DNA of 64,000 bases from a virus: positions 1-64,000 of IMG/VR virus record IMGVR_UViG_3300037628_000218, one strand, 5' to 3'. How positions within the stretch are numbered: the first letter of the stretch is position 1; every line of letters begins with the position of its first letter. Positions 1 through 64,000 of the stretch are shown here, one piece after another. The notes under the pieces were generated by a model. That model ran no database searches. It was not told the DNA's origin and saw nothing but the letters and a program-made list of their open reading frames with translations. Both the position numbers and the translations under genes were made by a program.

Positions 1-115
1 CTACAAAAGTACACCCGTTACTAATATACTCTTTACCGTCTGACATGAGTATCAAAAAAGACGGATTATTACGATAAGATTCTTCTACATACCCTACTAA
101 TCTAATAAATTTCAT
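1..115 (-). CDS. 5' part of an early LRR-family paralogue (runs off the window)
   Basis: ATG at 115; nt 1-127 are identical to 845-971 and encode MKFIRLVGYVEESYRNNPSFLILMSDGKEYISNGCTFV. Confidence 0.8.
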   Translation of the reverse strand, partial: MKFIRLVGYVEESYRNNPSFLILMSDGKEYISNGCTFV

Positions 116-140
116 AATCTTAAACCTTTTTGCCGTTTGT

Positions 141-181
141 TTAAGTTGTACCCATTTTAACAGCCTTAAAACTACTGTCAA
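141..181 (-). promoter_or_regulatory. Early promoter cassette
   Basis: TTGACA-16 nt-TAAAAT followed by the leader motif ACAACTTAAAC. Confidence 0.85.
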
Positions 182-479
182 CACCTATTTCTAATACTCT
201 AAAGTTTAAAGATTGTTATAGTATTTATAACCCCCCACCTTGGGAGTTCCTACCAACCATTACTACATCAATCTAGGTAAACGCTCCCACACCTTCACAA
301 GCTCTAAAACCCTTCAACCCACCCTAGCCCTCCATTGATCCTCGGAGCTTCCTTGCAGCTTCTCATAAACTATTAAGACTCCCTATAAGCAGCCTGCTAG
401 GGATCTTGTAGGACGCTACAAGTAAGCTTAAAAGTGTAGTACTACATTAGTACTAGGTTAAGTTATATCTAGTTATTAG

Positions 480-959
480 CTAGGGTTGGTATGGGCAGCC
501 TCGGAACATGCACATAACCTCAGCATCCTCGTTTATGTTGCCAGTAAATTCTGTTAACGCACGACAACGCTCAAATATACAATTTCCATAAAGTAAGCTA
601 GGTAAGTCACTTGTAAACTTTGATAACTTCTGACAATTATAAAACATATCGTTAGCAATAACTACACTAGATAGGTCCTCGTCAAATTCTGTTATACCCT
701 CTATACCCATGTAACCCCAAAACATACAGCTAGTATTAACCACTTTACCTATGTCTATCGCACTAGAGAGTAGTAACTTGTTAACGTGGTGGGTACATGT
801 AGGGTGTTCAGCTTCTAGCCTGTCTATATTCTTTGTTGTATTCTCTACAAAAGTACACCCGTTACTAATATACTCTTTACCGTCTGACATGAGTATCAAA
901 AAAGACGGATTATTACGATAAGATTCTTCTACATACCCTACTAATCTAATAAATTTCAT
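480..959 (-). CDS. BspA/TpLRR-like leucine-rich repeat protein with shared N-terminal domain
   Basis: MF..C..L..F repeats (MFYNCQKLSKFTSDLPSL, IFERCRALTEF). Confidence 0.75.
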   Translation of the reverse strand: MKFIRLVGYVEESYRNNPSFLILMSDGKEYISNGCTFVENTTKNIDRLEAEHPTCTHHVNKLLLSSAIDIGKVVNTSCMFWGYMGIEGITEFDEDLSSVVIANDMFYNCQKLSKFTSDLPSLLYGNCIFERCRALTEFTGNINEDAEVMCMFRGCPYQP

Positions 960-1156
960 AATCTTAAACCTCGCTTATTAATATCTTGACACGCTATAAA
1001 ACCGCTATGCCATGCCTCACTAAGTGTCTTAGCCTTACACTCCCAAGCTATCCCATTCTTTAAACCGCTAGCAGTATAACCCCCTGATACTTTCTTGATT
1101 AACATAATTAAGCCCCTAATGTTATGGTTAGAACTGTTACTAAGATAGTACCCCAA
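956..1156 (-). CDS. Hypothetical early protein (true start probably MLIKK at ~1105)
   Basis: ORF downstream of a promoter cassette; stop overlaps the next start. Confidence 0.6.
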   Translation of the reverse strand: MGYYLSNSSNHNIRGLIMLIKKVSGGYTASGLKNGIAWECKAKTLSEAWHSGFIACQDINKRGLRL

Positions 1157-1197
1157 ATAGTGCCGTTAATTATGTTGTTAAAATCAATCATTGTACT

Positions 1198-1250
1198 TAC
1201 TCGCTTTGTTTAAGTTGTAGCTATCTTATCAGGTTGGTTAGTGGTGTCAA
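1198..1250 (-). promoter_or_regulatory. Early promoter cassette
   Basis: TTGACA..TAAGAT AGCTACAACTTAAACAAAGCGAGTA. Confidence 0.85.
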
Positions 1251-1267
1251 CACCTTATTTAGGGGTT

Positions 1268-2023
1268 TTACCTAAAACCGTTTAACTCACTGCTAAAACC
1301 CTTTAGTGAGGTGCAAGTGTTGAACATACCGAATTCCACTTTTAACATTGGTAACTTGCTGTTAAAGCTAGTTAACTTGAAACAACCGTTAAACATACAC
1401 CAGCCGTTAACTAACAGCGGTAACTTACTACTAAACTCAATTAATGCTGAACACTCGCTAAACATCCACATAGACGTTACTAGACTTGGTAACGCTATAC
1501 TAAACTCGGTTATTGCTGTACACTTATTAAACATAGTATCGGCATATTTTAAACTTGGCAACTCTATACTAAACTCGGTTAGCGAAGTGCAACCCTCAAA
1601 AGTAGACCTCGCCCATTTTAATCTTGGTAACTCACTGTTAAAACTAGTTAACTTAGAACAACCATTAAACATACCCTTAGCATCTAATAAACTGGGTAAC
1701 TCGCTATCAAACTTGGTTAGCGAAGTGCAACCCTCAAACATATAACCACCATCAACTAAACTCGGTAACTCGCTATTAAACTCGGTTAACTTAGAACAAC
1801 CATTAAACATACCATTAGCATTAACTAAACTAGCTAGCTCCACACTCTCAGAATTAAGTAGGGCAGGAAAATAACTGATTAGCGACCCTGTAACTTTGTT
1901 AGTGTACTCTACAAAAATATCCCCATGCGATATGTATTCTTTACCGTCTGACATTAGTATCAGATACAAGGGTAAACCCCCGTAAGATCTTTCCACGTAT
2001 TTTAGCAATTTAACAAATTTCAT
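1268..2023 (-). CDS. BspA/TpLRR-like protein with eight 23-aa repeats
   Basis: Eight copies of xLPxLxxxxxMFxxCxxLxxFxx after an N-terminus homologous to 480..959 (LILMSDGKEYIS). Confidence 0.85.
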   Translation of the reverse strand: MKFVKLLKYVERSYGGLPLYLILMSDGKEYISHGDIFVEYTNKVTGSLISYFPALLNSESVELASLVNANGMFNGCSKLTEFNSELPSLVDGGYMFEGCTSLTKFDSELPSLLDAKGMFNGCSKLTSFNSELPRLKWARSTFEGCTSLTEFSIELPSLKYADTMFNKCTAITEFSIALPSLVTSMWMFSECSALIEFSSKLPLLVNGWCMFNGCFKLTSFNSKLPMLKVEFGMFNTCTSLKGFSSELNGFR

Positions 2024-2083
2024 AATCTTGTACTCGCTTTGTTTAAGTTGTAGCTATTTTAACAGACTGATTAGAGCTGTCAA
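2024..2083 (-). promoter_or_regulatory. Early promoter and leader cassette
   Basis: TTGACA..TGTTAAAAT AGCTACAACTTAAACAAAGCGAGTACAAGATT-ATG. Confidence 0.85.
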
Positions 2084-2090
2084 CCACTTA

Positions 2091-2399
2091 TTAACTAAAT
2101 AACCTAATAAAGCCTATTACTACACATACGTATAAACCACCGCATAGAAACCAAAAAGGGCAGTACGGGGGTATTAGTGGGGTTTTTTCAGCCTCTTTGG
2201 TTCGCTCTTTGATCTGCTGAATTAGATTAAACCTCACAACTTGAGTTAGTGCGTCTAAAATATCGGCTAGAATGTCAAGTTTAACTATCCCACAGGATCT
2301 AAGGACTACCCCCTCCCGTATATCCTTTAAGAGCCTATCAAAACTATGTTGTACCCCTTCGAGTACCTTTCTATGAATGTCAAGAGTTGCATCATTCAT
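2091..2399 (-). CDS. Hypothetical protein with C-terminal hydrophobic segment
   Basis: ORF track; MNDATL start shared with 3786..3983. Confidence 0.6.
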   Translation of the reverse strand: MNDATLDIHRKVLEGVQHSFDRLLKDIREGVVLRSCGIVKLDILADILDALTQVVRFNLIQQIKERTKEAEKTPLIPPYCPFWFLCGGLYVCVVIGFIRLFS

Positions 2400-2703
2400 T
2401 AGTAGCCACCTCTAAAGCTTTCAGTGCTTTATTAGCTTTTCTTACATCAATGCAGACTATAGCCACCACAGCCCTGGGGTACTTCTTTTTGATATTAAGC
2501 AATGCTTGCTTTACAGTACCCTTAGCATACCATGACAAGTATTCGTCTATATAGCAGCACTCACAGAAAGGAGGTAAAACCTTAACCCGTAGATTCAAGC
2601 CTGCCCCTGTAGACCAGTGTCCAGCCATAACAGCACCCCCTGCTTTACCGTAAAACTTGCAGTTCATTACAGCCTCTAAACTTTTCAACTGTGTCTTACT
2701 CAT
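2392..2703 (-). CDS. Hypothetical early protein
   Basis: ATG directly follows the cassette leader. Confidence 0.7.
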   Translation of the reverse strand: MSKTQLKSLEAVMNCKFYGKAGGAVMAGHWSTGAGLNLRVKVLPPFCECCYIDEYLSWYAKGTVKQALLNIKKKYPRAVVAIVCIDVRKANKALKALEVATNE

Positions 2704-2763
2704 AATCTTGTACTCGCTTTGTTTAAGTTGTAGCTATCTTAACAGTCCTATATCTACTGTCAA
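2704..2763 (-). promoter_or_regulatory. Early promoter and leader cassette
   Basis: Same leader as 2024-2083. Confidence 0.85.
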
Positions 2764-2767
2764 CCTC

Positions 2768-3043
2768 TTATTTAGGAATAAACGCATATCGGTAATAATT
2801 ACCTTCAAACTTTAATATTCCTGAGCCAGTAGCCTGCCGCATCTCTATATAGTCCTGACTATAATTATAGGGTTCGTTGTTACACTCTAAACCCCCGTCA
2901 AAAATTATTATACCGCTTCCAACGTCTAATTTAGAGTTTGTAAAGAAAACCGTCCTACCTTTTAAGTTCATCTCTTTAATAACAGGAACCTTAAGAGGGT
3001 TAATATAAATAGATAGCTCTATAATAGCCTTGTTGTAATACAT
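2768..3043 (-). CDS. Hypothetical early protein
   Basis: ORF between two cassettes. Confidence 0.65.
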   Translation of the reverse strand: MYYNKAIIELSIYINPLKVPVIKEMNLKGRTVFFTNSKLDVGSGIIIFDGGLECNNEPYNYSQDYIEMRQATGSGILKFEGNYYRYAFIPK

Positions 3044-3063
3044 ATTTAGACCCTCTTAGAAAT

Positions 3064-3104
3064 TTAAGTTGCAACTTCTTTAACAGACTGATTAGAGCTG
3101 TCAA
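3064..3104 (-). promoter_or_regulatory. Early promoter cassette
   Basis: Spacer and -35 region identical to the copy at 2060-2090. Confidence 0.8.
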
Positions 3105-3114
3105 CCACTTATTA

Positions 3115-3750
3115 CTAATTAGTTAAGCCATCCTTAAAAATCTTTATAATTACACTATCTAGTATAATAGATTGGCCTGTAGTACAACGCCCCCAATATT
3201 CACCATCTAGCGTACACTCACCATATGCCTCTAATTTCGCTATTAGCCATCTATCACATGCCCACCATTCGTAAATTTCAGGGTAGGTCTCAAACTCCAT
3301 TGCTTCTAATTTATCGCAAATATCTAAAAATCGGTTTAGTGTCTTAGTCTCAAAGCTATCTAAACGTAACGCCAAAGCCACATGCTCCTTGGTATGGGGG
3401 TTTAGTCCATCATATGCAGCATCTCCTAGCGTGTATATCTTATGATATATAACGTTATAAACGTCCTGCGCCTTATCTCTCAAATACTCGTAGCGTTCTA
3501 GTTCAGAATCCCGTTCGCTTTCTGTTAGATTTTGATAATAAGTACCAATATCAATATGACCATAAGGAACATTATTGGTTATATCCTCATATTCCATAGG
3601 TGCGTCCTCACCTTCAAGGCTTTTTTGTATCACGTATTCAATCAGGGTAGTTTGACAGCATTGGACATAGCCACCAACAAACTTGGAAACTGCGTTCTGT
3701 TGTTCAGACGTTGGAGCTGCGTTATATTCTTCTAAAGTAGTTATAAGCAT
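3115..3750 (-). CDS. Hypothetical early protein (acidic, WGRCTTGQ motif)
   Basis: 211-aa ORF preceded by the ACAAAGCGAGTA leader. Confidence 0.75.
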   Translation of the reverse strand: MLITTLEEYNAAPTSEQQNAVSKFVGGYVQCCQTTLIEYVIQKSLEGEDAPMEYEDITNNVPYGHIDIGTYYQNLTESERDSELERYEYLRDKAQDVYNVIYHKIYTLGDAAYDGLNPHTKEHVALALRLDSFETKTLNRFLDICDKLEAMEFETYPEIYEWWACDRWLIAKLEAYGECTLDGEYWGRCTTGQSIILDSVIIKIFKDGLTN

Positions 3751-3785
3751 TTTGTTTACTCGCTTTGTTTAAAATGTTGTTTCGT

Positions 3786-3826
3786 TTAAGTTGTAGCCAT
3801 CTTAACAGTTCTGTATCTAGTGTCAA
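3786..3826 (-). promoter_or_regulatory. Early promoter cassette inside the 3' end of ORF 3786..3983
   Basis: TTGACA..TAAGAT GGCTACAACTTAA. Confidence 0.8.
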
Positions 3827-3983
3827 CTATTATTTCAGCACACGTAACCAAATATTGCAATTCCTCGAATAACTCAAGATAGACTATAGACTCTTTGGAA
3901 TACCATTTACTATTGTCGGCTACCCATCTAGCTTTCAACCTGTCTTTAATGTTTATATATACCTCAAGCGTTGCATCATTCAT
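3786..3983 (-). CDS. Hypothetical early protein
   Basis: ORF; last 14 codons read through the next promoter cassette. Confidence 0.6.
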   Translation of the reverse strand: MNDATLEVYINIKDRLKARWVADNSKWYSKESIVYLELFEELQYLVTCAEIIVDTRYRTVKMATT

Positions 3984-4003
3984 CTTAGTATTCCTAGTTT
4001 CGT

Positions 4004-4045
4004 TTAAGTTCTAGCTACCTTAACAAACCACTTTCAGCCTGTAAA
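4004..4045 (-). promoter_or_regulatory. Early promoter cassette (TTTACA variant)
   Basis: TTTACA-17-TAAGGT AGCTAGAACTTAA. Confidence 0.75.
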
Positions 4046-4053
4046 GGTTTATT

Positions 4054-4275
4054 TTAAAATAATTCTAATTGTAGGTGACTATCCCCAAGTATATAAAAAG
4101 CCTCGTCTAGTTCAAAAGCTTCTACCTGACAACAATCAGAAACCTCTATAAAATCATGGTGAGTGGAGGTAAACCCCCAGTATTCTGTAGTGCCGATGCC
4201 CTCGTCGATTACTATAATGCTGCAAGGTTTTTCACAGTGTCCACAAATCATTTCAGTATTGTGCATATTCGTCAA
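4054..4275 (-). CDS. Hypothetical Cys-rich protein
   Basis: CGHC and SDCC motifs. Confidence 0.55.
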   Translation of the reverse strand: MTNMHNTEMICGHCEKPCSIIVIDEGIGTTEYWGFTSTHHDFIEVSDCCQVEAFELDEAFYILGDSHLQLELF

Positions 4276-4281
4276 CCTTTA

Positions 4282-4620
4282 TTAGTCAAGATGCCCAGCG
4301 CACATTAAGGAATGGTGTACACTCTCCCCAAATATATGGCAAGCCTTTGTAGCGTCGTTTGTATCAATAACTTCTGCCCCATATACAATACGGTGGCTTT
4401 TACCCCGTTTTACCCAAATAACAGCACAATCCCCTTCATCAAAACTAGCTAGAAGATCAAACCCCCGCCCTGCTATATGATACCCTTCAATAGCTTGCGC
4501 TAGTATCAATGTTGGCGCAGCTCCTACAAAGTCACCACAGAATCTAACAACGTGTTGCGGAGTGCCTGAAATATGCCCTGTGTACTCCAAACCTATTGTA
4601 TAGCGTGCATCATCATTCAT
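4282..4620 (-). CDS. Hypothetical early protein
   Basis: ORF after a cassette. Confidence 0.7.
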   Translation of the reverse strand: MNDDARYTIGLEYTGHISGTPQHVVRFCGDFVGAAPTLILAQAIEGYHIAGRGFDLLASFDEGDCAVIWVKRGKSHRIVYGAEVIDTNDATKACHIFGESVHHSLMCAGHLD

Positions 4621-4627
4621 TATACTG

Positions 4628-4681
4628 TACTCGTTTTGTTTAAGTTGTAGCTATCTTACTAAAGGTGTTTCAGCCTGTAAA
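4628..4681 (-). promoter_or_regulatory. Early promoter cassette (TTTACA variant)
   Basis: TTTACA..TAAGAT AGCTACAACTTAA. Confidence 0.8.
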
Positions 4682-4705
4682 GCTTTATTTTAAAATACTC
4701 TGAAG

Positions 4706-5305
4706 TTATGCACTTACAGGAATCAAAACCCACCCCCCGAACTTACTAGAACCCTGTATACTTGCTAGACGCTCCCGCCTTGTTTGTACCGTTATTTTGG
4801 ATTGACCCATTACTGCCTGATTTAACTGTTGTGTGTCTAATACTATATCATCATTCAAGCGCGTCCTACTTAAAGAATTACCACGTTCATCCTGGGTACT
4901 AAAGGTTTCACATTTAGTTAAATCTACCTTCAACTCTAAAGGTCGCGTTTGGTCAATAATACGTTGTACTTGGGGGTAGTAACCAGACAGATCAACTAGG
5001 TTGCATGTTTTTGGACAATAGAACCCCTCTCCCAGCTCAGTGTTGCACCAGTGGATTCTTTGACCGTCTGAACCATACAAAACTGAACCGTCACTATGCA
5101 AGTAGTTTAAATACTCGCGCATATCCTTTTTACCTACCGCACTAGCTACCCACTGCCAAGCTGTTTTTGGTTTAGCTGGCAAGGAGGGCATAAAGTATTT
5201 GTAAAGTGCTTCTAGCTCACTGTTTGGGTTATCGTCAAGGCTCTTTGTTACATATTCAAAAGCTTGCTTGCGTGTCATTGCTTTAACATTACTATTAAGT
5301 TTCAT
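4706..5305 (-). CDS. Protein with a sliding-clamp (DnaN) domain-like segment
   Basis: KKDMREYLNYL..YGSDGQRI..GYYPQVQRII resembles DnaN DVRYYLNG / ATDGHRL / GRFPDYRRV. Confidence 0.55.
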   Translation of the reverse strand: MKLNSNVKAMTRKQAFEYVTKSLDDNPNSELEALYKYFMPSLPAKPKTAWQWVASAVGKKDMREYLNYLHSDGSVLYGSDGQRIHWCNTELGEGFYCPKTCNLVDLSGYYPQVQRIIDQTRPLELKVDLTKCETFSTQDERGNSLSRTRLNDDIVLDTQQLNQAVMGQSKITVQTRRERLASIQGSSKFGGWVLIPVSA

Positions 5306-5337
5306 TCTATATACACCTGTTTGCTTGCTTGTTTCGT

Positions 5338-5378
5338 TTAAGTTGCAACTACTTTAACAGCCTTGTAACCACTGTCAA
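5338..5378 (-). promoter_or_regulatory. Early promoter cassette
   Basis: TTGACA..TAAAGT AGTTGCAACTTAA; the -35 box supplies the upstream stop codon. Confidence 0.8.
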
Positions 5379-5731
5379 CACTTATTTTTAATATTCTCTA
5401 CACTATCACGCCACTTTCGTCCTGTCACTGTCAAATTATCGCTATGATACACGTTTCCAATCGTTAACCTAGCCACTAGCAACAACTGCCTTGCTATGCC
5501 CCTCCTACGCTTACCAGGCTGTGTATACACGCTTTTAATAGTCTTGTTAGCCTCTACTATTAAGCAGCTATCAAAAGGGGTGCTAGTGCCTCCCTGTGAG
5601 TTCCTATGACAAAACCTATAGCTGTTATTAGATGCTTTCAATATTACCACGTCTAAGCCAAATTTGTGAGGTGTTAAAGTTTCTAGCAGCTTGTAGCAGT
5701 TAAGCGGTTTTAAGGTGTTAATATCAAACAT
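5375..5731 (-). CDS. GNAT-like acetyltransferase
   Basis: IKSVYTQPGKRRRGIARQLL matches the acetyl-CoA-binding motif A (RxxGxA). Confidence 0.6.
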   Translation of the reverse strand: MFDINTLKPLNCYKLLETLTPHKFGLDVVILKASNNSYRFCHRNSQGGTSTPFDSCLIVEANKTIKSVYTQPGKRRRGIARQLLLVARLTIGNVYHSDNLTVTGRKWRDSVENIKNKC

Positions 5732-5740
5732 AGTAAACCC

Positions 5741-6031
5741 TTATATTAAACCATCTAAATTGCCACGTACAGCATAAACTAAACCCTTGCCAGCTATTCG
5801 GGTAATTTTATCCCTGCTAGCACTCCTAAAACCTTTATTGTCTTTGCTAGTGTTAGCTAGTGCTATTGTGAATAGATCACTGTACCCGTTGTGGCTACCA
5901 GGGCTTGCGACTAACTGCCCGTTTAATTTACGAGCTGAACCGTCTTTTTTAATGAAGTTAACAGTTACCACCTGCCCGTGTAAGTCTTCTAGTATGCTGT
6001 CAACCTCTTTTCTATTTAGAAAGTTAGTCAT
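5741..6031 (-). CDS. Small SH3/WYL-like beta-barrel protein
   Basis: VTVNFIKKDGSARKL motif. Confidence 0.5.
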   Translation of the reverse strand: MTNFLNRKEVDSILEDLHGQVVTVNFIKKDGSARKLNGQLVASPGSHNGYSDLFTIALANTSKDNKGFRSASRDKITRIAGKGLVYAVRGNLDGLI

Positions 6032-6032
6032 C

Positions 6033-6173
6033 TTATAATTCCTCCTTAATTATCCAGAGTTGGCGGCGGTTCTTCTTTAACCTGCGCATAGATACCTTGC
6101 GTTCACGAGCGGTTTGCCGTTCTGTTTTAGGTTGCTGGCGTTTGCGTAACTTTTGAGTTTGAATATTAAACAT
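6033..6173 (-). CDS. 46-aa Arg/Lys-rich peptide (not in the ORF track)
   Basis: Translated by hand: MFNIQTQKLRKRQQPKTERQTARERKVSMRRLKKNRRQLWIIKEEL; fills the gap between two genes. Confidence 0.7.
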   Translation of the reverse strand: MFNIQTQKLRKRQQPKTERQTARERKVSMRRLKKNRRQLWIIKEEL

Positions 6174-6177
6174 ACAA

Positions 6178-6492
6178 TTAACCCTTTTTGTGGTTGTTAG
6201 TAAATGCTATTTGATAGCCTATACGATTAATTAATAACTGTACTGTTGTTACAGCTAGTGTATTGTTAACCATTAATTTAGTTGCCATCGCCGCTATCAA
6301 AGGCTTGGCATTTTTGCCCTGGCAGTCGAGGATTTGAAAAGTCACGCACCCATTACAGATAAACTTTCTGACAGCTAAAAAGGCGTGTCCATTTCTATTA
6401 TGAACGTGAGCTATGCCGTTCTTTTGAGCTTCTCGCATAGCTTTAATAATGTTTTTCAGTACCGCTGTGCCGAATGATGTTTTAGTGATCAT
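6178..6492 (-). CDS. Hypothetical early protein
   Basis: First gene after the cassette at 6499-6551. Confidence 0.7.
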   Translation of the reverse strand: MITKTSFGTAVLKNIIKAMREAQKNGIAHVHNRNGHAFLAVRKFICNGCVTFQILDCQGKNAKPLIAAMATKLMVNNTLAVTTVQLLINRIGYQIAFTNNHKKG

Positions 6493-6498
6493 TTTGTT

Positions 6499-6551
6499 TA
6501 CTCGCTTTGTTTAAGTTGTAGCTACCTTAACAGCATTATTTCTACTGTCAA
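6499..6551 (-). promoter_or_regulatory. Early promoter and leader cassette
   Basis: TTGACA..TAAGGT AGCTACAACTTAAACAAAGCGAGTA. Confidence 0.85.
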
Positions 6552-6633
6552 CAAGTATCTACATTTTATTTTAGAGGCTTCTATATACTCTTTATATACA
6601 TATACCAACTTTAAACTATTTAAAAATAAAGGA

Positions 6634-6661
6634 TTGACAGCAACTTCTAGCATGTTAAGAT
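6634..6661 (+). promoter_or_regulatory. Divergent plus-strand sigma70 promoter
   Basis: TTGACA-16-(TGT)TAAGAT with an A-rich upstream element, followed by the leader-like ACAACT. Confidence 0.75.
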
Positions 6662-6664
6662 TCA

Positions 6665-6745
6665 ACAACTACTAACAAGAGGGCGACAACTTCGCCTTGT
6701 TGAAGGTAGTCGCACATGGAAAGTGCGACTTGTTGCCCTAAAGGG
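6665..6745 (+). ncRNA. Candidate structured small RNA (three-way junction)
   Basis: AGGGCGACA/TGTTGCCCT outer stem enclosing CTTC..GAAG and AGTCGCAC/GTGCGACT hairpins, just downstream of a promoter; no ORF. Confidence 0.55.
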
Positions 6746-6778
6746 AGGAGGTAAGTGTGGGCGGTGGTTTTGTAAGCA

Positions 6779-6836
6779 TGCAAATAGAATGCCAAGAACT
6801 TTTATTATTATAATTTAAGTTGGCATGATCTGTGCT
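6779..6836. promoter_or_regulatory. Two divergent sigma54-like -24/-12 boxes
   Basis: Minus TTGGCATTCTATTTGCA (6795-6779) and plus TTGGCATGATCTGTGCT (6820-6836), both GG-N10-GC. Confidence 0.55.
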
Positions 6837-6848
6837 TGTAATATTCTT

Positions 6849-6867
6849 AATGAGAATGATTCTTATT
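6849..6867. promoter_or_regulatory. Fur-box-like palindrome
   Basis: AATGAGAATGATTCTTATT versus consensus AATGAnAATnATTnTCATT. Confidence 0.6.
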
Positions 6868-6905
6868 TGCATTACTATGCGTGTGTGAAAGTGCGTTTAC
6901 GTGTT

Positions 6906-7004
6906 TGAAAATGTGCTACCTCAAATATGAAAAAGCTCGTAAGTCGTTTATGAAAAAGCTCGTGAGTCGTGAAAATGTGCTAACTCAAATATGAAAAAGC
7001 TCGT
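6906..7004. repeat. Iteron-like direct repeats
   Basis: 35-bp unit at 6906-6940 and 6970-7004 (1 mismatch); TATGAAAAAGCTCGT occurs three times. Confidence 0.9.
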
Positions 7005-7292
7005 GAGTTTTGCTCTACGCCTTGTTAGTGCAGCTCGTAACATGAGAAACGGGACATACGTTACAGGTATTGACACAATTAAAACTAGAGAGAATAATTG
7101 TTGAGCCAATACTTTCAGGTCAACAGAATCCAATATGGCGCGATTAAACTCACCCACTTGTATTCTAATTTCTGCTATAAAACTTCTGCTTACTGTAGCA
7201 AGAACACTGCTACCATTTTTATCAAACCGATCATTTTTACAAGCGCGCTCAAACTCTTTCTTTTTAAATTCTTCATATGTCATTTTATTCAT
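6948..7292 (-). CDS. Hypothetical membrane protein whose 3' end runs into the repeats
   Basis: AGGTG RBS and a hydrophobic segment. Confidence 0.55.
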   Translation of the reverse strand: MNKMTYEEFKKKEFERACKNDRFDKNGSSVLATVSRSFIAEIRIQVGEFNRAILDSVDLKVLAQQLFSLVLIVSIPVTYVPFLMLRAALTRRRAKLTSFFIFELAHFHDSRAFS

Positions 7293-7300
7293 GTAATCAC

Positions 7301-7468
7301 CTATTTAATTAAAGATATATCAGCCTTTCTGCTTAGCTTTTTATCTTGATACTTCCAGCCGCTTAACCACTGTGTGCGCTGTGGGCTTTCGTGCCAATAA
7401 CTGCAATTTTCAGAACTACAGTTATTGCTTCTAGCCTGCCTGCCTTCACTGAATATATTGTTTTTCAT
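7301..7468 (-). CDS. Ribosome modulation factor (Rmf/CrpP-fold)-like protein, 55 aa (not in the ORF track)
   Basis: FSEGRQARSNNCSSENCSYWHESPQRTQWLSGW aligns with RMF GYQAGIAGRSKEMCPYQ..QRSQWLGGW; GGGGAG RBS. Confidence 0.7.
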   Translation of the reverse strand: MKNNIFSEGRQARSNNCSSENCSYWHESPQRTQWLSGWKYQDKKLSRKADISLIK

Positions 7469-7573
7469 GCTAACTCCCCATTGATTTGTTAATGCTGCTA
7501 ATTGCCTGCTTCCTACGCTTGATAGTTAGCTGATCTCCAAGCTAGTTCGTTCAGAAGCAGGAGCTTAGTAACT

Positions 7574-8086
7574 CTAGTCTTCCAGTGTCCATTGTAAACC
7601 TTTCTGGACTATACCATGATCTCGTATAGAACGTAGGACTGCAAGAGCAATGCCAATATCGTTGCGACCTGATAAACGGGAAGTCTCAATATCGTGGACA
7701 ATCTTGAAAAACGCTTCTTGCTCAATAGTGATGCTAATATCCTCCCAACCAGTACCAGCACGTTTAAGGTAACCTTGGCCTCCATCTACGGAACATGCAC
7801 CACACTTACAGGTAACATAATCATGACGGTGAGCTGAGTAGATAGAGTCCCCGCAAGCCTTACATATGATCTGGTTAGATGCTATGTACATGTCTCGCTC
7901 TTGTTCTTTAATTCTCCAAAGCCCTTGTTTAACATTAAACAAAACTGACGAGAGGTTGTAGTCAATACTAGATTCCTCCCAGCTAACTAAGTATTCTTCT
8001 CTATCTTTATCTAGTACTGCTGTGTACACAGTAGGGTCTTCCCACTCTAAACTGTGCGTAAACTCGAACTTATCTGGTAACTTCAT
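7574..8086 (-). CDS. Hypothetical Zn-binding protein
   Basis: CKAC..SAHRHDYVTCKCG..VDGG motif. Confidence 0.7.
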   Translation of the reverse strand: MKLPDKFEFTHSLEWEDPTVYTAVLDKDREEYLVSWEESSIDYNLSSVLFNVKQGLWRIKEQERDMYIASNQIICKACGDSIYSAHRHDYVTCKCGACSVDGGQGYLKRAGTGWEDISITIEQEAFFKIVHDIETSRLSGRNDIGIALAVLRSIRDHGIVQKGLQWTLED

Positions 8087-8087
8087 A

Positions 8088-8333
8088 CTAATTCTCCTGT
8101 TTAGGTTGCTTTACCACATTCTTGCGGTAGAAAGTATCTTTGCCCCCGTTAGAGGCTGTACACTCAACTGTGAAGCCCAAGGGTGTCACTCTTATGATCT
8201 CACATTTAGCCAAACGGTGTGTACGAGGGAATATGCAAGCTACAGTATCTCCTACTTCTACAGGTGCTCCAAAAAAGTCTAACCCATGAGTTTGCATTGT
8301 GATACCTCCTTGCCCCATACTATTAACCCCCAA
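8088..8333 (-). CDS. Hypothetical protein
   Basis: ORF track. Confidence 0.55.
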   Translation of the reverse strand: MGVNSMGQGGITMQTHGLDFFGAPVEVGDTVACIFPRTHRLAKCEIIRVTPLGFTVECTASNGGKDTFYRKNVVKQPKQEN

Positions 8334-9058
8334 TTTCTAGTTAAAAGAAATCGAGCTTTGTCTTCTACTTCTTTAAATTTACCCAACTCGATAGCTTCTA
8401 CCTTACTTCTAACCGCACCAGCCCTAATAAAGTTTCTACGCTTAACAAAAGTACCTTCTTTAAAGAAACGTGGATACTCATTCCAGTTTATACCTTTTTC
8501 TAGGAGCATGTCAAGGCGGTCTGCTCTACCTTTACCTTGTAGCTCCTTGTGAGAGGAAACTGAGCTAGCTGCCATAGACACACTGTTCTTAGTAGCATCA
8601 TTAACTCTCCATAAAAAAGTGTTAGCCAGCTCTTCATCATTAGGGAGCTGGAAGACTCGACAATCAAAAGTTGGTAGTGCCTTAGTACATTTTTCAGGCC
8701 ATTCCTTTAGCGCGATTGCTACAAACTTAGCTGTTGCCATTGCTGCTAAAGTAGATACCATCTTTTGTATCTTACCTCCAAAGAAGATCTCAGATTTGTA
8801 ATCCTCTTGCTTCCAGCATAAACTAATTTCATCGCTTTGGCAGTAACCTGTAAGTGCTCCGCTATTCTCTACAAGATACTTGGTAACCTCAGTCATAGCA
8901 TCAGACATAGCAGCATCGTAAGGTCTCTCCATACCTTTTGTAAATCTGCTGAAACCTCTACCATCAAGACGAGCGTATACAGGTAAGTAAGGTAGAAACT
9001 TCCTACCCGTTTCCCGTTGTTCATAGCCCTTCATGCGATCTCCCATTTCATCTACCAT
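8279..9058 (-). CDS. thg1: Thg1-like (tRNA-His guanylyltransferase / 3'-5' polymerase) protein
   Basis: RLDGRGFSRFT, YCQSDEISL, FDCRVF and WR..DATKNS motifs. Confidence 0.92.
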   Translation of the reverse strand: MVDEMGDRMKGYEQRETGRKFLPYLPVYARLDGRGFSRFTKGMERPYDAAMSDAMTEVTKYLVENSGALTGYCQSDEISLCWKQEDYKSEIFFGGKIQKMVSTLAAMATAKFVAIALKEWPEKCTKALPTFDCRVFQLPNDEELANTFLWRVNDATKNSVSMAASSVSSHKELQGKGRADRLDMLLEKGINWNEYPRFFKEGTFVKRRNFIRAGAVRSKVEAIELGKFKEVEDKARFLLTRNWGLIVWGKEVSQCKLMG

Positions 9059-9248
9059 TCTCTCCTCCTCTCTTTTAGGACAATTTTATGCGCTTAACAC
9101 TACACAACTACCTTTTTGCTGAATATTGAATTTAAAACATGGCTAGATTCAGCTGCCAATTTTTCGTTTTCTATCAGCTCTAGCAGCACAGGGCGGTAAT
9201 GGTCTCCCTCTTTTCCCCTGGCAGCAACGCCAGCCCATGTACTCAGGG

Positions 9249-9479
9249 TTATGTGCCGTAAAATTCCTTTCTTGCGTTCTTTATCATGTCTACCTGTTCT
9301 TCTTCACCTGCGTTATCGAACAACACAAGAGTGTAATTCCATTCTGTTTTCTCTTGAGCCTCGTTAAACTTAGTATCAATACTTATCCTGGCTTCAAGCT
9401 CTAATATATATTTATCCTGTCTATCAACCTGAGCTTGCAGCTCTTGAATATGTTTCATTGCGTCCCCTCCTAATTGCAT
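9249..9479 (-). CDS. Hypothetical protein
   Basis: ORF; probable start at MKHIQ. Confidence 0.55.
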   Translation of the reverse strand: MQLGGDAMKHIQELQAQVDRQDKYILELEARISIDTKFNEAQEKTEWNYTLVLFDNAGEEEQVDMIKNARKEFYGT

Positions 9480-9554
9480 TAATCTGTTCTATGCGTATCC
9501 TATCGCCAATCTTAACACCTGTCAAGCCCTTTTCAACACACTCCTCCACCCCTG

Positions 9555-9758
9555 TTAGGGGGCTATCCCTGTATCCCATACATATGTGTATAGGCCATCT
9601 TCACCCATGCACGCATCAGCAACAACTTTGTCGTACTTTTCTTCTGCTAGTATCCGCACAATTTGGTCTATTACCCAGTCTTTATGATGTGATCCGTCAA
9701 TTCCACCGTACTCTACAGCAAACTCAATAGCTTTGTCAATTTTATCTTTATCGGTCAT
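9555..9758 (-). CDS. Small protein with a GGIDGSHHKDWVIDQ motif
   Basis: Compact ORF with GAGG RBS and a motif-like core. Confidence 0.75.
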   Translation of the reverse strand: MTDKDKIDKAIEFAVEYGGIDGSHHKDWVIDQIVRILAEEKYDKVVADACMGEDGLYTYVWDTGIAP

Positions 9759-9827
9759 GATATTACCCTCTTTATTTTCAGTTATCCCAGTGTTTCGTAA
9801 AAAATGTAATACTAGCTTATGCAGACA

Positions 9828-10031
9828 TCACAGATAAACCTCTGCCAAGACCTTACAGTCATTTATAGTTGATCGTGTATACATTGGTGCAGTTGAAGTC
9901 TCTCCCAGGTAAAGGTGGTAGCTTAAACCTCCAGGAGACTTCCTAATTATCCAAGTAACACTACCAGACCCTACACTTTTAGTTCCGATGGCTACTACGC
10001 CATTCTTTCGTGTGTTCTTCCAGCTTATCAT
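9828..10031 (-). CDS. Hypothetical protein
   Basis: ORF coupled to the upstream gene. Confidence 0.55.
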   Translation of the reverse strand: MISWKNTRKNGVVAIGTKSVGSGSVTWIIRKSPGGLSYHLYLGETSTAPMYTRSTINDCKVLAEVYL

Positions 10032-10261
10032 CAGTACCCCCGTTTTCCTATCACACTAAAGTTTGGGTTACCCTTACCATCCATCATCACATCACCTATA
10101 ATACTGTTTGTTCCATCTACTGTGACATAGAAGTTGTTACGCCTCAAAACTGCAATACAGTGGTTAATATCTTCTAAGTTAGGTTGGTATCCTTCTTCTT
10201 TAACTTTATCCATGTACTCTTGGACTAACTGCTTCGCTTCTTCAACTGTTATTATAGACAT
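10031..10261 (-). CDS. Hypothetical protein
   Basis: AAGGAG RBS and an upstream promoter. Confidence 0.65.
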   Translation of the reverse strand: MSIITVEEAKQLVQEYMDKVKEEGYQPNLEDINHCIAVLRRNNFYVTVDGTNSIIGDVMMDGKGNPNFSVIGKRGY

Positions 10262-10337
10262 GTAGAATCTCCTTTATTTGTGTGTACCCATAATAACAAA
10301 ACCCCTCAACAGAAGTCAAGGGGTTTCTTAAAGCACC

Positions 10338-11192
10338 TTACCAGCTATCTAAGTAAGTGCTAGTTTTATCAGTTACAGCTTCTATAACTTTGTACTCGCA
10401 TACAGGATCCTTGTTATCATTATAGGTGGGTACTGCAACGAAGTCCTTAGACTTCACAATAACCTTTAGAGTACGCCCTGAAATATCCTGAAGCTTAATG
10501 CCAATTGAAACGTTCATCAGGGTATGGGCTACAGCAAACTCTTCATCTATGACAGCTTGGCGAACCTCTACAAAGTTAGGGCTGCCAGGTGTTACGGTCT
10601 CTGAGACACCGTTAATAGATAGTGTTACAGCGTCATTAGTTATCATGAAGTTAACCTTATCGGTAGACTCCTCACAAGGTTCTGGCCCTTCCTCCTCGGT
10701 CTCTGAAGCTTCAGGTGAGTCTGCTAAAATTAGCTCATTAGCGAATATCCAGCAGGTATCAGATAGCCCTCCTACCTCAAAAGAATTATCGGAAGGATCA
10801 TCGGATACTATGTCAAAAACTTCATTTGCGTCCAGTAAAGACTCATCAATGGTTTCGCACCCACCTACTCGGGAGGTATTTGAGGAAGGGTCTAGTAACC
10901 TAACCTTTTTCCCAATTGATGACCGATTAAAGTCTAGTGGAACAGGAGCCTTTTCTATCAGCTCTAAATCTCCAGCACTGAGCCAGAATGTTTTCTTCTT
11001 AAACTTAACCTCTACCTCAGCTTCTTCACAATGACCACCAAAAGCACAAGTACCAGCAGGGTAAAACTCGGTGACTATACCCTCTCGTGGGAACCTAAAA
11101 TATTTCTGCTTCTTTCTACCAGCTCCCAGGCATGAAGGCTCAGTATAAGCTAAGCTGGATACACGAACCTTATCATTAACTCTAAAATTCAT
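10338..11192 (-). CDS. rIIB: rIIB-like protein with a large internal deletion
   Basis: VTLSINGVSETVTPGSPNF..MNV and RTLKVIVKSKDFVAVP..CEYKVIEAV match the ends of the T4 rIIB conserved domain; the core is absent. Confidence 0.65.
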   Translation of the reverse strand: MNFRVNDKVRVSSLAYTEPSCLGAGRKKQKYFRFPREGIVTEFYPAGTCAFGGHCEEAEVEVKFKKKTFWLSAGDLELIEKAPVPLDFNRSSIGKKVRLLDPSSNTSRVGGCETIDESLLDANEVFDIVSDDPSDNSFEVGGLSDTCWIFANELILADSPEASETEEEGPEPCEESTDKVNFMITNDAVTLSINGVSETVTPGSPNFVEVRQAVIDEEFAVAHTLMNVSIGIKLQDISGRTLKVIVKSKDFVAVPTYNDNKDPVCEYKVIEAVTDKTSTYLDSW

Positions 11193-11210
11193 TTCCGATC
11201 TCCTTTACAT

Positions 11211-11250
11211 TTAAGTTGTAGCTAGTATACACGAACTAACCGTAAGTCAA
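11211..11250 (-). promoter_or_regulatory. Promoter cassette
   Basis: TTGACT..GTGTATACT AGCTACAACTTAA. Confidence 0.7.
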
Positions 11251-11265
11251 GCTTGTATCACAACT

Positions 11266-11297
11266 AAAAACAGGCTCACCTGAGATAGGCAAGCCTG
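11266..11297 (-). terminator. Intrinsic terminator
   Basis: CAGGCT..AGCCTG stem followed by TTTTT. Confidence 0.6.
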
Positions 11298-11308
11298 CTA
11301 CGTTTAGG

Positions 11309-11692
11309 CTACAGTAACTTCTGTAACTCTTCTATACTTTTACCCGCTAACACTTCGTCTTGCTTGTTTGCAATCAGGCCAAGGATACGATCTGTTTGGG
11401 CCTTCTTAGTAGAGGCTTCTACCTTGCTCTTACCTTCTGCAACCTTAAAGTCAAGAATGTACTTAACTATATCAAACTTCAACTTTGTAGCTGCACTCCC
11501 TTTGTTAACCACGTCTACAAAACTAAGTTGTCTACTCTCATTTACAGCCTTGTTAAGCTTAATAGCTAAGCCATCCAGAGATACACCACGCGCAGAAGTT
11601 AGTGGTAAGTCCCACAAGTCTTCAACTGTTATGCTACCTTTTGCTGATTCCCAACGTAGCTTACTCTTAGCTGCCTGTTCAAAAATATTCAT
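11309..11692 (-). CDS. Helical hypothetical protein, partner of the 669-aa gene
   Basis: LRW.S.KG.ITVEDLWDLPL motif; AAGGAG RBS. Confidence 0.8.
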   Translation of the reverse strand: MNIFEQAAKSKLRWESAKGSITVEDLWDLPLTSARGVSLDGLAIKLNKAVNESRQLSFVDVVNKGSAATKLKFDIVKYILDFKVAEGKSKVEASTKKAQTDRILGLIANKQDEVLAGKSIEELQKLL

Positions 11693-11704
11693 ATTTGTTC
11701 TCCT

Positions 11705-13714
11705 TTAAAAGTTAACTTTAATAGTACGTTCAAACTTACCCGTAACCTTAAAATATACTGAGTTACGCTGTGTTGATGAGAAACCTAGTCCGCTTAACTG
11801 GTTATCAGACTCCTCTGTTTTCATCTTAGCCCCTAGCACTTCAAAGACCTTACGATGCTCATTAAGCTTTGGGCCTAAGAACTCATTATAGAAACCTCGT
11901 GAAGATCCCTCCTGCTTACAGCCTTCTATGATAAAGAACCAGTGCTTATTACCAGTGCTGTTACCATCCCAGTGGTTAGGGGAGTTCATAATCATATTCA
12001 CTTTCTGGAAATTCTGGGTGGATACTCCCCATACTTCCTTAACAGTTTCACTATTAGGTAATGAGTCTTTCAAAGTAAACCCACCTTTCCTAGTGAAGTT
12101 AACAGTAGCGATGTCCACATACTCCCCGCTACGCATAAGCTTGACGTACTCATATGTATATATATGCCCATCAAATTCGATCTCCGCTGTGAAGCCCTTC
12201 CCTCCCCTGTGGCTGTAGTTGTTAACCATAAAACGGTAGTCTCCTTCTGGCATACAATCGGTATCTGCATATATAATATTCTCTACAGCTACTCCATCAC
12301 CAGGCGTCATAATGTCAACATCTAACATTCCCGACGAGGCGTGAAGTCTACCTTTATTACCGAAGTAGATACGATGATCGTTAGGCTCGTTGCAATGTGC
12401 ATCCAGATCGTTCGGATTATCCCCTTTGTCGTTCCATTGGATAGAGAAGCGTAACACCCCTTCTACCTTACCCCCAGCAGCTTTAACTCTATCTTTCATG
12501 GAGTCAGTTACTTCCCCATTATATGACCAAGAGAAGTTGTTATGCCATTTTAAGATATTCTTTGCATTCTCATTAACAGGAGCAATCAGGCTCATAAAGT
12601 TGTTACCATGCTTGTTCTCAACAAGAACTTCAATTCCTGTAGCGTTAGGTACAACATTATCAATAAAGGATTGTACACTTACTTCTTCAACCTTGTCCAG
12701 GTTCTTAGTTGGTGTACCAACCTCCTCCACTAGCTCATCAAAGACGTTCATAGTCTTTTTCGTAGCTCTATCAGCGAAGATAACATTGTTAATAGTTAGA
12801 TCTTCAGTAACTGCATAACGGCGGGATAGAGAATCCTCAATCCCTAACTCCTCAACTTTATCTTGCGCCTTTCTAATCATCCCTTTAGTGACAAGAGCTG
12901 TTGGGCGTTTGTAATTAGTAGGAGCAACCTTTTGTTCAAAGCTAGCAACAGCTGCATCTAGCTCACGTCCTTCTGATAAGTCTAATAGTAGACTACCAAT
13001 AACAGTGTTACGTATCTTAGCAGCACCTCCAAGCTTAGCGGACTCTGACCAGCAGAACAAGTCTTTGCCCTGACTAAGACCGTTATATGCTTTGAGCTGC
13101 TTAACAAACAAGGTTACAATACTTTTGTGCTCTTCTCCACGGTAGAGAGAGTTCTGGGCGATTAAGTCCAAAACAGTCTCAGCTGAGTCTAGTGTGAGAT
13201 CATCTAAGCTACGTTTAAAGACCTCTTTGTTACTACGTATCGTAGATAGGGTAGTAGCTATTGAGTCCTTACGTGCAATGAAAGGACTCCCAAGCTCAGC
13301 AGCTAAGTGTTCCCATGTTTGCACAAAAGAACCCGATAGCTGTTGGTGACTAAACTCAGTACCAACCTTTTTCTCATAGTGTAGGAATGAGTCCCTTACC
13401 TTTCCACCCTTAACTAGCTCAGACATAGCATCTGCAACAACTTGAAAGTGACCACCAACTTTGATGTCCCAAACGGAAACCATCTTGTTATCTTTAATGG
13501 TTACTAGCCTGCCGACAATTCTAATAAACTGTTTGCAGCAGTTACAGTCGTGTTCACGGCGTACTTTATAGATCTCGTTTGTACCTTCTGGGAAGCTATC
13601 TAAGTAGGTGTTCCATAGAACATCCTTAGGTATATCCACAACGTAAAGTCCAGAGTCTTGCATTACTTGTAGTTGGTTCTGTAACGCTACTCTTAGCGGT
13701 GTAATTAATGTCAT
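11705..13714 (-). CDS. Large hypothetical protein with an HDCxCC motif and a YfaP/DUF2135-like domain
   Basis: HDCNCCKQF; DLDAH..LDVD..VENI. Confidence 0.8.
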   Translation of the reverse strand: MTLITPLRVALQNQLQVMQDSGLYVVDIPKDVLWNTYLDSFPEGTNEIYKVRREHDCNCCKQFIRIVGRLVTIKDNKMVSVWDIKVGGHFQVVADAMSELVKGGKVRDSFLHYEKKVGTEFSHQQLSGSFVQTWEHLAAELGSPFIARKDSIATTLSTIRSNKEVFKRSLDDLTLDSAETVLDLIAQNSLYRGEEHKSIVTLFVKQLKAYNGLSQGKDLFCWSESAKLGGAAKIRNTVIGSLLLDLSEGRELDAAVASFEQKVAPTNYKRPTALVTKGMIRKAQDKVEELGIEDSLSRRYAVTEDLTINNVIFADRATKKTMNVFDELVEEVGTPTKNLDKVEEVSVQSFIDNVVPNATGIEVLVENKHGNNFMSLIAPVNENAKNILKWHNNFSWSYNGEVTDSMKDRVKAAGGKVEGVLRFSIQWNDKGDNPNDLDAHCNEPNDHRIYFGNKGRLHASSGMLDVDIMTPGDGVAVENIIYADTDCMPEGDYRFMVNNYSHRGGKGFTAEIEFDGHIYTYEYVKLMRSGEYVDIATVNFTRKGGFTLKDSLPNSETVKEVWGVSTQNFQKVNMIMNSPNHWDGNSTGNKHWFFIIEGCKQEGSSRGFYNEFLGPKLNEHRKVFEVLGAKMKTEESDNQLSGLGFSSTQRNSVYFKVTGKFERTIKVNF

Positions 13715-13733
13715 AGTAGTCTCTCCGTTCTGT

Positions 13734-13774
13734 TTAAGTTGTAGCTAGTATACACGAGCTAGAGCTAAGGTCAA
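13734..13774 (-). promoter_or_regulatory. Promoter cassette
   Basis: TTGACC..GTGTATACT AGCTACAACTTAA; near-copy of 11211-11250. Confidence 0.75.
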
Positions 13775-13792
13775 GCTTTACTTTTAAGGTTC

Positions 13793-14128
13793 TTATTTAT
13801 ACCTAGCTGGGGTGGTTAGTCCTGGGAGCCTTCTTTTAGGGGTTGTTCGCACAGTATAGATAAGGGCATCTAAACACTGGCTATCCCAGTGGGCCTTTGA
13901 GGGGTATCTAACATCCTCAAGTTTACTACGATATAAGTTATTAACTAAATCCATAGTGGGTATAGGGTTGTACTCGTCTATAACGCTAGCGAGGAGACTA
14001 ACTATATGATTAGTCTCCACATCATAATTCAACCCTCGTGCGTAATACCTGCGATATATAGAACGCAACCTTACCCATGCAACCTCAGTTTTACACGCTC
14101 TAATTAAGAGTTGAGTTAATGTGTCCAT
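13793..14128 (-). CDS. Hypothetical protein
   Basis: ORF track. Confidence 0.65.
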   Translation of the reverse strand: MDTLTQLLIRACKTEVAWVRLRSIYRRYYARGLNYDVETNHIVSLLASVIDEYNPIPTMDLVNNLYRSKLEDVRYPSKAHWDSQCLDALIYTVRTTPKRRLPGLTTPARYK

Positions 14129-14129
14129 C

Positions 14130-14474
14130 CTACTCTCCTGTACAATTAGTTATGATGTTAAAAGCAATGTCGCAGTCGTCTTCTACGCTACTCTCCATCT
14201 TACCTTGTATATACTTTATAAGCTCTGAACCTAATAGTGCTTTATTCAGAGTTTTATTATACGCTACTAGGCAAGCTTCTACCTGATTGTAAATAGTGAG
14301 ACTGCTGTACTCCTTCCATGAAAGAGCAGTAACAGCATCTTTCCAGTTATTAAATTGAATTAGAGTCATCCAGGTATCACCACCATTTATAGAGTAGTCG
14401 TAAGCTAATCCACGTACATAGTAGGGGACGTTTTGAGGTACAGCCTCTTTACGTGTTATTTTAATATCGTGCAT
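14130..14474 (-). CDS. Hypothetical protein
   Basis: ORF track. Confidence 0.65.
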   Translation of the reverse strand: MHDIKITRKEAVPQNVPYYVRGLAYDYSINGGDTWMTLIQFNNWKDAVTALSWKEYSSLTIYNQVEACLVAYNKTLNKALLGSELIKYIQGKMESSVEDDCDIAFNIITNCTGE

Positions 14475-14485
14475 AGTGTCACCTT

Positions 14486-14980
14486 CTACTGTTGGTAGAT
14501 TACAAGCTCAATGTCAATATCAGGGGTAACAAGGTCTATAATAGTGCTAATAGCTTGCCAATGTCCTCCAGCTAACCCTGCACCGATCATGGGGATACCT
14601 ACTACACGGTAGTCAGGTTCCTTAGCGTTTCGATCAATACTCGCTAGTAATGAGTTGAGACTCTTGAAAACTGTAGCTACAGCCTTGTAGTCTACAGCAT
14701 GCCCCCGTATTAGACGATCATAACCAAATTGAGTGTAACAGTTAAATATAAGAACATCAACTTCTGTATCGTGGAAGAAGGTATATTTTCCTAGCTTACT
14801 CATATCTCCACTCACAGTTGCTTGATCCGCTGCATAAGCCTCAGGCCATGCTTTAGCTATTTGAGGGGCTAAGCCACTACCCATGGCGTTTTTACAGTTA
14901 CAACCCTGTAGAATGGCTTTGTACTGGCCTGCTTGTGCTAGTTTTACGATGTTACCCTTAACTTCAGATACAATTGGCAT
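14486..14980 (-). CDS. Macrodomain (ADP-ribose binding/hydrolase) protein
   Basis: GNI..QGCNC..MGSGLA..NCYTQ..PMIGAGLAGGHW. Confidence 0.9.
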   Translation of the reverse strand: MPIVSEVKGNIVKLAQAGQYKAILQGCNCKNAMGSGLAPQIAKAWPEAYAADQATVSGDMSKLGKYTFFHDTEVDVLIFNCYTQFGYDRLIRGHAVDYKAVATVFKSLNSLLASIDRNAKEPDYRVVGIPMIGAGLAGGHWQAISTIIDLVTPDIDIELVIYQQ

Positions 14981-15026
14981 GTGATTATTCTCCTGTGATT
15001 TAAAATTAGTTTACCATGTCTAGTAA

Positions 15027-15203
15027 TTACTTAGAAGGGGAGCAGTCCCAACAGTACATTGTGTTTTCCAATACCTTACCCTCTTCAAACATCTTCATAG
15101 CCACTAGAATATCTTTACAGACTCTAGGGTCAGTTAAATCTTTACCAGGTATGGTGGAATTCCCTTCTTCCACTTTATCTTTCAAAAGTGCTACATAATC
15201 CAT
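15027..15203 (-). CDS. 58-aa hypothetical protein (not in the ORF track)
   Basis: GAGGA RBS; MDYVALLKDK...CWDCSPSK. Confidence 0.55.
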   Translation of the reverse strand: MDYVALLKDKVEEGNSTIPGKDLTDPRVCKDILVAMKMFEEGKVLENTMYCWDCSPSK

Positions 15204-15235
15204 ATCTTAATCCTCTTAAAGTATTCAAAAGCCCG

Positions 15236-15718
15236 CTACTCAACTAACTTAGGTCTGAATGGCTTACGTATGCTACCGCTTGGTTTAGGTTTATCCGTAG
15301 AGTGAACCAACTTAACCTTTGGCTCTTCTTTAACTGGTGGGGATTGTACCTCATTAGACTTATCTATGTCAAATGAAAAGTCTTGACACATCGTAGTATC
15401 CTCTTTAGCAAAGATACTAACTAAGGCTCCCCACGGCACAAATACATCGTTATGCACCCCACTAAACTTGGCCCCGAAGAATACTCCCTCCTCATTAACA
15501 TTGTAGGAAGCAAGAGCTTTACCTCCAAGGTTGAAAATTGTTAGCCCTTGGGGAGACTCATAGCTACGTGGGCCTTCAAACCCTGGGTGAGCAGTATATA
15601 CAGCTATCTGAGGGGTGTGACCTTCCGCACAGATATGTGTTAAACACTCATCGTACAAGCTTGCTTTAATCTTAGGAAACCTTGTCATTGACATACTGTG
15701 TACTCCTCTTAAAATCAT
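15236..15718 (-). CDS. sspB: SspB-like ClpXP adaptor
   Basis: TPQIAV..IFNL..GVFFGAKFSG..VFVPWGALVSIFAKE matches the SspB fold; tail ends in RPKLVE. Confidence 0.8.
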   Translation of the reverse strand: MILRGVHSMSMTRFPKIKASLYDECLTHICAEGHTPQIAVYTAHPGFEGPRSYESPQGLTIFNLGGKALASYNVNEEGVFFGAKFSGVHNDVFVPWGALVSIFAKEDTTMCQDFSFDIDKSNEVQSPPVKEEPKVKLVHSTDKPKPSGSIRKPFRPKLVE

Positions 15719-16065
15719 GGCTTTTTCATCAGTTCGGCTAATGCTTCTGGAAGGGTTACTAAGTATATTGAATAAGCATACTCCTCACCTACATGTTTAG
15801 CAAAAGCGTCGTAGAACCCCCTATAAGTATTGTACTGGCGTAAGAACTCTTTTTGCTCCTCAGACATACTACTACAACCTATAAACTCATTAAACCAGTC
15901 ATCCTGTGTACCCTCCCAGCTAAAGCCGAGAAGCCAAAAGTATCTGCCAACCCGTTGATAGACGCTGACCCCGAAAACTGTAAGCTTTGCAATATACCCT
16001 AGCTGCTCATACTCTACAAACCATTTCGATCCCCAGTAAATGTCTTCTCCAGTAGCCTTGCTCAT
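15715..16065 (-). CDS. Hypothetical protein
   Basis: ORF track. Confidence 0.6.
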   Translation of the reverse strand: MSKATGEDIYWGSKWFVEYEQLGYIAKLTVFGVSVYQRVGRYFWLLGFSWEGTQDDWFNEFIGCSSMSEEQKEFLRQYNTYRGFYDAFAKHVGEEYAYSIYLVTLPEALAELMKKP

Positions 16066-16130
16066 CTTTAGTCTCCTCGGTATTCCTAATTAAAAGAAAG
16101 TGTTTATTAGTGCAGGGCTGGATAACCTAG

Positions 16131-16619
16131 TTAGTCCGATACTCCCATATTCTCATTATCCCACCAAACACCTTTTGCTGGTTCTACATCCCAGTTACTT
16201 GAGTTATTTAGAATACATGCGATAATGTGCTTTGTCAATATACTTTCACTATCTTCTACTAAATACATCATATCCCAGGTTAGACCATCAGCATCAGTTC
16301 CTGTTAGTGATGTAAGCTCAAGCACATGGCTAGTCTTGAGATCCCCTGAGTATCCGAAGACACACTCAAGAGGTAGCTCAAACATCCTACCAAACACTGT
16401 GAAGCCATAAGGGATACTCATACAATGGGTTTCTAGCTTAAGCTCAGGTTCCTTCTTAACCTTTTCATGCTTCTTAGTACAAGACTTACCCTTCTTTTCC
16501 CTATACTCCCTCTGCTTTTCAGCTTTACAGCTCCTGCAAACTCCCCCATGCCCCTTTCTAGTAAGCTTAACCTCCGTAAGGAGGTTACACCTAGAGCAAA
16601 CTTTAGTCACAACGGTCAT
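16131..16619 (-). CDS. Hypothetical protein with an N-terminal CxxC-CxxC zinc finger
   Basis: CSRC..CRSC. Confidence 0.6.
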   Translation of the reverse strand: MTVVTKVCSRCNLLTEVKLTRKGHGGVCRSCKAEKQREYREKKGKSCTKKHEKVKKEPELKLETHCMSIPYGFTVFGRMFELPLECVFGYSGDLKTSHVLELTSLTGTDADGLTWDMMYLVEDSESILTKHIIACILNNSSNWDVEPAKGVWWDNENMGVSD

Positions 16620-17716
16620 GCAGTTATATTCATTCTTAAAGAGTTACACTTCTCTTTACTCAGAAGGTTAGTCCTACCTCTTACTTCAGCTCCACATGAG
16701 ACACACTGGAACCGATCAAACTTACTTAAGTTAGTGTAAGAATAACCATTGTGATTAAGCTCAGTATGACCACACCTGCACCTTAACTCGTTATCAGGGT
16801 AGTACAGATTAGTATTCAAATGAGTCTTCATCCAAGGAAGCATGATGGTGTACAACTCTTCAAGGGATAGAACATCATGAATATTGTACTCTTGCATCTC
16901 CTGCCACGCAAGTGGGTTACCACGTAAACACTCTTTCCAAAGCTCAAAACCAGGAAACTTTCCATGCTTAAGCTTCTTATACTTCTTACAAAGCTTATCC
17001 GTCATATACTCCAGCTTATTGCTAGTGAACCCGAAGTGCTTCTTAGCCTCTTGTAGGGTATCTATATGCCGATAACTAGATGGAGGCTTCATACCATTAA
17101 GGATAAAACGTGCATTGAGCTTCTTAGCATCAAACTTCTTACCGTTTTGAGTGATAATTATATCAGCCTCATCTAGTAACTTATGAATACCTTGAAGGAG
17201 TGGCTTATCGTTCTCATCCCCCCATGTGCTAGATTTATCTTCATAGCTAACTTGATCCTCGTGCATCCATTTAGCAGCCCAGCTAAGGATATACCAATCC
17301 TGTTCGATCATATTCAATCCAACATTCTGGTCAAACAACCTCCAAACGCTTGCCATAATTGGAGCTGTTTCAATATCCAAAGTTAAAATCTTAGGGCCTA
17401 TGAAGGTTTTAGGTGTAAAGGCGAACGTACCCTTTATCTGTACTTCGCTTATCACACCTGGTAACTGAATACTCTGATATATTGTAGCTACTCCCTTATC
17501 TGAGATTGTGATACCATCAAAGGCACTCCACCAACTTGCATAAGTCTCTTTACGAAGGAAATCCCCTACAGTTGACTTACCTAAGCCTAACTTCTTAGCG
17601 ATAGCTCGGCTGGCCTTACCTTCCTTAGTCATTTCAATTATTTGGTGCTTGATATTATTGTTTAGCTTCATACATCCCCTCCAAGTTCTAGAAAGTCGCT
17701 TACAAACCTTCTCCAT
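16616..17716 (-). CDS. DnaQ/RNase H-like exonuclease with N-terminal HTH and C-terminal Zn ribbon
   Basis: LDIET, QNGKKFD, HIDTL and YNIHDV motifs; probable start at MKLNN. Confidence 0.85.
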   Translation of the reverse strand: MEKVCKRLSRTWRGCMKLNNNIKHQIIEMTKEGKASRAIAKKLGLGKSTVGDFLRKETYASWWSAFDGITISDKGVATIYQSIQLPGVISEVQIKGTFAFTPKTFIGPKILTLDIETAPIMASVWRLFDQNVGLNMIEQDWYILSWAAKWMHEDQVSYEDKSSTWGDENDKPLLQGIHKLLDEADIIITQNGKKFDAKKLNARFILNGMKPPSSYRHIDTLQEAKKHFGFTSNKLEYMTDKLCKKYKKLKHGKFPGFELWKECLRGNPLAWQEMQEYNIHDVLSLEELYTIMLPWMKTHLNTNLYYPDNELRCRCGHTELNHNGYSYTNLSKFDRFQCVSCGAEVRGRTNLLSKEKCNSLRMNITA

Positions 17717-17979
17717 TTTCCATCAGCTCTAGGGTTACCTACATAGCGAACCCCTGTAGAGATTTCCCCTGTAAAAGGAGACCTGTGAGTATAACCAAAG
17801 TGTGGCTCACCTTCAGGCCAATTTTCAGGTACTTCTTCTACTTCCCGCTCGTCAGTGTAATAACCGTCAGATACTTGCATACCGTAATCGTGTAAAATAC
17901 TGTCTAAGTTCCTGTTAGGGTTACTCTTATCATAACGAGGGTGCTTTTCTACATCTGAGTGTGATATTACCCAATCCAT
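17668..17979 (-). CDS. Hypothetical protein
   Basis: ORF track. Confidence 0.6.
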   Translation of the reverse strand: MDWVISHSDVEKHPRYDKSNPNRNLDSILHDYGMQVSDGYYTDEREVEEVPENWPEGEPHFGYTHRSPFTGEISTGVRYVGNPRADGKWRRFVSDFLELGGDV

Positions 17980-18473
17980 TAGTTACCTCCTTTAGGTGTA
18001 AAGGGTGTTAAGTCTGTAGGTAGCATATGAACAAGTTCCATAACAGTACCATCGCTTACACGGTGAACAGAATAGTAAGGAGACCTAGGCACCGATCCCT
18101 TTGGCAACACAACTAGGTGGCGTTTAGTTTTAATCCCTTGCTTGTTGTAGAAGTCAACGGTTCTATTAGCCCAAGCACGACTGTCAGTGCACTTGCGGTG
18201 GTTGCTTAGGATTACGTCAACAGCACCATGATAATCCCCATTGGAAAGATAGAGACCATTTAATACAGCAGTGTCGAGGTAAAGTAAATAGTCGAATGAT
18301 TTGTTAAGATCTCGGTTTGTGATCGCTTCCTTAACCTCAGTTAGTACCTTCTGAAGGTATGTAGCTTGCCAGTCAAGTGCTTCCCAGTATTCACCCGTGT
18401 CTGTTGCAGCAGGTACTTTACCGCAACGTTGGTTCAATGTAGCTAGCCGTGAATAGGTTGATTCTGTGTTCAT
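17979..18473 (-). CDS. Degenerate MazG/NTP-pyrophosphohydrolase-like protein
   Basis: Helical pattern resembles phage MazG-like proteins but the acidic metal ligands are missing. Confidence 0.4.
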   Translation of the reverse strand: MNTESTYSRLATLNQRCGKVPAATDTGEYWEALDWQATYLQKVLTEVKEAITNRDLNKSFDYLLYLDTAVLNGLYLSNGDYHGAVDVILSNHRKCTDSRAWANRTVDFYNKQGIKTKRHLVVLPKGSVPRSPYYSVHRVSDGTVMELVHMLPTDLTPFTPKGGN

Positions 18474-18727
18474 AGTTTAGGCACCTCCACATAATCTTCT
18501 CCCCGTGTTCCTACAATTACAACCTTTCCTTTGACGAACTTCTTCTTACTAACACTCACGCTAACCCACTTAGAAAAAGTACCTCTATCATTCCTAGCAG
18601 CGATCTCTGCGTCTTCGTCAAACCAATCAAGGGCTTCTATCAACTCTTTTACTTTCATTTTAATCTCCTCTAGTTGTTTTAGATACTGACTTAAAAAGCA
18701 CTTCAACCCTCTCGTTACCCTTATCAT
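18470..18727 (-). CDS. Hypothetical protein (start probably MKVKEL)
   Basis: GAGGAG RBS before MKVKELIEAL. Confidence 0.55.
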   Translation of the reverse strand: MIRVTRGLKCFLSQYLKQLEEIKMKVKELIEALDWFDEDAEIAARNDRGTFSKWVSVSVSKKKFVKGKVVIVGTRGEDYVEVPKL

Positions 18728-19109
18728 GTACTGTAGGCTTTATCCATTCGTCTTTGATATAGTCATCATTGTCGTCAGGTATAACACCACACTCTGTTAA
18801 AGCATCTAGCAAGAACTTAGCAGTTATAGAGGTAACATTCTGCTTGTCTAGCCTACGCTTGGTAGGCTTGAATACTTGATAGCTAACTGTGATAGGGGTC
18901 TCTAAAAGAAGGTTATCAAACTGCCCCCTTACTAGCTCTTTATAGAGCTTTTTTACTTGGTTAACTTCAAAGTATTGAGCGTTTCTTAGCCAGTTAAGGT
19001 TAACAGGGATTCTCTTGTCCTTCACAGTCTTTCTGGGTAGATAAACTGCAAAGGGAGCTATTACTTTTAACTCAGTTACTTTCTTCTTCTCTGGCATCTG
19101 ATTCAACAC
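18660..19109 (-). CDS. rusA: RusA-like Holliday junction resolvase
   Basis: RRLDKQN..KFLLDAL...GVIPDD. Confidence 0.85.
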   Translation of the reverse strand: MLNQMPEKKKVTELKVIAPFAVYLPRKTVKDKRIPVNLNWLRNAQYFEVNQVKKLYKELVRGQFDNLLLETPITVSYQVFKPTKRRLDKQNVTSITAKFLLDALTECGVIPDDNDDYIKDEWIKPTVHDKGNERVEVLFKSVSKTTRGD

Positions 19110-19335
19110 CTAACAGTTCTCCAATGTTTTTAATTGCACAATTAGCTTGACTTACTTCTGCTTCTGCGGTAACTTGACGAGCTATAGAAGCGTCCATCTT
19201 AGCTTTAAGCTGTTCTTGCTCTTCAATTGCTTTATCTGCAACAATGTGCTGCGCTTGCATAACACTATTTAGATCGGTAGTAAACTTCTGAAAAACGCCT
19301 GTAACAGTTTTAGGGCGAGTGAATATTTTAAGCAT
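19072..19335 (-). CDS. Coiled-coil hypothetical protein
   Basis: ORF with GAGGA RBS. Confidence 0.7.
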   Translation of the reverse strand: MLKIFTRPKTVTGVFQKFTTDLNSVMQAQHIVADKAIEEQEQLKAKMDASIARQVTAEAEVSQANCAIKNIGELLGVESDAREEESN

Positions 19336-19349
19336 GTTTTTATGTCCTC

Positions 19350-20441
19350 TTAGTGTTTATAAATGGGGTTACCCCCGTTGAAGTATTTCTCAATAGGTGT
19401 AAGTACATCCTTACTTCCACGTTCATGATATGCTAAACGCATGTGCTGAATCAGCAGTTCTTTCCAAGTCCTTTTAATTATCTTACCCTTGTCCTGCCAG
19501 GCTTGGTACTCTATACCATCAGGGAATTTACCTTGGTAAAGCTCTACCAATAACTGGCAGCACTCTTCCACACTCTCAGCTTCGTTAAGCAACTCGTAAG
19601 CATCCATAGGCCCAAATCGGTAGATACCTTTGTAGCCATCAGAAGAGTCCCCTTGAGGGGTTTGAGCAGCTACTAGCTTAAATCCATTTCCTTCAAGAGA
19701 CTTAACACCCTTAGCACTACTTTTAATCCAGAGTTCACCGACTTCTGAAGTCTTAACTAACTTCCGTTTAGCGGGTGGATCATTCATGTTGATATAGTTT
19801 GAAGATATAACTTGCATTAAGTCTTTATCCTTCAAGCCTATCACAGCATTGTGACCCTTACGTTCAGCCATTCCAACCACAATAGCATCAGCTTCAACCT
19901 TCGGTGGAGACATTGTAATCCAATCATAGGTATTTAGCAAGTGGTTACGACAGTCCGCTAGATACATTGGCTTAGTTTTGCTTTCCCAATGCTCATAGTC
20001 TTTACCCTCAGCATCTTTGAAGTTAGCAAAGCGAGAATGCTGATACCGATGTTGTAGATCATGAACATCCTTATTTTTAATACCGCTACAAGTGAGATAA
20101 CCTTTGAAGATCACATCCTTATCAAATAGGTCTTGGCAAGTCTTCATCCACTTACCTAGTTCAAGGTCAACACATTTCAAAGCAACTGACAGGTCTTGTA
20201 GCTTTGGTATAGTGTGACGTTCCCATTGAGCTGGGTTAATCTCTTCAAACCCTACTCGTTCCTCATACCACTCCTTAGCTTCCTTAGCTTTAGGAAACTC
20301 AGGTGACTCCTGACTAGGTTCTATTCCTTCTTTCGTTTTCCAAATGTAAGCAACCTTTTCAGCAATACAACTTCCGATATAGGCTACTCCATCTAGGTCT
20401 AAGTACGCATATTTTTGAACCATAATACGGCATTTCTCCAA
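19350..20441 (-). CDS. 5'-3' exonuclease (T7 gp6-like)
   Basis: LDLDG, VEADA, DKDLMQ and GDSSDGYKG motifs. Confidence 0.88.
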   Translation of the reverse strand: MEKCRIMVQKYAYLDLDGVAYIGSCIAEKVAYIWKTKEGIEPSQESPEFPKAKEAKEWYEERVGFEEINPAQWERHTIPKLQDLSVALKCVDLELGKWMKTCQDLFDKDVIFKGYLTCSGIKNKDVHDLQHRYQHSRFANFKDAEGKDYEHWESKTKPMYLADCRNHLLNTYDWITMSPPKVEADAIVVGMAERKGHNAVIGLKDKDLMQVISSNYINMNDPPAKRKLVKTSEVGELWIKSSAKGVKSLEGNGFKLVAAQTPQGDSSDGYKGIYRFGPMDAYELLNEAESVEECCQLLVELYQGKFPDGIEYQAWQDKGKIIKRTWKELLIQHMRLAYHERGSKDVLTPIEKYFNGGNPIYKH

Positions 20442-20683
20442 CGGTTTTTAGTGTATGAAGCCAAATGAGCGTCTCCTGCTTTTAACTCCAGGTACATCTC
20501 TATTAGCTCGTTCTCGTGTTTAGGTTCGTACCCATTACATAGTAGTCTAAAAATAAAATAACCATGAAAGTCGTTTACAGGTTTACCATTATAAAAGTAA
20601 AACTTCTTCCCGTTAGGTAGTGTTAGTGTTTTGTCTCTACTGCTATACATTATCTTCCTCCTAATACGAAAAAACCCCCTCAA
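20399..20683 (-). CDS. Hypothetical protein (start probably MYSSR)
   Basis: GGAGG RBS before MYSSR. Confidence 0.5.
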   Translation of the reverse strand: MRGFFRIRRKIMYSSRDKTLTLPNGKKFYFYNGKPVNDFHGYFIFRLLCNGYEPKHENELIEMYLELKAGDAHLASYTKNRWRNAVLWFKNMRT

Positions 20684-20700
20684 GCTTTCGCAAGAGGGGA
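20669..20700 (-). terminator. Intrinsic terminator after ssb
   Basis: CCCCTCTTG..TTGAGGGG stem followed by TTTTTT. Confidence 0.75.
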
Positions 20701-20705
20701 ACTGC

Positions 20706-21365
20706 TTACCATTCTTCTATATCTAAAGGGGTAGCTACATCCCCAGCTGGTGGAGTCTCCTCAGTATAGTCGAAGCCACCTTGATCAACTTTATCTTCTC
20801 CCTCGAAAGCAAACTCGTTCTCGTTGGCAGTACTTGGAGAAGTATACTCTACTAGGGTAGCCACTTGAATACCAGTAAGGTCTAAGGACAAGCCGTTATC
20901 GTCTTTATGTTTCCACTGGCGTTCTACGAATGATACACGACCTGTTGAGCCGTTACCCACCTCAATGTCACGACCTACCTTTTTACCATCATCTGTAGTT
21001 GTTGCGGTCTTAGTACCAACAACACGAGGTATTTTGTCTTCAGGGACTGGGCTACCGTCAGAGTAACCTGCAAAAGCTGTTAGCTTCATTGTAGAGTACT
21101 CGTCCTCCGAGTTAGCGTAAATAGCTGCGTCAGGGGCATCAACCTTATACCGCTTCTCATAGTCTTCCTTATCAAAGGTAGTTATGTTTTTCACGCTTTT
21201 AACAGCTTTGTACTTCTTTTTAAGTGCCTTAGCCGTAGCAGCGGGGAGACACACATCAATAGAATACTGACGGTCATTAATGGGGCAGTCCTTTTCTTTT
21301 TTGTACTTTGGTTCTGGAGTCTTGATTTTAACATAGTTAAAGACAACGTTGTTAATTACACTCAT
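20706..21365 (-). CDS. ssb: Single-stranded DNA-binding protein (T7 gp2.5-like)
   Basis: VGNGS..GIQVATLVEY, acidic tail ending in an aromatic residue; adjacent to the polymerase. Confidence 0.8.
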   Translation of the reverse strand: MSVINNVVFNYVKIKTPEPKYKKEKDCPINDRQYSIDVCLPAATAKALKKKYKAVKSVKNITTFDKEDYEKRYKVDAPDAAIYANSEDEYSTMKLTAFAGYSDGSPVPEDKIPRVVGTKTATTTDDGKKVGRDIEVGNGSTGRVSFVERQWKHKDDNGLSLDLTGIQVATLVEYTSPSTANENEFAFEGEDKVDQGGFDYTEETPPAGDVATPLDIEEW

Positions 21366-21459
21366 ACTTTTATTTCCTCTTGTTGCTAAAATTAATTTAC
21401 TTCTTCGCTTTGCATTTCTGTGGCTAACTTACATGTCAACCACTTCCATATCTCTTTTG

Positions 21460-23850
21460 TCAATGACACTCACTGTAATCTGACCCTACCTTTGCCGTAG
21501 ACCTCCAATCAAGGGTTAGTCCTAGGGTCTTAGCAGCCTCTACATACATCTGTGAGATCACAGCCTTAGCCTCATCTAACTCATCGTTAGGCACAGAGAA
21601 TAAGCACTCATCGTGGATAGACATTATTTGCTGGGTCTTCAGCCCTAGTCTTCGTATCTCCCTATTAACCCAGATAATTGCCACTTTCTGTATAACAGCT
21701 TCAGACCCTAACGCTGTGTAGTTAATTATCTTATGCTTGGAGTTAGCCCAGATATGATAACCACCTAGCACACTTATATAGGAACCCTTAGCCCGTTTCT
21801 GCGCTTTCCATAGTGCTTCCTTCTCTTTCAATAGTAAGTCTAATCCTAGTCCGTTCAAGAACGCATCCTTAATTTGCTGTGCCTCACTTTCAGACACACC
21901 TAGTATCAATGCTAGCTTCTTAGCTGAACAGCCATAGATAGTACCAAAACTGGCAGCCTTACCTTTCTTTCTACCAGAGTCTATTCTAGCTCGTAGTTCT
22001 CCATGATCTTGAATCTCCCTGCATAAGTCCACATCCTCCTGGGTGTTAAGTTTGAATAGAATACTGTTAACCGTATGTGCATCTTTACCCACATAAGTTC
22101 CATCTTCCTCTTCCTCCTTGCCATCAACAGCCGCAATATACAATGAGTTGCTGGTAAAGTCAGCTAGTACTCGGTGGTGACAATTTGGTTGATCTATCCC
22201 TACTAGAACAGAACCTTTGGGGGCTACTACAATCTTCCTGATCTTCTCTCCATATAGTGCTTGAGCACCAGGAGCGTTCACAAAGTTATGGTGCGATGCC
22301 CTACCCGCCGTTGTTCCGTAAGTTATAATGCCACAAGTTATCTTCCCATCTTCACGTATGTTATTGAGCAAACCCTTATCAGCTTTAGTTGGGTTTTCAA
22401 TAAACTTACGCCGATGTGAATATGTATTATACTCCTTGATCTTCTGTCCAAGCCCTTCAGGTAACCATTGAAAAGAATCTTCAGTAATTTTTGGAGTAGA
22501 CGGTATTAGCCCTCCCCCTTTATAACTCTCTTTAAGTTGTTTACCCTGAATAGGTTTATCAGGCCAGTACACTGTACCTCCTTTTTCTGCCCTTGCAAGA
22601 CCTCCTTCTGCATCCTTTTTATAAGTCCATTCGTCAGTCTGCCACCCTAATGTTACGAGAAGCATCTTAACTTTCTCATGTTGTGACATACGAGATTCTT
22701 CAAACTCAACTTTAGTGTACGCGCCTACTACTTCAGTAGCTCCTTCAAGCTCCTTTCCGAAATGGTTCTTTGTAAACCTATCATACTCGGAAGATACAAC
22801 TTCAATCCAAGGGTATTTAATCCCTTTAACTAGCGGGTAGCTCTCCTTGGCCCACTCACGTGCCTCCTTAACCTTTGGGAAGTCGTGACCTCTAACCTCT
22901 TCTCCGTCGATGACAACTGAGTACATCTTCTGCTTAGTGAGTTTAAAGACTCTCATAGTAGGTCTGTACATCAGCTTCTCTTCTGTCTGGTAGCTTTCAC
23001 CATTACGGACTTTCCATAGTACCTTCTTAGGAGGGATAACCCTAGCTCCTAATAGAGTAGCAACATTGTGTACTGACTCCCTAACCGACTTCACATTAAT
23101 TGAGGGAGGAAGCATAGGTTCGATCTCTACTCTTAGTCCTTCAAGGAGCTTATCAAGCTCTACACAGCACTCTCGCATGTGAGGTGCATCTACTAAGGCT
23201 CCGTTAAGCTCTTGGATAGTACACCAGTATCTGTACTCATTCTCGGTAGCTAGGGCTTGGTCGAAGTTAATTTGATTGCAATTATCTTGTAGCCACTGTT
23301 TTTCTATGTCAAGCTGTTTAGCTACTGCTACGTTAATCTTTACATCTTCAATACACCTGTTTAGCTTTAGTGCATCAATATAAGACCAGTCTTGTATCTC
23401 TGGCTTACGAATGCCTAACCTTGCCCCCCAGCTATTCAAATTGTGAATCCCCTTGTAACCCTTTACTGGCTTACGATCATACCAAAGAACTTGGGACATT
23501 AACATTGTGTCCCGCATTAAAGGGTAGTCATACCGTATTTTAAAATTAGGGAAAAACATTTTAAGGAGAAAAAGATCAAATCCAATCATATTATGGGCTG
23601 TTAACCCACGGGCCTTACTTAAAAACTTAGCACCTTCCTCCAAGGTTCCGCTTCTAGGTGGAATAGTAAACTCAACTCCTACTTCATCTCCTCCAACTAC
23701 GTTGTCAAATTCGGGGTAGTCATGGAATAGAAACCCCTCTCCAGTTTCAAAGTCCTCACAGTAGATACACCACATCTTAGTAACATTGTGCAGAAGACCA
23801 TTGGCCTCACAATCAAATACCAAGATCCTTTCTGAGCTATCTAATATCAT
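21460..23850 (-). CDS. Family A DNA polymerase (T7-like) with 3'-5' exonuclease
   Basis: FDCEANG, HNMIGFD, GTTAGR, motif B RKKGKAASFGTIYG, motif C IHDE. Confidence 0.95.
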   Translation of the reverse strand: MILDSSERILVFDCEANGLLHNVTKMWCIYCEDFETGEGFLFHDYPEFDNVVGGDEVGVEFTIPPRSGTLEEGAKFLSKARGLTAHNMIGFDLFLLKMFFPNFKIRYDYPLMRDTMLMSQVLWYDRKPVKGYKGIHNLNSWGARLGIRKPEIQDWSYIDALKLNRCIEDVKINVAVAKQLDIEKQWLQDNCNQINFDQALATENEYRYWCTIQELNGALVDAPHMRECCVELDKLLEGLRVEIEPMLPPSINVKSVRESVHNVATLLGARVIPPKKVLWKVRNGESYQTEEKLMYRPTMRVFKLTKQKMYSVVIDGEEVRGHDFPKVKEAREWAKESYPLVKGIKYPWIEVVSSEYDRFTKNHFGKELEGATEVVGAYTKVEFEESRMSQHEKVKMLLVTLGWQTDEWTYKKDAEGGLARAEKGGTVYWPDKPIQGKQLKESYKGGGLIPSTPKITEDSFQWLPEGLGQKIKEYNTYSHRRKFIENPTKADKGLLNNIREDGKITCGIITYGTTAGRASHHNFVNAPGAQALYGEKIRKIVVAPKGSVLVGIDQPNCHHRVLADFTSNSLYIAAVDGKEEEEDGTYVGKDAHTVNSILFKLNTQEDVDLCREIQDHGELRARIDSGRKKGKAASFGTIYGCSAKKLALILGVSESEAQQIKDAFLNGLGLDLLLKEKEALWKAQKRAKGSYISVLGGYHIWANSKHKIINYTALGSEAVIQKVAIIWVNREIRRLGLKTQQIMSIHDECLFSVPNDELDEAKAVISQMYVEAAKTLGLTLDWRSTAKVGSDYSECH

Positions 23851-23873
23851 TCATTATTTCCTCCTATTTAAAC

Positions 23874-24137
23874 TTAAAATGGTATGTCATCCTCCCAAGA
23901 ACTTGGGATTATAACGTCAATATCTGGAGGTAAATACCAACTTGTGAACTCTCCTGCCTGTTTCATCTCATGGGTGATAACAATCCAATCGTTTATAACT
24001 ATTAGTTTCCCTCCCTCTCCCAAGGTAAATGTTTCTTCATCCACGATATAAAGATTCCAGTGACCGTTGATAACCCAGTAATGGTCTCCACCGTAATAGG
24101 AACAACAAAGGATAGCAGTTTTACTAAATATAAACAT
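23874..24137 (-). CDS. Hypothetical protein ending in DDIPF
   Basis: GAGG RBS; C-terminus WEDDIPF. Confidence 0.65.
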   Translation of the reverse strand: MFIFSKTAILCCSYYGGDHYWVINGHWNLYIVDEETFTLGEGGKLIVINDWIVITHEMKQAGEFTSWYLPPDIDVIIPSSWEDDIPF

Positions 24138-24146
24138 TCTAGCCTC

Positions 24147-24395
24147 CTACCAAACTTCTTCACACCATCTCTTAGGTTGCGTCTCAGTCCAAGCGTTATA
24201 CTTTAACACAGTAGTTTCGTAGTCTAAATTAGGTAAGGGTATAAATGCCGCCGTGTCTACACCGAAAGTGTCTAGCCCGCAGCTTTCACAGTACACAGAG
24301 CAATTACTAACGTTTATATCTCTTGAGTGGCTCAACACTACTTGCGAACTGTTACAACGAGGGCAATTATTAAACTCTCCTTCAAAGGCTTGCCC
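24147..24395 (-). CDS. Lar-like zinc-ribbon protein lacking a clean start
   Basis: In-frame CPRC upstream of the track's GTG start pairs with CESC. Confidence 0.45.
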   Translation of the reverse strand, partial: GQAFEGEFNNCPRCNSSQVVLSHSRDINVSNCSVYCESCGLDTFGVDTAAFIPLPNLDYETTVLKYNAWTETQPKRWCEEVW

Positions 24396-24647
24396 CTATA
24401 GTTCGCCCTCATGTACCTTTATCAAGGTAGCAGCTAGGCTAATTATATCCTCCAAAGGTACACCGAGTAGCGCGAGGCTTAGTTCCTCACCGTATTTTAA
24501 GTGTAGGGTAGCACACTTCTTTCCCTCTCTATCTGGGTATAGATTGAGAATTAAAGACTCCTCAAGTTCCTCTGAAGTTTCCATAGTAATATTGTGTGTA
24601 TAATTGCCACCCACACCACCTAGCTTTGTTACTTTAATATTGGTCAT
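24396..24647 (-). CDS. Hypothetical protein
   Basis: GGAGG RBS. Confidence 0.65.
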   Translation of the reverse strand: MTNIKVTKLGGVGGNYTHNITMETSEELEESLILNLYPDREGKKCATLHLKYGEELSLALLGVPLEDIISLAATLIKVHEGEL

Positions 24648-24894
24648 TTTTTACCTCCACCTGGTCAGCTATCTTTATAAAAGGGTTCCTTGGCGCTAAA
24701 GGATTATATGCAAGGTGTTCCAAAATAGTGCGAGTTTTTCCCGTATTTAAAAATACCATATCTAGAACTTCCTCAAGAGAGTGTTCAGAGTTTTTTAATA
24801 CTTTTTCAAACAACTTAGTTGATCTGTCTATATCTGTGTCGGCTTCTGTCATACTAAACCCCCCCCCTTTTTTTTTTATACCTTTCCAAATCAT
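24634..24894 (-). CDS. Hypothetical protein (start probably MTEAD)
   Basis: ORF containing an A10G9 tract. Confidence 0.55.
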   Translation of the reverse strand: MIWKGIKKKGGGFSMTEADTDIDRSTKLFEKVLKNSEHSLEEVLDMVFLNTGKTRTILEHLAYNPLAPRNPFIKIADQVEVKNDQY

Positions 24895-25112
24895 TTAAAC
24901 TTCCTCTTCAAATCGACAGCTCGATAAGTCCTTGTCCACGGTGATTTAAACAGGTCATCCCGATTACTACAAGTTAGCCCAGCACTACCGTAGCATTCCA
25001 CCAACCTAGCCTCCCTAGTTTTCGGTAAAACTCTTTTAACCCGTAGCTGAAGGTAACTTTTGCTCTTCAACTCAACATCTAAACCCTCGTGTAAATCTGA
25101 AGCTCTCATCAT
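24891..25112 (-). CDS. Hypothetical protein
   Basis: ORF track. Confidence 0.6.
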   Translation of the reverse strand: MMRASDLHEGLDVELKSKSYLQLRVKRVLPKTREARLVECYGSAGLTCSNRDDLFKSPWTRTYRAVDLKRKFK

Positions 25113-25354
25113 TCCTCCCCATCGTCATCAAAAGCGCGGTGGAAATGTGCTTTAAACCAAGACCCCATATTCTCAGGGTGAGGGTCGTACATTTCCGCTA
25201 AATAGTCTGCAAAGAATGCTATAGTTGTTATGTAAAAGCAGACATTCATTGGTATTAAACCGATAAAGCTAGCTGCTGTGCATACTACAACTATAGCAGA
25301 TACAGTGTGATAAAAGGTAGCTCTAACTCTATGCCTACCGAATATTGAATCCAT
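25109..25354 (-). CDS. Small membrane protein
   Basis: Two hydrophobic segments; AGGAGG RBS. Confidence 0.7.
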   Translation of the reverse strand: MDSIFGRHRVRATFYHTVSAIVVVCTAASFIGLIPMNVCFYITTIAFFADYLAEMYDPHPENMGSWFKAHFHRAFDDDGEE

Positions 25355-25371
25355 ACTACCTCCTATAAAAT

Positions 25372-25460
25372 TGGTCGGGGGCTACCACCTTTACTACCCC
25401 GTCTTGCGAGTCCATACACTCGCTCCCTTCGTCCACCTAGGGTTACAGCCCCTTAACGAC
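25372..25460 (-). ncRNA. Candidate structured RNA ending in CCA
   Basis: GTCG..GGGGCT pairs with AGCCCC-CGAC; internal GCGAGT/ACTCGC hairpin. Confidence 0.4.
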
Positions 25461-25503
25461 ACTCTCTACTTCTGTAAAGCTTCGAGCCATGTTACCACAT
25501 AAT

Positions 25504-25720
25504 TTATGGCTTCTTTTTTGTAAGCTCTTGTCCCAGAATAATAAGAGCCATAATTGAAATACACACTAAACTTACAGCAGCAAGCCCCCAGAGAGGCGAA
25601 AGAACGTACCACCAAGACCAACTAATAACCCCCTGTAAGTTTAAGAGCTATAAACAAAATACCGAGCAAACCTAAAAAACCAACACCGCTGGAACTTGAA
25701 CTTGAACTTGAACTACTCAT
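25504..25720 (-). pseudogene. Membrane protein gene frameshifted at a G5 run
   Basis: MSSSSSSSSSGVGFLGLLGILFIALKLTG|VISWSWWYVLSPLW..; removing one G at 25629-25633 gives a 71-aa ORF. Confidence 0.75.
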
Positions 25721-25748
25721 ATAGAATCTCCTTAAAATAGGAATTAAT

Positions 25749-25852
25749 TAAAAACCCTAGAAAAGGTTACGAGAGTTACCCGCTTCCTTCCTAGGTGTAA
25801 TGTGATTTTTCAACTTGAAGTGACAGTATATATAAGGATCTACTTGCTGTCA
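25749..25852 (-). promoter_or_regulatory. Promoter immediately followed by a terminator-like hairpin
   Basis: TTGACA..TATACT, then CCTAGGAAGG..CCTTTTCTAGG followed by a T-run. Confidence 0.55.
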
Positions 25853-25887
25853 ACTACTTTTACCTATTTAACTCTAAATATTACAGA

Positions 25888-26313
25888 TTAGGTTATCTTA
25901 GTAAAGGTATAAGTAGTTACCATTTCCTGCTTTTCTTCACAGTTAACCTCAAAAGCTTCGTCCATCCAATCCATTGCTGAAGGCTCACCATGCTTTCCAC
26001 CTCCGCTCCAATATACCCAGCTAACATACGTGCCATCACTTAGTTTTCTTGCTACCTGTTCGGATTCGTAATGCCTGCTATACCCTTTACAACTAAGGCT
26101 TGTTGCTCGGCCTCCCTCTCTAAAATATTCCTCTTCATCAATGATTTCAATCTCTGAAAACACACCATTGTAATCTTTTGCTAGCTTGTAAGCAGCATCA
26201 ATTCCTTCAGCAGTGCTAAAATCTAGGTAGTCAGGAGTACCCAACTGCTCTTCTGTTAGTACAGCTAGTAAAATGTGTCGTTTTATTCTCTGCTCAGCGG
26301 TTATAGTGTTCAT
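25888..26313 (-). CDS. Hypothetical protein (WVYWSGGGKHGEP motif)
   Basis: GAGGA RBS. Confidence 0.8.
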   Translation of the reverse strand: MNTITAEQRIKRHILLAVLTEEQLGTPDYLDFSTAEGIDAAYKLAKDYNGVFSEIEIIDEEEYFREGGRATSLSCKGYSRHYESEQVARKLSDGTYVSWVYWSGGGKHGEPSAMDWMDEAFEVNCEEKQEMVTTYTFTKIT

Positions 26314-26330
26314 AAATTTATTCCTCTTAG

Positions 26331-26633
26331 TTAGTTAAAGTTGGTTAGCAGATTAGTAACACTGCTTGCATCGAAAGTTTGGGGCAGCTTAACCATATAG
26401 TCTTTAAATGTGCCTGACGCAGCAATATAAAACTCCACACCATCCACAGACGCATTATAGCTAGCCCCATCATCTACCGCCTCACAGTCCACTTTATGTT
26501 TATCTAGCAGCTCTGCAAACTCTAGTAAAAACTGCCTCATTTCTGGAACCATAGTAATCTCCTTACTTTGTGTTGTAACATCTATCTGGTACTTTATAGT
26601 CATATTGTAGCTCCCCACCCCGCATTGAAACAC
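26331..26633 (-). CDS. Hypothetical protein (start probably MVPEM)
   Basis: AAGGAG RBS before MVPEM. Confidence 0.6.
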   Translation of the reverse strand: MFQCGVGSYNMTIKYQIDVTTQSKEITMVPEMRQFLLEFAELLDKHKVDCEAVDDGASYNASVDGVEFYIAASGTFKDYMVKLPQTFDASSVTNLLTNFN

Positions 26634-26907
26634 CTACACGGTAGTTGGTATTTTCACAAGAGTTATCCTTGACATAATACCAAACAGAACCACCATGTTT
26701 GCCTATCCGTCCACGAGTAGCTTCATCTTTACGTATAATTGTCCATCCTCGCTCTGGTAGTTCACGGATTGCTAGTCTTTGAATATCATCTATATTACCT
26801 GACGTACCCACCACTAGGTATAATAACGATAAAATGAAGGCTAACGTAATTACTATCCCCATAATAGGTTCAATAATATCATCAAGTAGGTCTTCGAAGT
26901 CTCGCAT
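26563..26907 (-). CDS. Membrane-anchored hypothetical protein
   Basis: Single TM segment; own promoter. Confidence 0.7.
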   Translation of the reverse strand: MRDFEDLLDDIIEPIMGIVITLAFILSLLYLVVGTSGNIDDIQRLAIRELPERGWTIIRKDEATRGRIGKHGGSVWYYVKDNSCENTNYRVGVSMRGGELQYDYKVPDRCYNTK

Positions 26908-26926
26908 ATCCTGTTCTCCTCTTAAG

Positions 26927-26968
26927 TTAAGTTGAGAGTATCTTACTTAATTTCAGATACCCTGTCAA
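26927..26968 (-). promoter_or_regulatory. 42-bp promoter cassette (copy 1 of 3)
   Basis: TTGACAGGGTATCTGAAATTAAGTAAGATACTCTCAACTTAA. Confidence 0.85.
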
Positions 26969-26975
26969 CAACTTC

Positions 26976-28886
26976 CTACCACTGATCTACCTTTCCTTTC
27001 GTATCAGCTCCGAAAGAGTTCAGAGGGACATCTTTACCTGACTCCCCGTCCTCTTCATTATCTAAGATTTCCTCAGGGCTTCTCCCCAGCTCCATCCTAC
27101 CGTTGTCACCATTGTAATATATGTAACCTGCTTTGCCAGTGTTCTTACCGTGTCTGCGACACTTAGACATCTTGATAGTAGTAGTGTTACGCACAGTATT
27201 GTTGTCATGCACCTTGTTACGGGTAAAGATCAGGTTCGTATTCGCAGTCTGGAACCATGCGCTAGTTCCCCGTATATCCTCCTCAGCAAGATCAGCCCCC
27301 TCCGAGTTAGCTTTATTTGTATTAGAGTTTTTCCGTACATGGTGAACATTAACCCACGCGATATTATTACGTTTAACCCTTTTAACGATCTCGCTAGCCA
27401 TTTCATCTTCATCAGTGTCACTTCCACTAAAAGCAAGAGTAACAGGATCAACTATAATTATCTTACAATCTAACCCGTTGACAAGGAAGTCTATCTTTTC
27501 CAAGAGTTCTTCACCAGTACATGCACCTTGATGATCAAGGAACTGGACTCTCTCAGAGTCATCTTCCTCAGCTTGTAGTTCTCCTGGCTGCAAATGTATA
27601 AGTTCTTTGAATGCGGTATGCTCGCTCTCCAAGTCCCTTTGGTCATACGGAATCTCATTTAACTGTGTACTCATATGGATTGAAAGGAAACCTTCGATAA
27701 ACTCATCTATGGTTTCTTCCAAGGAGATCACCCCAATCTTGTAGCTAGTTGTCTCTAACGCAGAGTAAATCATTTCCTTAACTATCCCGCTCTTACCTGT
27801 GCTACTAGCCGCAATAATATTAATAATTTCCCCTAGCGCGTACCCGCCATGAGTTCTTCCATTTAACTCACCAAAGCTGTCTGGGAAGCGTATAAGAGTC
27901 TCCTGACCACGTTTAGTGTATTGGCCCCACCCTTCAGATAAGCTCATGATACCAGCAGGAGAATACTTCTGAGCGTCCCATATAGCCCTCCAGAGGATAG
28001 CTGCTGCCTTCTTAGTACCAATCTGCTGTACCATACTAGAAGGGTCTTTATACCCCTTAGGAAGCCTTACAAGCCTTACCTTACCCACTGGGAGTAGCTT
28101 GCAAAGATCTTCCTCAAACTTCTCACCTGCCTTATCTTGATCTGCAATGATATAAATCTCACTAAAGCTTCCAAGGTATTTAAGATGAGGTTTAACCCAA
28201 GCAATGTTCTCACCAGAAGGGCAGGAGATAGAGGGATAGCCCCCTTCAAACTTGGTACTCATTTCTGTGAGCTTCCAAACAGTTAAGGCATCTTCCTCAC
28301 CACAGTTGATGATCACCCGTTTACCTCCTGCTGGGAAGAGCCACTGTCCAAACATAGCTATGCCTTTCTGCGTATCCCCTATACCCCCTGTGAAGTCTTT
28401 AAGAACCCCCATTTTACTTGGGTCTTTCTTTACTTGTTTATGCCAGCTTTGGAATCGCTTTCTGTTGCGGTAACCCTTATGCTCACCGTCCCTATAAGAG
28501 GGGTAGTAGATAGCCTCGATCTTAACTCCATCGCTAGCTGTCTCCATACGGCATCCATAGTGTTCATAGACATCAGCTCTAAGTCGTCTATCAGGGTTGT
28601 CTACGGGGATAAGATCGTCTCTGACGTATTCTAGCTTCTCCTGTTCTTCTTCCCAATTGATTTCTCGTTTCTTACTGCTGTCAACCATACTTGCTGTCTC
28701 TGGATCAAAGTCTTGAGCTGAGCCGTGACATGCGAAACATGAGTAAGAGTAGCTTCCATCTTCGTGCAGATAGAATGAACCTGCGTCTGAGGAGCCACAA
28801 GGGACTCCTTTTTTAATCTCTAAAGGACATGCACAATGACCCATAAAGATACCTTTCTCCTTCTGTTTAAAATTCTTCTTTGCCAT
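26976..28886 (-). CDS. Primase-helicase (T7 gp4-like)
   Basis: N-terminal Zn finger, TOPRIM DQD, STGKS Walker A, SLEE, IIVD, KCRRHG. Confidence 0.95.
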   Translation of the reverse strand: MAKKNFKQKEKGIFMGHCACPLEIKKGVPCGSSDAGSFYLHEDGSYSYSCFACHGSAQDFDPETASMVDSSKKREINWEEEQEKLEYVRDDLIPVDNPDRRLRADVYEHYGCRMETASDGVKIEAIYYPSYRDGEHKGYRNRKRFQSWHKQVKKDPSKMGVLKDFTGGIGDTQKGIAMFGQWLFPAGGKRVIINCGEEDALTVWKLTEMSTKFEGGYPSISCPSGENIAWVKPHLKYLGSFSEIYIIADQDKAGEKFEEDLCKLLPVGKVRLVRLPKGYKDPSSMVQQIGTKKAAAILWRAIWDAQKYSPAGIMSLSEGWGQYTKRGQETLIRFPDSFGELNGRTHGGYALGEIINIIAASSTGKSGIVKEMIYSALETTSYKIGVISLEETIDEFIEGFLSIHMSTQLNEIPYDQRDLESEHTAFKELIHLQPGELQAEEDDSERVQFLDHQGACTGEELLEKIDFLVNGLDCKIIIVDPVTLAFSGSDTDEDEMASEIVKRVKRNNIAWVNVHHVRKNSNTNKANSEGADLAEEDIRGTSAWFQTANTNLIFTRNKVHDNNTVRNTTTIKMSKCRRHGKNTGKAGYIYYNGDNGRMELGRSPEEILDNEEDGESGKDVPLNSFGADTKGKVDQW

Positions 28887-28892
28887 TAATTT

Positions 28893-29555
28893 CTACCCCT
28901 TATCATAAAAAGTTACTGCTACCTCTCCTACTCTTTGTAAGAAAGACTGTTCTGTACCATCATTGTTAATATCTATTGTATTTGTTACCACACCATCAGA
29001 GATAAACCTACGACTATCGCCATCAAAAGAACCACGCCCATGAATACGGATAAGCAAAATATTACCCATACCCAGTTGTCTGATTGTGGGGGGGATTTCA
29101 TCGTCGAAACCACAAGAATCATCAACAGCGCACTCACCGCTACTAAGCAGGCTAAGAGTGTTAGCACGAGCTGTACCAAGATACTCCCTACCGAACGTAG
29201 GTTTGCATATAACTTCTGAAACATAGATTAAAGCCTCTCGTACTGATAGTTTAACGTCTTGGTCGAGTAACCCAGGGTTGATGTTAGGTGTACCAATGAT
29301 AGGTGCTAATGCGTTGTAAGCCCTAGCAGATACGGCAAATACTTTTTTAGGTGTCTCTTTTGTCTCCCTATCGTTGTAGTGACTGTAAAACTCTGATTCA
29401 GTTAAACAAAAGAACTGCTGTGTTAACGTGAACAGGTGATCTTTGCAACGGCTATCAATGATAGGTACTGACATAACTTCCTTGATGTGAGCTACTGCTG
29501 CGTTCTTACCACATAGTCTTGGGCCATTTAGCAAGATTAGTTTGGGGGCTTCCAT
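28893..29555 (-). CDS. Deoxynucleoside monophosphate kinase
   Basis: LNGPRLCGK P-loop; REALI..SE..KP.FG; FDGDSR. Confidence 0.75.
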   Translation of the reverse strand: MEAPKLILLNGPRLCGKNAAVAHIKEVMSVPIIDSRCKDHLFTLTQQFFCLTESEFYSHYNDRETKETPKKVFAVSARAYNALAPIIGTPNINPGLLDQDVKLSVREALIYVSEVICKPTFGREYLGTARANTLSLLSSGECAVDDSCGFDDEIPPTIRQLGMGNILLIRIHGRGSFDGDSRRFISDGVVTNTIDINNDGTEQSFLQRVGEVAVTFYDKG

Positions 29556-29583
29556 ACTTTACTCCTTTGATTAGTTTTGTAGA

Positions 29584-29811
29584 CTAAACATCTTCAGGTT
29601 GATCAAGGGTAAATTCCTCAAGTGCTCTATCTATACAAGCAATCCAATCGTCAAACCCCCTCATATGTTCCTTATGGGCTAAAATTGCCCTCTGTTTGCA
29701 CTGCCATATGTGCAGTTTTTGGGTCTCTACCATGTAAGGTGTAAGTCTCTTGCGCTCTTCAAACGGTAGATCATTCCATAGATGAGTAAAATCACTTGTT
29801 GGGTTTGACAT
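29584..29811 (-). CDS. Hypothetical protein
   Basis: AGGAGG RBS. Confidence 0.65.
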   Translation of the reverse strand: MSNPTSDFTHLWNDLPFEERKRLTPYMVETQKLHIWQCKQRAILAHKEHMRGFDDWIACIDRALEEFTLDQPEDV

Positions 29812-29838
29812 TGTACCTCCTAAGGTTATTGTTAGGCT

Positions 29839-30129
29839 TCAAATGTAGTACCCGTGGCGTATATAACCTCTATCTTCTTCATTAAACTGCATGAATATAT
29901 CAAGGATAGCCCTCTCTACTGCCCATTGTGCCGCTTGCGTAATTGGTCTTTGTTTCGGTAGGCACTCTTCGTCTAACCATTTAATAGCACCGTCATTAAG
30001 GTTGCAATCGTCAATTAGTATGTGTAAGTTGCCTCCAACAGCGGCACCATCAAACTCGTAAAGAGCCTCACAAAGTATGCGGAAGTGTTCTCTTGCGGTT
30101 TCTATATCTAATTTCAGTATCTCAGTCAT
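29839..30129 (-). CDS. Hypothetical protein (GGNLHILIDD motif)
   Basis: ORF with RBS. Confidence 0.7.
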   Translation of the reverse strand: MTEILKLDIETAREHFRILCEALYEFDGAAVGGNLHILIDDCNLNDGAIKWLDEECLPKQRPITQAAQWAVERAILDIFMQFNEEDRGYIRHGYYI

Positions 30130-30131
30130 AC

Positions 30132-30440
30132 TTACCCTCCAGTTTGTTTGTCGGTGCTATTCCGTAGAGACTCTATACCCTCAACACTTTTGGTAGTTTT
30201 ATAGAAGTGACCAGTGCTAGTGAGCACCTTACCTTCAATAAGACACTTGGAGTATGTTGTCTCCATGACTAACTTACCTTCAACTACTTCAAAACCCATT
30301 ACAACACTTGTTGCAACTGGCCCACCTTCTGTAAGGGAATTCCTACCTTTCTCACCAGAATAAGCATCTACACTGGCAAGGGTAGCGTATGCTACTCCAT
30401 CTTGGCTAAGTAACACGTCTTTCAAAGTACCACGATACAT
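30132..30440 (-). CDS. Hypothetical protein
   Basis: AGGAGG RBS. Confidence 0.65.
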   Translation of the reverse strand: MYRGTLKDVLLSQDGVAYATLASVDAYSGEKGRNSLTEGGPVATSVVMGFEVVEGKLVMETTYSKCLIEGKVLTSTGHFYKTTKSVEGIESLRNSTDKQTGG

Positions 30441-30451
30441 ATAATAACCTC

Positions 30452-31444
30452 CTAAAAAATATATTCAATAAAGTAAGCACGAGTAATATCCTGAGCTTCG
30501 CGAGTAAGGGCTTTACATATCTGAGGCCACTCTCCACCCGCAGCTTCCTTAGCATTATCTGCGAACTCCGAGTTGTACTCTGCTAGTGCATCTTTCATAA
30601 GAAGGCCCATTATACGCCCAAAGTCCTTGTTTGTCAGCTCTTCAACAACCTCCTTTGACAGGACATTAGCTAGTCGGTTAGCAGTCAAGTTAGAGTGGAC
30701 AGCAGCAAGAACCTCATTACCTTTCTCAGACAGGTCTACAGGCTTTGTAATAAGTTTGGAGATTTTACTCTCACTAAACTTACTGTTCTTATTCTTTATA
30801 GCAACCCTGCTACCGTTACCGAAGTAAAGAACCTTTGAGTAAGGTACAATTACATTACCTTCTTTAACGTTAACCTCAGGGCTTTCATACCCTAATAACT
30901 CAGGGACTAAGGAGTTTCCATTGTTAGGAACGGCTAAAGCATCATAGATATTATCCGCTAAACCTAAAAGAGGTACAACAGCTAAACCTGACCCCCGTAT
31001 TATTTCTTCCATAACTTCAAAAGGTTGAGGTACATTGTCTAAGCGCAACTCAAAGGCCATGAACTCGTTGTTAGGGCTGTACTCTACCTCACCCGCTACT
31101 CGTTTAGCGTTATCCCCCTGCTTACCGTTAAGGGAGCCACCAAAGATCTCACCGAAAATTCTAATTTCTTTTACGAATGGGTACATACGGATAATATAAT
31201 CTATAGCTTCACGAAACTCTTTGAACATTGAGGTATACCCATTAAAAGCTTCTGTATCCTTCAAGAATGCGTTACGGCGGCTAAACTCAAGAAGGTCTGT
31301 AGGTACATCATAGTGTATTCCGAAGTTAGCTCCATGTATCTTTTCAGTAATGGCGTACTTCACATTAGCGTACCCGTGCTCTTCAATTATAGCTATTAAG
31401 CGTTGTTTAACGTTCTCAAGACTGTGGTACTTTTTGAATTCCAT
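30452..31444 (-). CDS. rnl2: RNA ligase 2 (Rnl2 family)
   Basis: F.KY.SLEN, EKIHGANF, FGEIFG, EGNVI and K.KNSKFSE motifs. Confidence 0.92.
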   Translation of the reverse strand: MEFKKYHSLENVKQRLIAIIEEHGYANVKYAITEKIHGANFGIHYDVPTDLLEFSRRNAFLKDTEAFNGYTSMFKEFREAIDYIIRMYPFVKEIRIFGEIFGGSLNGKQGDNAKRVAGEVEYSPNNEFMAFELRLDNVPQPFEVMEEIIRGSGLAVVPLLGLADNIYDALAVPNNGNSLVPELLGYESPEVNVKEGNVIVPYSKVLYFGNGSRVAIKNKNSKFSESKISKLITKPVDLSEKGNEVLAAVHSNLTANRLANVLSKEVVEELTNKDFGRIMGLLMKDALAEYNSEFADNAKEAAGGEWPQICKALTREAQDITRAYFIEYIF

Positions 31445-31464
31445 CTAGTTATTCCTCTTTTAGT

Positions 31465-31860
31465 TTATTGCAGGTTAGCCTTAGCAACCCTTGATGCCAG
31501 CTTACCATCGAACAAGCCCTTAGAGTACCTGTTAAGATACCCCATAAACTGACCAATACTGTTTGCATGTGACTCAACCCATATCACACAAAGCTCGTCC
31601 TCTGTCAGTTGTTTAGGTATGTACTCAGCAAGAATACCGATCTCAGTTTGAGTGTCCTCGCTGTATTTAATTGCTAGGAACTCCTGACAGTTACTTTGGA
31701 ACTTCTTAACAAGTGCAAGCATATCAAACTTCTTTGCCTGCCTCCCTTTAAGTGCAGTCTCAGCTTCACCTACTAGCGTTGTCAGTAGGGTAGTGCGTAG
31801 CTTATCTGTGCCTTTCCGAGCTATTGTACGGTCTTGCTTAATTCTTGCTAGTAGTTCCAT
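31465..31860 (-). CDS. YqeY/GatB-like tRNA-binding protein
   Basis: ARK..LLTTL.GE..E..IL.EY.PKQLTEDEL..G..M..L..G..DGK. Confidence 0.8.
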   Translation of the reverse strand: MELLARIKQDRTIARKGTDKLRTTLLTTLVGEAETALKGRQAKKFDMLALVKKFQSNCQEFLAIKYSEDTQTEIGILAEYIPKQLTEDELCVIWVESHANSIGQFMGYLNRYSKGLFDGKLASRVAKANLQ

Positions 31861-31879
31861 AGTTCCTCCTAAGTTAAAT

Positions 31880-31953
31880 TGGAGCAGGAGGGGGAATTTA
31901 ACCCTTCCGATTACCTTCGCAGACAGAGGTTAACGGTGTCTGTAGGATCCTGC
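31880..31953 (-). ncRNA. tRNA-like RNA or pseudo-tRNA
   Basis: GCAGGA/TCCTGC acceptor stem plus T-CCA, degenerate T arm, no canonical D or anticodon arms; 6 nt downstream of tRNA-Arg. Confidence 0.55.
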
Positions 31954-31959
31954 ATAAAT

Positions 31960-32037
31960 TGGCACCCTCTGCTGGACTCGAACCAGCGACAATTGTGTTA
32001 GAAGCACAAATTCTCTAAAAGACTGAGCTAAGAGGGT
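31960..32037 (-). tRNA. tRNA-Arg(UCU) with an atypical D arm
   Basis: ACCCTCT/AGAGGGT acceptor, TTGTG-CT TCT AA-CACAA, GCTGG TTCGAGT CCAGC, encoded CCA. Confidence 0.88.
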
Positions 32038-32062
32038 TTAAAAGTGTTCATAGTAGGTTCTG

Positions 32063-32419
32063 CTAAAAAGGGAGGTCTTCCGCTAACACTGTCTGTTCTT
32101 CCTGTTCAACTCCCGTTAAGGTTACTCCTAACTTCTCTAGCTTAAGATTAACATTGTCCAACTGGTCTTGAAGGAGAATTTTAGTAGCAGCTATTACTTG
32201 ACCCACTATGTAACACTCTTCAAGATATATAGTATTACAGCTGTCACCATCAGGGGTTAGCATTACCCTTCTACTTTTGTTAAGGTCTAAGCGTTGCTCT
32301 GTTAAATTTCTTCCTGGCTTCGACCGCGCTAGGGTATAATTACAGTTACTTATACTCTTCTCTATTTTATTTCTTAAGTTAAGTAGAAAAGTCACATCCT
32401 CAAAATCTGATTCTAACAT
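32063..32419 (-). CDS. Hypothetical protein ending in EDLPF
   Basis: AGGAG RBS. Confidence 0.65.
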   Translation of the reverse strand: MLESDFEDVTFLLNLRNKIEKSISNCNYTLARSKPGRNLTEQRLDLNKSRRVMLTPDGDSCNTIYLEECYIVGQVIAATKILLQDQLDNVNLKLEKLGVTLTGVEQEEQTVLAEDLPF

Positions 32420-32439
32420 AATTGTATCTCCTGTATTGT

Positions 32440-33405
32440 TTAAGCTGCTTTTGGTACGTGAACTCGCGCTTTGCCTGTACCATGTGTTTTCTTGATTAGA
32501 TCTGGATGGTTCTTAGCCCAGTCCTGAACATACCAAAGTTGACCACAACCACCGCCTATATCATCTTGGCCTGCTGGATCAAACATACGTACACTATACC
32601 CTGCTTCTAGCATCTTGTCCATAAAATCTTCAACTAACTTACGTTGACGTTGGTTAGCAGCTGATACCCCTTCATCAGCTTCACATATTACTGACAAAGT
32701 ACACTCCCAAATTCCTGCTGGGAAGTGTTCACGGAGGGCGGTAACATCCTCCATAGTGTTATTCTTATCATGCACACAGTAATTGAAGAAAGGTCTACGT
32801 CCTGTGCTACCAGCCCAGTAAGAACCCCACTGAGAAATCTCAGATAGACTTAGCTTTGCTGTCATAGGGATTAACTTATCTCTAGCTTCTTGTACTGCTT
32901 CGTGGATTGAAAACTGTAAGCCTACTTGACTTATCTCTTGGCTTAACTCACACAATTCCAACCAGTTATGATGGGTAGAGTTAGGGGCCATAGTAGAGAT
33001 CAGGAGGTCAGCAGTAGGGTACTCCACATTGAGTCTCCTTATAGCTGTTTTTAGCTCCTTCCAGTTCAGCATAGGCTCACCCATAGACATGAACATTATT
33101 TGTAGTTTATCTATATCCTTAGCGCAGATTGATTCTTCAGATTCTGCAAGTAAGATACAAGCCTTCACCTGACTGAAGATCTCGTCAGCGGTTAAGTTCC
33201 TGATAAAGAAGTTACCAGTACCGCAGAAGCGACAACCAACAGGACACCCAGATTGAGTTGAGCAACAGACTACTGTTCGATCCATGTAAGTAGGGTACTT
33301 GTAAAGCACTGCTTCAGCTACCGCACCATTGCTTCCCTCTTGTGTGAAAACAATCTTCTTAACATTCTGATCTGAACTATGAACTACCTCTTGCTTATCC
33401 CACAT
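32440..33405 (-). CDS. RlmN/Cfr-family radical SAM RNA methyltransferase
   Basis: CCSTQSGCPVGCRFC, FMSMGEP, SIH and DIGGGCGQL motifs. Confidence 0.9.
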   Translation of the reverse strand: MWDKQEVVHSSDQNVKKIVFTQEGSNGAVAEAVLYKYPTYMDRTVVCCSTQSGCPVGCRFCGTGNFFIRNLTADEIFSQVKACILLAESEESICAKDIDKLQIMFMSMGEPMLNWKELKTAIRRLNVEYPTADLLISTMAPNSTHHNWLELCELSQEISQVGLQFSIHEAVQEARDKLIPMTAKLSLSEISQWGSYWAGSTGRRPFFNYCVHDKNNTMEDVTALREHFPAGIWECTLSVICEADEGVSAANQRQRKLVEDFMDKMLEAGYSVRMFDPAGQDDIGGGCGQLWYVQDWAKNHPDLIKKTHGTGKARVHVPKAA

Positions 33406-33474
33406 ACTAGGTCTCCTGTATTGTTTAAGTTTTCGTTTACCTTCTCGGCTCTAAGGCAGATTACCAGTCAATGC

Positions 33475-33516
33475 TTAAGTTGAGAGTACCTTACTTAATT
33501 TCAGATACTCTGTCAA
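33475..33516 (-). promoter_or_regulatory. 42-bp promoter cassette (copy 2)
   Basis: Near-identical to 26927-26968. Confidence 0.85.
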
Positions 33517-33536
33517 CTACTTTTACCTAATTAACT

Positions 33537-34142
33537 TTAAATGTCCCAGCCTGTAGCTTCACGTACCATCTCAGTTAGCATCTCGTTTGCTGCTGACCTT
33601 GCTGACCTTGCTGCTGCCTCTGCTGCCTCTGCTGACCTTGCTGCTGACCTTGCTGCTGACCTTGCTGCTGACCATGCTGCTGACCTTGCTGCTGACCTTG
33701 CTGCTGACCCTGCTGACCTTGCTGCTGACCTTGCTGCTGACCATGCTGCTGACCTTGCTGACTCCTCCCCTGTTTTTAGCCAAGTTAAGATTAACTCAAA
33801 ATCTGCATCTGGGCAGTATGGTCTGATCTTTTCGATGTGAATCAAAGCCTGGCTCCTAGCAAATTGGTGTAGTATCTTATCTGCGTCTACCCAATCTATA
33901 TATTTCCTAGTAGAAGCTGCTATTTTATCAGTACCTACCACTATCTCCCCGCCAAGTTCAACCAAGTATAATATTGATCCTGGTGCGTGGTTAACTGCAT
34001 CTAAGAGGTTGATAGATGCGTGTAGGCCATTTTTACATAGTTTGATCTTGCCAAGCACCTTATGGGTTGTACCCTTCCGTATTTTACGACCATCTCCGTG
34101 CCTTAATCGTCTCTCTTCCTTTGCAAAGTAAAAAGCTTGCAT
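33537..34142 (-). CDS. Hypothetical protein with a C..GLHAS domain and SAAR tandem repeats
   Basis: ORF flanked by two promoter cassettes. Confidence 0.8.
   Translation of the reverse strand: MQAFYFAKEERRLRHGDGRKIRKGTTHKVLGKIKLCKNGLHASINLLDAVNHAPGSILYLVELGGEIVVGTDKIAASTRKYIDWVDADKILHQFARSQALIHIEKIRPYCPDADFELILTWLKTGEESARSAAWSAARSAARSAGSAARSAARSAAWSAARSAARSAARSAEAAEAAARSARSAANEMLTEMVREATGWDI
33588..33761. repeat. Imperfect 12-bp tandem repeat (GCTGACCTTGCT)
   Basis: Encodes (SAAR/SAAW)n. Confidence 0.95.
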
Positions 34143-34161
34143 ACTCTGTTCTCCCCCTCAG

Positions 34162-34203
34162 TTAAGTTGAGAGTATCCTACTTAATTTCAGATACTCTGT
34201 CAA
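34162..34203 (-). promoter_or_regulatory. 42-bp promoter cassette (copy 3)
   Basis: Near-identical to 33475-33516. Confidence 0.85.
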
Positions 34204-34208
34204 CAACT

Positions 34209-36746
34209 TTAGCTACAAGACTTCTGCCCTGTTTCTAAATCAACGTAGCAAGCTTTAGCTCCTTCGTCAGCTTCATCCTCTTCCTCCTCCTTCACTTCAT
34301 TAAGGATTCCGAACCTCTTACCACCACTATTAAATGTGGTTGCTCCTTTACAACCAAGCTTATAGGCATCAATATAGATACTTTTAAACTCCTCCCAAGG
34401 CATTTCTGGGGAGACATTGATAGTTTTAGAGACAGCAGAATCAACATAGCGGGTGGACAATGCTAGAACATCTAGGTGCTCCTTAGCAGTACACTCATTA
34501 GCAGTCTTACCCTTAACTCCCCAAGTCCCATAGGCGTAGTCAGTTACCCTCTCAACACGTTCTCCTTCATAGGTCTTGATAGTCCTATCATAGTAATGGC
34601 TGAACACTGGCTCAATACCACCACTGATATTATCAGCTGTGAGGCTAATAGTTCCTGTAGGGGCCATGCTAAGCAAGTGGCTATTACGTATTCCCTGTGT
34701 ACGTATCTTATCCTGCAACCACTGGGGGAGGGTTTTAATAAACTTACTCTCACAGTACTTGTCAACATCAAAAGCTGGGAAAGAACCCTTCTCAAGTGCT
34801 AAGTCGCAAGAGGCACTATAGGTCTCATTAGTATAAACCTGTAGGACTCCCTCATACCATTCAAGGAACTCAGGAGACCCGTAGGTGAACCCTAAAGCCT
34901 CCCCTGCATTAGCCACCCCTGTTAAGCCTAAACCCATTCTACGCTTTGTCCTACTCTCCTCTGCTTGGATCTCAAGGGGGAAGGTTGCAATATCATGAAT
35001 GTTATCCATAGCCCTCACAATGTGTGGGATGTCAGCCTTGAACTGCTCCATTCCGAAGAAGAAGTTTCCATCTAAGTCAGTAAAGATATACTTAACTAGG
35101 TTCCAGCTACCTAAGAGACAGGCACCTCCTGGGGGTAAAGGCATCTCCCCGCAGTTATGAACAACCATAGAGTCTGCTATGAAGTTATGAGTTCCCTCTA
35201 CAGTTAAATCATAAACATCGGTAACCTCCCCTTGCTCTATAGATACAATCTCATTTCCAGAGAGTGTCCCACCTGAAGCACTTGCTACTCTAATATTTTC
35301 CAGTTGGAGATCTCTACTACTCTCCGAAGTGAGGCTGTCAGGGTAAGCTAAACTACTACACAACTGCACCACCTTGTCACCTCCTACAAGATTCTTAGCC
35401 TCAACCCACCCTTTATCATGAACCATAACTTCATGGTTACCCGTTACACGGATAGTCTTACCATTTTGTGTAGTAACATTAATGGTTTGCGTGTCTTGCT
35501 TGCTAATCCATGAAGCAGTGGCGTTCCTTACTCCTAAAGACCCATCAGCTAACATAGTGTAAACTTGTGTTGGCTCTTTAATATCCTTGATTTTAACTCT
35601 TCCATTTATAGTTTCTATTAAGGAGTCAGGATGCAAGCATGGATTTGTCGCCCTGATCTCCTCACAGTAGTACAAGTTGTTTAACTCGTTTATACGATCA
35701 ATGAATAGAACTCCCATATATGTTAAAGTAAGTACGCTACTCCTTACCCCAGCTAACCTCGATCAAAGTTAACTGCTGCATGTCTCCATACAGATCAGAC
35801 TATATCAAGAACTCAAAGAGTTCCCACCTATTTCCACCCGCTTGGGTGTACTCCGTTGTCGGATAGTCGTTGCACGTTCAATTAAATACCTGTCGTATAG
35901 TGTACTTAATAGCTTCGCTCAGGATTGCCCTCACCCTAGATGTTAGGGGTTCCCCTGAATTAAAGTGGTTTCGACATAAGATCACTCTTATGAAGCCCAG
36001 TATTATTTAGGTTCTGCCCAATCCCACGTTGAGCGCATTATCTCTTCCCACAAGTTCTTAACGCTAACCTGCTTATACACTCTTCCTTGGAAAGTTAGAT
36101 TAAAAACCTCGTCAATACCTGAATCAGTAACACGAATAACCTTCTCCATGAACTCGTCAGTGATTGCTATGGAAAGGTTGAAAGCTTTCAAGTTGGTATC
36201 ATTTTGTTTAGCGTGAATAAACTCTTCAATATCTGGGTGGTCGATACGCAGTACTCCGATTTGCGCCCCTCGGCGATGCCCAGCACTAGCTATGGTATTA
36301 CAGATAGCATCAAAGATGTTCATAAAGCTAAGAGGCCCACTAGACTTGGAATCTAACGATACAATACGATCATCCCTTGGTCTAAGTGAAGAAAAATCAT
36401 ACCCTATTCCTCCTCCAACCCGCATAGTTTGTGCTGAGTCCTTCGCCCTGTCCATAATGGAATCCATCGAGTCTTCTATGTTTTTACTAACGAAGCAATT
36501 AAAAGGGGTTATCTGGCGTGGTGTTCCAATAGCCGCTTGAGTTCTTCCACCTCCCATAAACGCTTGGATTAGTAAAATGGCTCTAACCTTGTAGTAGTGT
36601 TCCTCGTTATCTTTTAATGCACTTGCGAACCTAGACACCCCCTCCTTGAAGGACTCCCCATTCATTCGGTATTTCATTGCATGTATTTCTTTACTAATGG
36701 CTAATTTTGGGCCATACTCTTCAATCTTATCAATCGTATCAGACAC
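34209..36746 (-). CDS. nrdJ: Class II (B12-dependent) ribonucleotide reductase; exon 1 36746-36009, exon 2 35714-34209; contains an intein
   Basis: FNCFV, GGGIG, RRGA, spliced WAEP/GVLFIDRIN, TNP-CGE, ACLLGS, RRMGLG, APTGTIS, C-terminal Cys pair. Confidence 0.93.
35154..35639 (-). mobile_element. 162-aa mini-intein in the NP|CGE active-site motif
   Basis: Begins CLHPDS; block B TGNHEV; block F/G VYDLTVEGTHNF..VVHN followed by Cys; no endonuclease domain. Confidence 0.95.
35715..36008 (-). mobile_element. 294-nt ORF-less group I (IA-type) intron
   Basis: Exon ends in U with P1 GAACCU/GGGCUUC; P3 CCAC/GUGG; P4 UUCAGG/CCUGAG; P7 GACUA/UAGUC; P7.1/P7.2; terminal G; removal restores AEPGVLF. Confidence 0.93.
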
Positions 36747-36987
36747 TCTTCACTCCTACTTTTTTAAGTTTTCCTATTAAATCATCAGACACACCTACAA
36801 ACCGAGTAACCTCAGTATCGCCGTCATAAACTATTGTGGTGGGTATGCCTCTGATACCTTCTGCTGCTGCCTTATTCGGCTCTCCTTCTATACTTATTGC
36901 TGTATACTCAATCCCAGCACGAGAAAGAGAGCCTTTTACCATTCGAGAGGGGCCACACCAATCAGCCCCGAATACTACTAATCTCAT
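36739..36987 (-). CDS. Thioredoxin-like protein with a CxxS active site
   Basis: FGADWCGPS, GIRGIPT; adjacent to nrdJ. Confidence 0.85.
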   Translation of the reverse strand: MRLVVFGADWCGPSRMVKGSLSRAGIEYTAISIEGEPNKAAAEGIRGIPTTIVYDGDTEVTRFVGVSDDLIGKLKKVGVKSV

Positions 36988-37038
36988 AAATTCTCCTAGT
37001 TGTGTTTAAAGGATGCTAGCTACAAGAGTGTAGCTAAC

Positions 37039-37341
37039 TCAGAACATGAGTCTGTCTAGTAAGTTATCACTAATTTCAAACTCAGGTTGGTGTGGGTAGG
37101 CTGTATACCTCCCATTGCGCCCGACCTGGTATATACTATCTTCTACTTTAAAACAAAAGGGTGGTAGTTCCCCTTCTTTAACACCAACACGTAGTCTTAG
37201 AACTTGAAGCTCTGTAGCAACAAAAGTAGTAAGCTCTTTGTCTTCAAGTGCCAAAATCCTCTGATACCAAGCTTCTATGTTTTTATCGCAGCACGCTAGT
37301 ACATCCTGCTGTAACCAAGTAACTGTAAGTTTCTCTAGCAT
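37039..37341 (-). CDS. Hypothetical protein
   Basis: GAGGAG RBS. Confidence 0.65.
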   Translation of the reverse strand: MLEKLTVTWLQQDVLACCDKNIEAWYQRILALEDKELTTFVATELQVLRLRVGVKEGELPPFCFKVEDSIYQVGRNGRYTAYPHQPEFEISDNLLDRLMF

Positions 37342-37354
37342 TCGTTCTCCTCCT

Positions 37355-37774
37355 CTACATTAGTTCAGTAACCCTTATCCCAGCCCTTCTCAGTTCGTCT
37401 AACCCTGAGTCACAGCGGTAACGATGCTTAATATACACTTCTTTAATCTGAGCACCAATCAGAAGCATAGCACAAGAATGGCAAGGGCTATAAGTTATAA
37501 ATACTGTTGCACCTTTTGTGCTGACCCCTTCTGCCATCATCTTACTTAATGCCGCTGCCTCAGCATGTCTAACCTGGGGCTTGGTTACTAGCTCCCCCTT
37601 AACAGTATCTTCACAGCAGTTATCTTCATAGCCAATATAAGTACCGTTAAGCCCTATAGCGCACATACCAGACTCTGTGACAATGCAGCAACCCACTTTA
37701 AGCCTTTCAGCTACAGAGGTCTTAGCAGCTGCCTCAGCCATCTCCATGTACATTTGTAAGTATTTTACTTTCAC
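37355..37774 (-). CDS. dCMP deaminase
   Basis: KVGC, HAE and SPCHSC motifs. Confidence 0.92.
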   Translation of the reverse strand: MKVKYLQMYMEMAEAAAKTSVAERLKVGCCIVTESGMCAIGLNGTYIGYEDNCCEDTVKGELVTKPQVRHAEAAALSKMMAEGVSTKGATVFITYSPCHSCAMLLIGAQIKEVYIKHRYRCDSGLDELRRAGIRVTELM

Positions 37775-37775
37775 A

Positions 37776-38054
37776 CTACCTCACCCATGATAAACCCCTT
37801 TTTAATCTCAGTAGGTGGTAGTTAGTTTCATCAAAGGTATGAGCTTCTTTAATGCCTGCTGTTAAGAGTACACAGGTATACTTCTTCTGTGTCAACCCGT
37901 AGAGAACTAAGCATACTGCCATTGGGAAGAACATGAGAGTCCAAAAGATAAGCCAGCCGTAGTGTGGTATATTAAAAGACGAGTTAAGGAGCATAACTTC
38001 TTTTATATCGTCAAGGTAGAGTTCAACACCATCTTTAGTTTTTACTATAGTCAT
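37776..38054 (-). CDS. Small membrane protein
   Basis: TM segment; own promoter. Confidence 0.65.
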   Translation of the reverse strand: MTIVKTKDGVELYLDDIKEVMLLNSSFNIPHYGWLIFWTLMFFPMAVCLVLYGLTQKKYTCVLLTAGIKEAHTFDETNYHLLRLKRGLSWVR

Positions 38055-38204
38055 AATTAAGTTTACTCCTTCAAGAGTTTTATTAGTATTTAAGCTCTGG
38101 AATACCTCCGAGCAATAGCAAGATAGCTACTATAACCTCGGAGGTGTTTCTTTGTCAACAGATATATGTACTTTATTAGCTAGAACGTATACCTATATGT
38201 GTAC

Positions 38205-39947
38205 TTACATCTGACTTGCTACAAGATCTCGAATACCTTTCAAGGTCTGCTTATTGTAGAGTTTACCATTTTCAAAGACAACCTGCAATAAACCTGCTTC
38301 TTCCTGTTCACGAGTTTGCATATCGTATTGAACAAGCTCTCCATGTTCCCGTTCTATTCGTAGTAGACCTTTAGCAGACTTCTTCTTAGAGTCTGTTTTA
38401 GGGTCTTTAAAGACGGCTACATCAATCCCTTGCTGAACAACGTTAGTAGCCTTAACAGCACTGCCGTGTGTATCACGGGTAACCATCTGGTAGCTGTAAG
38501 AGCCTACTCCTAAAACTACACTAGGTACAAAGCCTTTATCCATTAGTCGTTTGTAGATCTCATCTTGCCGACCTAGGGTTATAGCATCACCGTAAATAGC
38601 CCCAATGTGGCGATCTAATTGTTTGAAACCTTTATCAGTAGTAGTACCTCCGAAGATCTCCCACAAACATTGGATTAGTCCTTTTTGTTCTGCGGTTAAA
38701 GTTACCTCTTTAAAGGTGCAATGATCAACATCATCCCCATCGTTATCAACATAGTAATACTGCTTGTCATGGCGGTCTAAGGTTGGCTCATATGTAACTT
38801 CATAAATAGTACCCCCAAAGCTATAGGTTTCAGTCTCAATGCCATGTGGGTCTTCTGGTTCTAAATTACAACGGAATTGATCATCCATAGCATCAGCAAC
38901 ACACTCTTTCCAATCATTGAACGTTTCCTCAGAGTCGTCCCAGTTGCCACTTAGGTATTTTACCTGTAAGCCACAAAGAACTTCTACAGGGCATCCAGAA
39001 TCTGGACGTACCACGAAAGTTCCCTCTCGATTCATAATGTCATCCTTTAGCTCAACTAAACCTTTCTCTACAAAACTCCAAAAGTCAAAGCTGTCCGATA
39101 CATGACTCAGAATACCTGTTGGGGCTTTAGTAAACAAGTACTTAACATACTGAAGCTCAGCTTCAAATAGACTGATACCTTGCTTTTCAGACTCAATCAT
39201 AATATAAGAAGTAGCTGTAGAATGCTCTGTGGCTGGTACTGAACAACCTACCAATTCTTTCTCCACATCTGCACCATAGAATTTCTCAGCAAATAAGATA
39301 GCAGATAAATTATCTGTACCTGCCAACCCGCTAGCCAAGTGACCAAAACCAATCATAGCTGCTGCGTGTCGACCTGGTAACCCTCGAAAGCTAAAGTCAT
39401 GTATGTTAAACTTAGCCATACTCACACCACCTGTTAGCTCTAAGGCTTCCTTACAACGCTTGTAATAAGCTAAGGCAGTAGTAGTAGCGGTCTGGATGGG
39501 CCAGTTCTCTGTACTCATTACAGTTTCAATGTAATTGGGTAACCACTGGAAACCACTCACAGTGCTTACAAATGTTACTGGTGCTACTCCGTATGGTACA
39601 ATAGAACCTTCCGCTAGAGCTTTAATGCGAAGAGGTAAGTAGCCTAAATCGTGTAGTGCTTCAAAGTGCGAGGCATCATAGTCAATACTTAAGTAGGAGT
39701 CTACTATACGCTTGAAAGCTTTAACAGCTTGCTCTTTAGGTATGTTAAAGAATGTATCATTCCACTCTTTAATTAACACGTCTTTGATAAAATACTGTAA
39801 CCCTACAAAGACTACTCCCTCATCAGATAGCGTGTTACTTAATCTACCATTACGTGAGGTATAGTTTGAGTAAACCTCTGTAATGTCTTGATGATACCCT
39901 TCTTTATGGAAAAGTTTATATCCATCAGTCTGTAAAAGTGCGCTCAT
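38205..39947 (-). CDS. NAMPT-like enzyme, probable Namat of the NARP1 pathway
   Basis: TDGYK..H, HDFSFRG, VPATEHS, VSDSFD, VVRPDSG, IYGDAI, GVGS, KKSAKG. Confidence 0.92.
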   Translation of the reverse strand: MSALLQTDGYKLFHKEGYHQDITEVYSNYTSRNGRLSNTLSDEGVVFVGLQYFIKDVLIKEWNDTFFNIPKEQAVKAFKRIVDSYLSIDYDASHFEALHDLGYLPLRIKALAEGSIVPYGVAPVTFVSTVSGFQWLPNYIETVMSTENWPIQTATTTALAYYKRCKEALELTGGVSMAKFNIHDFSFRGLPGRHAAAMIGFGHLASGLAGTDNLSAILFAEKFYGADVEKELVGCSVPATEHSTATSYIMIESEKQGISLFEAELQYVKYLFTKAPTGILSHVSDSFDFWSFVEKGLVELKDDIMNREGTFVVRPDSGCPVEVLCGLQVKYLSGNWDDSEETFNDWKECVADAMDDQFRCNLEPEDPHGIETETYSFGGTIYEVTYEPTLDRHDKQYYYVDNDGDDVDHCTFKEVTLTAEQKGLIQCLWEIFGGTTTDKGFKQLDRHIGAIYGDAITLGRQDEIYKRLMDKGFVPSVVLGVGSYSYQMVTRDTHGSAVKATNVVQQGIDVAVFKDPKTDSKKKSAKGLLRIEREHGELVQYDMQTREQEEAGLLQVVFENGKLYNKQTLKGIRDLVASQM

Positions 39948-40028
39948 CTCTTTTCTCCTTTTCTTTGTGTTAAAACTCTAAGTATGGGATTGTAAAACTC
40001 ATCTTCTGTTTTGTCAAGTTTCAAGTTA

Positions 40029-40913
40029 TCACGGTTTGATATACTCAAGCCGTTCATGCTGTTCCCCACTTAAAAATGAGTTTGTAGTATACACACGGTC
40101 TATTCCGTTGTCAAGCACATAGTCTATTCCTTTAGAGAAGATTCCGTGAGTTACATAAAGTTCAATTGAGGCTGCTCCAGCTTTTTTAAGCTCTTTGGCT
40201 AGACCTATGAATGTACCACAACCATCTCCAATATCATCTACTATCAAACAGTTCGCACCTTCTAACATATTATCTGGATCGTTTACCCCAAACCCTGACA
40301 GCTCCCCTGTTAATAGATCACGTCGCTTGTAACCCTGAACCATAGGTACACCGCCAAAAGCTTTAGAGACAGCTTCAGTCTTCTTCATAGCCCCAGCATC
40401 AGGAGAGATAAGCACTACTTCTTCGTGGTAAAGCTTGGAAGATAGCCCTTCGTGTAGTGCGATTGCATAAGCTTGATTATGAATAGTAGTTACATTTTTG
40501 ATTACTGCACCTGCTACATCACTGTGGGTATCTAGTAACTGCACCTCTGCAAAGTTAAGGCTGTTAATAATGTTAGCAAAGACTTTGATAGATAGTGCTT
40601 CACCCTCATTACATACTCTATCTTGACGAGCATAAGGGGTGTAAAACATGGCAAGGGAGTAGTTGGCTATAGGGTGCTCCCGTTTCAAAGCATCTGTGAG
40701 CATGCACAAAGCTATTATGTCATCTGAACTCTGTAGCCTAGCATAAACTGTTACTGAGTTAGTGCTTTGGCATCCGCTCACATTATCAGGATTGTCTATA
40801 AGCACCGCAGGTAATCGAAGATTGATCTCACCACCGTTAAAAACTGTGTAGCATACGTCACTAGCAACCTGATAAGAATCCTCTTTTTCTAATAATACGT
40901 AGAATGTACTCAT
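40029..40913 (-). CDS. PRPP synthetase-like enzyme, probable Adps of the NARP1 pathway
   Basis: FNGGE, PYARQDR, DTHS, SPDAGA, IVDDIGDGCGTF, VTHGIFS. Confidence 0.92.
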   Translation of the reverse strand: MSTFYVLLEKEDSYQVASDVCYTVFNGGEINLRLPAVLIDNPDNVSGCQSTNSVTVYARLQSSDDIIALCMLTDALKREHPIANYSLAMFYTPYARQDRVCNEGEALSIKVFANIINSLNFAEVQLLDTHSDVAGAVIKNVTTIHNQAYAIALHEGLSSKLYHEEVVLISPDAGAMKKTEAVSKAFGGVPMVQGYKRRDLLTGELSGFGVNDPDNMLEGANCLIVDDIGDGCGTFIGLAKELKKAGAASIELYVTHGIFSKGIDYVLDNGIDRVYTTNSFLSGEQHERLEYIKP

Positions 40914-41152
40914 ATAATCTCTCCTTCCTTAACAATGTATTCAATATCCCGCATAGGCTCTCCATTGGTTCCTAGAACTTCAGCTGTGCTGGGGTAGACG
41001 GATAAAAACCCACTCCCTACAAAACAGACAGTACCTGTGCGAATCTGTTTATTCTGGTAGAAGGTTATTTCATCCCCTACCGTGTACTTTAAGCCTTGCT
41101 TATGTTTTCGTGTCACTGGACTTCCTCCACCTGAATAGCAAGTAAGTCCCAA
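40910..41152 (-). CDS. Hypothetical protein
   Basis: ORF; likely GTG start at VTRKH. Confidence 0.5.
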   Translation of the reverse strand: MGLTCYSGGGSPVTRKHKQGLKYTVGDEITFYQNKQIRTGTVCFVGSGFLSVYPSTAEVLGTNGEPMRDIEYIVKEGEII

Positions 41153-41345
41153 TGGCGCTTACAAAGTCTGCGTCTAGCTCGTCTTCTAACTCCTCTAGCT
41201 GGGGTAAGCTATACATTCTATCCCTTTCTTCACTAACAATTGCGCAGAACCTACTGGTGGTTTCTTCGATACTAATACCACGACTAGCCATTAACTTCTC
41301 TGGTACAGATCGGTCTATAAGGGTCTCACTAACTGGATTTGTCAT
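41100..41345 (-). CDS. Hypothetical protein
   Basis: ORF track. Confidence 0.6.
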   Translation of the reverse strand: MTNPVSETLIDRSVPEKLMASRGISIEETTSRFCAIVSEERDRMYSLPQLEELEDELDADFVSAIGTYLLFRWRKSSDTKT

Positions 41346-41803
41346 ATTAGTTCTTCCTCCGCATCAAAGGTGACTTTCATTTGTTCTAGGGTTTTCATAG
41401 CATCCTCATAAGCCCCAGGGGGAACAACGAAACTTTTGCAAAAAAGTTTAGCCATATCAATTACTAACTTCTTTCGATTTTCTGTTAACTCCTCTCGTTC
41501 TCTTGTTAACTTCTTTTGGTGTATTAGCCTATCCTTTACATTGTTTAACTCCTTCAAAGCAGCCTTGTACTCTGCCTTAACGTCTGCTGTATCGTCCATT
41601 ATTTTCTCTATCTCGCGGTCTCCTTCTGAGTGTTTACTACCTTTACTATTCTCTGGCTTTCGTAGCCTATCACTCGCGTCTAGGAGGCTCCACCACCTTG
41701 CAGAAAGCGTGTACCCTATCTTAGTTTTAGGGTCTACCCTTGTTTCACCTCCGTCTAAATCATTACTCATTCTCCATCCCAACATTAGTATTCTCCTCTT
41801 CAA
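41342..41803 (-). CDS. Coiled-coil hypothetical protein
   Basis: ORF track. Confidence 0.6.
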   Translation of the reverse strand: MKRRILMLGWRMSNDLDGGETRVDPKTKIGYTLSARWWSLLDASDRLRKPENSKGSKHSEGDREIEKIMDDTADVKAEYKAALKELNNVKDRLIHQKKLTREREELTENRKKLVIDMAKLFCKSFVVPPGAYEDAMKTLEQMKVTFDAEEELI

Positions 41804-41839
41804 TATTATTTAAGTTGTAGGTCTTCTTCTCTATTCCTA

Positions 41840-42973
41840 CTATTCCAATGGGTTACCGTCTTCGTCTAACTTCCTAAAAGCTTTACCAATAGGTTTAGTC
41901 GGCTTCCCGTACTTTGATCTTTTCTCATAATCTACTGTCAAGAACTCACCTATATAGTTAGCTCTATTCTCATATAGTGCCTTACGCTTTTCAGCCGTAG
42001 CTGCGAAAGGAGCTTTGAAAGTATCCTCTTCTCCCTCTGGAGTAATGTAGCGACATACTGGCACACCAGCACCGTTCTTGTCAAGCTCGAAGTCAACAAC
42101 TTCAAACTCTTCAGATATAGGAACCTTATACTTAATGATACCTGTGGTACGATTGCCAAAGCTGTAAGGATCGAAGCAGCCACGAATAATAATCCCTTCA
42201 TAACCGCTAGCAACATACTCTGCGTGGCGAGTCAGCATATCTTGTTCAGAGATGATCTGAGATGCAGTTACACAGCGTAGCCTACTGGCACTTAATTTCC
42301 CTTTGTTAGAGTGACGGAGGTGCATAACGAACTTATAAGTTACGTAACGGGCAAACCAACACCTAGGGTCATCTTGGTGGCGTATCCAGTCAAATATATG
42401 AAACTGAATCTTCTTAGTATCTTCGTTGTGCTTCTTGACACAGGATGTAATATCCTCCAAGTACATACCATGACAATAGAGTTCACCATCAACAAAGGAA
42501 CCAGGGTGATCCTTAAAGAAAGATTCTTCAAGCTCTGCTGCAATCTCAGCAATAACTGGATATGCTTCACCTCCTCGTGATTGGAAGAATATAGCACCAT
42601 CTTTCTTAAAGACTGTGCAACGTACTCCATCAAGTTTAGGGAGTTCCCACACCTGATCCCAGTTAATTGTGTGTGCCTTATCCTGATACTTGTGGGCAAG
42701 GTTGGGCAATGTTGAAGATGGTATGTCTTCTACAGACTCTCGGTAGTCCTTTTTAAGCTGTTTGTTCCACTTAGACTGAGCTTCTAATAGGGCTTGTTCT
42801 GCCCCTGTAGTCTCATTAGACCTGCCAAGGTTCTTTGGCTTGCTAGTAGTACGCTTCTCAGCGATCTTACCACCTAGCTGACCATAGCTTACAACAACCT
42901 CATCTCCATAGGTTGTTACAGACCACTGCTTAGTCTTACCTGTACTTGCTTTACCGTATAGTGTTGGTAACAT
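41840..42973 (-). CDS. lig: ATP-dependent DNA ligase
   Basis: PKLDGVRC, DGELY, FHIFD, YEGIIIR and IIKYK motifs. Confidence 0.93.
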   Translation of the reverse strand: MLPTLYGKASTGKTKQWSVTTYGDEVVVSYGQLGGKIAEKRTTSKPKNLGRSNETTGAEQALLEAQSKWNKQLKKDYRESVEDIPSSTLPNLAHKYQDKAHTINWDQVWELPKLDGVRCTVFKKDGAIFFQSRGGEAYPVIAEIAAELEESFFKDHPGSFVDGELYCHGMYLEDITSCVKKHNEDTKKIQFHIFDWIRHQDDPRCWFARYVTYKFVMHLRHSNKGKLSASRLRCVTASQIISEQDMLTRHAEYVASGYEGIIIRGCFDPYSFGNRTTGIIKYKVPISEEFEVVDFELDKNGAGVPVCRYITPEGEEDTFKAPFAATAEKRKALYENRANYIGEFLTVDYEKRSKYGKPTKPIGKAFRKLDEDGNPLE

Positions 42974-42988
42974 ATCTTTGTCTCCTGT

Positions 42989-43399
42989 TTATACTACTCT
43001 GTCAATGAATTTTCGGGTGAACCAATTAGTTGATGACTCTAGCCAGAAGGCTAACCCACGATCAAAAGTATGTAATATGCTCAGGTACTCCCCTATCCCT
43101 ACCTCACGAATCTCGTAATACTCGTAGTTTGTACAGAATACCCCTAAGGTTGCCTCTATAAATGTGTTGTCAACTTTGTTTATGTAGTGTAGATAAGGAG
43201 ACCCACTATCAATGTAAATTACTTCATGGATAGTTCCTCCTTTCTCATGTTGGTACTGGACTGCATTTTGGTGGCACCGCCTATTGAATAGCCCTTGCCC
43301 CGATGTGGGGTATATTTTCATCTTTGTTGCCCTAACTTGCAGCATTACTCTCTTTTGAGCGGAAGTTTTAAAACTCATGGTTCTCCTCCTGTTTATCAT
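42989..43399 (-). CDS. Hypothetical protein
   Basis: ORF; probable start at MSFKT. Confidence 0.7.
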   Translation of the reverse strand: MINRRRTMSFKTSAQKRVMLQVRATKMKIYPTSGQGLFNRRCHQNAVQYQHEKGGTIHEVIYIDSGSPYLHYINKVDNTFIEATLGVFCTNYEYYEIREVGIGEYLSILHTFDRGLAFWLESSTNWFTRKFIDRVV

Positions 43400-43433
43400 T
43401 ATTTAAATTAAGGCTTGTTTTGAGCTGCTAGCC

Positions 43434-43934
43434 TTAAAACTTGTATATATCCACATCAAAGTCTAAGGTGTGAAACTTTTCTAAGTAGCCATTATCTTCG
43501 TAGGCTAAATCATCTAAATCTTCTGAGTCATCTATATTATCTTTAGAGTATATACCCACATCAAATCCTAGGGTGCGGAGTCTTTCTAAGTAGTCTAGAT
43601 CATCTAAGCCACCTTCAAAGTCGAAATCCTCTTCTAGCCTTACAAAATCTACACGGTCAAGGAAGGGTTCATCCGTTCCAGCTAAGAACCATAGATAATC
43701 TACATCGAGCTTAGAGGCTGTGTAGTCTAAGTATCCTTTGTCACAATAATAAGATGAGTTGTCTGAGCTGTCAATGTAGCCTTCAATCTGTTTAGCCACC
43801 CCTTGCTTGCTAGCAGCCCTCTCAGCCCTTGCGAACTTACGCTTTAGTTGTCTACCTCCAGGGCCACAGCAAGGGCAGCGATAGCCCCCTCCTCCAACCC
43901 GCTCAGTCTTCCTGTAGTTAGCTTTACCAGTCAT
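43434..43934 (-). CDS. Protein with a basic CPCC N-terminus and a repetitive Asp-rich C-terminus
   Basis: Sequence composition. Confidence 0.65.
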   Translation of the reverse strand: MTGKANYRKTERVGGGGYRCPCCGPGGRQLKRKFARAERAASKQGVAKQIEGYIDSSDNSSYYCDKGYLDYTASKLDVDYLWFLAGTDEPFLDRVDFVRLEEDFDFEGGLDDLDYLERLRTLGFDVGIYSKDNIDDSEDLDDLAYEDNGYLEKFHTLDFDVDIYKF

Positions 43935-43973
43935 AGTTAAACCCCCTTAATAATCTTTAGAAGATTAAAACAC

Positions 43974-43998
43974 AAAAGGGCTGCCGAAGCAACCCCTT
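43974..43998 (-). terminator. Intrinsic terminator
   Basis: GGGTTGC-TTCG-GCAGCCC followed by TTTT. Confidence 0.8.
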
Positions 43999-44016
43999 GT
44001 TTGTACTACTTTGTGA

Positions 44017-44895
44017 TTACTTCAGAAACATGGAGGTATTCGTTCCAAGTACATGGGTAGGTAAGGCTCCGTTCCATGCCTTAGCTTTAATATAAGAGGT
44101 AAGCAGTGGTGTTACAGACTTAGCCAACTTACGGTTACCCTCTGCAAGTTGCTCCATATCATAAGCAATGGCTTCTGAGGCTAATGCAGCTGCCTTCTTG
44201 TTATTAACCGCAGCCTTATACCTAGATTCAGAGGTCTTAACAAGCTTTTGTGCATTGGTATCAGCAATCTGCAAGTCAGATTTTGCTTGATTTTCACCTT
44301 CCTGTCGCTTCTTGGTCTCAACCATAAAACCTCGGACTACAGGATCTAAACGAATATCAGAATACTGTACTGTCTTTATTTTATAACCACCACCAATACT
44401 AGCAATGTAATTGTTCACACAAGATAGGGTGAACTCTGCCATCTTAACCTGTGTAGCTTCATCGAAGAATGCTTGTGAGGTTTTTACAGTAAGACCTGCT
44501 TTGGTTTGACAGCTTAGCACCCGCTTACCTACGTGTGTGATTAAGAACTGCTCTGCTGTACCAGAAGACGCTCGGAGTTTATCGGCGTACCCTTTCTCAA
44601 AGTAGCCCGTAAAGGATACATCCATATTAGTTTTGAACTTATCCTGAGATGCAATTTGCAAATCTTCATAGTTCTCAGTTACGAACTGTTGGGAATACTC
44701 ATCAATGCCCCACCAAGGCAGCACTAAGTTGAACCCTTCCAGAACCTTACCTTGATGTACTTCACCAAACGACTCAACAGATGCCTGAGAGTTGGTTGTT
44801 ACAATCGTAAAGCTATTTAAGCTTGTAATAAGTAAGATAGTGATAAGTACACCACCACCGATTAGTTTAATTAGCTGGTTGTTACCTTTAGTCAT
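44017..44895 (-). CDS. SPFH/band-7 membrane protein
   Basis: N-terminal TM, coiled coil, AWNGALPT ending. Confidence 0.85.
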   Translation of the reverse strand: MTKGNNQLIKLIGGGVLITILLITSLNSFTIVTTNSQASVESFGEVHQGKVLEGFNLVLPWWGIDEYSQQFVTENYEDLQIASQDKFKTNMDVSFTGYFEKGYADKLRASSGTAEQFLITHVGKRVLSCQTKAGLTVKTSQAFFDEATQVKMAEFTLSCVNNYIASIGGGYKIKTVQYSDIRLDPVVRGFMVETKKRQEGENQAKSDLQIADTNAQKLVKTSESRYKAAVNNKKAAALASEAIAYDMEQLAEGNRKLAKSVTPLLTSYIKAKAWNGALPTHVLGTNTSMFLK

Positions 44896-44934
44896 AATTT
44901 AATTCCTCGCGTTAGTTAATTTTGTGTAGTTAGT

Positions 44935-45111
44935 TTACTTACTTATCGTTGGTTGGTCAACACTTTTCTCAGGATTAACCATAGGGCAGCTATTAGGGTC
45001 TTTGACCTCAGCTCCTCTATGAATGAATACACTTAAGATATATACTATCACCGCGACTATAAGTAGGTCTATTAGTCCTAGTAGCGTAAGGCCTTTTTGT
45101 TTCTTTCTCAT
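44935..45111 (-). CDS. 58-aa prepilin-like peptide (not in the ORF track)
   Basis: MRKKQKG|LTLLGLIDLLIVAVIVYIL..; GAGGAG RBS and own promoter. Confidence 0.65.
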   Translation of the reverse strand: MRKKQKGLTLLGLIDLLIVAVIVYILSVFIHRGAEVKDPNSCPMVNPEKSVDQPTISK

Positions 45112-45129
45112 CTTATTTCTCCTCTCTAT

Positions 45130-45171
45130 TTAAGTTGTGATCATTATTACAAAAAGGTAGAGCTTTGTCAA
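45130..45171 (-). promoter_or_regulatory. Promoter with CAACTTAA leader
   Basis: TTGACA..TAATAAT..ACAACTTAA. Confidence 0.75.
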
Positions 45172-45175
45172 GGAC

Positions 45176-45210
45176 AAAAAAAAAGACCCACGATCCGAAG
45201 AAAGTGAGTC
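45176..45210 (-). terminator. Terminator ending the structural/lysis operon
   Basis: GACTCAC..GTGGGTC followed by T9. Confidence 0.7.
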
Positions 45211-45245
45211 AAGGCTGGCGCAAAGGCCAACAGGAGGAAACTTGG

Positions 45246-45767
45246 TTATTCTTTAATGTTTGAACTTAGGTTAGTCATAGCCTTAGCCCAGTCTATTAGA
45301 CCACTGTGACGTACCGCATTCTGCTGGCAGACATTATAGTTCTCTGTAACCGCTATAAGAGCCTCTCTATCGGTGATAGTTCTTGTGGGTATACTAGGAG
45401 GTGGGCTGGGGGTGTTGGAAGCGTAGGACACTCCTGTGGCTTTATCATGTGACTGCACCCAACCGTCAGGCATAGAACAAGTACCAGTGTTAGGGTTTTG
45501 AACATAAACTAATACCTCCTCTCTAATTGTTGTTGCTCTAACTGTTTGAGCTAGCTCTTCAGCGGTAGTCTTAGCTGATATAGCTTCAGCTTTCTCTCTA
45601 TTAAGCCTTTCAATTCTGATTATGCTATTGACTATTTCAACTGCTTGTTCAGCCTGTTCAGCTTTATTCTTAGCAATATTTTCTCCAAGTCTCCAACCAT
45701 TTGTCATCCAGCCAGAGGAGAAAACTACAACTAAGATTAAGGCTTTAATGCTCATACCTACACTCAT
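45246..45767 (-). CDS. Rz-like spanin
   Basis: N-terminal TM, NGWRL, coiled coil, late Cys residues; end of the lysis block. Confidence 0.65.
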   Translation of the reverse strand: MSVGMSIKALILVVVFSSGWMTNGWRLGENIAKNKAEQAEQAVEIVNSIIRIERLNREKAEAISAKTTAEELAQTVRATTIREEVLVYVQNPNTGTCSMPDGWVQSHDKATGVSYASNTPSPPPSIPTRTITDREALIAVTENYNVCQQNAVRHSGLIDWAKAMTNLSSNIKE

Positions 45768-45769
45768 AG

Positions 45770-46003
45770 CTACTCCTCCTTCTCATTACGTTTCATAATG
45801 GTATTTACTATCGCAAATAACCCTGCTATTAGAGCTGGAACCGCTGTTGTGATTGGAGCTAGGTGCCAAGTTTGTAAACTAACAAAAGGAGTAGCAATCA
45901 TCCAAGTAGTAAGACTGTATAGTACATAGCACAGAAAGATAGTAACACTAATCTGGACTACTCTCCAGTCTCTTATATGTTGGTGTGCAGGTTTTTTAGT
46001 CAC
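45770..46003 (-). CDS. Holin-like 2-TM protein
   Basis: Two TM segments and a charged C-terminus. Confidence 0.5.
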   Translation of the reverse strand: MTKKPAHQHIRDWRVVQISVTIFLCYVLYSLTTWMIATPFVSLQTWHLAPITTAVPALIAGLFAIVNTIMKRNEKEE

Positions 46004-46024
46004 TACCGCTCCCTAATATTATAT

Positions 46025-46456
46025 TTAAATGTACCTAGATGCTGTGAAACTTACAGTAACTGCCACAATGAGTATGAGGGTGTTTTTAATCAAACCTCGC
46101 TCCTTAAAGGTTACTACCATTGTTTGGAGTAGTACCACCCCTAGTGCTACCCAAGGGTAGAATAATAGAGGGAAGTATCCCCACCAGGCAACAATACAGA
46201 TGTTGTACACTGCGTAGATAAGGAACAAACAAACCGAGGCTTTTCTCTCTTTCCCATCTAAAAGGAGTATACTTATACACATACAGATAATCTGGGTATA
46301 CGAAGTAAATAAAAAGAAGTCTAGTCCAACTATATCATAAAGAACACGAAGCTCTCTAGTAAATAATAAGATAAACGCATAAGCACTCATGAACCATCTG
46401 CTTTCCTTCCTATCAATAAAAGGAGCTATGAATAGCAATGTAAGCACATACACCAT
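46025..46456 (-). CDS. Multi-pass membrane protein
   Basis: Highly hydrophobic. Confidence 0.65.
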   Translation of the reverse strand: MVYVLTLLFIAPFIDRKESRWFMSAYAFILLFTRELRVLYDIVGLDFFLFTSYTQIICMCISILLLDGKERKASVCLFLIYAVYNICIVAWWGYFPLLFYPWVALGVVLLQTMVVTFKERGLIKNTLILIVAVTVSFTASRYI

Positions 46457-46464
46457 TTAGAAAC

Positions 46465-46800
46465 CTACGAGTGTGAGTTTATTTCCTTAACAGCTTTTTG
46501 GTATCCCTCTTGCTCCGCCATTTTGATTTGCATAGCTTTAGTAATCTCCATATTATCTGAAACCATATGCTTAATCTCAGACATAGTTTCTATCATTGGG
46601 TTTATTGCTGCCGAAGTAACCTCAGTAACAATCTCCCTTACCTTATCTTCAGTAACGGCTGTAGACTTAAGTTTAACAATCTCTTCAGTGTGTGCTTCTA
46701 ACAGCCTCTTATCCTCTTTCTTACCCCACCATAAGAATGACATAACCCCTGCAATTATCACTTTGAAAAACCAACCTATTAAATCATCAAGTGGTAGCAT
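46465..46800 (-). CDS. Membrane-anchored coiled-coil protein (holin/antiholin candidate)
   Basis: One TM plus coiled coil in the lysis block. Confidence 0.55.
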   Translation of the reverse strand: MLPLDDLIGWFFKVIIAGVMSFLWWGKKEDKRLLEAHTEEIVKLKSTAVTEDKVREIVTEVTSAAINPMIETMSEIKHMVSDNMEITKAMQIKMAEQEGYQKAVKEINSHS

Positions 46801-46829
46801 AGTACCCTGTTTCCTCTATTATTAAAATA

Positions 46830-47156
46830 CTAAGTATAGTTAAACACACTCCAACCGAAGAGGATAACTAGAAAATAAAATGCGATAGCCTCAACCAATG
46901 CAAAAGGTTTGAAGTACCAAGGTAGCCTCTGTATATCCTTTAGCATTGCCAGCAGGAACCTAGCGTCACAATACCAACGCCAAAGCTCATCACCACCCTC
47001 TGAATACCCTTCATCATGTTTGTTGCAGGAAGCCTCGAAGAACCAATCAAATAACACTGGCTTCATCTTTCGAGGCATCCAAGAAGGGCCACAACCGTTA
47101 GACATCTGAGTTGTAGTCAGCCCAAATTGACATAGCTGCCAATTGGCTCGATGCAA
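46830..47156 (-). CDS. Phospholipase A2-like protein
   Basis: NGCGP..ASCNKHDEGY..CDARF; probable start at MSNGCG. Confidence 0.6.
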   Translation of the reverse strand: MHRANWQLCQFGLTTTQMSNGCGPSWMPRKMKPVLFDWFFEASCNKHDEGYSEGGDELWRWYCDARFLLAMLKDIQRLPWYFKPFALVEAIAFYFLVILFGWSVFNYT

Positions 47157-47406
47157 GTGCTATTTTAAGTTCATCTGTAGTAACCGCAGATATACTATTA
47201 TCCTCCATACGCCAATTTACGGATACCAGACTAGTAGATTCCATGACTTCTATAGCGTTACGAATATTGCTTTCATCTTCAGAGCGGGTTTGTATAATGC
47301 GACCGTCTCCAAAATCGTGAACAAGTGCAGCAAGCTCGTTATCGCGTTGCTGCTTAATTTTAGGTGCATCAATACCTTTTTTCTTGTCGGGGTCTAAAGT
47401 AATCAT
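47098..47406 (-). CDS. Tail fibre-associated protein (DUF4376-like)
   Basis: KQQRD..IQTR..W...DNS..VT.DEL; position. Confidence 0.6.
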   Translation of the reverse strand: MITLDPDKKKGIDAPKIKQQRDNELAALVHDFGDGRIIQTRSEDESNIRNAIEVMESTSLVSVNWRMEDNSISAVTTDELKIALASSQLAAMSIWADYNSDV

Positions 47407-47660
47407 ACAAAGTCCTCCATAACGTGTGACGCAGAACCTACACCATCAGTGAGGTCTCCGCTGTTAACGTCCCACGCATTTCGATACCCATCACGGATAG
47501 GTAAATCTAACTCATCTATAATTTTGTAAGGTCTCCCATGAGGTACATCCTTCTGTGCTATTTTATCAATGTCTCCCCCTACTTGGTCTAACCCCCACTG
47601 AGTCGGAACTACTTGTTGAACATCACCACTATCATCTTTATAAATAATTCGATTAGCCAT
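47403..47660 (-). CDS. Tail fibre assembly-like protein
   Basis: IAQKDVP.G.PYKI..LP..YRNAW. Confidence 0.6.
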   Translation of the reverse strand: MANRIIYKDDSGDVQQVVPTQWGLDQVGGDIDKIAQKDVPHGRPYKIIDELDLPIRDGYRNAWDVNSGDLTDGVGSASHVMEDFV

Positions 47661-47664
47661 CTTT

Positions 47665-48618
47665 TTAATCCCCTACTACGCCAATGCAGACTGTATCATG
47701 GTCAGCAACACCAGCTGCCCATGTGTTTGCACTACAAATAATTCTAACACTGTTTGTAGTATTTGATACTGTGCCGTTCAGTGCTACCAACCCTTGTTGA
47801 CTAAAAACAGATACAGCCGCTTGCCTAGATGATCCAAGTAGGACAGTACTATTTGTAGGTACAGCACTCCCGAAGTTTGCTGAGTACTCTCCTGTCCCAT
47901 GATCGGTAACAGACGACACATTGTGGGCACTACGAACTGATACAGTCCCTGTGCCTACAAAATTTACACGAGCGTCAAATATCTGACCGCTTGATAGGTT
48001 TCCATTATGCCAAAATTCCCTCCACGGTTGCCATGCCCCATCATCATAGTGTCTAATCTGAGTTTGTAAGGTAGTTGGTGCGGGTGTTTGCCTAGTTGTG
48101 ATTTGAGTACACCCATTTTGCGCGTCTGGGCCAGCAATGACCAGCACATTTCCGAAAGACGTGGGTGCTCCTGTGGCTCCCGTAGTAAAACTGAAGAATC
48201 CAGATTCAAATTGAGCGTCTAAATCAGTAATAGAGGTGCCAGGGGTAACCCCTAACCCATACTGTTGGAAGGCTTCGTGGGCGCGTAAGGGTGTCATACC
48301 TTTAGTATTATCTGTCCCTGTTTCTGCTTCATTTTGGGTGGCAATTGTAAAAGCTAATTGGGGTTCCCATTGAGACGGGGAGACTTCAGGGTCTTGGTTT
48401 AGGTTATCTTGTAAGCAGAGGTATAGCACACCGTTGAAGGTTGTGTACCCATCTTTCAGAAAATTAAAAGTTGCAACCCAAGGTATGATACCCCCATGCC
48501 CCTGTTTAGATAATTCCCCTGTTAAATTTTTATCAGTAGCTCCCTGCCTTGTGATTAGTAAATCAGTATCTTGTAATCCAACACTAGCTGGTAGTTCTGG
48601 TATTTGTCTTGTAGCCAT
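47665..48618 (-). CDS. Tail fibre protein
   Basis: IATQNEAETGTDNTKGMTPLR fibre motif, knob-like WQPWREFWH, C-terminal NVSSVTDHGTGEY. Confidence 0.8.
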   Translation of the reverse strand: MATRQIPELPASVGLQDTDLLITRQGATDKNLTGELSKQGHGGIIPWVATFNFLKDGYTTFNGVLYLCLQDNLNQDPEVSPSQWEPQLAFTIATQNEAETGTDNTKGMTPLRAHEAFQQYGLGVTPGTSITDLDAQFESGFFSFTTGATGAPTSFGNVLVIAGPDAQNGCTQITTRQTPAPTTLQTQIRHYDDGAWQPWREFWHNGNLSSGQIFDARVNFVGTGTVSVRSAHNVSSVTDHGTGEYSANFGSAVPTNSTVLLGSSRQAAVSVFSQQGLVALNGTVSNTTNSVRIICSANTWAAGVADHDTVCIGVVGD

Positions 48619-48632
48619 ATAATATTCTCCTG

Positions 48633-48992
48633 TTAAGCTATTTTCTTAAATAAGCGTATGGTTTCACCAGCTATCGTGTCGGTTCCAAGGTCAGACCAAG
48701 TACCTTTGAATCTAACCTCAACTGTGGTTTGAGTTTCAGCGGTGCCAAGCACTTTGTAATCCCCTACAACCCCTTGATCAAAATAGGTAACCCAGTCATT
48801 GATTAGGTCAAATTGGTAGTTTATATATTGTCTTGGTAAGTTTTCTTGGAACTCTTCACCAGAAGCTTTCCACTCTTCAGTAGGTTCTACTTTATTATCC
48901 ACTACTGTTAGTACCTCGTCACCTTCAAGGTCTACCGTCTGTTGTTCATCATTAGAAGCCCACTCAGGGTAGAGCGTTGGTTGAGTTGCCAT
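48633..48992 (-). CDS. Baseplate/fibre attachment protein
   Basis: PEWA..EP..G..PRQYINY pattern; position. Confidence 0.6.
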   Translation of the reverse strand: MATQPTLYPEWASNDEQQTVDLEGDEVLTVVDNKVEPTEEWKASGEEFQENLPRQYINYQFDLINDWVTYFDQGVVGDYKVLGTAETQTTVEVRFKGTWSDLGTDTIAGETIRLFKKIA

Positions 48993-49775
48993 TTACATTT
49001 CCTCCACTATTTGGTAACCTAAAATGTCCCCGTTTTCAAGGGCAAGGTTATCGTCATTCTCTAACAGTAAATCTCCAACCTCTGCATTAAAGCTTCTATC
49101 ATCTATAACTTCGCAAAGGGGGTTTATTGTTTGTATGTTTAACAGATCAGGCAAAAAAGAGTTGGTACTAAGCGGTACTACTTTGTTACTAGTAACTCCT
49201 AACACCGCAATTTCTACGCCATCATCTACTTCTAACTCGTCCAGATTCTCTAATACTAAGTCGAATGCCGCGCTAACAATGTCAGCACCTCTGAATGAGT
49301 TACCCAATCTATCAAACATTAACCTCGTGCTAACCCCAGCTGGGCTAGCATCGCCTAACGTGGCTGCTGTTTCATTTGAGACGTTCCTGTCTACAAAAGC
49401 GTGTATATTTGCAGGGTAATGCTCCCATAGGTGCGGTAGTGGGGTTAGTGTAATAGCTGATAAAATTTCTAGAATCACTTCGGGCGTTCCATCAGATTTG
49501 TTAAGCGCGATTCTGTTTAGTATTGCTTGTCTGTACTCTTCATCTTCACGCCCTCTTCTTAACTCACCCACCAGTAAGCCTAAAATGTCAAGCTGTTCTC
49601 CGATGGCTGAGTGTATACCTCTCTCATCTAACAGTTGGAAGCTGGCATCCTCTAAGGGTTGAATATTCTCTAAGTAGGACTTAAGTAACCCTTGAACTAC
49701 TGGCTTATCTTTCCATTGGTTGATGAGGCGGTTTAAACCTTCACCTACAACGTCTTTCGTGGTCGGGAGTGCCAT
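48993..49775 (-). CDS. Baseplate wedge protein (DUF2612-like)
   Basis: AIGEQLDILG..DEEYR..PAGV. Confidence 0.8.
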   Translation of the reverse strand: MALPTTKDVVGEGLNRLINQWKDKPVVQGLLKSYLENIQPLEDASFQLLDERGIHSAIGEQLDILGLLVGELRRGREDEEYRQAILNRIALNKSDGTPEVILEILSAITLTPLPHLWEHYPANIHAFVDRNVSNETAATLGDASPAGVSTRLMFDRLGNSFRGADIVSAAFDLVLENLDELEVDDGVEIAVLGVTSNKVVPLSTNSFLPDLLNIQTINPLCEVIDDRSFNAEVGDLLLENDDNLALENGDILGYQIVEEM

Positions 49776-51227
49776 TTACACCTCCGTTACAGTAATATCA
49801 GTACCTGTGGTACTAGCAAATTCTTTAAAGCTAATTGGAAGCTTAGTTGTCTGCCAGCTAGCAGGTACAATTGGGTCTCCAGGGCTAGCAAGAACTTGGA
49901 CTTTAACAACAAGGCTGTTAATGCCTTCTGTCCCCGCATAAATAGGGCCAAAGTACCTAGATGGTATTACATCTTCATCAAGCCCTAAACCATCTGTATG
50001 GCTTTGTACCGTAGATGCTATACTTGCCTCACCGCCAGCGGGAAAGCTCTCCTCATCGTACTTAGTGTACTCTACCAAGATTGCTAAATGGACTGGAAGA
50101 GGTCTTGTGTAATTGATCGTTTGCTGGTTACCACTAGAGTCTTCTATATTTGTAGAGGTAGTGCCGAACGTTTCAATACCAGCAGGTTTGGAAATCCAAA
50201 TTGCTAGTGCTACCTCTGCATCCGTTCCACCTTGAACAGTAACTTCAAAACTTTTTGGAGGTCTACCGTCAAGGTCTGTAACGCTTTGGTCATTCTCCAT
50301 CACGTTTGCCGTGGTTACCCCAGCAACGTTACTAACATCGTCTTGTATAGCCTCTACAGTACCTTTTCCGCTAGACTGTTGGCTAACTAAGATTCTTGCT
50401 CTATACTCCTCGTCAGTCTCTCTCAGCCTACCGATGATATACGCACTTGGGTTAGTGGTGGATGCAAGGCCAGCGATGCTAGTAACTATGGTGTTTACAG
50501 AGTTAGAGGGAGCACTTACCTCACCTTCAAACTCTGCTTCCGCTAGGCCAGATACTGTAACTTCATCAGCTAGCAAGAATGTGATAGTTACAATACTTAT
50601 ATCATCACCAGCCGTTGTGATAGCTAGCTGCTCTTCCCCCGTATCTACTTCGGATGACCAAGTTGCAGCGGTATCAGCATCAATAGCCGCTTTGAGTCCA
50701 TTTAAAATTTCTAGGGCTGTTGCGCTGACTCCTGTTGTATATGTATACTCTGTAGTATTAACTGAGAGAGTGTATAACTCAGTATCTAAAACGGAAGCAA
50801 CAGAGTATTTAGCAGAGATACAGGAACCCACGCTAATGCTAATATTGTTAGCTACGATGAATCTGTCTAAAGTGATTGGGTTCTGTACGATAGTCCCAGC
50901 AAGAACAGTTACTCCGTTGTTACCAGAAAACTGCTGGTCTGGGGTTGAAGATTTAGTTCCCGCTTGTCTGACTGTGCTTGTTAGCACACCTAGGTCATCT
51001 AGGTTCTTACCTTCTGCTTTTAAAAGGTTGAAGTTATCGTTCACAGCTTGAATTAACGCCCATACATCTGCGATTGGGGTTGCTACAATGTTATTAAGCT
51101 GCCCTAATAACTCATCGTCTCTTGTTGAAATATCTGGATCAATGTTCTCTTGTTCTGATACAACTATATCTGCAAGAACTTCTGGGAGCCGCTTGATCGT
51201 AAGCCCATTTTCGTCTAAACCTGCCAA
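49776..51227 (-). CDS. Baseplate J/gp47-like protein
   Basis: AEGKNLDDL, GR..ETDEEYRAR, KPAGI. Confidence 0.9.
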   Translation of the reverse strand: MAGLDENGLTIKRLPEVLADIVVSEQENIDPDISTRDDELLGQLNNIVATPIADVWALIQAVNDNFNLLKAEGKNLDDLGVLTSTVRQAGTKSSTPDQQFSGNNGVTVLAGTIVQNPITLDRFIVANNISISVGSCISAKYSVASVLDTELYTLSVNTTEYTYTTGVSATALEILNGLKAAIDADTAATWSSEVDTGEEQLAITTAGDDISIVTITFLLADEVTVSGLAEAEFEGEVSAPSNSVNTIVTSIAGLASTTNPSAYIIGRLRETDEEYRARILVSQQSSGKGTVEAIQDDVSNVAGVTTANVMENDQSVTDLDGRPPKSFEVTVQGGTDAEVALAIWISKPAGIETFGTTSTNIEDSSGNQQTINYTRPLPVHLAILVEYTKYDEESFPAGGEASIASTVQSHTDGLGLDEDVIPSRYFGPIYAGTEGINSLVVKVQVLASPGDPIVPASWQTTKLPISFKEFASTTGTDITVTEV

Positions 51228-51238
51228 GGGTGTTCCTC

Positions 51239-51628
51239 CTAGATTCCTATTGGGAGATTCACAACTACAATCTCCTCACCTGTGCTTGTAATAGCAGTGA
51301 AACTTACTGTTAGTATTCTTTCTGCTCTATCAAAAGAAGATTCGTATACACTAATCTCAGTTATATTTTCTCTTGCTAGGATGTTACCTTTGATAGCTAT
51401 ATCGAAGTTAATCGTCTCTGACTGGCCCAGAAGCTGTACAGGGTTATTGTCATTAGCTAAATATGGAATACCTGCTAAGATATTAGCGAACCACTCCCCT
51501 AAGAAGGTAGAGAGGTCAATTTGAACTTGTTGCCTAGAACTTTCAGGGATAGAGCTTGTTAGCCTCATAGACTTGTTAGTAAGGTCTATATCACCTGTTA
51601 CTAGGTTTAAAAATATATCCTTTGCCAC
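51239..51628 (-). CDS. Baseplate wedge / sheath initiator
   Basis: FLGEWF..GIPY. Confidence 0.75.
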   Translation of the reverse strand: MAKDIFLNLVTGDIDLTNKSMRLTSSIPESSRQQVQIDLSTFLGEWFANILAGIPYLANDNNPVQLLGQSETINFDIAIKGNILARENITEISVYESSFDRAERILTVSFTAITSTGEEIVVVNLPIGI

Positions 51629-52293
51629 TACAGGGGTACTCCCGTATTTGAAACTGGGCCTGATGGCGCAGAAGGAGACCCAGCGTGAGGGTGGTTATTC
51701 AAAGAGATACCAGAGGCTGTTATAAAGTCCCCGTCATCTGTGATTTGTGCACCACTATGGTGCAGCACCTGCCCTGAAGGTTTTAACGTCAAGCTTTTAC
51801 CGTTAGCCTGGCTAAGTACCATATCCCCTGATGCGGCTAGTCTTATTGATTGCTCTTTAAACTTAAGCTCCACATCTGTTGTATTGGGTTTTAGATGTGA
51901 CTTTTTAGTATACAAACCTGGTATCGCTACCGCATCATTCAGGTAGTGAGTCCTGAGGTCTACAGGGGTAACGGAAAAACCTTCACCCTCTAGCCATTCA
52001 TCCATACTCCTCATAGAGAACACTAGCAGAACCGTATCTCCGACACTAATAGGGAAGGTTAACGCTCCTCCTCCCGCAGAAGGAAAGACCACAGGTACAG
52101 CTAGTATATTCGGAAGAGCTAGGATAACCCCGTCATCATAAGTTTTATTTATTAAGGGCTTCACATCTACAGTCTGTTCTGCTTCAAAAGTGCTGACGCT
52201 AACTACACCAGCAGGGATAGATGTATAGATGCTACTATTAAGATTATGATTGAATAGTCTAACAAATATATCTTCAAAGGTGGTTGCTGCCAT
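51628..52293 (-). CDS. Baseplate central spike (Gp138-like)
   Basis: VPVVFP..FPI..GD..LVFS.R..DAVAIPG; HxH tip. Confidence 0.85.
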   Translation of the reverse strand: MAATTFEDIFVRLFNHNLNSSIYTSIPAGVVSVSTFEAEQTVDVKPLINKTYDDGVILALPNILAVPVVFPSAGGGALTFPISVGDTVLLVFSMRSMDEWLEGEGFSVTPVDLRTHYLNDAVAIPGLYTKKSHLKPNTTDVELKFKEQSIRLAASGDMVLSQANGKSLTLKPSGQVLHHSGAQITDDGDFITASGISLNNHPHAGSPSAPSGPVSNTGVPL

Positions 52294-53393
52294 TATGATA
52301 CTCGCTTACATGATATTTCTGTTACCCAGTTCCCAACTTCTAAACTGAGCATATGCTTCATAGAAACTACAGAGTAACCACCAGATAAGTCAGATTCCTC
52401 TATGTCTGAGACTACTATTAGTGCTGTTGTTGTTATTCTACCATTAAGAGGTACTGTTAAAGTTATCCCTCGCTGCTTCAGGGAGTCTCCTTTCAGGTGC
52501 ATGGTAGTATCATCCTCCTCCCTTATAGAACCTATAATAGATTCTCCAGTTATCTCTACAGTAGTCTGCTTGGTACGGAACTCTATAGGCTCTACATATA
52601 AAGATCCGTGTAGTAGGTAAGAGCGGAAATCAATGTTATCACAGGTCTTTGCTAGCTGTTCAAATAACATACCGTGTACAACATAACCAGAATCAAAAGT
52701 TGCATCTATCCTAAGATTAGCTACGCCCTTCGCTGGGTTGTACTTTGCAGTAGAGACTAAACTAGCAGAGGTTTGGAGTAAGCTTATCTCTTCTTCGATA
52801 GAGGGTACAAAAAACTCCCCTGTAGGTACTCCATAGTTTGCTGCTTGGTCTAACAAGTCTTGAATTACCGCCCTCTTTGTAGTTCCCCTTGGGTAGGTCT
52901 TAGAGATCCGTAGGTTCTTCCTAAGGGTAAAAGAGTCCCCACAAGTAATGGTAGTAACAATGTTAGCACCTTCCCTGCGGGTTTTAGTAGTTATTACTTG
53001 AGCTGCAAAGATAAGAGGAAGTTCTTTATCTTGTTCATACCCAGCCCGTAAGATAACTGAGTCATCTGTTTTTATCTTCTTCTGAGACTCTTTACTGAGG
53101 TTGAATATTCTTAATTTAATAGTAGCACCAGAGACGCTAGATTTAGCATTAGTTCCTAACTCTACTGTAGTTTCTATGTGAAGCTCTGTTATCTCTATCA
53201 CATTTTCTTCTGGAGGAACAGATACATAATCTCTGTACCCTTCTTGTTCACTGTTATTCTTAAGCACTCCCCCCGTTACTACATTTTCCAATGGGGAGAA
53301 GTCAAGGACGTTAGCTAGCACATCTTCAGGAGCTAACTTAGTTATACTCCCTATACGGAGAGAATACTTTCTTCCAAAAACTTCAGTAGCCAT
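52293..53393 (-). CDS. Baseplate hub protein
   Basis: IFNLS..LRAGY pattern; position. Confidence 0.75.
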   Translation of the reverse strand: MATEVFGRKYSLRIGSITKLAPEDVLANVLDFSPLENVVTGGVLKNNSEQEGYRDYVSVPPEENVIEITELHIETTVELGTNAKSSVSGATIKLRIFNLSKESQKKIKTDDSVILRAGYEQDKELPLIFAAQVITTKTRREGANIVTTITCGDSFTLRKNLRISKTYPRGTTKRAVIQDLLDQAANYGVPTGEFFVPSIEEEISLLQTSASLVSTAKYNPAKGVANLRIDATFDSGYVVHGMLFEQLAKTCDNIDFRSYLLHGSLYVEPIEFRTKQTTVEITGESIIGSIREEDDTTMHLKGDSLKQRGITLTVPLNGRITTTALIVVSDIEESDLSGGYSVVSMKHMLSLEVGNWVTEISCKRVS

Positions 53394-53731
53394 TATCCCT
53401 CCAAAAGAGCTAGTTCATCATTTGTGTAATACTGTAATACATAAGGTTTACCTAGTCCTAGGTTATCTCTTCCGACTGGATTACCGTCATCCTCAAACCT
53501 CACGCAAACTATATCTCCGTGATCAAAGTCTGGCAGAATGTACCTACCAAGGAGGAATTGATTCTCCATAACCTTGACCCCAGAAATAACGGCAGCCCCC
53601 GCTAAAGAAATATCAAGTCTCCACCTACTGTCCCTTTCATTGTATGAGTAGGTGAACGTGTACTTCTTCCCACCTAGAGTTAGCGACTGGTCTGCCCAGG
53701 GTGCTGTAGGTGTATCAATTGTTAATGCCAT
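53393..53731 (-). CDS. Baseplate plug-like protein
   Basis: YNERDSRWRLDI; position. Confidence 0.7.
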   Translation of the reverse strand: MALTIDTPTAPWADQSLTLGGKKYTFTYSYNERDSRWRLDISLAGAAVISGVKVMENQFLLGRYILPDFDHGDIVCVRFEDDGNPVGRDNLGLGKPYVLQYYTNDELALLEG

Positions 53732-54319
53732 TTAGGTTGCCTCAAAGAGAAGGGTACTAGCTGCTAGGTTTGCTTCACTTTTCCTTTGTAGAAGATTCCT
53801 TTCATCTTTAGGTGGCTGAGTAGACTTACCTGTAACCTCCTTATCAGAGAAAGAGTCAACAACTCTACTATCCCTCTCAACCGCTACTTGAGCAGCTTTA
53901 ATGATTCTTACTTGCTTTACTGAGAAAGTAACCTTGTAAGAGGAAGATCCGTTACTTACCCTTGTTCCGTTTCTAACACTTTGAGATATTGAAAGACTTT
54001 CAAAAACACAGTTAGTGAGTGGGTTTATCTTATCAGAAAAATGGATAGAGAAAGGCTGCCCAGACTTCTTTAGCTCCCTGATAGCATTAATATAACTTTC
54101 TGGAGACCTGTTAGTGATATTACCAGCAGACTTAGCTGTTGAAATAACCCCAGCCATAGAGACTTTAGTGTTACCGTTAATGTAATGGTCAGTGACCTCT
54201 TCCCCTGTTTCCAAGGGAAGGGTAGTGGTCTTACCAGTTTCATCTAACTGCACTGTCTGTGTTGCGTCTAGTGCTATTTGCTCATTAGAGTTCTGCGGTA
54301 GAATATAGTATATAGTCAT
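53732..54319 (-). CDS. Tail tube initiator/Dit-like protein
   Basis: LDAT..T..PLETG..VTDH; follows the tape measure. Confidence 0.75.
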   Translation of the reverse strand: MTIYYILPQNSNEQIALDATQTVQLDETGKTTTLPLETGEEVTDHYINGNTKVSMAGVISTAKSAGNITNRSPESYINAIRELKKSGQPFSIHFSDKINPLTNCVFESLSISQSVRNGTRVSNGSSSYKVTFSVKQVRIIKAAQVAVERDSRVVDSFSDKEVTGKSTQPPKDERNLLQRKSEANLAASTLLFEAT

Positions 54320-54328
54320 AGGCTTCCT

Positions 54329-56623
54329 TTAAACTGTTGCGAGAGATGCGTTATTCGCACTCAACACATCTCGAACCTCTTCAGCTACCATAACTGATAC
54401 TTCTCTAGCGTCAGCACTAGGTGCCTCTAGGTTTATAGTGATCTCGTTAGTCGTGGTTACTGTGGAGGCTTCCCGTTTCCTTAAATGGGGGTTAGCCTCC
54501 AGCTCCCTAGCGAACTTCTCTCGTGCATCTGAGCTAAAGACCCTTGTAGCACCTTGAACAATGTTGCTTGAAGCTGCTTCTTCAATAAGTGAGAAGGCTG
54601 CTAAGGGGCCAGCCAACCTGCTTAGTCCTTTGGCAGCAAACTTAGCCCCTGTTATCGCTTTAGTTTTTAAGCTAGTTGGAGGAGGAGCACCCCTAGTAAT
54701 CCTGGTAGCTCCTCTCTTACTCCCTGGTTTACCTGGCTTACTTGGTTTACCTCCCTTCCCATCCACTTTATCCATTAGCCCTAATAAACGTAGGACACTT
54801 TTAATCACCCCAGAGATAATACTACCTAACATCTTAAGGGTCTTAATAGGTCTTAGAAATGCAAGGATTAATCCCCCACCCGCAAAGACACCTATTACCT
54901 GACGTAGTAGCTTCCATACGCCTTCAAGCTTCTCCGAGCCGTTGATAAGTGCTTGTAACCACCCTAGAAAACCTTGTATATGACCTACCAAGAATAAAAG
55001 AGACCCAGCTAGAACTCTCATAGCTACGCTCAATGCTGAGATATTTTCAGAGGACTTTTCTAGGTTAAAGGCTTCCTCAAAGATTTGTACAAGACCTGCC
55101 AAGCTCTGAGAAACAATTTCTAAAATAGGAGAAAGAATATCTAGTGTGGCAGTAATGACACTGAGACCAGTACCCACAACGCTCCCAAAAATCTTAAATA
55201 TTGGGGTTAGCTGGGTTATGTTCTCAGTTAATCTATCTAAGAAACCTACTAATCCAGACTTAAGCCCAGCATCAAATGAATCAATAATCCCCAGTTGAAT
55301 AGAAGAAGTAAATCTTTGGTTAGCAGCGGTTATTGTCTTTAACGATGCTTCATAAGCCCCAGATTCATCAACAAAGCTTTCCATTTGATCTAAGAATTTA
55401 GGTAAGAACTCTGTAGTTACTACCTGTCCACTTCTTAACATTTTGTCTAGTTCAAGAGTAGTTACCCCTAGGGCTTTAGCCGCTTGAGGAACTGCACCGA
55501 AAAGACGTTCACCTAACTGTCTACGAAGTTCTTCTGAGCTTACAACACCCTTAGAAATCATCTGCTGAAAAGCAAGCATTACTAAGCTGGAATCGGCAGC
55601 GGTGAGACCAAAGGCTCTAGAGAGTTTAGTCATTTGCCTAAACTGCTTGTTCATAACCTCTGAGGATGACCCAGAGGCTCTAGCAGCAGCACCAATCTGG
55701 CGGTAACCATCAGCTACTACTAACAAGCTGATCCCCATTTCATTGGAGATCCCTTTGATAAACTCAAAGTCTCTAGCAGCAGCTTCTACTCCACCTGAAG
55801 CAGCAAGTAAGGATGCGCTTAGCGAGTCAAACTTACTACCTGTTTGTAGGATAGCTCGACCACCCTCAATAGCAGCAAAGACAGAGAGATAGCTTGTTGC
55901 TAGATTATTCATACTAGCTGTTAAACTCTGTCCTACGGACTTCTGAGAGCGCATAGCAGAGCTTGCTGAGTTAACATTCTCTCTAAGTCTTACTATCTGG
56001 TTGTTAAGCCTCTCCAGTCCTGTACGTGAAGAGATACTGGAGATAGTGCTTTTTAGTTCTTGAGCGCGACTGTTGAGTTTTCTAAACTCTTCTGAGTTAA
56101 CTCCAATTGTCCTACCCGCTTTCCTCATTACAGTGTCGATAGAGTTAGCGAGTTTTAACTGTCTTTCATCTGCTAGACCGAAGGCAGAAGGTTGCTTTTT
56201 AACCTTAGCAGCCGCCTGCTTAGCCTCTATAGCTGATTGTCTAGCTGCCTGTCTAGCTTCTATAGCTGACTGTCTAGCTATCAGGTCTTTAGCTGCCTGC
56301 TTAGTAGCTACTTCTTTTTGCTTCTTTCGCTCTAGGGTTATAAGCTTTTCAAGCTCTAAACGTCTTTTCTCTAACTGAGGGATTTTACCCCCCCGTAGCG
56401 ACTGGGTGAAGCCTTGGGTTTTTAGACCTATCCCCCTAGCACGTTCGATAGCTCGTAGAAGTTGTAATCGTTTTGACTCCAAAGCATTCTGGCGTTTTAG
56501 AGAGTCTTCTATCTTCTTGTTAGCCTGTTTCAGGGGGGTTAGTATCTCCTTAGTCCCCTTACGAACTTGGGAGGTATCCATTCCGACACGTATTACCCAA
56601 TCGTTAACAACATCAACTGTCAT
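54329..56623 (-). CDS. Tape measure protein
   Basis: QMISKGVVSSEELRRQLGERL tape-measure domain. Confidence 0.92.
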   Translation of the reverse strand: MTVDVVNDWVIRVGMDTSQVRKGTKEILTPLKQANKKIEDSLKRQNALESKRLQLLRAIERARGIGLKTQGFTQSLRGGKIPQLEKRRLELEKLITLERKKQKEVATKQAAKDLIARQSAIEARQAARQSAIEAKQAAAKVKKQPSAFGLADERQLKLANSIDTVMRKAGRTIGVNSEEFRKLNSRAQELKSTISSISSRTGLERLNNQIVRLRENVNSASSAMRSQKSVGQSLTASMNNLATSYLSVFAAIEGGRAILQTGSKFDSLSASLLAASGGVEAAARDFEFIKGISNEMGISLLVVADGYRQIGAAARASGSSSEVMNKQFRQMTKLSRAFGLTAADSSLVMLAFQQMISKGVVSSEELRRQLGERLFGAVPQAAKALGVTTLELDKMLRSGQVVTTEFLPKFLDQMESFVDESGAYEASLKTITAANQRFTSSIQLGIIDSFDAGLKSGLVGFLDRLTENITQLTPIFKIFGSVVGTGLSVITATLDILSPILEIVSQSLAGLVQIFEEAFNLEKSSENISALSVAMRVLAGSLLFLVGHIQGFLGWLQALINGSEKLEGVWKLLRQVIGVFAGGGLILAFLRPIKTLKMLGSIISGVIKSVLRLLGLMDKVDGKGGKPSKPGKPGSKRGATRITRGAPPPTSLKTKAITGAKFAAKGLSRLAGPLAAFSLIEEAASSNIVQGATRVFSSDAREKFARELEANPHLRKREASTVTTTNEITINLEAPSADAREVSVMVAEEVRDVLSANNASLATV

Positions 56624-56654
56624 TGCTACACCCTTTCCCTATTTAAACTTTAGA

Positions 56655-56954
56655 TTATGTTTTGGATTCACTGTCTTTCTGGGCTGCGATTTCCAAATCT
56701 GTCATCATCTCCACATACTCTTTAAGCTTAAGAAACTCAGGGAGTGAATACTCATTTTTTAAGATACGTATATCTTTTATAGGGCAATGTTTGGAAGATA
56801 ACACTCCGTAAAAAACCCAATCTGCTTCGGTAAGGGAAGCCTTCTTCATAGCTTCTCTAACTAAGAGGGTGTTCCTTCCTTGCTCACTTCCATCCCCATC
56901 GAAGGCAGGGATATACCCTTGTTCTGGAGATAGTCTACGAAAAAAGAGCCACAA
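56655..56954 (-). CDS. Tail assembly chaperone, T part (probably reached by frameshift)
   Basis: Overlaps the upstream chaperone in the -1 frame, just before the tape measure. Confidence 0.6.
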   Translation of the reverse strand: MWLFFRRLSPEQGYIPAFDGDGSEQGRNTLLVREAMKKASLTEADWVFYGVLSSKHCPIKDIRILKNEYSLPEFLKLKEYVEMMTDLEIAAQKDSESKT

Positions 56955-57346
56955 TTCTCTTTAAGCACAAACTCAAGTAAGGCTATTAAGCCTCCTAAGT
57001 TTCCTTTGAACTCTTCATCTACATCTACGACTACTCCTTTCTTCTTGATGTTTTGTGTTAGCAAGGTTACAAGGTCTAGGATGCTGACCTTATCAAGCTG
57101 GGTTACTAAAAGTGAACTTACATCAGCGAATAATGTGTCCTCTTCAGGTAGTATTAACCCCTCTCTCTTTGTTCCATCGAAGTACGCACCTATTGCTGGT
57201 AAGCACACTTTAAGTAATTGTGTAGCTACAGCAAGTGATTGTGTGGCAGGTAATAGATCAATGTTGTAAACAGTTCCTTTAATAGTTGTAGAATGTACAC
57301 CCGCTTGGTCTAGAGTTGATTGTGCAATTTTTTCAATATCGTTCAT
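56861..57346 (-). CDS. Tail assembly chaperone (G)
   Basis: Between tube and tape measure; AGGAGG RBS. Confidence 0.75.
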   Translation of the reverse strand: MNDIEKIAQSTLDQAGVHSTTIKGTVYNIDLLPATQSLAVATQLLKVCLPAIGAYFDGTKREGLILPEEDTLFADVSSLLVTQLDKVSILDLVTLLTQNIKKKGVVVDVDEEFKGNLGGLIALLEFVLKENCGSFFVDYLQNKGISLPSMGMEVSKEGTPS

Positions 57347-57369
57347 TTAGTTTCCTCCTAAATATTAGT

Positions 57370-57392
57370 AAAAGGGGATCTAACGTCCCCTT
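57370..57392 (-). terminator. Terminator after the tail tube gene
   Basis: AAGGGGA..TCCCCTT followed by TT. Confidence 0.6.
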
Positions 57393-57404
57393 CTTTTCTT
57401 AGTC

Positions 57405-57905
57405 TTAGACGTTGCCTAAGATTGTTGTAATAGCGTTAAGTACCCGTGCTGTTTCATCTGAGTCAGCAGCAACCCCTTCAGGTACAGAAGCAAATTCCAT
57501 ACCCTCGCAGAAGAAAACCCAGTCTTTAGATTGTCCTGCTGCTGTGAGGCCCAGGATGACTTCTGGGGCTGTTTTGATGTAACTACCTGTTAGCAGAGCG
57601 ATAACACTACCAGAGGGGTCTATGATGCTTAGGCTTGCAGTTATGAAGGTGTCGTTAGCCTCTTGTGCTAGTAGTACACCAGACAGTATACGATTAGAGT
57701 CTGAGTTCTGTTGAAAAGACAAGGTGCAAGATCCTGTCCTATCAGGGGAGATAGAGATAGATAGATTGCCATCAGAACCAACCTCTTCGTCCGTAATATC
57801 TGCGCTGCGTGAAAACGTAACGAAAGCGTCTGGAGATAACGCTCCAAGAGCAACCCCGCCCCACGAAATCGTCACATTACGGCTTGAATATACAGGGAGT
57901 GCCAT
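57405..57905 (-). CDS. Tail tube protein (DUF3277-like)
   Basis: VGSDG..G..TLS.QQ.S.SN..L; follows the sheath. Confidence 0.8.
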   Translation of the reverse strand: MALPVYSSRNVTISWGGVALGALSPDAFVTFSRSADITDEEVGSDGNLSISISPDRTGSCTLSFQQNSDSNRILSGVLLAQEANDTFITASLSIIDPSGSVIALLTGSYIKTAPEVILGLTAAGQSKDWVFFCEGMEFASVPEGVAADSDETARVLNAITTILGNV

Positions 57906-57986
57906 ATTGATTTACCTTTAAGTGTTTGAGAGTTTGTTAAGAACTCTCATATTTATAGTTTATGTTAGTAGGGCAGTTAAGCCGTT

Positions 57987-59339
57987 TTACGCTAGGTTAT
58001 CAAAGGTAAGGACACCCGTGATCTTTGTGATTTGGATAGCACCCGCTAAGAACGCTACGAACGAGGCGTTTAACTCTCGTAGTTGCTTTTCAGCAAAAGG
58101 TACGTCAGCTGCCCTTGGGAAGTTAGTTGTATACGGATTACTCTCTTGTAGGATAGAAGGAGTTGTTGAAGTAGATACCGAACGGCTTAGAACCGATGTA
58201 ACTGTGTTTCGTACTGTTCCGATACCACTATCTGTATAAGGAATAACAGGTTGGTTAATCTGTAGGTTCTGCAAGCCTTCTGTAATACGTGCTTCTAAGA
58301 AGTCACGGTTACGGATTGCATCAATCCACTCATCACCTGCTACCTTACCTCTCCGTGTAATATCAATTCCACCTACGCTTTCAATCCAGTTAGCGTTACG
58401 TGTATCAAGGTTGTTCTTCTGTGTGAACGTAAGATTCTTACCTGTAGCGTCCCTTGAGGCAGCTAGTCCAGCTATCCTGTTATTGGCCCATACCTTACTA
58501 CCTGGTGTGGAGGGTGCAGCGATTGCAACGAAAGCCATCTCAGGAAACTTAGTGTCTGCATCTTGGTGGAACCAACCAGAGGTTCTGAAGAAGTTGCTTT
58601 CGGCAAGCTTACCAAGAGTGTCACCAGAAGCAGCAGGTATTTCCAGTGCAGTAAGAGCAGCTTCCTCTTTTACAGATACAAAGTAGATCTTAGTAAGTGC
58701 TTCTGTAACAGCAGCCATCGCTAGGATAAAAACTTGAGTCTGGTCATTAGAGGTAATGAAATAGAAATCATTATCTATCTCAGTGATTGCGGTAATCACA
58801 GCAGCAGCAGTTTCAGTGGCTGTAGTAGTTTGAGTTAACTTAGTAATCTTAGTTACAGCAAACGGAGTACCTGGGGTAGCCTCTGCTAATGTCAAAGTAG
58901 CAGTACCACTTACGGTAACACCAACAATACCAGATAGGGCTGTAGATAGTGCTGTTACAACCTCTGTAGGTGTTTCAGAGCCAGTGGCGGTAGTAAATGA
59001 AGCTGCTATAGTTACGTTGTCAGTGCCGACTACTGTAATCTCAAAAACCTCACCAATAGCTGTTACAGCATCGGGAGTATAGGTTAAGAGGGTTACATCA
59101 CGCCGACCTACTTTGACAACACTTGGAGGAATCTCTTGGGAGAAGGCTGAGTTCACAGCAATCAACTCATTAGAACCCGCTGGTAGGTCTGCTGAGGCGG
59201 CAGTTATGTTAGGATAGGAGCGAACACGTTCAGTAAACCAACGATGCTCACCAATGAAAATGGGAGTCCCAAAACCTGCGCGGGAGACTGCTGCGGTCTG
59301 TAGACTAATAGTTACTGTGACAATATCTTGAAGGCTCAT
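57987..59339 (-). CDS. Tail sheath protein (DUF3383-like)
   Basis: IVTVTIS..GFG.P; G.WID.IR..D.L..IPYTDSG..LAGAI. Confidence 0.9.
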   Translation of the reverse strand: MSLQDIVTVTISLQTAAVSRAGFGTPIFIGEHRWFTERVRSYPNITAASADLPAGSNELIAVNSAFSQEIPPSVVKVGRRDVTLLTYTPDAVTAIGEVFEITVVGTDNVTIAASFTTATGSETPTEVVTALSTALSGIVGVTVSGTATLTLAEATPGTPFAVTKITKLTQTTTATETAAAVITAITEIDNDFYFITSNDQTQVFILAMAAVTEALTKIYFVSVKEEAALTALEIPAASGDTLGKLAESNFFRTSGWFHQDADTKFPEMAFVAIAAPSTPGSKVWANNRIAGLAASRDATGKNLTFTQKNNLDTRNANWIESVGGIDITRRGKVAGDEWIDAIRNRDFLEARITEGLQNLQINQPVIPYTDSGIGTVRNTVTSVLSRSVSTSTTPSILQESNPYTTNFPRAADVPFAEKQLRELNASFVAFLAGAIQITKITGVLTFDNLA

Positions 59340-59411
59340 TAACAGAGTTCTCCTTTAATTAATGGTAGGTGTTCTTTTACGATCATACTTGTGGTTCCTT
59401 TCTTAAACATG

Positions 59412-59996
59412 CTAAGGTTCTGGTACAGTTATATCTACAATGAGTGGGGTTGGATCATCGGTACTAATATTGTAAATAGTGCCGTCCAAATGAACAGTTG
59501 TGAAACTGTCAGATCCCGAAGTATCGACGAAGGTGTCTATAATATTAAAAGTAATATTGAAAGACGCAGATTCTAGATAGTCATCTGTAAGTAGAATTGG
59601 CAGTGAGTCTATACTATCAACAATAACTACAGACCCTCCTGTAGTGTTTCTTATATCTCCAAGAACTCTGTTTAACCTAAAGAATCCATGAAGCTTCTGA
59701 GCTATGCTGATAGCGTTACCACCATAGACTCGGTAATTTAGTAGGAGCTGTTTAGTTGTTTCATAAACAGTCTGATCACTACTATTGATAGTCTCTGAAT
59801 AGAGCCAGCCAGATTCATCTTGAGTATCTAGTACATCAATAGTTACATAAGAGTAACCTGGTTTAGGGCCAGTTTGTCTAGCCCTTATAACTGCGGGGAG
59901 ATCGGCATTAGCACCTATTAGGGACAACTCTGTTGGTAACGCTTCTCTTGCTACTAAGATAAACTTGTCTAGGATAGCGTCATAGTCTATCGCCAT
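59412..59996 (-). CDS. Neck/tail terminator protein
   Basis: Position before the sheath; VIRARQ.GPKP..YVTI. Confidence 0.7.
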   Translation of the reverse strand: MAIDYDAILDKFILVAREALPTELSLIGANADLPAVIRARQTGPKPGYSYVTIDVLDTQDESGWLYSETINSSDQTVYETTKQLLLNYRVYGGNAISIAQKLHGFFRLNRVLGDIRNTTGGSVVIVDSIDSLPILLTDDYLESASFNITFNIIDTFVDTSGSDSFTTVHLDGTIYNISTDDPTPLIVDITVPEP

Positions 59997-60376
59997 TACA
60001 ACCCTCCGTTAGTAGTTTGATCGTCCCGAATAAACAAGGCTTTGAAATGATCAGTTGATAACCCAGATAAGTTCCAGTTCTCTACAGCCATCGCATAGTA
60101 GTTTTGACCCTCAATAGTTGTGGTATCAGCAAGTTCTTTGCTAAACTGATCAGAGGTATTTAGAGAGGTTGTAGTCCTGATAATACGAGCATCCGAGGCG
60201 GTTTTACCAGAAGGTAATATAAGCTGATTGGCCCCCATCTTGAAAGGTTGGATGCTACATTGTATTGTAATGTCTACTGGTGTGGGAGTTACCCAGCGAC
60301 CTTTCTCATCCCAGAATCCACTACCTCCATCACGTTTAATAACTAGAGTAGAGGTTCGCATTAATTTGAGAGCCAT
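59996..60376 (-). CDS. Head closure/stopper protein
   Basis: G.W...GRW..CSIQP; position. Confidence 0.65.
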   Translation of the reverse strand: MALKLMRTSTLVIKRDGGSGFWDEKGRWVTPTPVDITIQCSIQPFKMGANQLILPSGKTASDARIIRTTTSLNTSDQFSKELADTTTIEGQNYYAMAVENWNLSGLSTDHFKALFIRDDQTTNGGL

Positions 60377-60862
60377 TTATGCTTCCTTTACTTGTTTGTT
60401 TTTAGAAGTCCTGTAAGCTACTTTTGATTTTAGGTCGCCAGTGTCTACAAGGGGGTTGTTGGATTCCTTAGGAGGAACAGCGTTAGGAACTAGAGAAGGA
60501 CTTCCGAATATTTTCTGTTCTTCTTCTCTGAAGAACTTACCAATATCATCTAAAAGCATCCCGTCTGAACCGTTCCCTGGCTTTCTACCCTTCCATAGTT
60601 TAAATGCTCTACGTAATACAGGAGCTGTTAGCTTTCTACGCCTGAAGAAGAGTATGTCTAACACAGGTCTAGCGGGAAGATCCGTTTCAGGGTTACCTGC
60701 ATGGTGAATAGCCATTAGCTCAGGGTATGTAAAGCCTGAAGCATGTTTACCTTGTGAGCTAAAATGACCTACCTCTACAAATGCGTTATTAAGACTTAGA
60801 AGTTGTTGTGAGAGCTTTTCGAGCTGGTTTCCTTGTTTCTTTAGGCTTACTTTTAGTGCCAT
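60377..60862 (-). CDS. Neck/tail completion protein
   Basis: VEVG..PARP..PLVDTGDL..V.Y. Confidence 0.7.
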   Translation of the reverse strand: MALKVSLKKQGNQLEKLSQQLLSLNNAFVEVGHFSSQGKHASGFTYPELMAIHHAGNPETDLPARPVLDILFFRRRKLTAPVLRRAFKLWKGRKPGNGSDGMLLDDIGKFFREEEQKIFGSPSLVPNAVPPKESNNPLVDTGDLKSKVAYRTSKNKQVKEA

Positions 60863-60953
60863 CTTTTTTACTCGCTACCTTTTTGGTCATATCAATTATT
60901 TCTTCGATAACCCGACCATCTGGGTAGGTTATTGTACGTTTAACAATTCCCAT
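60789..60953 (-). CDS. 54-aa Lys-rich protein overlapping the next gene (not in the ORF track)
   Basis: AAGGA RBS; MGIVKRTITYPDGRVIEE..KPKETRKPARK. Confidence 0.5.
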   Translation of the reverse strand: MGIVKRTITYPDGRVIEEIIDMTKKVASKKDGTKSKPKETRKPARKALTTTSKS

Positions 60954-61034
60954 AAGTGTTCCTTGTTGGTGGTGTGGACATATGAAAAAGAAGGGCTAAA
61001 CCCTAACCCCTCCGAAGAGGGGAAGGTTATAAGG

Positions 61035-63734
61035 TTATACGTTAGCCTTAGCTACCCAAACTCCATTCTCATAGAAGTTGAAAACACTTGTTGTTGTGTT
61101 ATATATCATCATACCATCAGCAGAAGTCAATAAATCACGTTGAGTCGTTGTCATACGAGGTAACATAAAACCTGCGGTTGTTGAGTTACACTCTATCCGA
61201 CCATTCTCAATCTGTATATCTGTACCGCCATCTGGTGACACAAACTTAGTATAGGCATTCGCAATGTGTAACCGCTCTCGTACACTATCATGGATAGCAT
61301 AATAAGCTGTCGCTTGAGTACCGTTATGGAAGGACTTGAAGCCACCTCCTTGTTGGTCTAACATCCAAGTGGCATCCGCATTAACATCTATACGTGTGGT
61401 TGTACCATCATGGTATTCAAGAGTGTTATTATCAAGCCAAAGATTGTCAGCTCCTGATTGACTCTTTATCTGAACACCTGTAGCCGTTGCACTTATTAAA
61501 TCGTATGTACCGTTGTTATAAGCGAAAGCTGTGTTGTCTACCAGCACAGAGTTAGTGCCATCAGGAGATGAAAGTTTAGAGGCGGTAGCATCAATCTCTA
61601 GACGGTCAATAACCCCAGCTTCTACGGTAAAGGCATATCTGTCTACAACAACATGTGTATTGGAACTTTCTTCACGCCCTATAACAACCTGACCATCAGG
61701 AATAGTGAAGTCAATTATAAAAAAGTGCTTTCCAGAGGCTCCACCACCCATTTCAATTGCATCGCCATAATCATAGAAAAGCCCCCTATTAGTTGAGTTG
61801 AAGTGTCCAAGGTAACCAGTATCAGTTTCACCTACAAATTGTACTCCAGCAAAACCAGAAGGTTGTAGGTTTGTAAACTCTAACCCACTAGCTCCAAATG
61901 AATCTCCTGTGTCTATGAACTCAGCTCTACCTGCATTATTTAATGATAGTAACTTTCCACCATCCGCAGAGACTAACTCTGTCTTTGTAGCATCTACAGA
62001 CACTCTATCCCTAGTGCCGTCACTATACGCCAACGCCCCGCCTGCTGTAGCGAGTGACATATCTCCACCAGTCTTTATATTCCTGACAGTGAAGTCTACT
62101 ACGTCAGCATCCAGATTAACCACATCCCCAGTCTCCTGATACATGGTATCTAGCTTATGATCACCAGTGGATGCCTGCATTGAATACAGTACCAAGTCAG
62201 TTGGTGTTTTATTCTGTACAACGAACTGGGAGCCGCCAACTACAGATTGGATTGCTGCTATTAGGTTATTTGCTGTGTCAAAAACTTTAAAGTTATCAGA
62301 TTTAACAACACTATTACCGCCACGACGCATGTGGTGAGCTTTAACCTCTTCTAACGATAGTGCTCTGGAATAGACTTTAGCGTAATCCATGTACCCATTA
62401 AACGGATATGACCCAACTTCATTGCGACCCCCAATTCCCCAAGTATTTGCTGAAATACCTAAGTTGGTCTCAGTAAGACTCGCCTTCACCTCCCCATTTA
62501 CAATAAGGTGCATTGTGGTGCCATCATACGTAGCTACAACGTGATACCACTCACCTGTTACAATATCAATGGTGTCATCTATATTGTTGTATGCCCCGTT
62601 TGCCTGTATCTCTATACCAATCTTATTAGGGAGTGAACTGGTGCTAGGTGAAATCCCGAACAGTAAGTCATTAGAAAACCCACCTTCATCTGAAGCAAGC
62701 AGTAGGGTTCTAGTGGAGTCAATTGCATTAAACACAACTTCCAATGACCATTCAGCTAGCGTTGGTAAATTGTCGGGGGTAGAGAGGAAAGTAGTGTTAG
62801 CACTATTGAAATATGCACCAGACCCGTATTGACCGTAGTCAGCTGCTATAACAGGAGAGCCAAAGTTAGTAAGGGTGTAAGCACTCTCACTTCTGTCATA
62901 CTGTGTTGCATCTGTTCCAATTTCTGTAAAAGGTACGTGCAAAACTAGCCCTGTCTCATCACCTAGCATTTCGTTAAACGGTGCTACTAAACCAGAGTGT
63001 GTGACTACCTCATCAGTAAAGGTGCGTAGCTCATACTTAGTATACGGTTCAGAGGGGTTGGTAGTACCTGGCTCAACTTGTAGGTAACTGAGAGATACAT
63101 CATCAGCACTTGTACGTCTATACATCACGACAGTAACAGGATCTCCTGCTGTAATATCCAGCGGGTGATCAAACTGCATTTTAATCGTACCGCCTGCTGC
63201 TACGGTATGCCCGTTGTTGTCTTGCATGTAGATCATTGTGCCTAAGTCATCAACTCCCCAGAACACTTCATAATGGAGCCATTCAGTAGGGGTAATCTCA
63301 TCAACAGAGATAAACTCCCCAGAGAAATATGAACCAGCGGTAGGGGCAGTAAACGTATATTTACAATCTACTGCGCCAGATCCTGCTGCTATTCCATTAG
63401 ATTCTGTGGTACTCATTGTATCAGAATGTATACGTACACTTGGAGCAAAGACACCAGTGGAATCTTGATTAGCCACTATAGATTGATCTTTCAAGCCACA
63501 CCAAGCAGGCCAATAGTTAACACCTGAAGATATGTTGGTAAAGAAAATATTCTCTGCGCCAGAGGACATCTTATGCTGTCCACCTAGGTAGAAGGAGTTT
63601 AGATCAGTCTCGATAGCTCTACTAGCTACTAGTCGATCTGTGGTGCTGTTGTATGTAAAGTGTAGTAAAGTAGCCTTCTGTTCTGGGGTAACTCTTTCAC
63701 TTGCTGAGCTACCGTCTGTTGGTAAAATAGACAT
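61035..63734 (-). CDS. Virion fibre/decoration protein with a LamG (concanavalin-like) domain
   Basis: WYHVVATYDG..L.VNG..FNGYMD..VYSRALS; C-terminal PRMTTTQRD..GMMIYNTT. Confidence 0.8.
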   Translation of the reverse strand: MSILPTDGSSASERVTPEQKATLLHFTYNSTTDRLVASRAIETDLNSFYLGGQHKMSSGAENIFFTNISSGVNYWPAWCGLKDQSIVANQDSTGVFAPSVRIHSDTMSTTESNGIAAGSGAVDCKYTFTAPTAGSYFSGEFISVDEITPTEWLHYEVFWGVDDLGTMIYMQDNNGHTVAAGGTIKMQFDHPLDITAGDPVTVVMYRRTSADDVSLSYLQVEPGTTNPSEPYTKYELRTFTDEVVTHSGLVAPFNEMLGDETGLVLHVPFTEIGTDATQYDRSESAYTLTNFGSPVIAADYGQYGSGAYFNSANTTFLSTPDNLPTLAEWSLEVVFNAIDSTRTLLLASDEGGFSNDLLFGISPSTSSLPNKIGIEIQANGAYNNIDDTIDIVTGEWYHVVATYDGTTMHLIVNGEVKASLTETNLGISANTWGIGGRNEVGSYPFNGYMDYAKVYSRALSLEEVKAHHMRRGGNSVVKSDNFKVFDTANNLIAAIQSVVGGSQFVVQNKTPTDLVLYSMQASTGDHKLDTMYQETGDVVNLDADVVDFTVRNIKTGGDMSLATAGGALAYSDGTRDRVSVDATKTELVSADGGKLLSLNNAGRAEFIDTGDSFGASGLEFTNLQPSGFAGVQFVGETDTGYLGHFNSTNRGLFYDYGDAIEMGGGASGKHFFIIDFTIPDGQVVIGREESSNTHVVVDRYAFTVEAGVIDRLEIDATASKLSSPDGTNSVLVDNTAFAYNNGTYDLISATATGVQIKSQSGADNLWLDNNTLEYHDGTTTRIDVNADATWMLDQQGGGFKSFHNGTQATAYYAIHDSVRERLHIANAYTKFVSPDGGTDIQIENGRIECNSTTAGFMLPRMTTTQRDLLTSADGMMIYNTTTSVFNFYENGVWVAKANV

Positions 63735-64000
63735 TATGAGTTATCCTGTACGCTCAGAGGTGCATCTATATCGTCTATAGACTTAGCCCAAACTGCGTTC
63801 TCAAGTGCTGTGATTAACTTAATAGCTGTTGAGGCAGGTAGTGGTGGTAGTAATTCTCCGTTAGTAGAGTCAGCAGCGGGTTGAGCGTTGCTTATTTGGA
63901 GTAAGATTCTTGAAGTGGATTTATTAGTGATTACCAACGCTGTGCCTGCTACTACCCCTGAAAGGGTATTAACATTAACATATACATCTTTATCAACTAA
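63734..64000 (-). CDS. Virion-associated protein, 3' part (start outside the window)
   Basis: Frame is open to the window edge. Confidence 0.6.
   Translation of the reverse strand, partial: LVDKDVYVNVNTLSGVVAGTALVITNKSTSRILLQISNAQPAADSTNGELLPPLPASTAIKLITALENAVWAKSIDDIDAPLSVQDNS

Follow-up and report, generated by a model that had tools for sequence, protein, structure and literature searches.

LRR solenoids are among the main protein-recognition scaffolds in biology, and those built from BspA-type or PARCEL repeats typically belong to surface proteins. In the PARCEL/DUF285 repeats (PF03382, TIGR02167) the hydrophobic positions are kept while the hydrophilic ones are highly variable (Roske et al. 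2010, PMC2996958). Their unit, marked by a WDxSxVT motif, has 25-26 residues and a dyad symmetry in the coding DNA; the proteins have been described mainly as targeted to the membrane, and their distribution is patchy, with links to mobile elements and viruses (PMC2996958). The giant virus Kratosvirus quantuckense/AaV encodes 38 DUF285 proteins (PMC10720644) and CroV has FNIP/FGxxFN LRR proteins (PMC9525666), and for these families a binding of host factors or an origin by accordion-like duplication is suspected (PMC10720644, PMC9525666). Cytoplasmic LRR proteins of phages have hardly been characterised at all, and a literature search found none described. In this study an uncultured marine-sediment phage was found to carry three copies of a gene for a small protein in which a conserved N-terminal head precedes an LRR solenoid.

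The window analysed is the 64,000-nucleotide opening part of a 93.8-kb contig whose ends overlap, the first 109 bases being identical to the last 109. Megablast of window positions 1-6000 against GenBank phages gave no match. All of the features described sit on the minus strand; the three paralogues are referred to as P1, P2 and P3.

1-115, minus strand: start of P3 (first 38 codons of 157 aa; head fragment called as an ORF at 2-115; the rest lies outside the window, at 93330-93688 of the full genome, G000)
1-127: first copy of the exact repeat block (the opening 39-40 codons of the head with 12 nt of leader; extends to 131 bp across the end overlap)
154-181, minus strand: promoter-like site before P3 (TTGACA, 16 nt, TAAAAT, TG extension, 11/12)
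480-959, minus strand: P2, ORF of 159 aa (head and linker as in P1, then ~3.5 repeats)
845-971: exact repeat block, copy 2 (100% identical to copy 1; 841-971 with the 4 extra bases)
956-1156, minus strand: small ORF (66 aa from a TTG, ~49 aa from an internal ATG)
1223-1250, minus strand: promoter-like site of the cassette formed by the 66-aa ORF and P2 (TTGACA, 16 nt, TAAGAT, TG extension)
1268-2023, minus strand: P1, ORF of 251 aa (head, two linker helices, eight repeats)
1271-1828, minus strand: the eight 23-aa BspA/TpLRR-type repeats of P1
1550-1831, minus strand: internal duplication in P1 of a 138-bp two-repeat unit (repeats 1-2 against 3-4)
1829-1900, minus strand: the two linker helices of P1
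1901-2023, minus strand: head of P1 (residues 1-41)
2056-2083, minus strand: sigma-70-type promoter-like site before P1 (TTGACA, 16 nt, TAAAAT, TG extension, 11/12)

The initial annotation proposed at least three paralogues with a common N-terminal domain, only two of them complete. Three were found (251, 159 and 157 aa), each with a head of about 45 aa, and the copy at 1-127 is not truncated: it continues across the overlap of the contig ends, and since reading around the 109-bp overlap gives a full P3 of 157 aa, with head, helical linker and ~3.5 repeats, all three paralogues are complete. A profile of the head matches P1, P2 and P3 at E values from 4e-28 to 3e-31 (P2 at 6e-31), the P3 region was also matched at 93288-93797 in a search of the genome, and P2 and P3 were placed with P1 through the family alignment.

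The suggestion that the repeats are of the BspA/TpLRR type and differ in number between the copies was borne out. P1 matches Pfam LRR_5 (PF13306) at E=1.5e-11 (44.7 bits, above the 27.7-bit cut-off) and has eight units at an exact 23-aa spacing, whereas P2 and P3, with ~3.5 repeats each, fall below the threshold, P2 giving 15.4 bits and P3 no match; the first repeat of P2 contains a 4-aa insertion. An AlphaFold2 model of P1 (pLDDT 93.7, pTM 0.90) has two beta ladders per repeat, and a Foldseek search with this model returned 4fs7 (E=3.6e-5), 4gt6 (8.3e-5) and 6mlx (TM 0.49-0.57 over 179 columns). From the model it can be confidently predicted that P1 folds as an LRR solenoid like those of the solved BspA-like/TpLRR structures.

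The combination of a constant head with a variable solenoid proved to be real and to extend well beyond this phage, to no fewer than 67 clusters formed at 50% identity. Searching with the head profile brought up 83 proteins, and 67 family members (counted as such clusters, at E<=1e-10) nearly all have the head at residue 1 and a length of 140-230 aa. Among 57 members scanned, LRR_5 was found in 27 and DUF285 in 12, and no other domain recurs. The head always precedes LRR_5/DUF285 repeats, and the number of repeats ranges from 3 to ~10. The cultured Vibrio fischeri phage HNL01 has two family genes, KUA24_4 and KUA24_23, as do each of three other loci (L007, L015 and L025), and members lie on viral and metagenomic contigs, adjoining phage genes. 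When 185,579 bacterial species genomes were scanned for the pattern, one locus was found. The family is thus almost confined to phages, and it has not been described previously. Within phages the genes are accessory, since the closest complete relative found, G002, has the same leader and no copy of the family. Three further candidates, L026-L028, were reached as relatives through a neighbouring 211-aa protein; they have that gene only in common and contain no head/LRR gene.

The head itself has a consensus of ~45 aa around PSF.ILMSDGKEYISNGC.F.ENT and is conserved more strongly than any other part of the protein, with many polar residues and one invariant Ser. The cysteines at 35 and 54 are paired, perhaps in a disulfide or as a metal site. 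It had been called a common effector head, a description which found no support. Pfam gave no match to the head, PDB sequences nothing significant (best E=0.049), and the best results elsewhere, a Z of 4.3 over 48,161 chains in VIA-align (for the most part single propeller blades), E=0.24 in BFVD and a score of 0.79 in the ESM Atlas, were uninformative; lacking a known fold or family match, and being seen solely in front of this type of LRR, the head is left unproven as an effector. The head, which would form a beta-meander, may cap the solenoid at its N-terminal end or act as a docking module with a constant surface. That the head never occurs with another type of domain, and that it is modelled confidently together with the solenoid (pTM 0.90), fits a cap, although its conservation, in the polar residues and the invariant Ser, is above what a cap usually needs.

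The copies of the family may exchange sequence. The identity of 1-127 and 845-971 reported initially is a 100% match, but its true length is 131 bp when it is read around the end overlap. The P1 counterpart (1909-2035) is 69% identical to the 127-bp block, and as the P2 and P3 proteins are only 44% identical outside it, an exact run this long is not due to chance. The identity fits gene conversion, and the block shared by the 5' ends of P2 and P3 would then be a recent conversion tract. Within P1, Tandem Repeats Finder gives 80% matches at a period of 138 compared with 68% at a period of 69, and the 138-bp duplication has kept the scaffold with altered variable positions. Two consecutive repeats are identical in HNL01, and locus L019 carries a mosaic allele, so paralogue mosaics occur in relatives too. 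Taken together, these sequence patterns make recombination among the copies plausible, and to this extent the earlier proposal of reshuffling via the identical 5' block stands. Of programmed diversification there is no sign: no reverse transcriptase (PF00078) was found in the 93.8-kb genome, control genomes having given matches, so there is no diversity-generating retroelement and the genes were rejected as targets of one.

It was recognised from the outset that the identity could be a product of assembly, two heads that are similar without being identical having been collapsed into one graph edge; the end overlap, or the number of copies of the 844-bp unit, might likewise be in error. The first base of the contig lies 4 bases into the repeat, so that its first 127 bases are a single 127-mer, 127 being a common word length of assemblers. 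In addition, the 109-bp terminal overlap lies wholly within the repeat, and therefore closure of the contig rests on repeated sequence, and the only public run with this stretch is stored as short contigs that break at the repeats, none of them covering 1-941. However, 128-844 is joined to the block at both sides in the contig, and the P3 that spans the overlap is intact at 157 aa and colinear with P2. A collapse would also require near-identity, so that a sharp switch from at least ~95% to ~65% DNA identity would persist, and paralogue mosaics are seen in relatives too. An inflation of the identity by assembly is for these reasons quite improbable.

Five central positions of the repeat had been singled out as variable on a fixed scaffold. 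In P1 the five positions ahead of the Met-Phe pair do differ in every repeat, and between the duplicated two-repeat units 8 of 10 such positions differ compared with 6 of 36 others (Fisher p=4e-4). Across the family, however, the hypervariable positions number three per repeat, namely the fourth and fifth of the five, directly ahead of the Met-Phe pair, and the residue that follows the pair; at the third of the five, Gly or Ala is almost invariably present. The hypervariable positions are enriched in W/Y/F/H/R/C/G, with aromatics at 26% compared with 2.5% at other variable positions. Judged from the periodicity of the solenoid and motif mapping, these residues probably form one exposed stripe. 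Most LRRs bind through the canonical concave sheet; by motif mapping the stripe would instead lie on the variable segment.

Rates of substitution at these positions suggest selection in those relatives whose repeats are young, this signal coming from small numbers of sites and from repeat pairs that are not independent. Between the two copies of L007 (L007a and L007b), with the top-entropy positions picked without that locus, omega is 3.05 at hypervariable positions and 0.02 in the scaffold, pN at the hypervariable positions is 0.46 against a pS of 0.20, and amino acids differ at 21 of 30 hypervariable positions compared with 37 of 196 elsewhere (p=4e-8). In the HNL01 repeats pN at hypervariable positions is 0.52-0.59, against a pS of 0.27-0.39 at other positions and of 0.02-0.10 at those same sites. 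The dN/dS at the hypervariable positions is above 1 in L007 and HNL01 but ~1 in P1 itself, where the repeats are saturated (pS ~0.57-0.60) and selection is consequently indistinguishable from relaxed constraint. It could be argued that relaxed constraint applies throughout, the proteins being generic LRR scaffolds, such as assembly or structural helpers, with loops that drift and a head that is simply an N-terminal cap. The values for P1 are as in neutral saturation, and variability at the x positions is general in PARCEL/BspA repeats (PMC2996958). The excess of pN over pS in the young repeats of L007 and HNL01 is contrary to this explanation, and enrichment in Trp, Tyr, Arg, His and Cys is unlike drift at exposed loops; we regard relaxed constraint throughout as unlikely.

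All copies had been placed under strong early promoters. P1 and P3 do have sigma-70-type sites of their own, that of P1 sitting within a conserved 62-nt leader family (D4), but P2 has none and shares the site of its cassette, in which it is second after the 66-aa ORF. The stop of this ORF overlaps the start of P2 (ATGA), so the two are probably co-transcribed; G002 contains DNA that is 77% identical to the 5' part of this ORF and its leader. Several relatives are also preceded by similar promoter-like sites. Host RNA polymerase may transcribe the genes from these sites as strong sigma-70-type promoters, presumably early in infection; the genes sit in a series of small-gene cassettes, at its variable distal end. 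The gene-free spacer of 350 bp at 128-479 has no Rfam match and its folding is not unusual (z=-0.66). No neighbouring gene was found to recur across loci; as candidates for a conserved partner, the 121-aa genes that lie downstream of the two HNL01 paralogues were discarded, being unrelated to each other.

The absence of a signal peptide was upheld. By inspection the N-terminus, MKFVKLLKYVERSYGG, has no hydrophobic core, and neither an export signal nor a lipobox was seen there; residues 2-10 are modelled as a beta strand of the folded domain. A cytoplasmic location would agree with this. Since BspA-type and PARCEL proteins are usually at the surface, the proteins might nevertheless act outside the cytoplasm, as virion-associated adhesins or decoration proteins or, once released at lysis, as binders of cell-surface or environmental ligands. 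Their nearest relatives in both sequence and fold are bacterial surface LRR proteins, and larger metagenomic proteins that bear other terminal domains contain this LRR subtype as well. Apart from the N-terminus, what speaks against such a role is that the genes lie among small-gene cassettes with sigma-70-type promoter-like sites and the sheath and tape-measure genes are tens of kb away, that no structural PHROG is matched, and that the neighbours on other contigs are non-structural. Action outside the cytoplasm is in our view very unlikely.

We suggest, with about an even chance of being right, that these are small, cytoplasmic, phage-specific LRR proteins which are driven by the promoters described, bind host proteins through the stripe and are renewed by duplication and conversion. 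The solenoid would make contact through the stripe on either side of the Met-Phe pair that is buried in every repeat, the stripe changing fast and the scaffold and head staying constant. New specificities could arise by duplication of repeat units, by duplication of whole genes and by gene conversion between copies. The family is nearly restricted to phages, often multi-copy, situated in variable cassettes and preceded by strong promoter-like sites, with an arms-race signature at defined positions, and this is how proteins of counter-defence or host takeover would be expected to look. The antibody-like repertoire of the initial annotation is an overstatement for three germline copies in a genome with no reverse transcriptase, the closest complete relative of which is without the family. 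A bolder idea, to which we give little credence, is that of a germline set of adaptors, with the head as a constant module for docking or effector action and the solenoids as target selectors that can be interchanged. If it were true, each protein would capture a different host protein, for example a defence protein, and all of these would meet a common fate, such as being sequestered or handed to a protease; duplicated repeats, gene conversion and positive selection would keep renewing the set, which would be a phage counterpart of LRR-based immune receptors. Returning to host binding through the stripe, the idea is directly testable with the two members from HNL01, a cultured phage that infects Vibrio fischeri ES114, and if host factors are bound, a scaffold that is fixed but for three variable positions in each repeat would constitute a compact natural design for a binder.

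Comparison with the known systems helps to place the family. With the BspA-type/TpLRR proteins (PF13306; 4fs7, 4gt6, 4h09 and T. pallidum 6mlx) it shares a 23-residue repeat and a buried aromatic and Cys, in the form AFxxC in those proteins and MFxxC in the phage; the LPxL segment of the phage repeat is shifted relative to the BspA-type IxIP motif. Those proteins are bacterial and mostly secreted or at the surface, whereas the phage proteins, of 150-250 aa, have no signal peptide, none of the export or anchoring features of the BspA family being seen at the N-terminus, and add a family-specific head and a helical linker. Tandem repeats in which hydrophobic positions are kept and hydrophilic ones vary strongly, a patchy distribution and links to mobile elements and viruses are common to the phage family and PARCEL, and some head-bearing relatives, such as P0169, carry canonical PARCEL repeats: TIGR02167 is passed by P0169 (71.3 bits) and by HNL01 KUA24_23 (38.4 bits). 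P1 differs in its unit of exactly 23 residues, in its score of 24.1 bits against TIGR02167, below the 30-bit cut-off (P2 and P3 gave none), and in lacking the dyad symmetry, no inverted repeat of >=14 nt being found in 1268-2023; PF03382 was not reported for it in the Pfam scan.

The giant-virus families are likewise virus-encoded paralogous LRR proteins in variable genome regions, but they have eukaryotic hosts, many more copies, other classes of repeat and no counterpart of the phage head, while the phage has a bacterial host and its copies lie in cassettes with sigma-70-type promoter-like sites. Repebodies derived from lamprey VLRs (7yco, 4j4l) were among the fold matches of the P1 model. 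The phage has three germline copies with no sign of somatic or programmed diversification, and its variable positions seem to map to the variable segment and not to the concave sheet; with their fixed scaffold and few specificity positions per repeat, the repebodies nonetheless provide a working analogy.

Three paralogous phage proteins, P1, P2 and P3, consist of a conserved N-terminal module of about 45 aa (the head), a linker and LRR repeats. The minus strand carries every gene concerned (ORF list), and P1 contains periodic repeats of 69 bp (repeat finder).

Genes, leaders and promoter-like sites in the window (each promoter-like site: TTGACA, 16 nt, TAAAAT or TAAGAT, TG extension)
1268-2023, minus strand: P1 ORF, 251 aa (ORF list)
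480-959, minus strand: P2 ORF, 159 aa (ORF list)
2-115, minus strand: 38-codon fragment of P3 (ORF list)
129-190, 1198-1259 and 2031-2092: 62-nt leader family, upstream of genes (repeat finder)
2083-2056, minus strand: strong promoter-like site before P1
181-154, minus strand: strong promoter-like site before P3
1250-1223, minus strand: strong promoter-like site before a 66-aa ORF
About 855-857 and 795-800: codons for Cys 35 and 54 in P2 (alignment A4)

Structure prediction agrees with the initial annotation that P1 is an LRR solenoid. In the AlphaFold2 model (pLDDT 93.7, pTM 0.90; input, a family alignment of 20 sequences), four beta strands (2-10, 19-24, 29-33, 36-39) and two short helices precede a regular solenoid with a 23-residue turn, each turn having two beta ladders; of solved structures, those closest to it are 4fs7 and 4gt6 (BspA-like) and 6mlx (TpLRR). 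Against Pfam LRR_5, P1 passes, P2 stays under the cut-off and P3 gives no hit, but P2 and P3 align with the family along their whole length.

The initial annotation had described P3 as truncated and the identical block as 127 bp long. Positions 1-127 and 845-971 are indeed 100% identical, and 1909-2035 is 69% identical to them (repeat finder). However, the window covers the opening 64 kb of a longer record (G000, 93,797 bp), which is classed in IMG/VR under direct terminal repeats; the same 109 bases stand at both of its ends (window 1-109 = G000 93689-93797). When read around this overlap, the 1-115 fragment runs on at G000 93330-93688 to give a complete P3 of 157 aa, and the exact repeat, also present at 841-971, extends to 131 bp, comprising 12 nt of leader and the first 39-40 codons. 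Its boundary is sharp, P2 and P3 having 44% protein identity past it. As the 109-bp overlap lies wholly within the 131-bp block, whether the contig closes, and how many copies the 844-bp unit has, depends on how the assembler resolved this repeat; the only public run with this stretch consists of short contigs, broken at repeats.

When 58 repeats from ten members were set in register, entropy was highest at the two residues preceding the Met-Phe pair of each repeat and the one following it, and these three positions were unchanged without L007, a locus with tandem paralogues (L007a and L007b). Of the five variable residues before Met-Phe originally singled out in P1, the fourth and fifth hold, the third does not (it is Gly or Ala), and the residue after Met-Phe is also hypervariable. 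Aromatic residues make up 26% of the three hypervariable positions against 2.5% of other variable positions, and Arg, His, Cys and Gly are enriched there too. From the geometry of the solenoid these residues would form one exposed stripe, and mapping onto the LxxLxLxxNxL segment would place them in the variable segment rather than on the concave sheet.

Between L007a and L007b, dN/dS is 3.05 at the three positions, 0.91 at other variable positions and 0.02 in the scaffold; amino-acid differences number 21/30 at the three positions against 37/196 (p=4e-8), and non-synonymous against synonymous change there gives p=0.03, or p=2e-4 against pooled synonymous sites. In HNL01, a cultured phage of Vibrio fischeri, pN is 0.52-0.59 at the three positions against a pS of 0.27-0.39 at other positions. 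The repeats of P1 are near saturation in all classes (omega ~1 at the three positions, 0.32 elsewhere). Within P1, a 138-bp two-repeat duplication differs at 8/10 sites in the five positions against 6/36 others (p=4e-4), with an omega of 1.59 against 0.27, calculated from very few sites. Repeat pairs inside one protein are not independent, so these selection figures should be read as describing a pattern rather than as formal tests.

This is not a DGR, since the genome lacks a reverse transcriptase, and no dyad symmetry was found in the P1 DNA. Diversification by ordinary recombination is plausible, and the 131-bp block of P2 and P3 would fit a conversion tract. Traces of recombination include the duplication within P1, two identical consecutive repeats in KUA24_23 of HNL01 and, in the L007 metagenome, a third allele mixing a-type and b-type sites.

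No part of the protein is more conserved than the head (Ser32 in 57/57 members, Pro18 in 55, Phe37 in 54). Folded alone it forms a four-stranded meander with two helices (pLDDT 79.9), and no convincing relative was found by fold, sequence or profile; its proposed role as an effector thus finds no supporting evidence. It could be a cap or docking surface. Cys 35 and 54, in the head and linker, covary (n=57: both in 36, neither in 15, one only in 6; P1 has neither), which points to a disulfide or to a metal site that the two share.

P2 is the second gene of a cassette, since its start overlaps the stop of the 66-aa ORF and the promoter-like site lies before that ORF. Judging by these host-type sites, P1-P3 would be expressed early. 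A 350-bp spacer without genes (128-479, G-rich on the minus strand) runs from the P2 stop to the P3 promoter-like site; it had no match in an Rfam search, and its folding energy is not unusual (z=-0.66). A 144-aa ORF on the plus strand (1311-1745) crosses the P1 repeats and is most likely a by-product of them and not a gene, as its matches at other loci are all antisense to LRR genes.

The run containing this DNA is a marine sediment metagenome. The phage is myovirus-like; it encodes a tail sheath, tape measure, DNA polymerase, primase-helicase, ribonucleotide reductase and nicotinamide phosphoribosyltransferase. Nearly all genes lie on the minus strand, from ~75 kb down to position 1, and P1-P3 occupy the far end of a small-gene array. 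Of the complete relatives found, the closest is G002 (94,888 bp); it has the leader and several of the cassette genes in common with this phage at 36-77% identity, and no head-bearing gene. This pattern of occurrence marks P1-P3 as accessory content of a variable region. The homologous genes kept in G002 belong to the near end of the array, and the far end is completely different (L034 3433-6488 in G002, window 1-2700); the array has a conserved and a replaceable part. Outside the window, just downstream of P3 (G000 92928-93167; L002 1141-1380), is an 11-bp unit in 13.6 tandem copies, followed by a 20-bp repeat with two perfect DnaA-box sequences (TTATCCACA) and two near-copies. This looks like an origin or genome-end region adjoining the LRR cluster.

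Some P1 homologues are small proteins from metagenomes that carry this head. A head and linker profile searched against 1.84 billion representatives found 83 proteins (67 at E<=1e-10), and the architecture of constant module and variable repeats first described extends to this family. Almost all are 140-230 aa long with the head starting at residue 1, and the repeat units, of 22, 23 or 26 residues, vary from 3 to about 10 copies. Among 57 members scanned, LRR_5 was found in 27/57 and DUF285 in 12/57, and no other domain recurred. Some members have extra domains: P0190 (388 aa) has a P-loop-like motif, GLGDGKTT, in its C-terminal ~200 aa, and P0186 (307 aa) and P0191 (371 aa) have N-terminal extensions of ~115-145 aa ahead of the head. 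In HNL01 there are two such genes, KUA24_4 (224 aa) and KUA24_23 (184 aa), among small genes close to its left end, and L007 (in tandem), L015 and L025 have two copies apiece. On longer contigs the neighbours are phage-like and non-structural, and a pattern scan of 185,579 bacterial and archaeal species, one genome each, gave one locus only, on a MAG contig. The viral contig L006 encodes a repeat protein of another kind directly upstream of its head-LRR gene, at 501-1271; it has 256 aa and ~33-residue repeats (CYVFAKDVPGADIQALQARVLE-like).

The initial observation is therefore confirmed, with a whole third copy, a 131-bp block and three hypervariable positions as corrections; its interpretation is partly supported, in that the variable LRR architecture and the fast positions hold and recombination is plausible, and nothing marks the head as an effector. 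The best reading, to which we give an even chance, is that P1-P3 are cytoplasmic LRR proteins that are expressed early, bind host proteins and evolve in an arms race, and the members in a cultured phage make it testable. A literature search found no phage family described with this head, nor phage cytoplasmic LRR binders. The repeat class itself is already known: giant viruses have multigene families with DUF285 (PMC10720644) or FNIP (PMC9525666) repeats, and both variability and mobility have been reported for PARCEL repeats (PMC2996958). Against the PARCEL repeat model P1 scores 24.1 bits, below the 30-bit cut-off, and the HNL01 homologue passes; with P1 passing LRR_5, this places the family between the BspA-type and the PARCEL/DUF285 repeats.

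Follow-up and report, generated by a model that had tools for sequence, protein, structure and literature searches.

An early plus-strand promoter with a folded leader RNA directed at iteron-like repeats in an uncultured phage: a possible transcription arm of a replication origin

For most phages that have not been cultured, the replication origin has yet to be located. In the phage described here an early-type promoter on the plus strand is directed away from the early genes, towards AT-rich DNA and a set of direct repeats, and this raises the question of what such a promoter transcribes and what use the transcript has. The original prediction, made from the letters of the DNA, was that it drives an abundant structured non-coding RNA, acting either as a decoy or as a primer for the nearby repeats. 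The element is real, conserved between this phage and the sole relative found, and unclassified, and a link to replication is plausible. As the comparison is of two sequences only, the function of the element stays inferred.

The phage, its relative and the early promoters

The window, meaning the whole 64,000-nt stretch of DNA that was analysed, comprises bases 1-64000 of the 93,797-bp IMG/VR record IMGVR_UViG_3300037628_000218 (G000; 41% G+C). Nearly all G000 genes are carried by the minus strand, with a plus-strand block at about 76-92 kb; GC skew, considered as an origin marker, follows this gene orientation and gave no origin signal. DNA similarity searches in near and distant modes against 50,697 phage records returned no match to G000, its polymerase shows only 36-40% identity to those of Aeromonas and Alteromonas phages and its tail protein is similar to one of Vibrio phages; it is therefore regarded as an uncultured phage, the host of which is probably an aquatic gammaproteobacterium. 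Among the G000 products are a primase-helicase of fused Toprim/DnaB type and a polymerase of family A, whose tblastn matches are annotated as DNA polymerase I; a 5'-3' exonuclease is represented by weaker, sub-cutoff Pfam matches only. On the basis of these three its replisome is called T7-like. The 109-bp 'direct terminal repeat' of the record was taken as uninformative about physical ends, the relative being joined elsewhere on the gene map. A group I intron (35776-36018, minus strand; 72.7 bits) and one tRNA gene (31963-32037, minus strand) reach their Rfam gathering scores within the window.

Among 5.8 billion proteins, the protein encoded on the left flank of the element (6178-6492) has one homologue, located on a 94,888-bp IMG/VR record (G001). 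This is the sole relative found, and all comparisons below are of two sequences. Genes to the left of the element are syntenic between the two phages, at 48-77% protein identity, with 54-77% for those that flank it, and the right-hand genes (6948-9400) are not common to them. One of the latter, a 55-aa ORF (7301-7468, minus strand) absent from G001, scores 27.8 bits with the Pfam family RMF (ribosome modulation factor), for which the cut-off is 27.9, and also matches PHROG 10492. A nucleotidyltransferase (phrog_388) of G001 is encoded in two ORFs, one N-terminal and one C-terminal (locus L016, 6561-8388, plus strand), which are separated by a GIY-YIG/NUMOD3 homing-endonuclease ORF. Exact and gapped patterns of the hairpins described below, searched in IMG/VR and JGI metagenomes, found only G001 and chance matches in GC-rich coding DNA, and a pattern of the early leader searched in IMG/VR found no match besides G001. 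Loci of distant relatives of the right-flank proteins (L002-L015) had neither the promoter family nor the motifs.

The promoter was placed in its family by scanning the whole 93.8-kb genome with an extended early motif. About 10 family promoters lie on the minus strand of G000, at 181-6551 and 92041-92305, and have in common A-rich upstream DNA, a TTGACA hexamer with G as the next base, a spacer of 16 nt that ends in TGT and a TAAGAT-like -10. All of these hallmarks are present in the plus-strand promoter (6634-6661), which has a -35 of TTGACA (6634-6639), a 16-nt spacer ending in TGT (extended -10) and a -10 of TAAGAT (6656-6661). An A-rich UP-like element precedes it (6618-6633), with the AATAA-type context of the minus-strand early promoters, and is kept in G001. 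Transcription is predicted to start near 6668, and the initial transcribed sequence resembles the leader of the family. With about 14 specified bases at fixed spacing, we estimate a chance expectation of ~2e-4 matches per window strand. The promoter stands back to back with the early promoter (6524-6551, minus strand) of the 104-aa gene at 6178-6492, a layout that is the same in G001, where the homologous promoter P2 (L016 9703-9676, minus strand) is preceded by a second family promoter, P1, in tandem and in the same orientation.

These features of the sequence confirm 6634-6661 as a genuine early sigma70 promoter, directed against the early genes. The consensus early-type promoter divergent from the early array, as originally proposed, was thus borne out by shared family traits and by a position kept in G001. 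That it was the only plus-strand promoter is true of the early family within the window and untrue of promoter-like sites generally. A generic sigma70-like site on the plus strand at 7070-7098 scores 11/12; it has no G001 counterpart and may be due to chance. Beyond the window G000 has further plus-strand promoters at 77177 and 92889.

The minus-strand family promoters are followed by a nearly invariant leader of ~25 nt, and these early mRNA leaders (154-6524, minus strand) are without a canonical Shine-Dalgarno sequence, unlike later G000 genes, which use AAGGAG-type ribosome sites. This difference suggests a special mode of translation initiation for early mRNAs.

A folded leader and a G-rich block

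From 6634-6661 a non-coding leader of ~100 nt is predicted to be transcribed. Read in the orientation of the window, G001 has a divergent early promoter, P1, P2, a 5' hairpin, 52 diverged nucleotides, a 10-nt G-rich block and its T-run, then Fur-box-like sites in an AT-rich array and finally 3-5 tandem 23-bp iterons.

The 5' hairpin (hairpin 1, 6677-6701, plus strand) has arms that are invariant in both phages and occurs once per genome. A G-U pair makes it stronger on the plus strand. The loop is of different sequence in the two phages, 5 nt here and, after one extra A-U pair, 5 nt in G001. Pair probabilities are 0.77-1.0 in both phages, and z values against shuffles are -3.9 and -4.15. Identical arms around a loop of differing sequence favour an RNA stem over a DNA operator of fixed spacing.

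Hairpin 2 (6708-6730, plus strand) is the perfect 8-bp hairpin that had been predicted, with a 7-nt loop containing ANGGA. Its counterpart in G001 occupies the same alignment columns and has 5 bp and a 6-nt ANGGAA-type loop. Of the five pairs that the two hairpins share, three differ at both bases and a fourth at one. When the diverged middle of the G001 sequence was shuffled, an equally good consensus fold was obtained in 1/1000 trials, and the pairing was lost once the partner columns were slid. The shuffle control of the covariation tool, which with two rows only is weak, reached the observed value in 35/500 shuffles. Pair probabilities for hairpin 2 are 0.58-1.0 here and about 0.4 in G001. 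A possible weak hairpin 3 (6736-6745, plus strand; 3 bp with one compensatory pair) appeared in the RNAalifold consensus. It was dropped together with the closing stem of that consensus, both having pair probabilities <0.1 (0.06-0.08 in both phages for hairpin 3).

Compared with shuffles the whole RNA gives z values of -2.6 to -3.2, and the consensus fold reaches -21.9 kcal/mol on the plus strand versus -12.2 on the minus strand. A three-way junction had been proposed for this RNA. Its outer long-range stem (6680-6688/6731-6739; 9 bp, one G-U pair) can indeed be formed, as can the local hairpin with its AACAA/TTGTT extension. The junction itself did not hold up: the long-range stem is in competition with hairpin 1, which the minimum free energy fold uses (-38.1 kcal/mol, against -25.4 for the junction fold), and this stem has no counterpart in G001. 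What the two sequences do conserve is hairpins 1 and 2, the latter through three compensatory pairs. The wider proposal of a structured, non-coding early RNA on the plus strand is supported by the promoter, the retention of two hairpins, the strand bias of the fold and the lack of a conserved ORF and of an Rfam match.

No known family explains the RNA, either in the window or in its G001 copy. None of the Rfam 15 covariance models matched the element at its gathering score; at E up to 10 there were three chance-level matches within or next to the region, all falling well short of gathering in bit score, and the G001 copy had no match at E up to 5. With no support from Rfam, readings as a tRNA-like RNA or a riboswitch were dropped. 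An antisense RNA directed at the ~10 early mRNA leaders was also considered and rejected, as duplex energies were unremarkable and unconserved: the segment 6689-6716 ranked at the 6th percentile of genome background against the leaders in G000 and at the 30th-57th in G001. The segment tested pairs best with the RNA's own 5' arm. The conserved single-stranded seed with conserved targets that marks a classical base-pairing small RNA was not found.

Further downstream a G-rich block and T-run (6757-6771, plus strand) may be a 3' end or an R-loop or pause element. The block is identical at 10/10 positions to that behind P2 of G001, and in both phages it lies 95-96 nt past the -10. The distance from hairpin 1 is 53 nt in the window and 52 nt in G001, even though the intervening sequence has diverged. 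Behind P1 of G001 there is a shortened version, ~32 nt downstream, in which a purine tract and, 5 nt further on, the initial 7 nt of the block lead into T-rich sequence and a box. A search for an Hfq-type terminator hairpin adjoining the U-run (6768-6771) found none in either phage.

The block is preceded by a purine-rich Shine-Dalgarno-like tract (6743-6752, plus strand) with AGGAGGT at 6746-6752; a similar tract is found 5 nt before the block behind P1, and a weaker one behind P2. By Shine-Dalgarno spacing ribosomes could load at the GTG at 6757, which starts a mini-ORF of 18 codons (6757-6813, plus strand). The equivalents in G001 have 5 codons (behind P2) and 4 codons (behind P1). As lengths of 18, 5 and 4 codons imply no conserved peptide and no real protein, the earlier description of AGGAGGT as having no real ORF behind it was correct.

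Boxes, iterons and a second origin-like region

Beyond the T-run a box region (6777-6870) holds two inverted copies of a ~14-nt motif (6777-6794 and 6859-6872), with an AT-only spacer at 6796-6819. Within 6780-6880 the most AT-rich 60-mer reaches 77% AT and ranks in the top 0.35% genome-wide. A Fur-box-like 19-mer occupies 6852-6870, and the place at 6846-6870 matches the Fur consensus at 13-14/19. In the homologous stretch of G001 there are at least 6 overlapping Fur-box-like sites at 13-15/19. Such 19-mers (13-15/19) form dense clusters at two G001 regulatory regions and occur as single copies at the matching G000 places; the positions are 6852-6870 (window), 91132-91156 and 92763-92781 in G000, and L016 9467-9560, 9737-9761 and 16883-17046 in G001. 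Their genome-wide count in G000 is not above that of shuffles. The predicted boxes could be host Fur sites or sites for a phage protein. Sigma54-type -24/-12 look-alikes at 6779-6794 (minus strand) and 6821-6836 (plus strand) were set aside as part of the inverted motif pair, with no G001 counterpart.

An iteron array follows (6906-7011, plus strand), consisting of three 23-bp units, two of which have a 19-nt companion element in front, and possibly a degenerate fourth copy at 7032-7049. The array thus fits the pattern typical of iteron origins, in which three or more direct repeats of about 17-23 bp stand in helical phase; at the corresponding position G001 carries 3-5 units of 23 bp in tandem. 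Iteron sequences of the window and of G001 differ from each other in a coordinated manner, as in cognate iterons.

The iteron unit recurs, ~80% identical, at 93252-93320 of G000, within a second origin-like region outside the window (92889-93320; L069 2390-2820). It lies downstream of the plus-strand sigma70 promoter at 92889, which has the upstream context of the early family. This promoter is followed by 13.6 tandem 11-bp units, every one of which contains a -35-like hexamer; the array could be bound by sigma70 region 4 or by a phage regulator. Beside the second iteron copy, upstream on the same strand, are four direct DnaA boxes (93119-93178); two of them are perfect, and the genome has no other perfect box. 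An outward promoter aimed at the iteron unit is therefore found twice in G000 and once, as two promoters, in G001. At 91031-91129 of G000 (L069 532-629), two perfect 40-bp tandem units with paired inverted TTGACA/TGTCA motifs adjoin another promoter region, and G001 has a similar motif cluster at 43950-44300.

DnaA boxes with at most one mismatch were not found at 6400-7400, nor was an initiator-type gene adjoining the iterons in the window or in G001. The iterons of the window have as their neighbour a 114-aa ORF that belongs to no family, and those of G001 a DFP-like protein. The C-terminal third of the 114-aa ORF (6948-7292, minus strand) crosses the iterons; it has no family match and no G001 homologue, and both its true end and its status as a gene are uncertain.

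What the transcript may do, and known systems

Tentatively, and with confidence a little short of even, we read the element as the transcription arm of a replication origin, making an activator or primer transcript. The whole of 6618-7011 would then be a replication-origin module, with the promoter as its transcription arm. Host RNA polymerase, recruited early, would open the AT-rich and iteron DNA; alternatively, a G-rich RNA-DNA hybrid would be left behind, and an RNA 3' end near 6768-6771 would prime the T7-like replisome. The folded 5' part might stabilise or shape the RNA, and proteins bound to the Fur-like boxes might set whether polymerase halts at the T-run or continues. Both phages share the order of promoter, AT-rich boxes and 23-bp direct repeats, the iteron unit recurs behind another plus-strand promoter beside DnaA boxes, and, as at T7-type origins, the promoters are directed into an AT-rich stretch. 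As the transcript is aimed at repeats resembling a replication origin, to fire or prime replication is its most likely role of those considered, although we would put this at somewhat under an even chance. Of the two functions originally suggested, that of a primer (or activator) for the repeats fits the context better, and a decoy was neither shown nor excluded.

Several points weigh against an origin. The right-hand genes are not shared between the phages, there is no adjacent initiator gene and the iterons at 6.9 kb have no good DnaA box; they could serve packaging, partition or regulation instead. An activating transcript alone would need neither a conserved fold nor a Shine-Dalgarno-plus-GTG arrangement, and folding each sequence singly gives pair probabilities close to zero for the closing stem and hairpin 3.

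It is unlikely that the RNA acts in trans. Made in bulk early from a very strong promoter, it would titrate CsrA, another RNA-binding protein or 30S through the ANGGA loop and GGA tracts, so freeing phage mRNAs with ribosome sites like CsrA sites. The loop motif of hairpin 2 is kept while its stem changes by compensatory substitutions, and a 6-nt ANGGAX loop directly on a stem is the high-affinity RsmE/CsrA consensus (PMC4005645). G001 has this exact hexaloop on its stem and the window a heptaloop with one extra base. Two more GGA motifs lie 12-30 nt downstream in each RNA, and the unpaired probability is at least 0.5 at 5 of the 6 GGA sites (0.39 at the hairpin-2 loop of G001). AAGGAG-type sites are found at typical phage gene starts, and a stable RNA would be compatible with the conserved fold and 5' hairpin. 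Nevertheless, three GGA in ~105 purine-rich nucleotides are what composition predicts (about 2.8 by our estimate), and genome-wide counts of ANGGA-loop hairpins are 12 versus 14-23 in shuffles for G000 and 22 versus 10-28 for G001. Known Csr/Rsm sponges have many more sites and a terminator hairpin, which is absent here, Csr/Rsm families in Rfam gave no match even at E = 10, and no phage-encoded CsrA sponge was among the results listed by a literature search. As the ANGGA motif was found after several other motif ideas, it lends the decoy low weight. Quite unlikely, in our estimate, is the specific form of an abundant early decoy in which the conserved ANGGA hairpin and GGA-rich tail would soak up host CsrA and the Fur-like boxes might set the 3' end by iron status.

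Two further explanations place the function in cis or dispense with a function of the RNA altogether. A structured leader, possibly together with CsrA, might govern ribosome loading at a minigene, the Shine-Dalgarno-like tract and the GTG at 6757 being the real start of a very short ORF whose act of translation matters (through Rho protection or coupling into the downstream DNA) rather than its peptide. We consider this rather improbable. It would account for the purine tract, 5 nt, GTG and same first codons seen in three copies (window, P1 and P2 of G001), for a GGAGG-to-start spacing of 5-8 nt that fits phage gene starts (mostly 7-9 nt) and for a P1 geometry like that of an ordinary early cassette, with a leader of ~25-30 nt to the start codon; ~9% of the long ORFs of the phage start with GTG. 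At 18, 5 and 4 codons, however, the peptide is unconserved, the plus strand downstream is without anything translatable and the 10 identical bases span synonymous positions, which argues for selection at the nucleotide level. Very improbable is the view that the RNA has no dedicated function, hairpin 1 terminating the minus-strand operon that comes from 9.5 kb and the opposing promoter insulating the next early cassette. In both phages the element occupies exactly the gap that separates two minus-strand transcription units, and a scan marked a minus-strand terminator-like site at 6696-6682. On the minus strand, though, G-U pairs become A-C mismatches and only 5 bp are left, the terminator tail in G001 has 3 U in 8, and the consensus fold is much better on the plus strand. 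Termination and insulation would also leave hairpin 2, the fixed distance of the G-rich block and the tandem promoters of G001 unexplained.

Should the origin reading be true, the combination of a host-type early promoter with a folded, G-rich RNA, with regulator boxes and with iterons would make a new wiring of transcript-driven initiation for a T7-like replisome, one that a host regulator might gate. An RNA acting in trans on a host RNA-binding protein would represent a new class of phage counter-regulation, and a CsrA decoy would mean that a lytic phage reprogrammes host post-transcriptional control by an RNA mimic. The element is a compact test object of ~400 bp, which can be synthesised and assayed without phage culture.

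Parts of the element resemble known systems. The bar minigenes of lambda are two-codon ORFs with a ribosome site. As there, an ORF of few codons comes after a strong ribosome-binding site in a non-coding region of a phage; the ORFs here have 4, 5 and 18 codons and a GTG start. With CsrB/RsmZ and CsrA-controlled leaders (PMC4005645) the RNA shares an ANGGA loop on a stem and further GGA motifs, 12-30 nt away, that overlap the Shine-Dalgarno-like tract. Unlike CsrB/RsmZ it has three GGA only (chance level), no terminator hairpin and no Rfam match, is phage-encoded and is driven by an early promoter.

The repeats recall iteron origins, such as lambda ori, P1 oriR, F oriS, pSC101 and RK2 oriV, in having 3-5 direct repeats of 23-bp period with adjoining AT-rich DNA and a sequence that co-varies between the phages; DnaA boxes adjoin the second copy at 93.1 kb. 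They differ from these origins in the absence of an adjacent Rep, O or initiator gene and of a good DnaA box at the 6.9-kb copy, and in the dedicated strong promoter and folded RNA pointed into them.

The primary origin of T7 consists of the tandem promoters phi1.1A and phi1.1B followed by an AT-rich stretch, and the transcript is the primer. Similarly, one promoter (window) or a tandem pair (G001) points into AT-rich DNA, the phage has a fused primase-helicase, a family A polymerase and a weak sub-cutoff match to a 5'-3' exonuclease, and no initiator gene adjoins. Unlike those of T7, the promoters are of host sigma70 rather than phage-polymerase type, a conserved folded 100-nt RNA comes before the AT-rich DNA, and iterons and Fur-like boxes come after it.

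Other analogues are ColE1 RNA II and the T4 origins ori(uvsY) and ori(34). In human mitochondria premature termination ~120 nt from the promoter LSP, at the G-rich block CSBII, makes the replication primer (PMC6317783, PMC3488243). That block is followed by T's, and the corresponding distance here, 95-105 nt, is close to the mitochondrial one. Neither sequence nor Rfam similarity links the element to ColE1 RNA II, the T4 origins or LSP-CSBII, its G tracts are short (2-3 G), and it has no conserved counterpart of the antisense promoter that makes RNA I in ColE1. In common with all of them it has a promoter at a fixed distance upstream of the putative start zone and a structured or G-rich RNA, which, by analogy, may stay hybridised as is thought for theirs.

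Follow-up and report, generated by a model that had tools for sequence, protein, structure and literature searches.

A putative slot for Fur-type and sigma-54-type sites in the gene-free early control DNA of a large phage

Why would a phage that appears to be lytic carry, in a gap between genes, a tight group of motifs that look like the binding sites of host regulators? The question arises at positions 6779-6867 of the window, which is the whole stretch of DNA analysed here, namely bases 1-64000 (64,000 nucleotides) of the 93,797-bp IMG/VR record IMGVR_UViG_3300037628_000218. A sequence-only reading had described in these 89 bp two divergent TTGGCA-N7-TGC elements with exact GG-N10-GC spacing, separated by a 24-bp AT-rich spacer and followed 12 bp later by a 19-bp Fur-like palindrome, and had proposed that they recruit or titrate host proteins. 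The elements are present as described: the boxes occupy 6779-6795 on the minus strand and 6820-6836 on the plus strand, the spacer between them (6796-6819) is A/T at 21 of its 24 positions, and the palindrome (6849-6867) begins 12 bp after the right 17-mer. Our main reading is that an early control region free of genes is built here as a module and that these 89 bp form its variable middle part, in which a pair of sigma-54-type boxes fills a slot and a probable Fur operator follows; we give this reading a probability of roughly 0.5.

The genome encodes a sheath, a tape measure, baseplate proteins, a family-A polymerase, a primase-helicase, a ribonucleotide reductase, a nicotinamide phosphoribosyltransferase and a Thg1-like enzyme; the sheath shares 34% identity with its FelixO1-like counterparts. 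The genome belongs to an uncultured 94-kb lytic phage with a contractile tail that is distantly FelixO1-like. The two ends of the record overlap exactly over 109 bp, its 'terminal repeat', which is probably an assembly artefact. Genes run leftward from 1 to 75 kb and again at 91.5-93.8 kb. An early array of small genes, numerous of which encode proteins without known function, extends leftward from 6551 across the record start to ~91.5 kb, and is marked by a family of extended -10 promoters, TTGACA-N13-TGnTA, with 11 minus-strand copies in the genome. The 455-bp gap at 6493-6947 forms the upstream edge of this array and holds the cluster at 6779-6867. Further along the window, the gene for the Thg1-like tRNA-His guanylyltransferase (8279-9058, minus strand) has its nearest viral relatives in ~355-kb jumbo-phage contigs, at 54-56% identity.

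One informative relative was found, G003 (94,888 bp), and our statements on conservation rest on it. Its 669-aa marker protein is 78% identical to that of the present phage, other homologues being 73% and 62% identical. This protein, encoded at 11705-13714 on the minus strand, matches PF26675 / phrog_1735 (YfaP-like), a family whose function is not known; it is very widespread, with matches at E <= 1e-100 to thousands of metagenome proteins and in 558 phage records, inconsistently labelled by depositors as protease, RNA polymerase or hypothetical. Searches with the flanking proteins otherwise returned just distant phages, such as G001, whose polymerase shows 36% identity. Among 50,697 phage records, none matched 6400-7100 at the DNA level, and exact-pattern scans of viral contigs for the direct repeats and the conserved hairpin recovered G003 only, the 51 hairpin-pattern matches in metagenome contigs being all chance occurrences in GC-rich genes.

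The gap and its surroundings, hereafter region A, contain the following features.

6524..6551, minus strand: early-type sigma-70 promoter with an extended -10 (TTGACA-N13-TGtTAAGGT), before ORF 6178-6492, with which the leftward early array opens
6634..6661, plus strand: divergent early-type promoter P+ (TTGACA-N16-TAAGAT, with TG before the -10), predicted to fire rightward, against the gene array
6668..6768, plus strand: leader of P+, with two hairpins and a G-rich tract
6779..6795, minus strand: left sigma-54-type -24/-12 box, TTGGCATTCTATTTGCA, 16.5 bits, rank 1 in the genome
6796..6819, no strand: spacer between the boxes, 24 bp, 87% A/T
6820..6836, plus strand: right sigma-54-type box, TTGGCATGATCTGTGCT, 15.3 bits, rank 3 in the genome
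6849..6867, no strand: Fur-type 9-1-9 palindrome, AATGAGAAT-G-ATTCTTATT, with 8 of 9 arm pairs complementary
6905..7049, plus strand: GTTTGAAAATGTGCTA element, then three to four direct repeats of ~20 bp (ATATGAAAAAGCTCGTGAGT), iteron-like

Region A looks like an early control module that is free of genes and offers a slot for host-protein sites. A 53-bp element at the leftward promoter recurs in ~10 copies across the genome, and P+ is kept in G003, where two copies stand. In the leader of P+, the first hairpin pairs GGCGA (6682-6686) with TCGCC (6692-6696) and is followed by TTGTTGA, the second has an 8-bp stem (6708-6730), and the G-rich tract spans 6743-6768 (GGAGGAGG...GTGGGCGGTG); hairpin 1 and the tract are conserved in G003, from which hairpin 2 is absent. 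The leader (6668..6768) contains no real ORF. A coding role was considered for a GTG that follows a perfect GGAGG (6747-6751) and was rejected, the frame having 18 codons here and just 4-5 in G003. The leader region folds well on either strand (z-scores: plus, -2.7; minus, -3.4), and an Rfam search of 5500-8000 returned zero matches. To the right, the repeats at 6905..7049, which have similar counterparts in G003, extend over the 3' end of ORF 6948-7292, which is itself doubtful. The claim that the cluster has no adjacent target gene holds by and large. The right box points into the 3' end of a convergent ORF; the left box points at a structured stretch of 95 nt and beyond it reaches an early gene, which has its own sigma-70-type promoter.

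The palindrome carries the stronger half of the argument. Its start lies 13 bp beyond the right box's TGC. It differs from AATGAKAATNATTMTCATT at one position and matches TGATAATNATTATCA at 11 of 14. A literature search for its exact core led to two papers on bacterial Fur. It agrees at 17 of 19 positions with the Fur consensus of Xanthomonas campestris, AATGAgAATcATTctCATT (PMC1790865); its core equals the Fur boxes of E. faecalis, TGAGAATGATTCTCA (PMC6056675). The commonest half-site here is GAGAAT or GCGAAT rather than the canonical GATAAT, and in G003 canonical and variant half-sites are mixed within single sites. Given the match to the Xanthomonas and E. faecalis boxes, this G-for-T variant is a documented form of the Fur box.

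Sites of this kind occur beyond expectation. The 9-1-9 pattern, from which this palindrome departs by one mismatch, finds three in this genome and eight in G003, against 0 and 1 for the reversed pattern used as control, and at 15 or more matches of 18 to the 9-1-9 Fur consensus there are one and seven, against 0.05 and 0.1 in shuffled sequence; 6849..6867 is the sole site of this genome at the latter threshold. Its core, GAATNATTC, exists in three genome copies only (6854, 91146 and 92771), with similar flanks and in large gene-free, repeat-rich regions. All 11 Fur-type sites of the two phages lie in gene-free, promoter-rich DNA, and for six of them the centre falls at +6 to +52 from a predicted TTGACA-N13-TGnTA promoter start. 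This position of most boxes, the usual place of a repressor, favours ordinary operators over recruiting or titrating devices. The copy at 6849..6867 lies at +190 from P+ and at +3 to +21 only from the hypothetical promoter start of the right box. No Fur homologue is encoded by this phage or by G003, and no iron-related gene is found near the palindrome. Taken together, these matches make it quite probable that the palindrome is a functional cis element, and they suggest, with somewhat less assurance, that host Fur reads it.

To score the two boxes we made a matrix by hand tally; its source is the set of 42 intergenic-sense motifs that ChIP-seq gave for E. coli sigma-54 (PMC4591121, Table 1). 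Validated E. coli sites average 14.6 bits under this matrix (sd 4.5), which both flagged boxes exceed. Each shows the exact GG-N10-GC spacing, faces outward and has flanks that fit the TGGCAC-N5-TTGCW consensus. The per-position tail probability is 3.3e-6 for a score of at least 15.25 bits and 1.3e-6 for the left box, and by our own arithmetic ~4e-4 pairs of hits of at least 15.25 bits within 100 bp would be expected per genome. Across the 93,797-bp genome, with both strands counted, TGGCA-N7-TGC itself has only three occurrences; they lie at 6794, 6821 and 7655, the last belonging to a third box:

7640..7656, minus strand: third sigma-54-type box, TTGGCATTGCTCTTGCA, 16.45 bits, rank 2 in the genome

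This third box lies within ORF 7574-8086 in sense orientation, 82 nt before the stop and ~160 nt upstream of a small gene (7301-7468). In total, hits of at least 14 bits number three in the genome against 1.5 (sd 1.2) in shuffles, which is no enrichment. Since the count is within the shuffle range, the signal lies in clustering and location. Scoring against shuffled sequence bore out the sequence-only reading for the Fur-type site (1 vs 0.05) and failed to do so for the number of sigma-54 hits. As a whole, matrix scores, clustering and matches to the Fur consensus agree with its view that these are non-random cis elements of a host-protein type in a gene-free control region.

The boxes cannot be counted twice. 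Both belong to a single imperfect inverted repeat, whose arms they form with 74% complementarity, and so are not independent events; any other cause of the repeat would account for both. We considered two such causes and rejected them: as a terminator the repeat has a stem of just 7 bp, a loop of 24 nt and no T-run, and as a miniature mobile element the 60-bp repeat is bordered by TTGTAA, yet there is no second full copy. The right box could alternatively be read as a weak sigma-70 promoter (TTGGCA-N16-TATTCT), which at 9 of 12 matches is no better than chance.

If the boxes were promoters, the left one would start near 6768, leftward into the two-hairpin region, and the right one near 6847, 2 nt before the Fur-type box. 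The rank 4 hit (13.9 bits, 92799 on the minus strand) lies in a paralogous non-coding region, again with a Fur-type box over its predicted start, so that a Fur-type box covers the predicted start of a sigma-54-type box in two cases (6820 plus, 92799 minus). The phage genome encodes no PF00158 enhancer-binding protein, and no upstream activator site was recognised near the sigma-54-type boxes. Without a phage-encoded activator, any firing from them would depend on a host activator. That host sigma-54 polymerase truly occupies the boxes is a tentative proposition, to which these scores and positions bring us a little short of even odds. A scan for the left-box pattern with its AAAGTTC flank returned G003, chance matches and one intergenic site that is possibly real: AAAGTTCTGGCATAGAACTTGC, identical at L154 1379-1400 and L156 2123-2144, two unrelated low-GC viral contigs, and a good sigma-54-type box embedded in its own palindrome.

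The comparison with G003 shows what is kept and what is exchanged. The early gene on the left flank is orthologous in both phages (54% identity); the right flank is not. Promoter, hairpin 1 and G-tract align, and region A has the same order of parts in both: a rightward early promoter, a leader with hairpin and G-tract that ends in GTGGGCGGTG, one or more Fur-type boxes, and three to five direct repeats of ~20 bp. Of the eight Fur-type palindromes of G003, this homologous stretch between genes has five; the other three lie in a cluster of promoters without genes. The slot, ~90 bp from the G-tract to the last Fur-type box, is filled by the sigma-54 pair here and by three further Fur-type boxes in G003, where the homologous region has no sigma-54 hit of at least 6 bits. 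Conservation, which the sequence-only reading had proposed as a check, thus extends to the family of Fur-type motifs and not to the sigma-54 pair. G003 has its highest-scoring sigma-54 hit (18.9 bits, where a genome is expected to give 0.03) elsewhere, in non-coding DNA within the cluster of Fur-type boxes and promoters. This hit shares AAAGTTC-TGGCAT-N5-TTGC with the left box and differs from it in four of the five spacer bases; shared ends around a divergent spacer are what a bipartite recognition site would predict. In the more distant G001 and G002, sigma-54-type hits are intragenic and at chance level. We regard the pair as a plausible, lineage-specific occupant of the slot, for which the case is weaker than for Fur.

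Two other gene-free regions of the genome, both outside the window, bear on the nature of the slot.

G000:C1:92570-93330 (L003 820-1580), no strand: gene-free, ~760 bp, with tandem repeats, DnaA boxes and a Fur-type palindrome
G000:C1:90460-91420, no strand: gene-free, ~1 kb, rich in short repeats, where rightward and leftward gene blocks converge

The first contains a module paralogous to region A (genome 93068-93320, locus L003), with the same type of promoter and the same closing elements, GTTTGAAAnTGTGCTA and the AAAGCTCRTAAGT repeats; this closing pair, at 93253-93320, is the same as that at 6905-7010 of the window. The middle of the module holds four consensus DnaA boxes, TTATNCACA (TTATCCACA twice, TTATACACA and TTATTCACA, at 93119-93178), preceded by eleven tandem repeats of 11 bp (TCTTGACAGTC / TCTTGATAGTG). 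The Fur-type palindrome of the region (92766-92784) is overlapped by the 13.9-bit sigma-54-type box. The ~760 bp are a candidate replication origin, or else a candidate analogue of the T5 repeat region. In the second region, three tandem rightward TTGACA-N13-TGnTA promoter-like elements (91021, 91061, 91101) have no gene behind them, and a Fur-type palindrome (91141-91159) follows the last; its counterpart in G003 has eight promoter-like elements at 43.7-44.3 kb. With a sigma-54 pair here, Fur boxes in G003 and DnaA boxes in the paralogue, the module resembles a frame in which the host-protein sites can be swapped. The suggestion that such DNA offers places for host DNA-binding proteins is in keeping with the four DnaA boxes, and the present analysis adds that two close relatives fill one slot differently and that the paralogous module uses DnaA boxes.

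From the motifs, their statistics, recurrence and conservation, and their position relative to promoters, all of which are observed, we infer which proteins bind and what the transcripts might do. Two early sigma-70 promoters would stand back to back, one serving the leftward early genes and the other, P+, reading rightward into non-coding DNA. A dimer of iron-loaded host Fur would most likely bind the palindrome, making it an operator or a roadblock for rightward non-coding transcription, whose source would be either the right box, with a predicted start 2 nt before the palindrome, or P+, which lies 190 nt upstream. Under iron shortage Fur would be released and rightward transcription freed. 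The sigma-54-type boxes might be held by host sigma-54 polymerase as closed complexes that fire only with a host activator. In this scheme, which the sequence data suggest, the phage probably ties some of its early non-coding transcription to host iron.

Several other explanations compete with the main reading. The one that survives best regards the likeness to sigma-54 as incidental, the inverted repeat with its AT-rich spacer being an iteron-type origin, where the spacer would be the unwinding element, or else the site of a phage protein. The ~20-bp direct repeats stand only 70 bp off, in the paralogue these repeats come together with 11-bp tandem repeats and four DnaA boxes, as in plasmid and phage origins, and an early promoter fires into the region, as it does at the transcription-activated origins of T7, T4 and lambda. 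It would also account for a pair that is not conserved in G003 and for a number of sigma-54 hits that is not enriched. However, for an unwinding element the AT stretch, at 24 bp, is short, region A is without a DnaA box, and this explanation leaves two things unexplained, namely that the arms match -24/-12 at every critical position and that the best sigma-54 hit of G003, with shared flanks, lies in a region of Fur boxes. We consider it possible, on the unlikely side.

The palindromes, for their part, might be read by a dimeric DNA-binding protein of the phage rather than by host Fur. The non-canonical GAGAAT/GCGAAT as commonest half-site would agree with this, as would the location of the sites in phage-specific repeat regions and the many small early proteins of no known function. 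It is made rather unlikely by the occurrence of the same variant half-sites in documented Fur boxes of Xanthomonas and Enterococcus, by the mixture of canonical and variant half-sites within single sites of G003, and by the presence of identical 19-mers in T5 and similar sites in rV5, neither of which is closely related to this phage.

A third proposal is that replicating phage DNA acts as a sponge that soaks up Fur, sigma-54 polymerase, DnaA and sigma-70 polymerase and so reprograms the host; iron uptake might, for instance, be turned on to serve an iron-dependent ribonucleotide reductase of the phage. Multicopy Fur boxes do titrate Fur, which is the basis of the FURTA assay, the phage does encode a ribonucleotide reductase, and G003 has arrays of four to five Fur-type boxes and eight tandem consensus promoters without a gene behind. 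The present genome, however, offers just three Fur-type and three or four sigma-54-type boxes, and most boxes lie at operator distance from a promoter, which a sponge would not need; we think this explanation quite unlikely. Very improbable, finally, is a DNA-entry checkpoint like the T5 injection stop, with host proteins holding the first-entering DNA until early proteins act: the region adjoins the early array and the T5 injection-stop region has the same Fur-type palindromes along with DnaA boxes (preprint 10.1101/866236), but the 109-bp overlap, which looks like an assembly artefact, does not show where the genome ends lie, and two-step injection is known only for T5-like siphoviruses, whereas this phage is contractile-tailed. 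The operator reading is better supported than the sponge, entry-checkpoint and origin readings.

If Fur does bind, phage start-up or antisense control would hinge on the iron of the host, with consequences for phage ecology where waters are poor in iron and for the therapeutic use of phages in tissue where iron is restricted. In temperate phages, control of carried genes by host iron regulators is known, as for Shiga toxin 1 and diphtheria toxin. In the literature searched, neither Fur boxes nor sigma-54 sites have been described as conserved early control DNA of lytic phages, and no system combining such sites was found there, in line with the sequence-only reading, which knew of none.

Among known systems, bacterial promoters provide the first comparison. 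Many of the sigma-54 sites mapped by ChIP in E. coli are intragenic or have no target gene (PMC4591121), and the phage boxes resemble them in GG-N10-GC spacing, in scores at or above the mean and in having no obvious target gene. They differ from enhancer-dependent sigma-54 promoters in that no activator gene or site was found and the pair is not conserved in G003. The bacterial Fur boxes of Xanthomonas and E. faecalis share with the phage palindrome its length, its 9-1-9 / 7-1-7 symmetry and a near-identical sequence, and they too are frequently multiple and frequently lie over or just past a promoter start; the phage site, in contrast, is in gene-free DNA without a downstream iron gene, and the transcripts it would control are apparently non-coding. 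Set beside an iteron-type origin, region A shows direct repeats and an AT stretch of only 24 bp; DnaA boxes are in the paralogous region only, and no replication initiator was identified in the phage.

Further parallels come from two other phages. In T5 (NC_005859), the annotated injection-stop region (9140-10149) contains five Fur-type palindromes, at 9552, 9587, 9656, 9691 and 9697, the first four forming two pairs 35 bp apart, repeated 104 bp on; one palindrome matches at 18 of 18 positions and one is identical to a site of G003. No sigma-54-type hit of at least 11 bits is found in that region. Its palindromes and DnaA boxes have been described without mention of Fur (preprint 10.1101/866236). 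The left terminal repeat of T5 resembles our regions in being gene-free, repeat-rich early DNA with Fur-type palindromes and DnaA boxes (here in the paralogue), and differs in belonging to another phage family and in having no sequence homology. In rV5 (NC_011041), a gene-free hub at ~116.8-117.1 kb, on whose function we found no publication, consists of a sigma-70 promoter, a G-rich leader of ~60-100 nt and a Fur-type box, twice over and then followed by repeats; the order of parts is the same as here, with no sequence similarity beyond the motifs and no sigma-54-type box seen. Because neither T5 nor rV5 is a close relative of this phage, a shared host protein is the simplest reader of the palindromes. 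It is a more speculative and rather improbable extension that these unrelated large lytic phages share a device made of promoter, G-rich leader and host-protein slot (Fur, sigma-54 or DnaA), with which they would read or deplete the iron, nitrogen/stress or replication status of the host in the first minutes of infection. As T5 and rV5 both carry the motif, the former in its injection-stop region and the latter in its hub, a dependence on host iron could be tested in cultured coliphages with existing fur and rpoN mutants.
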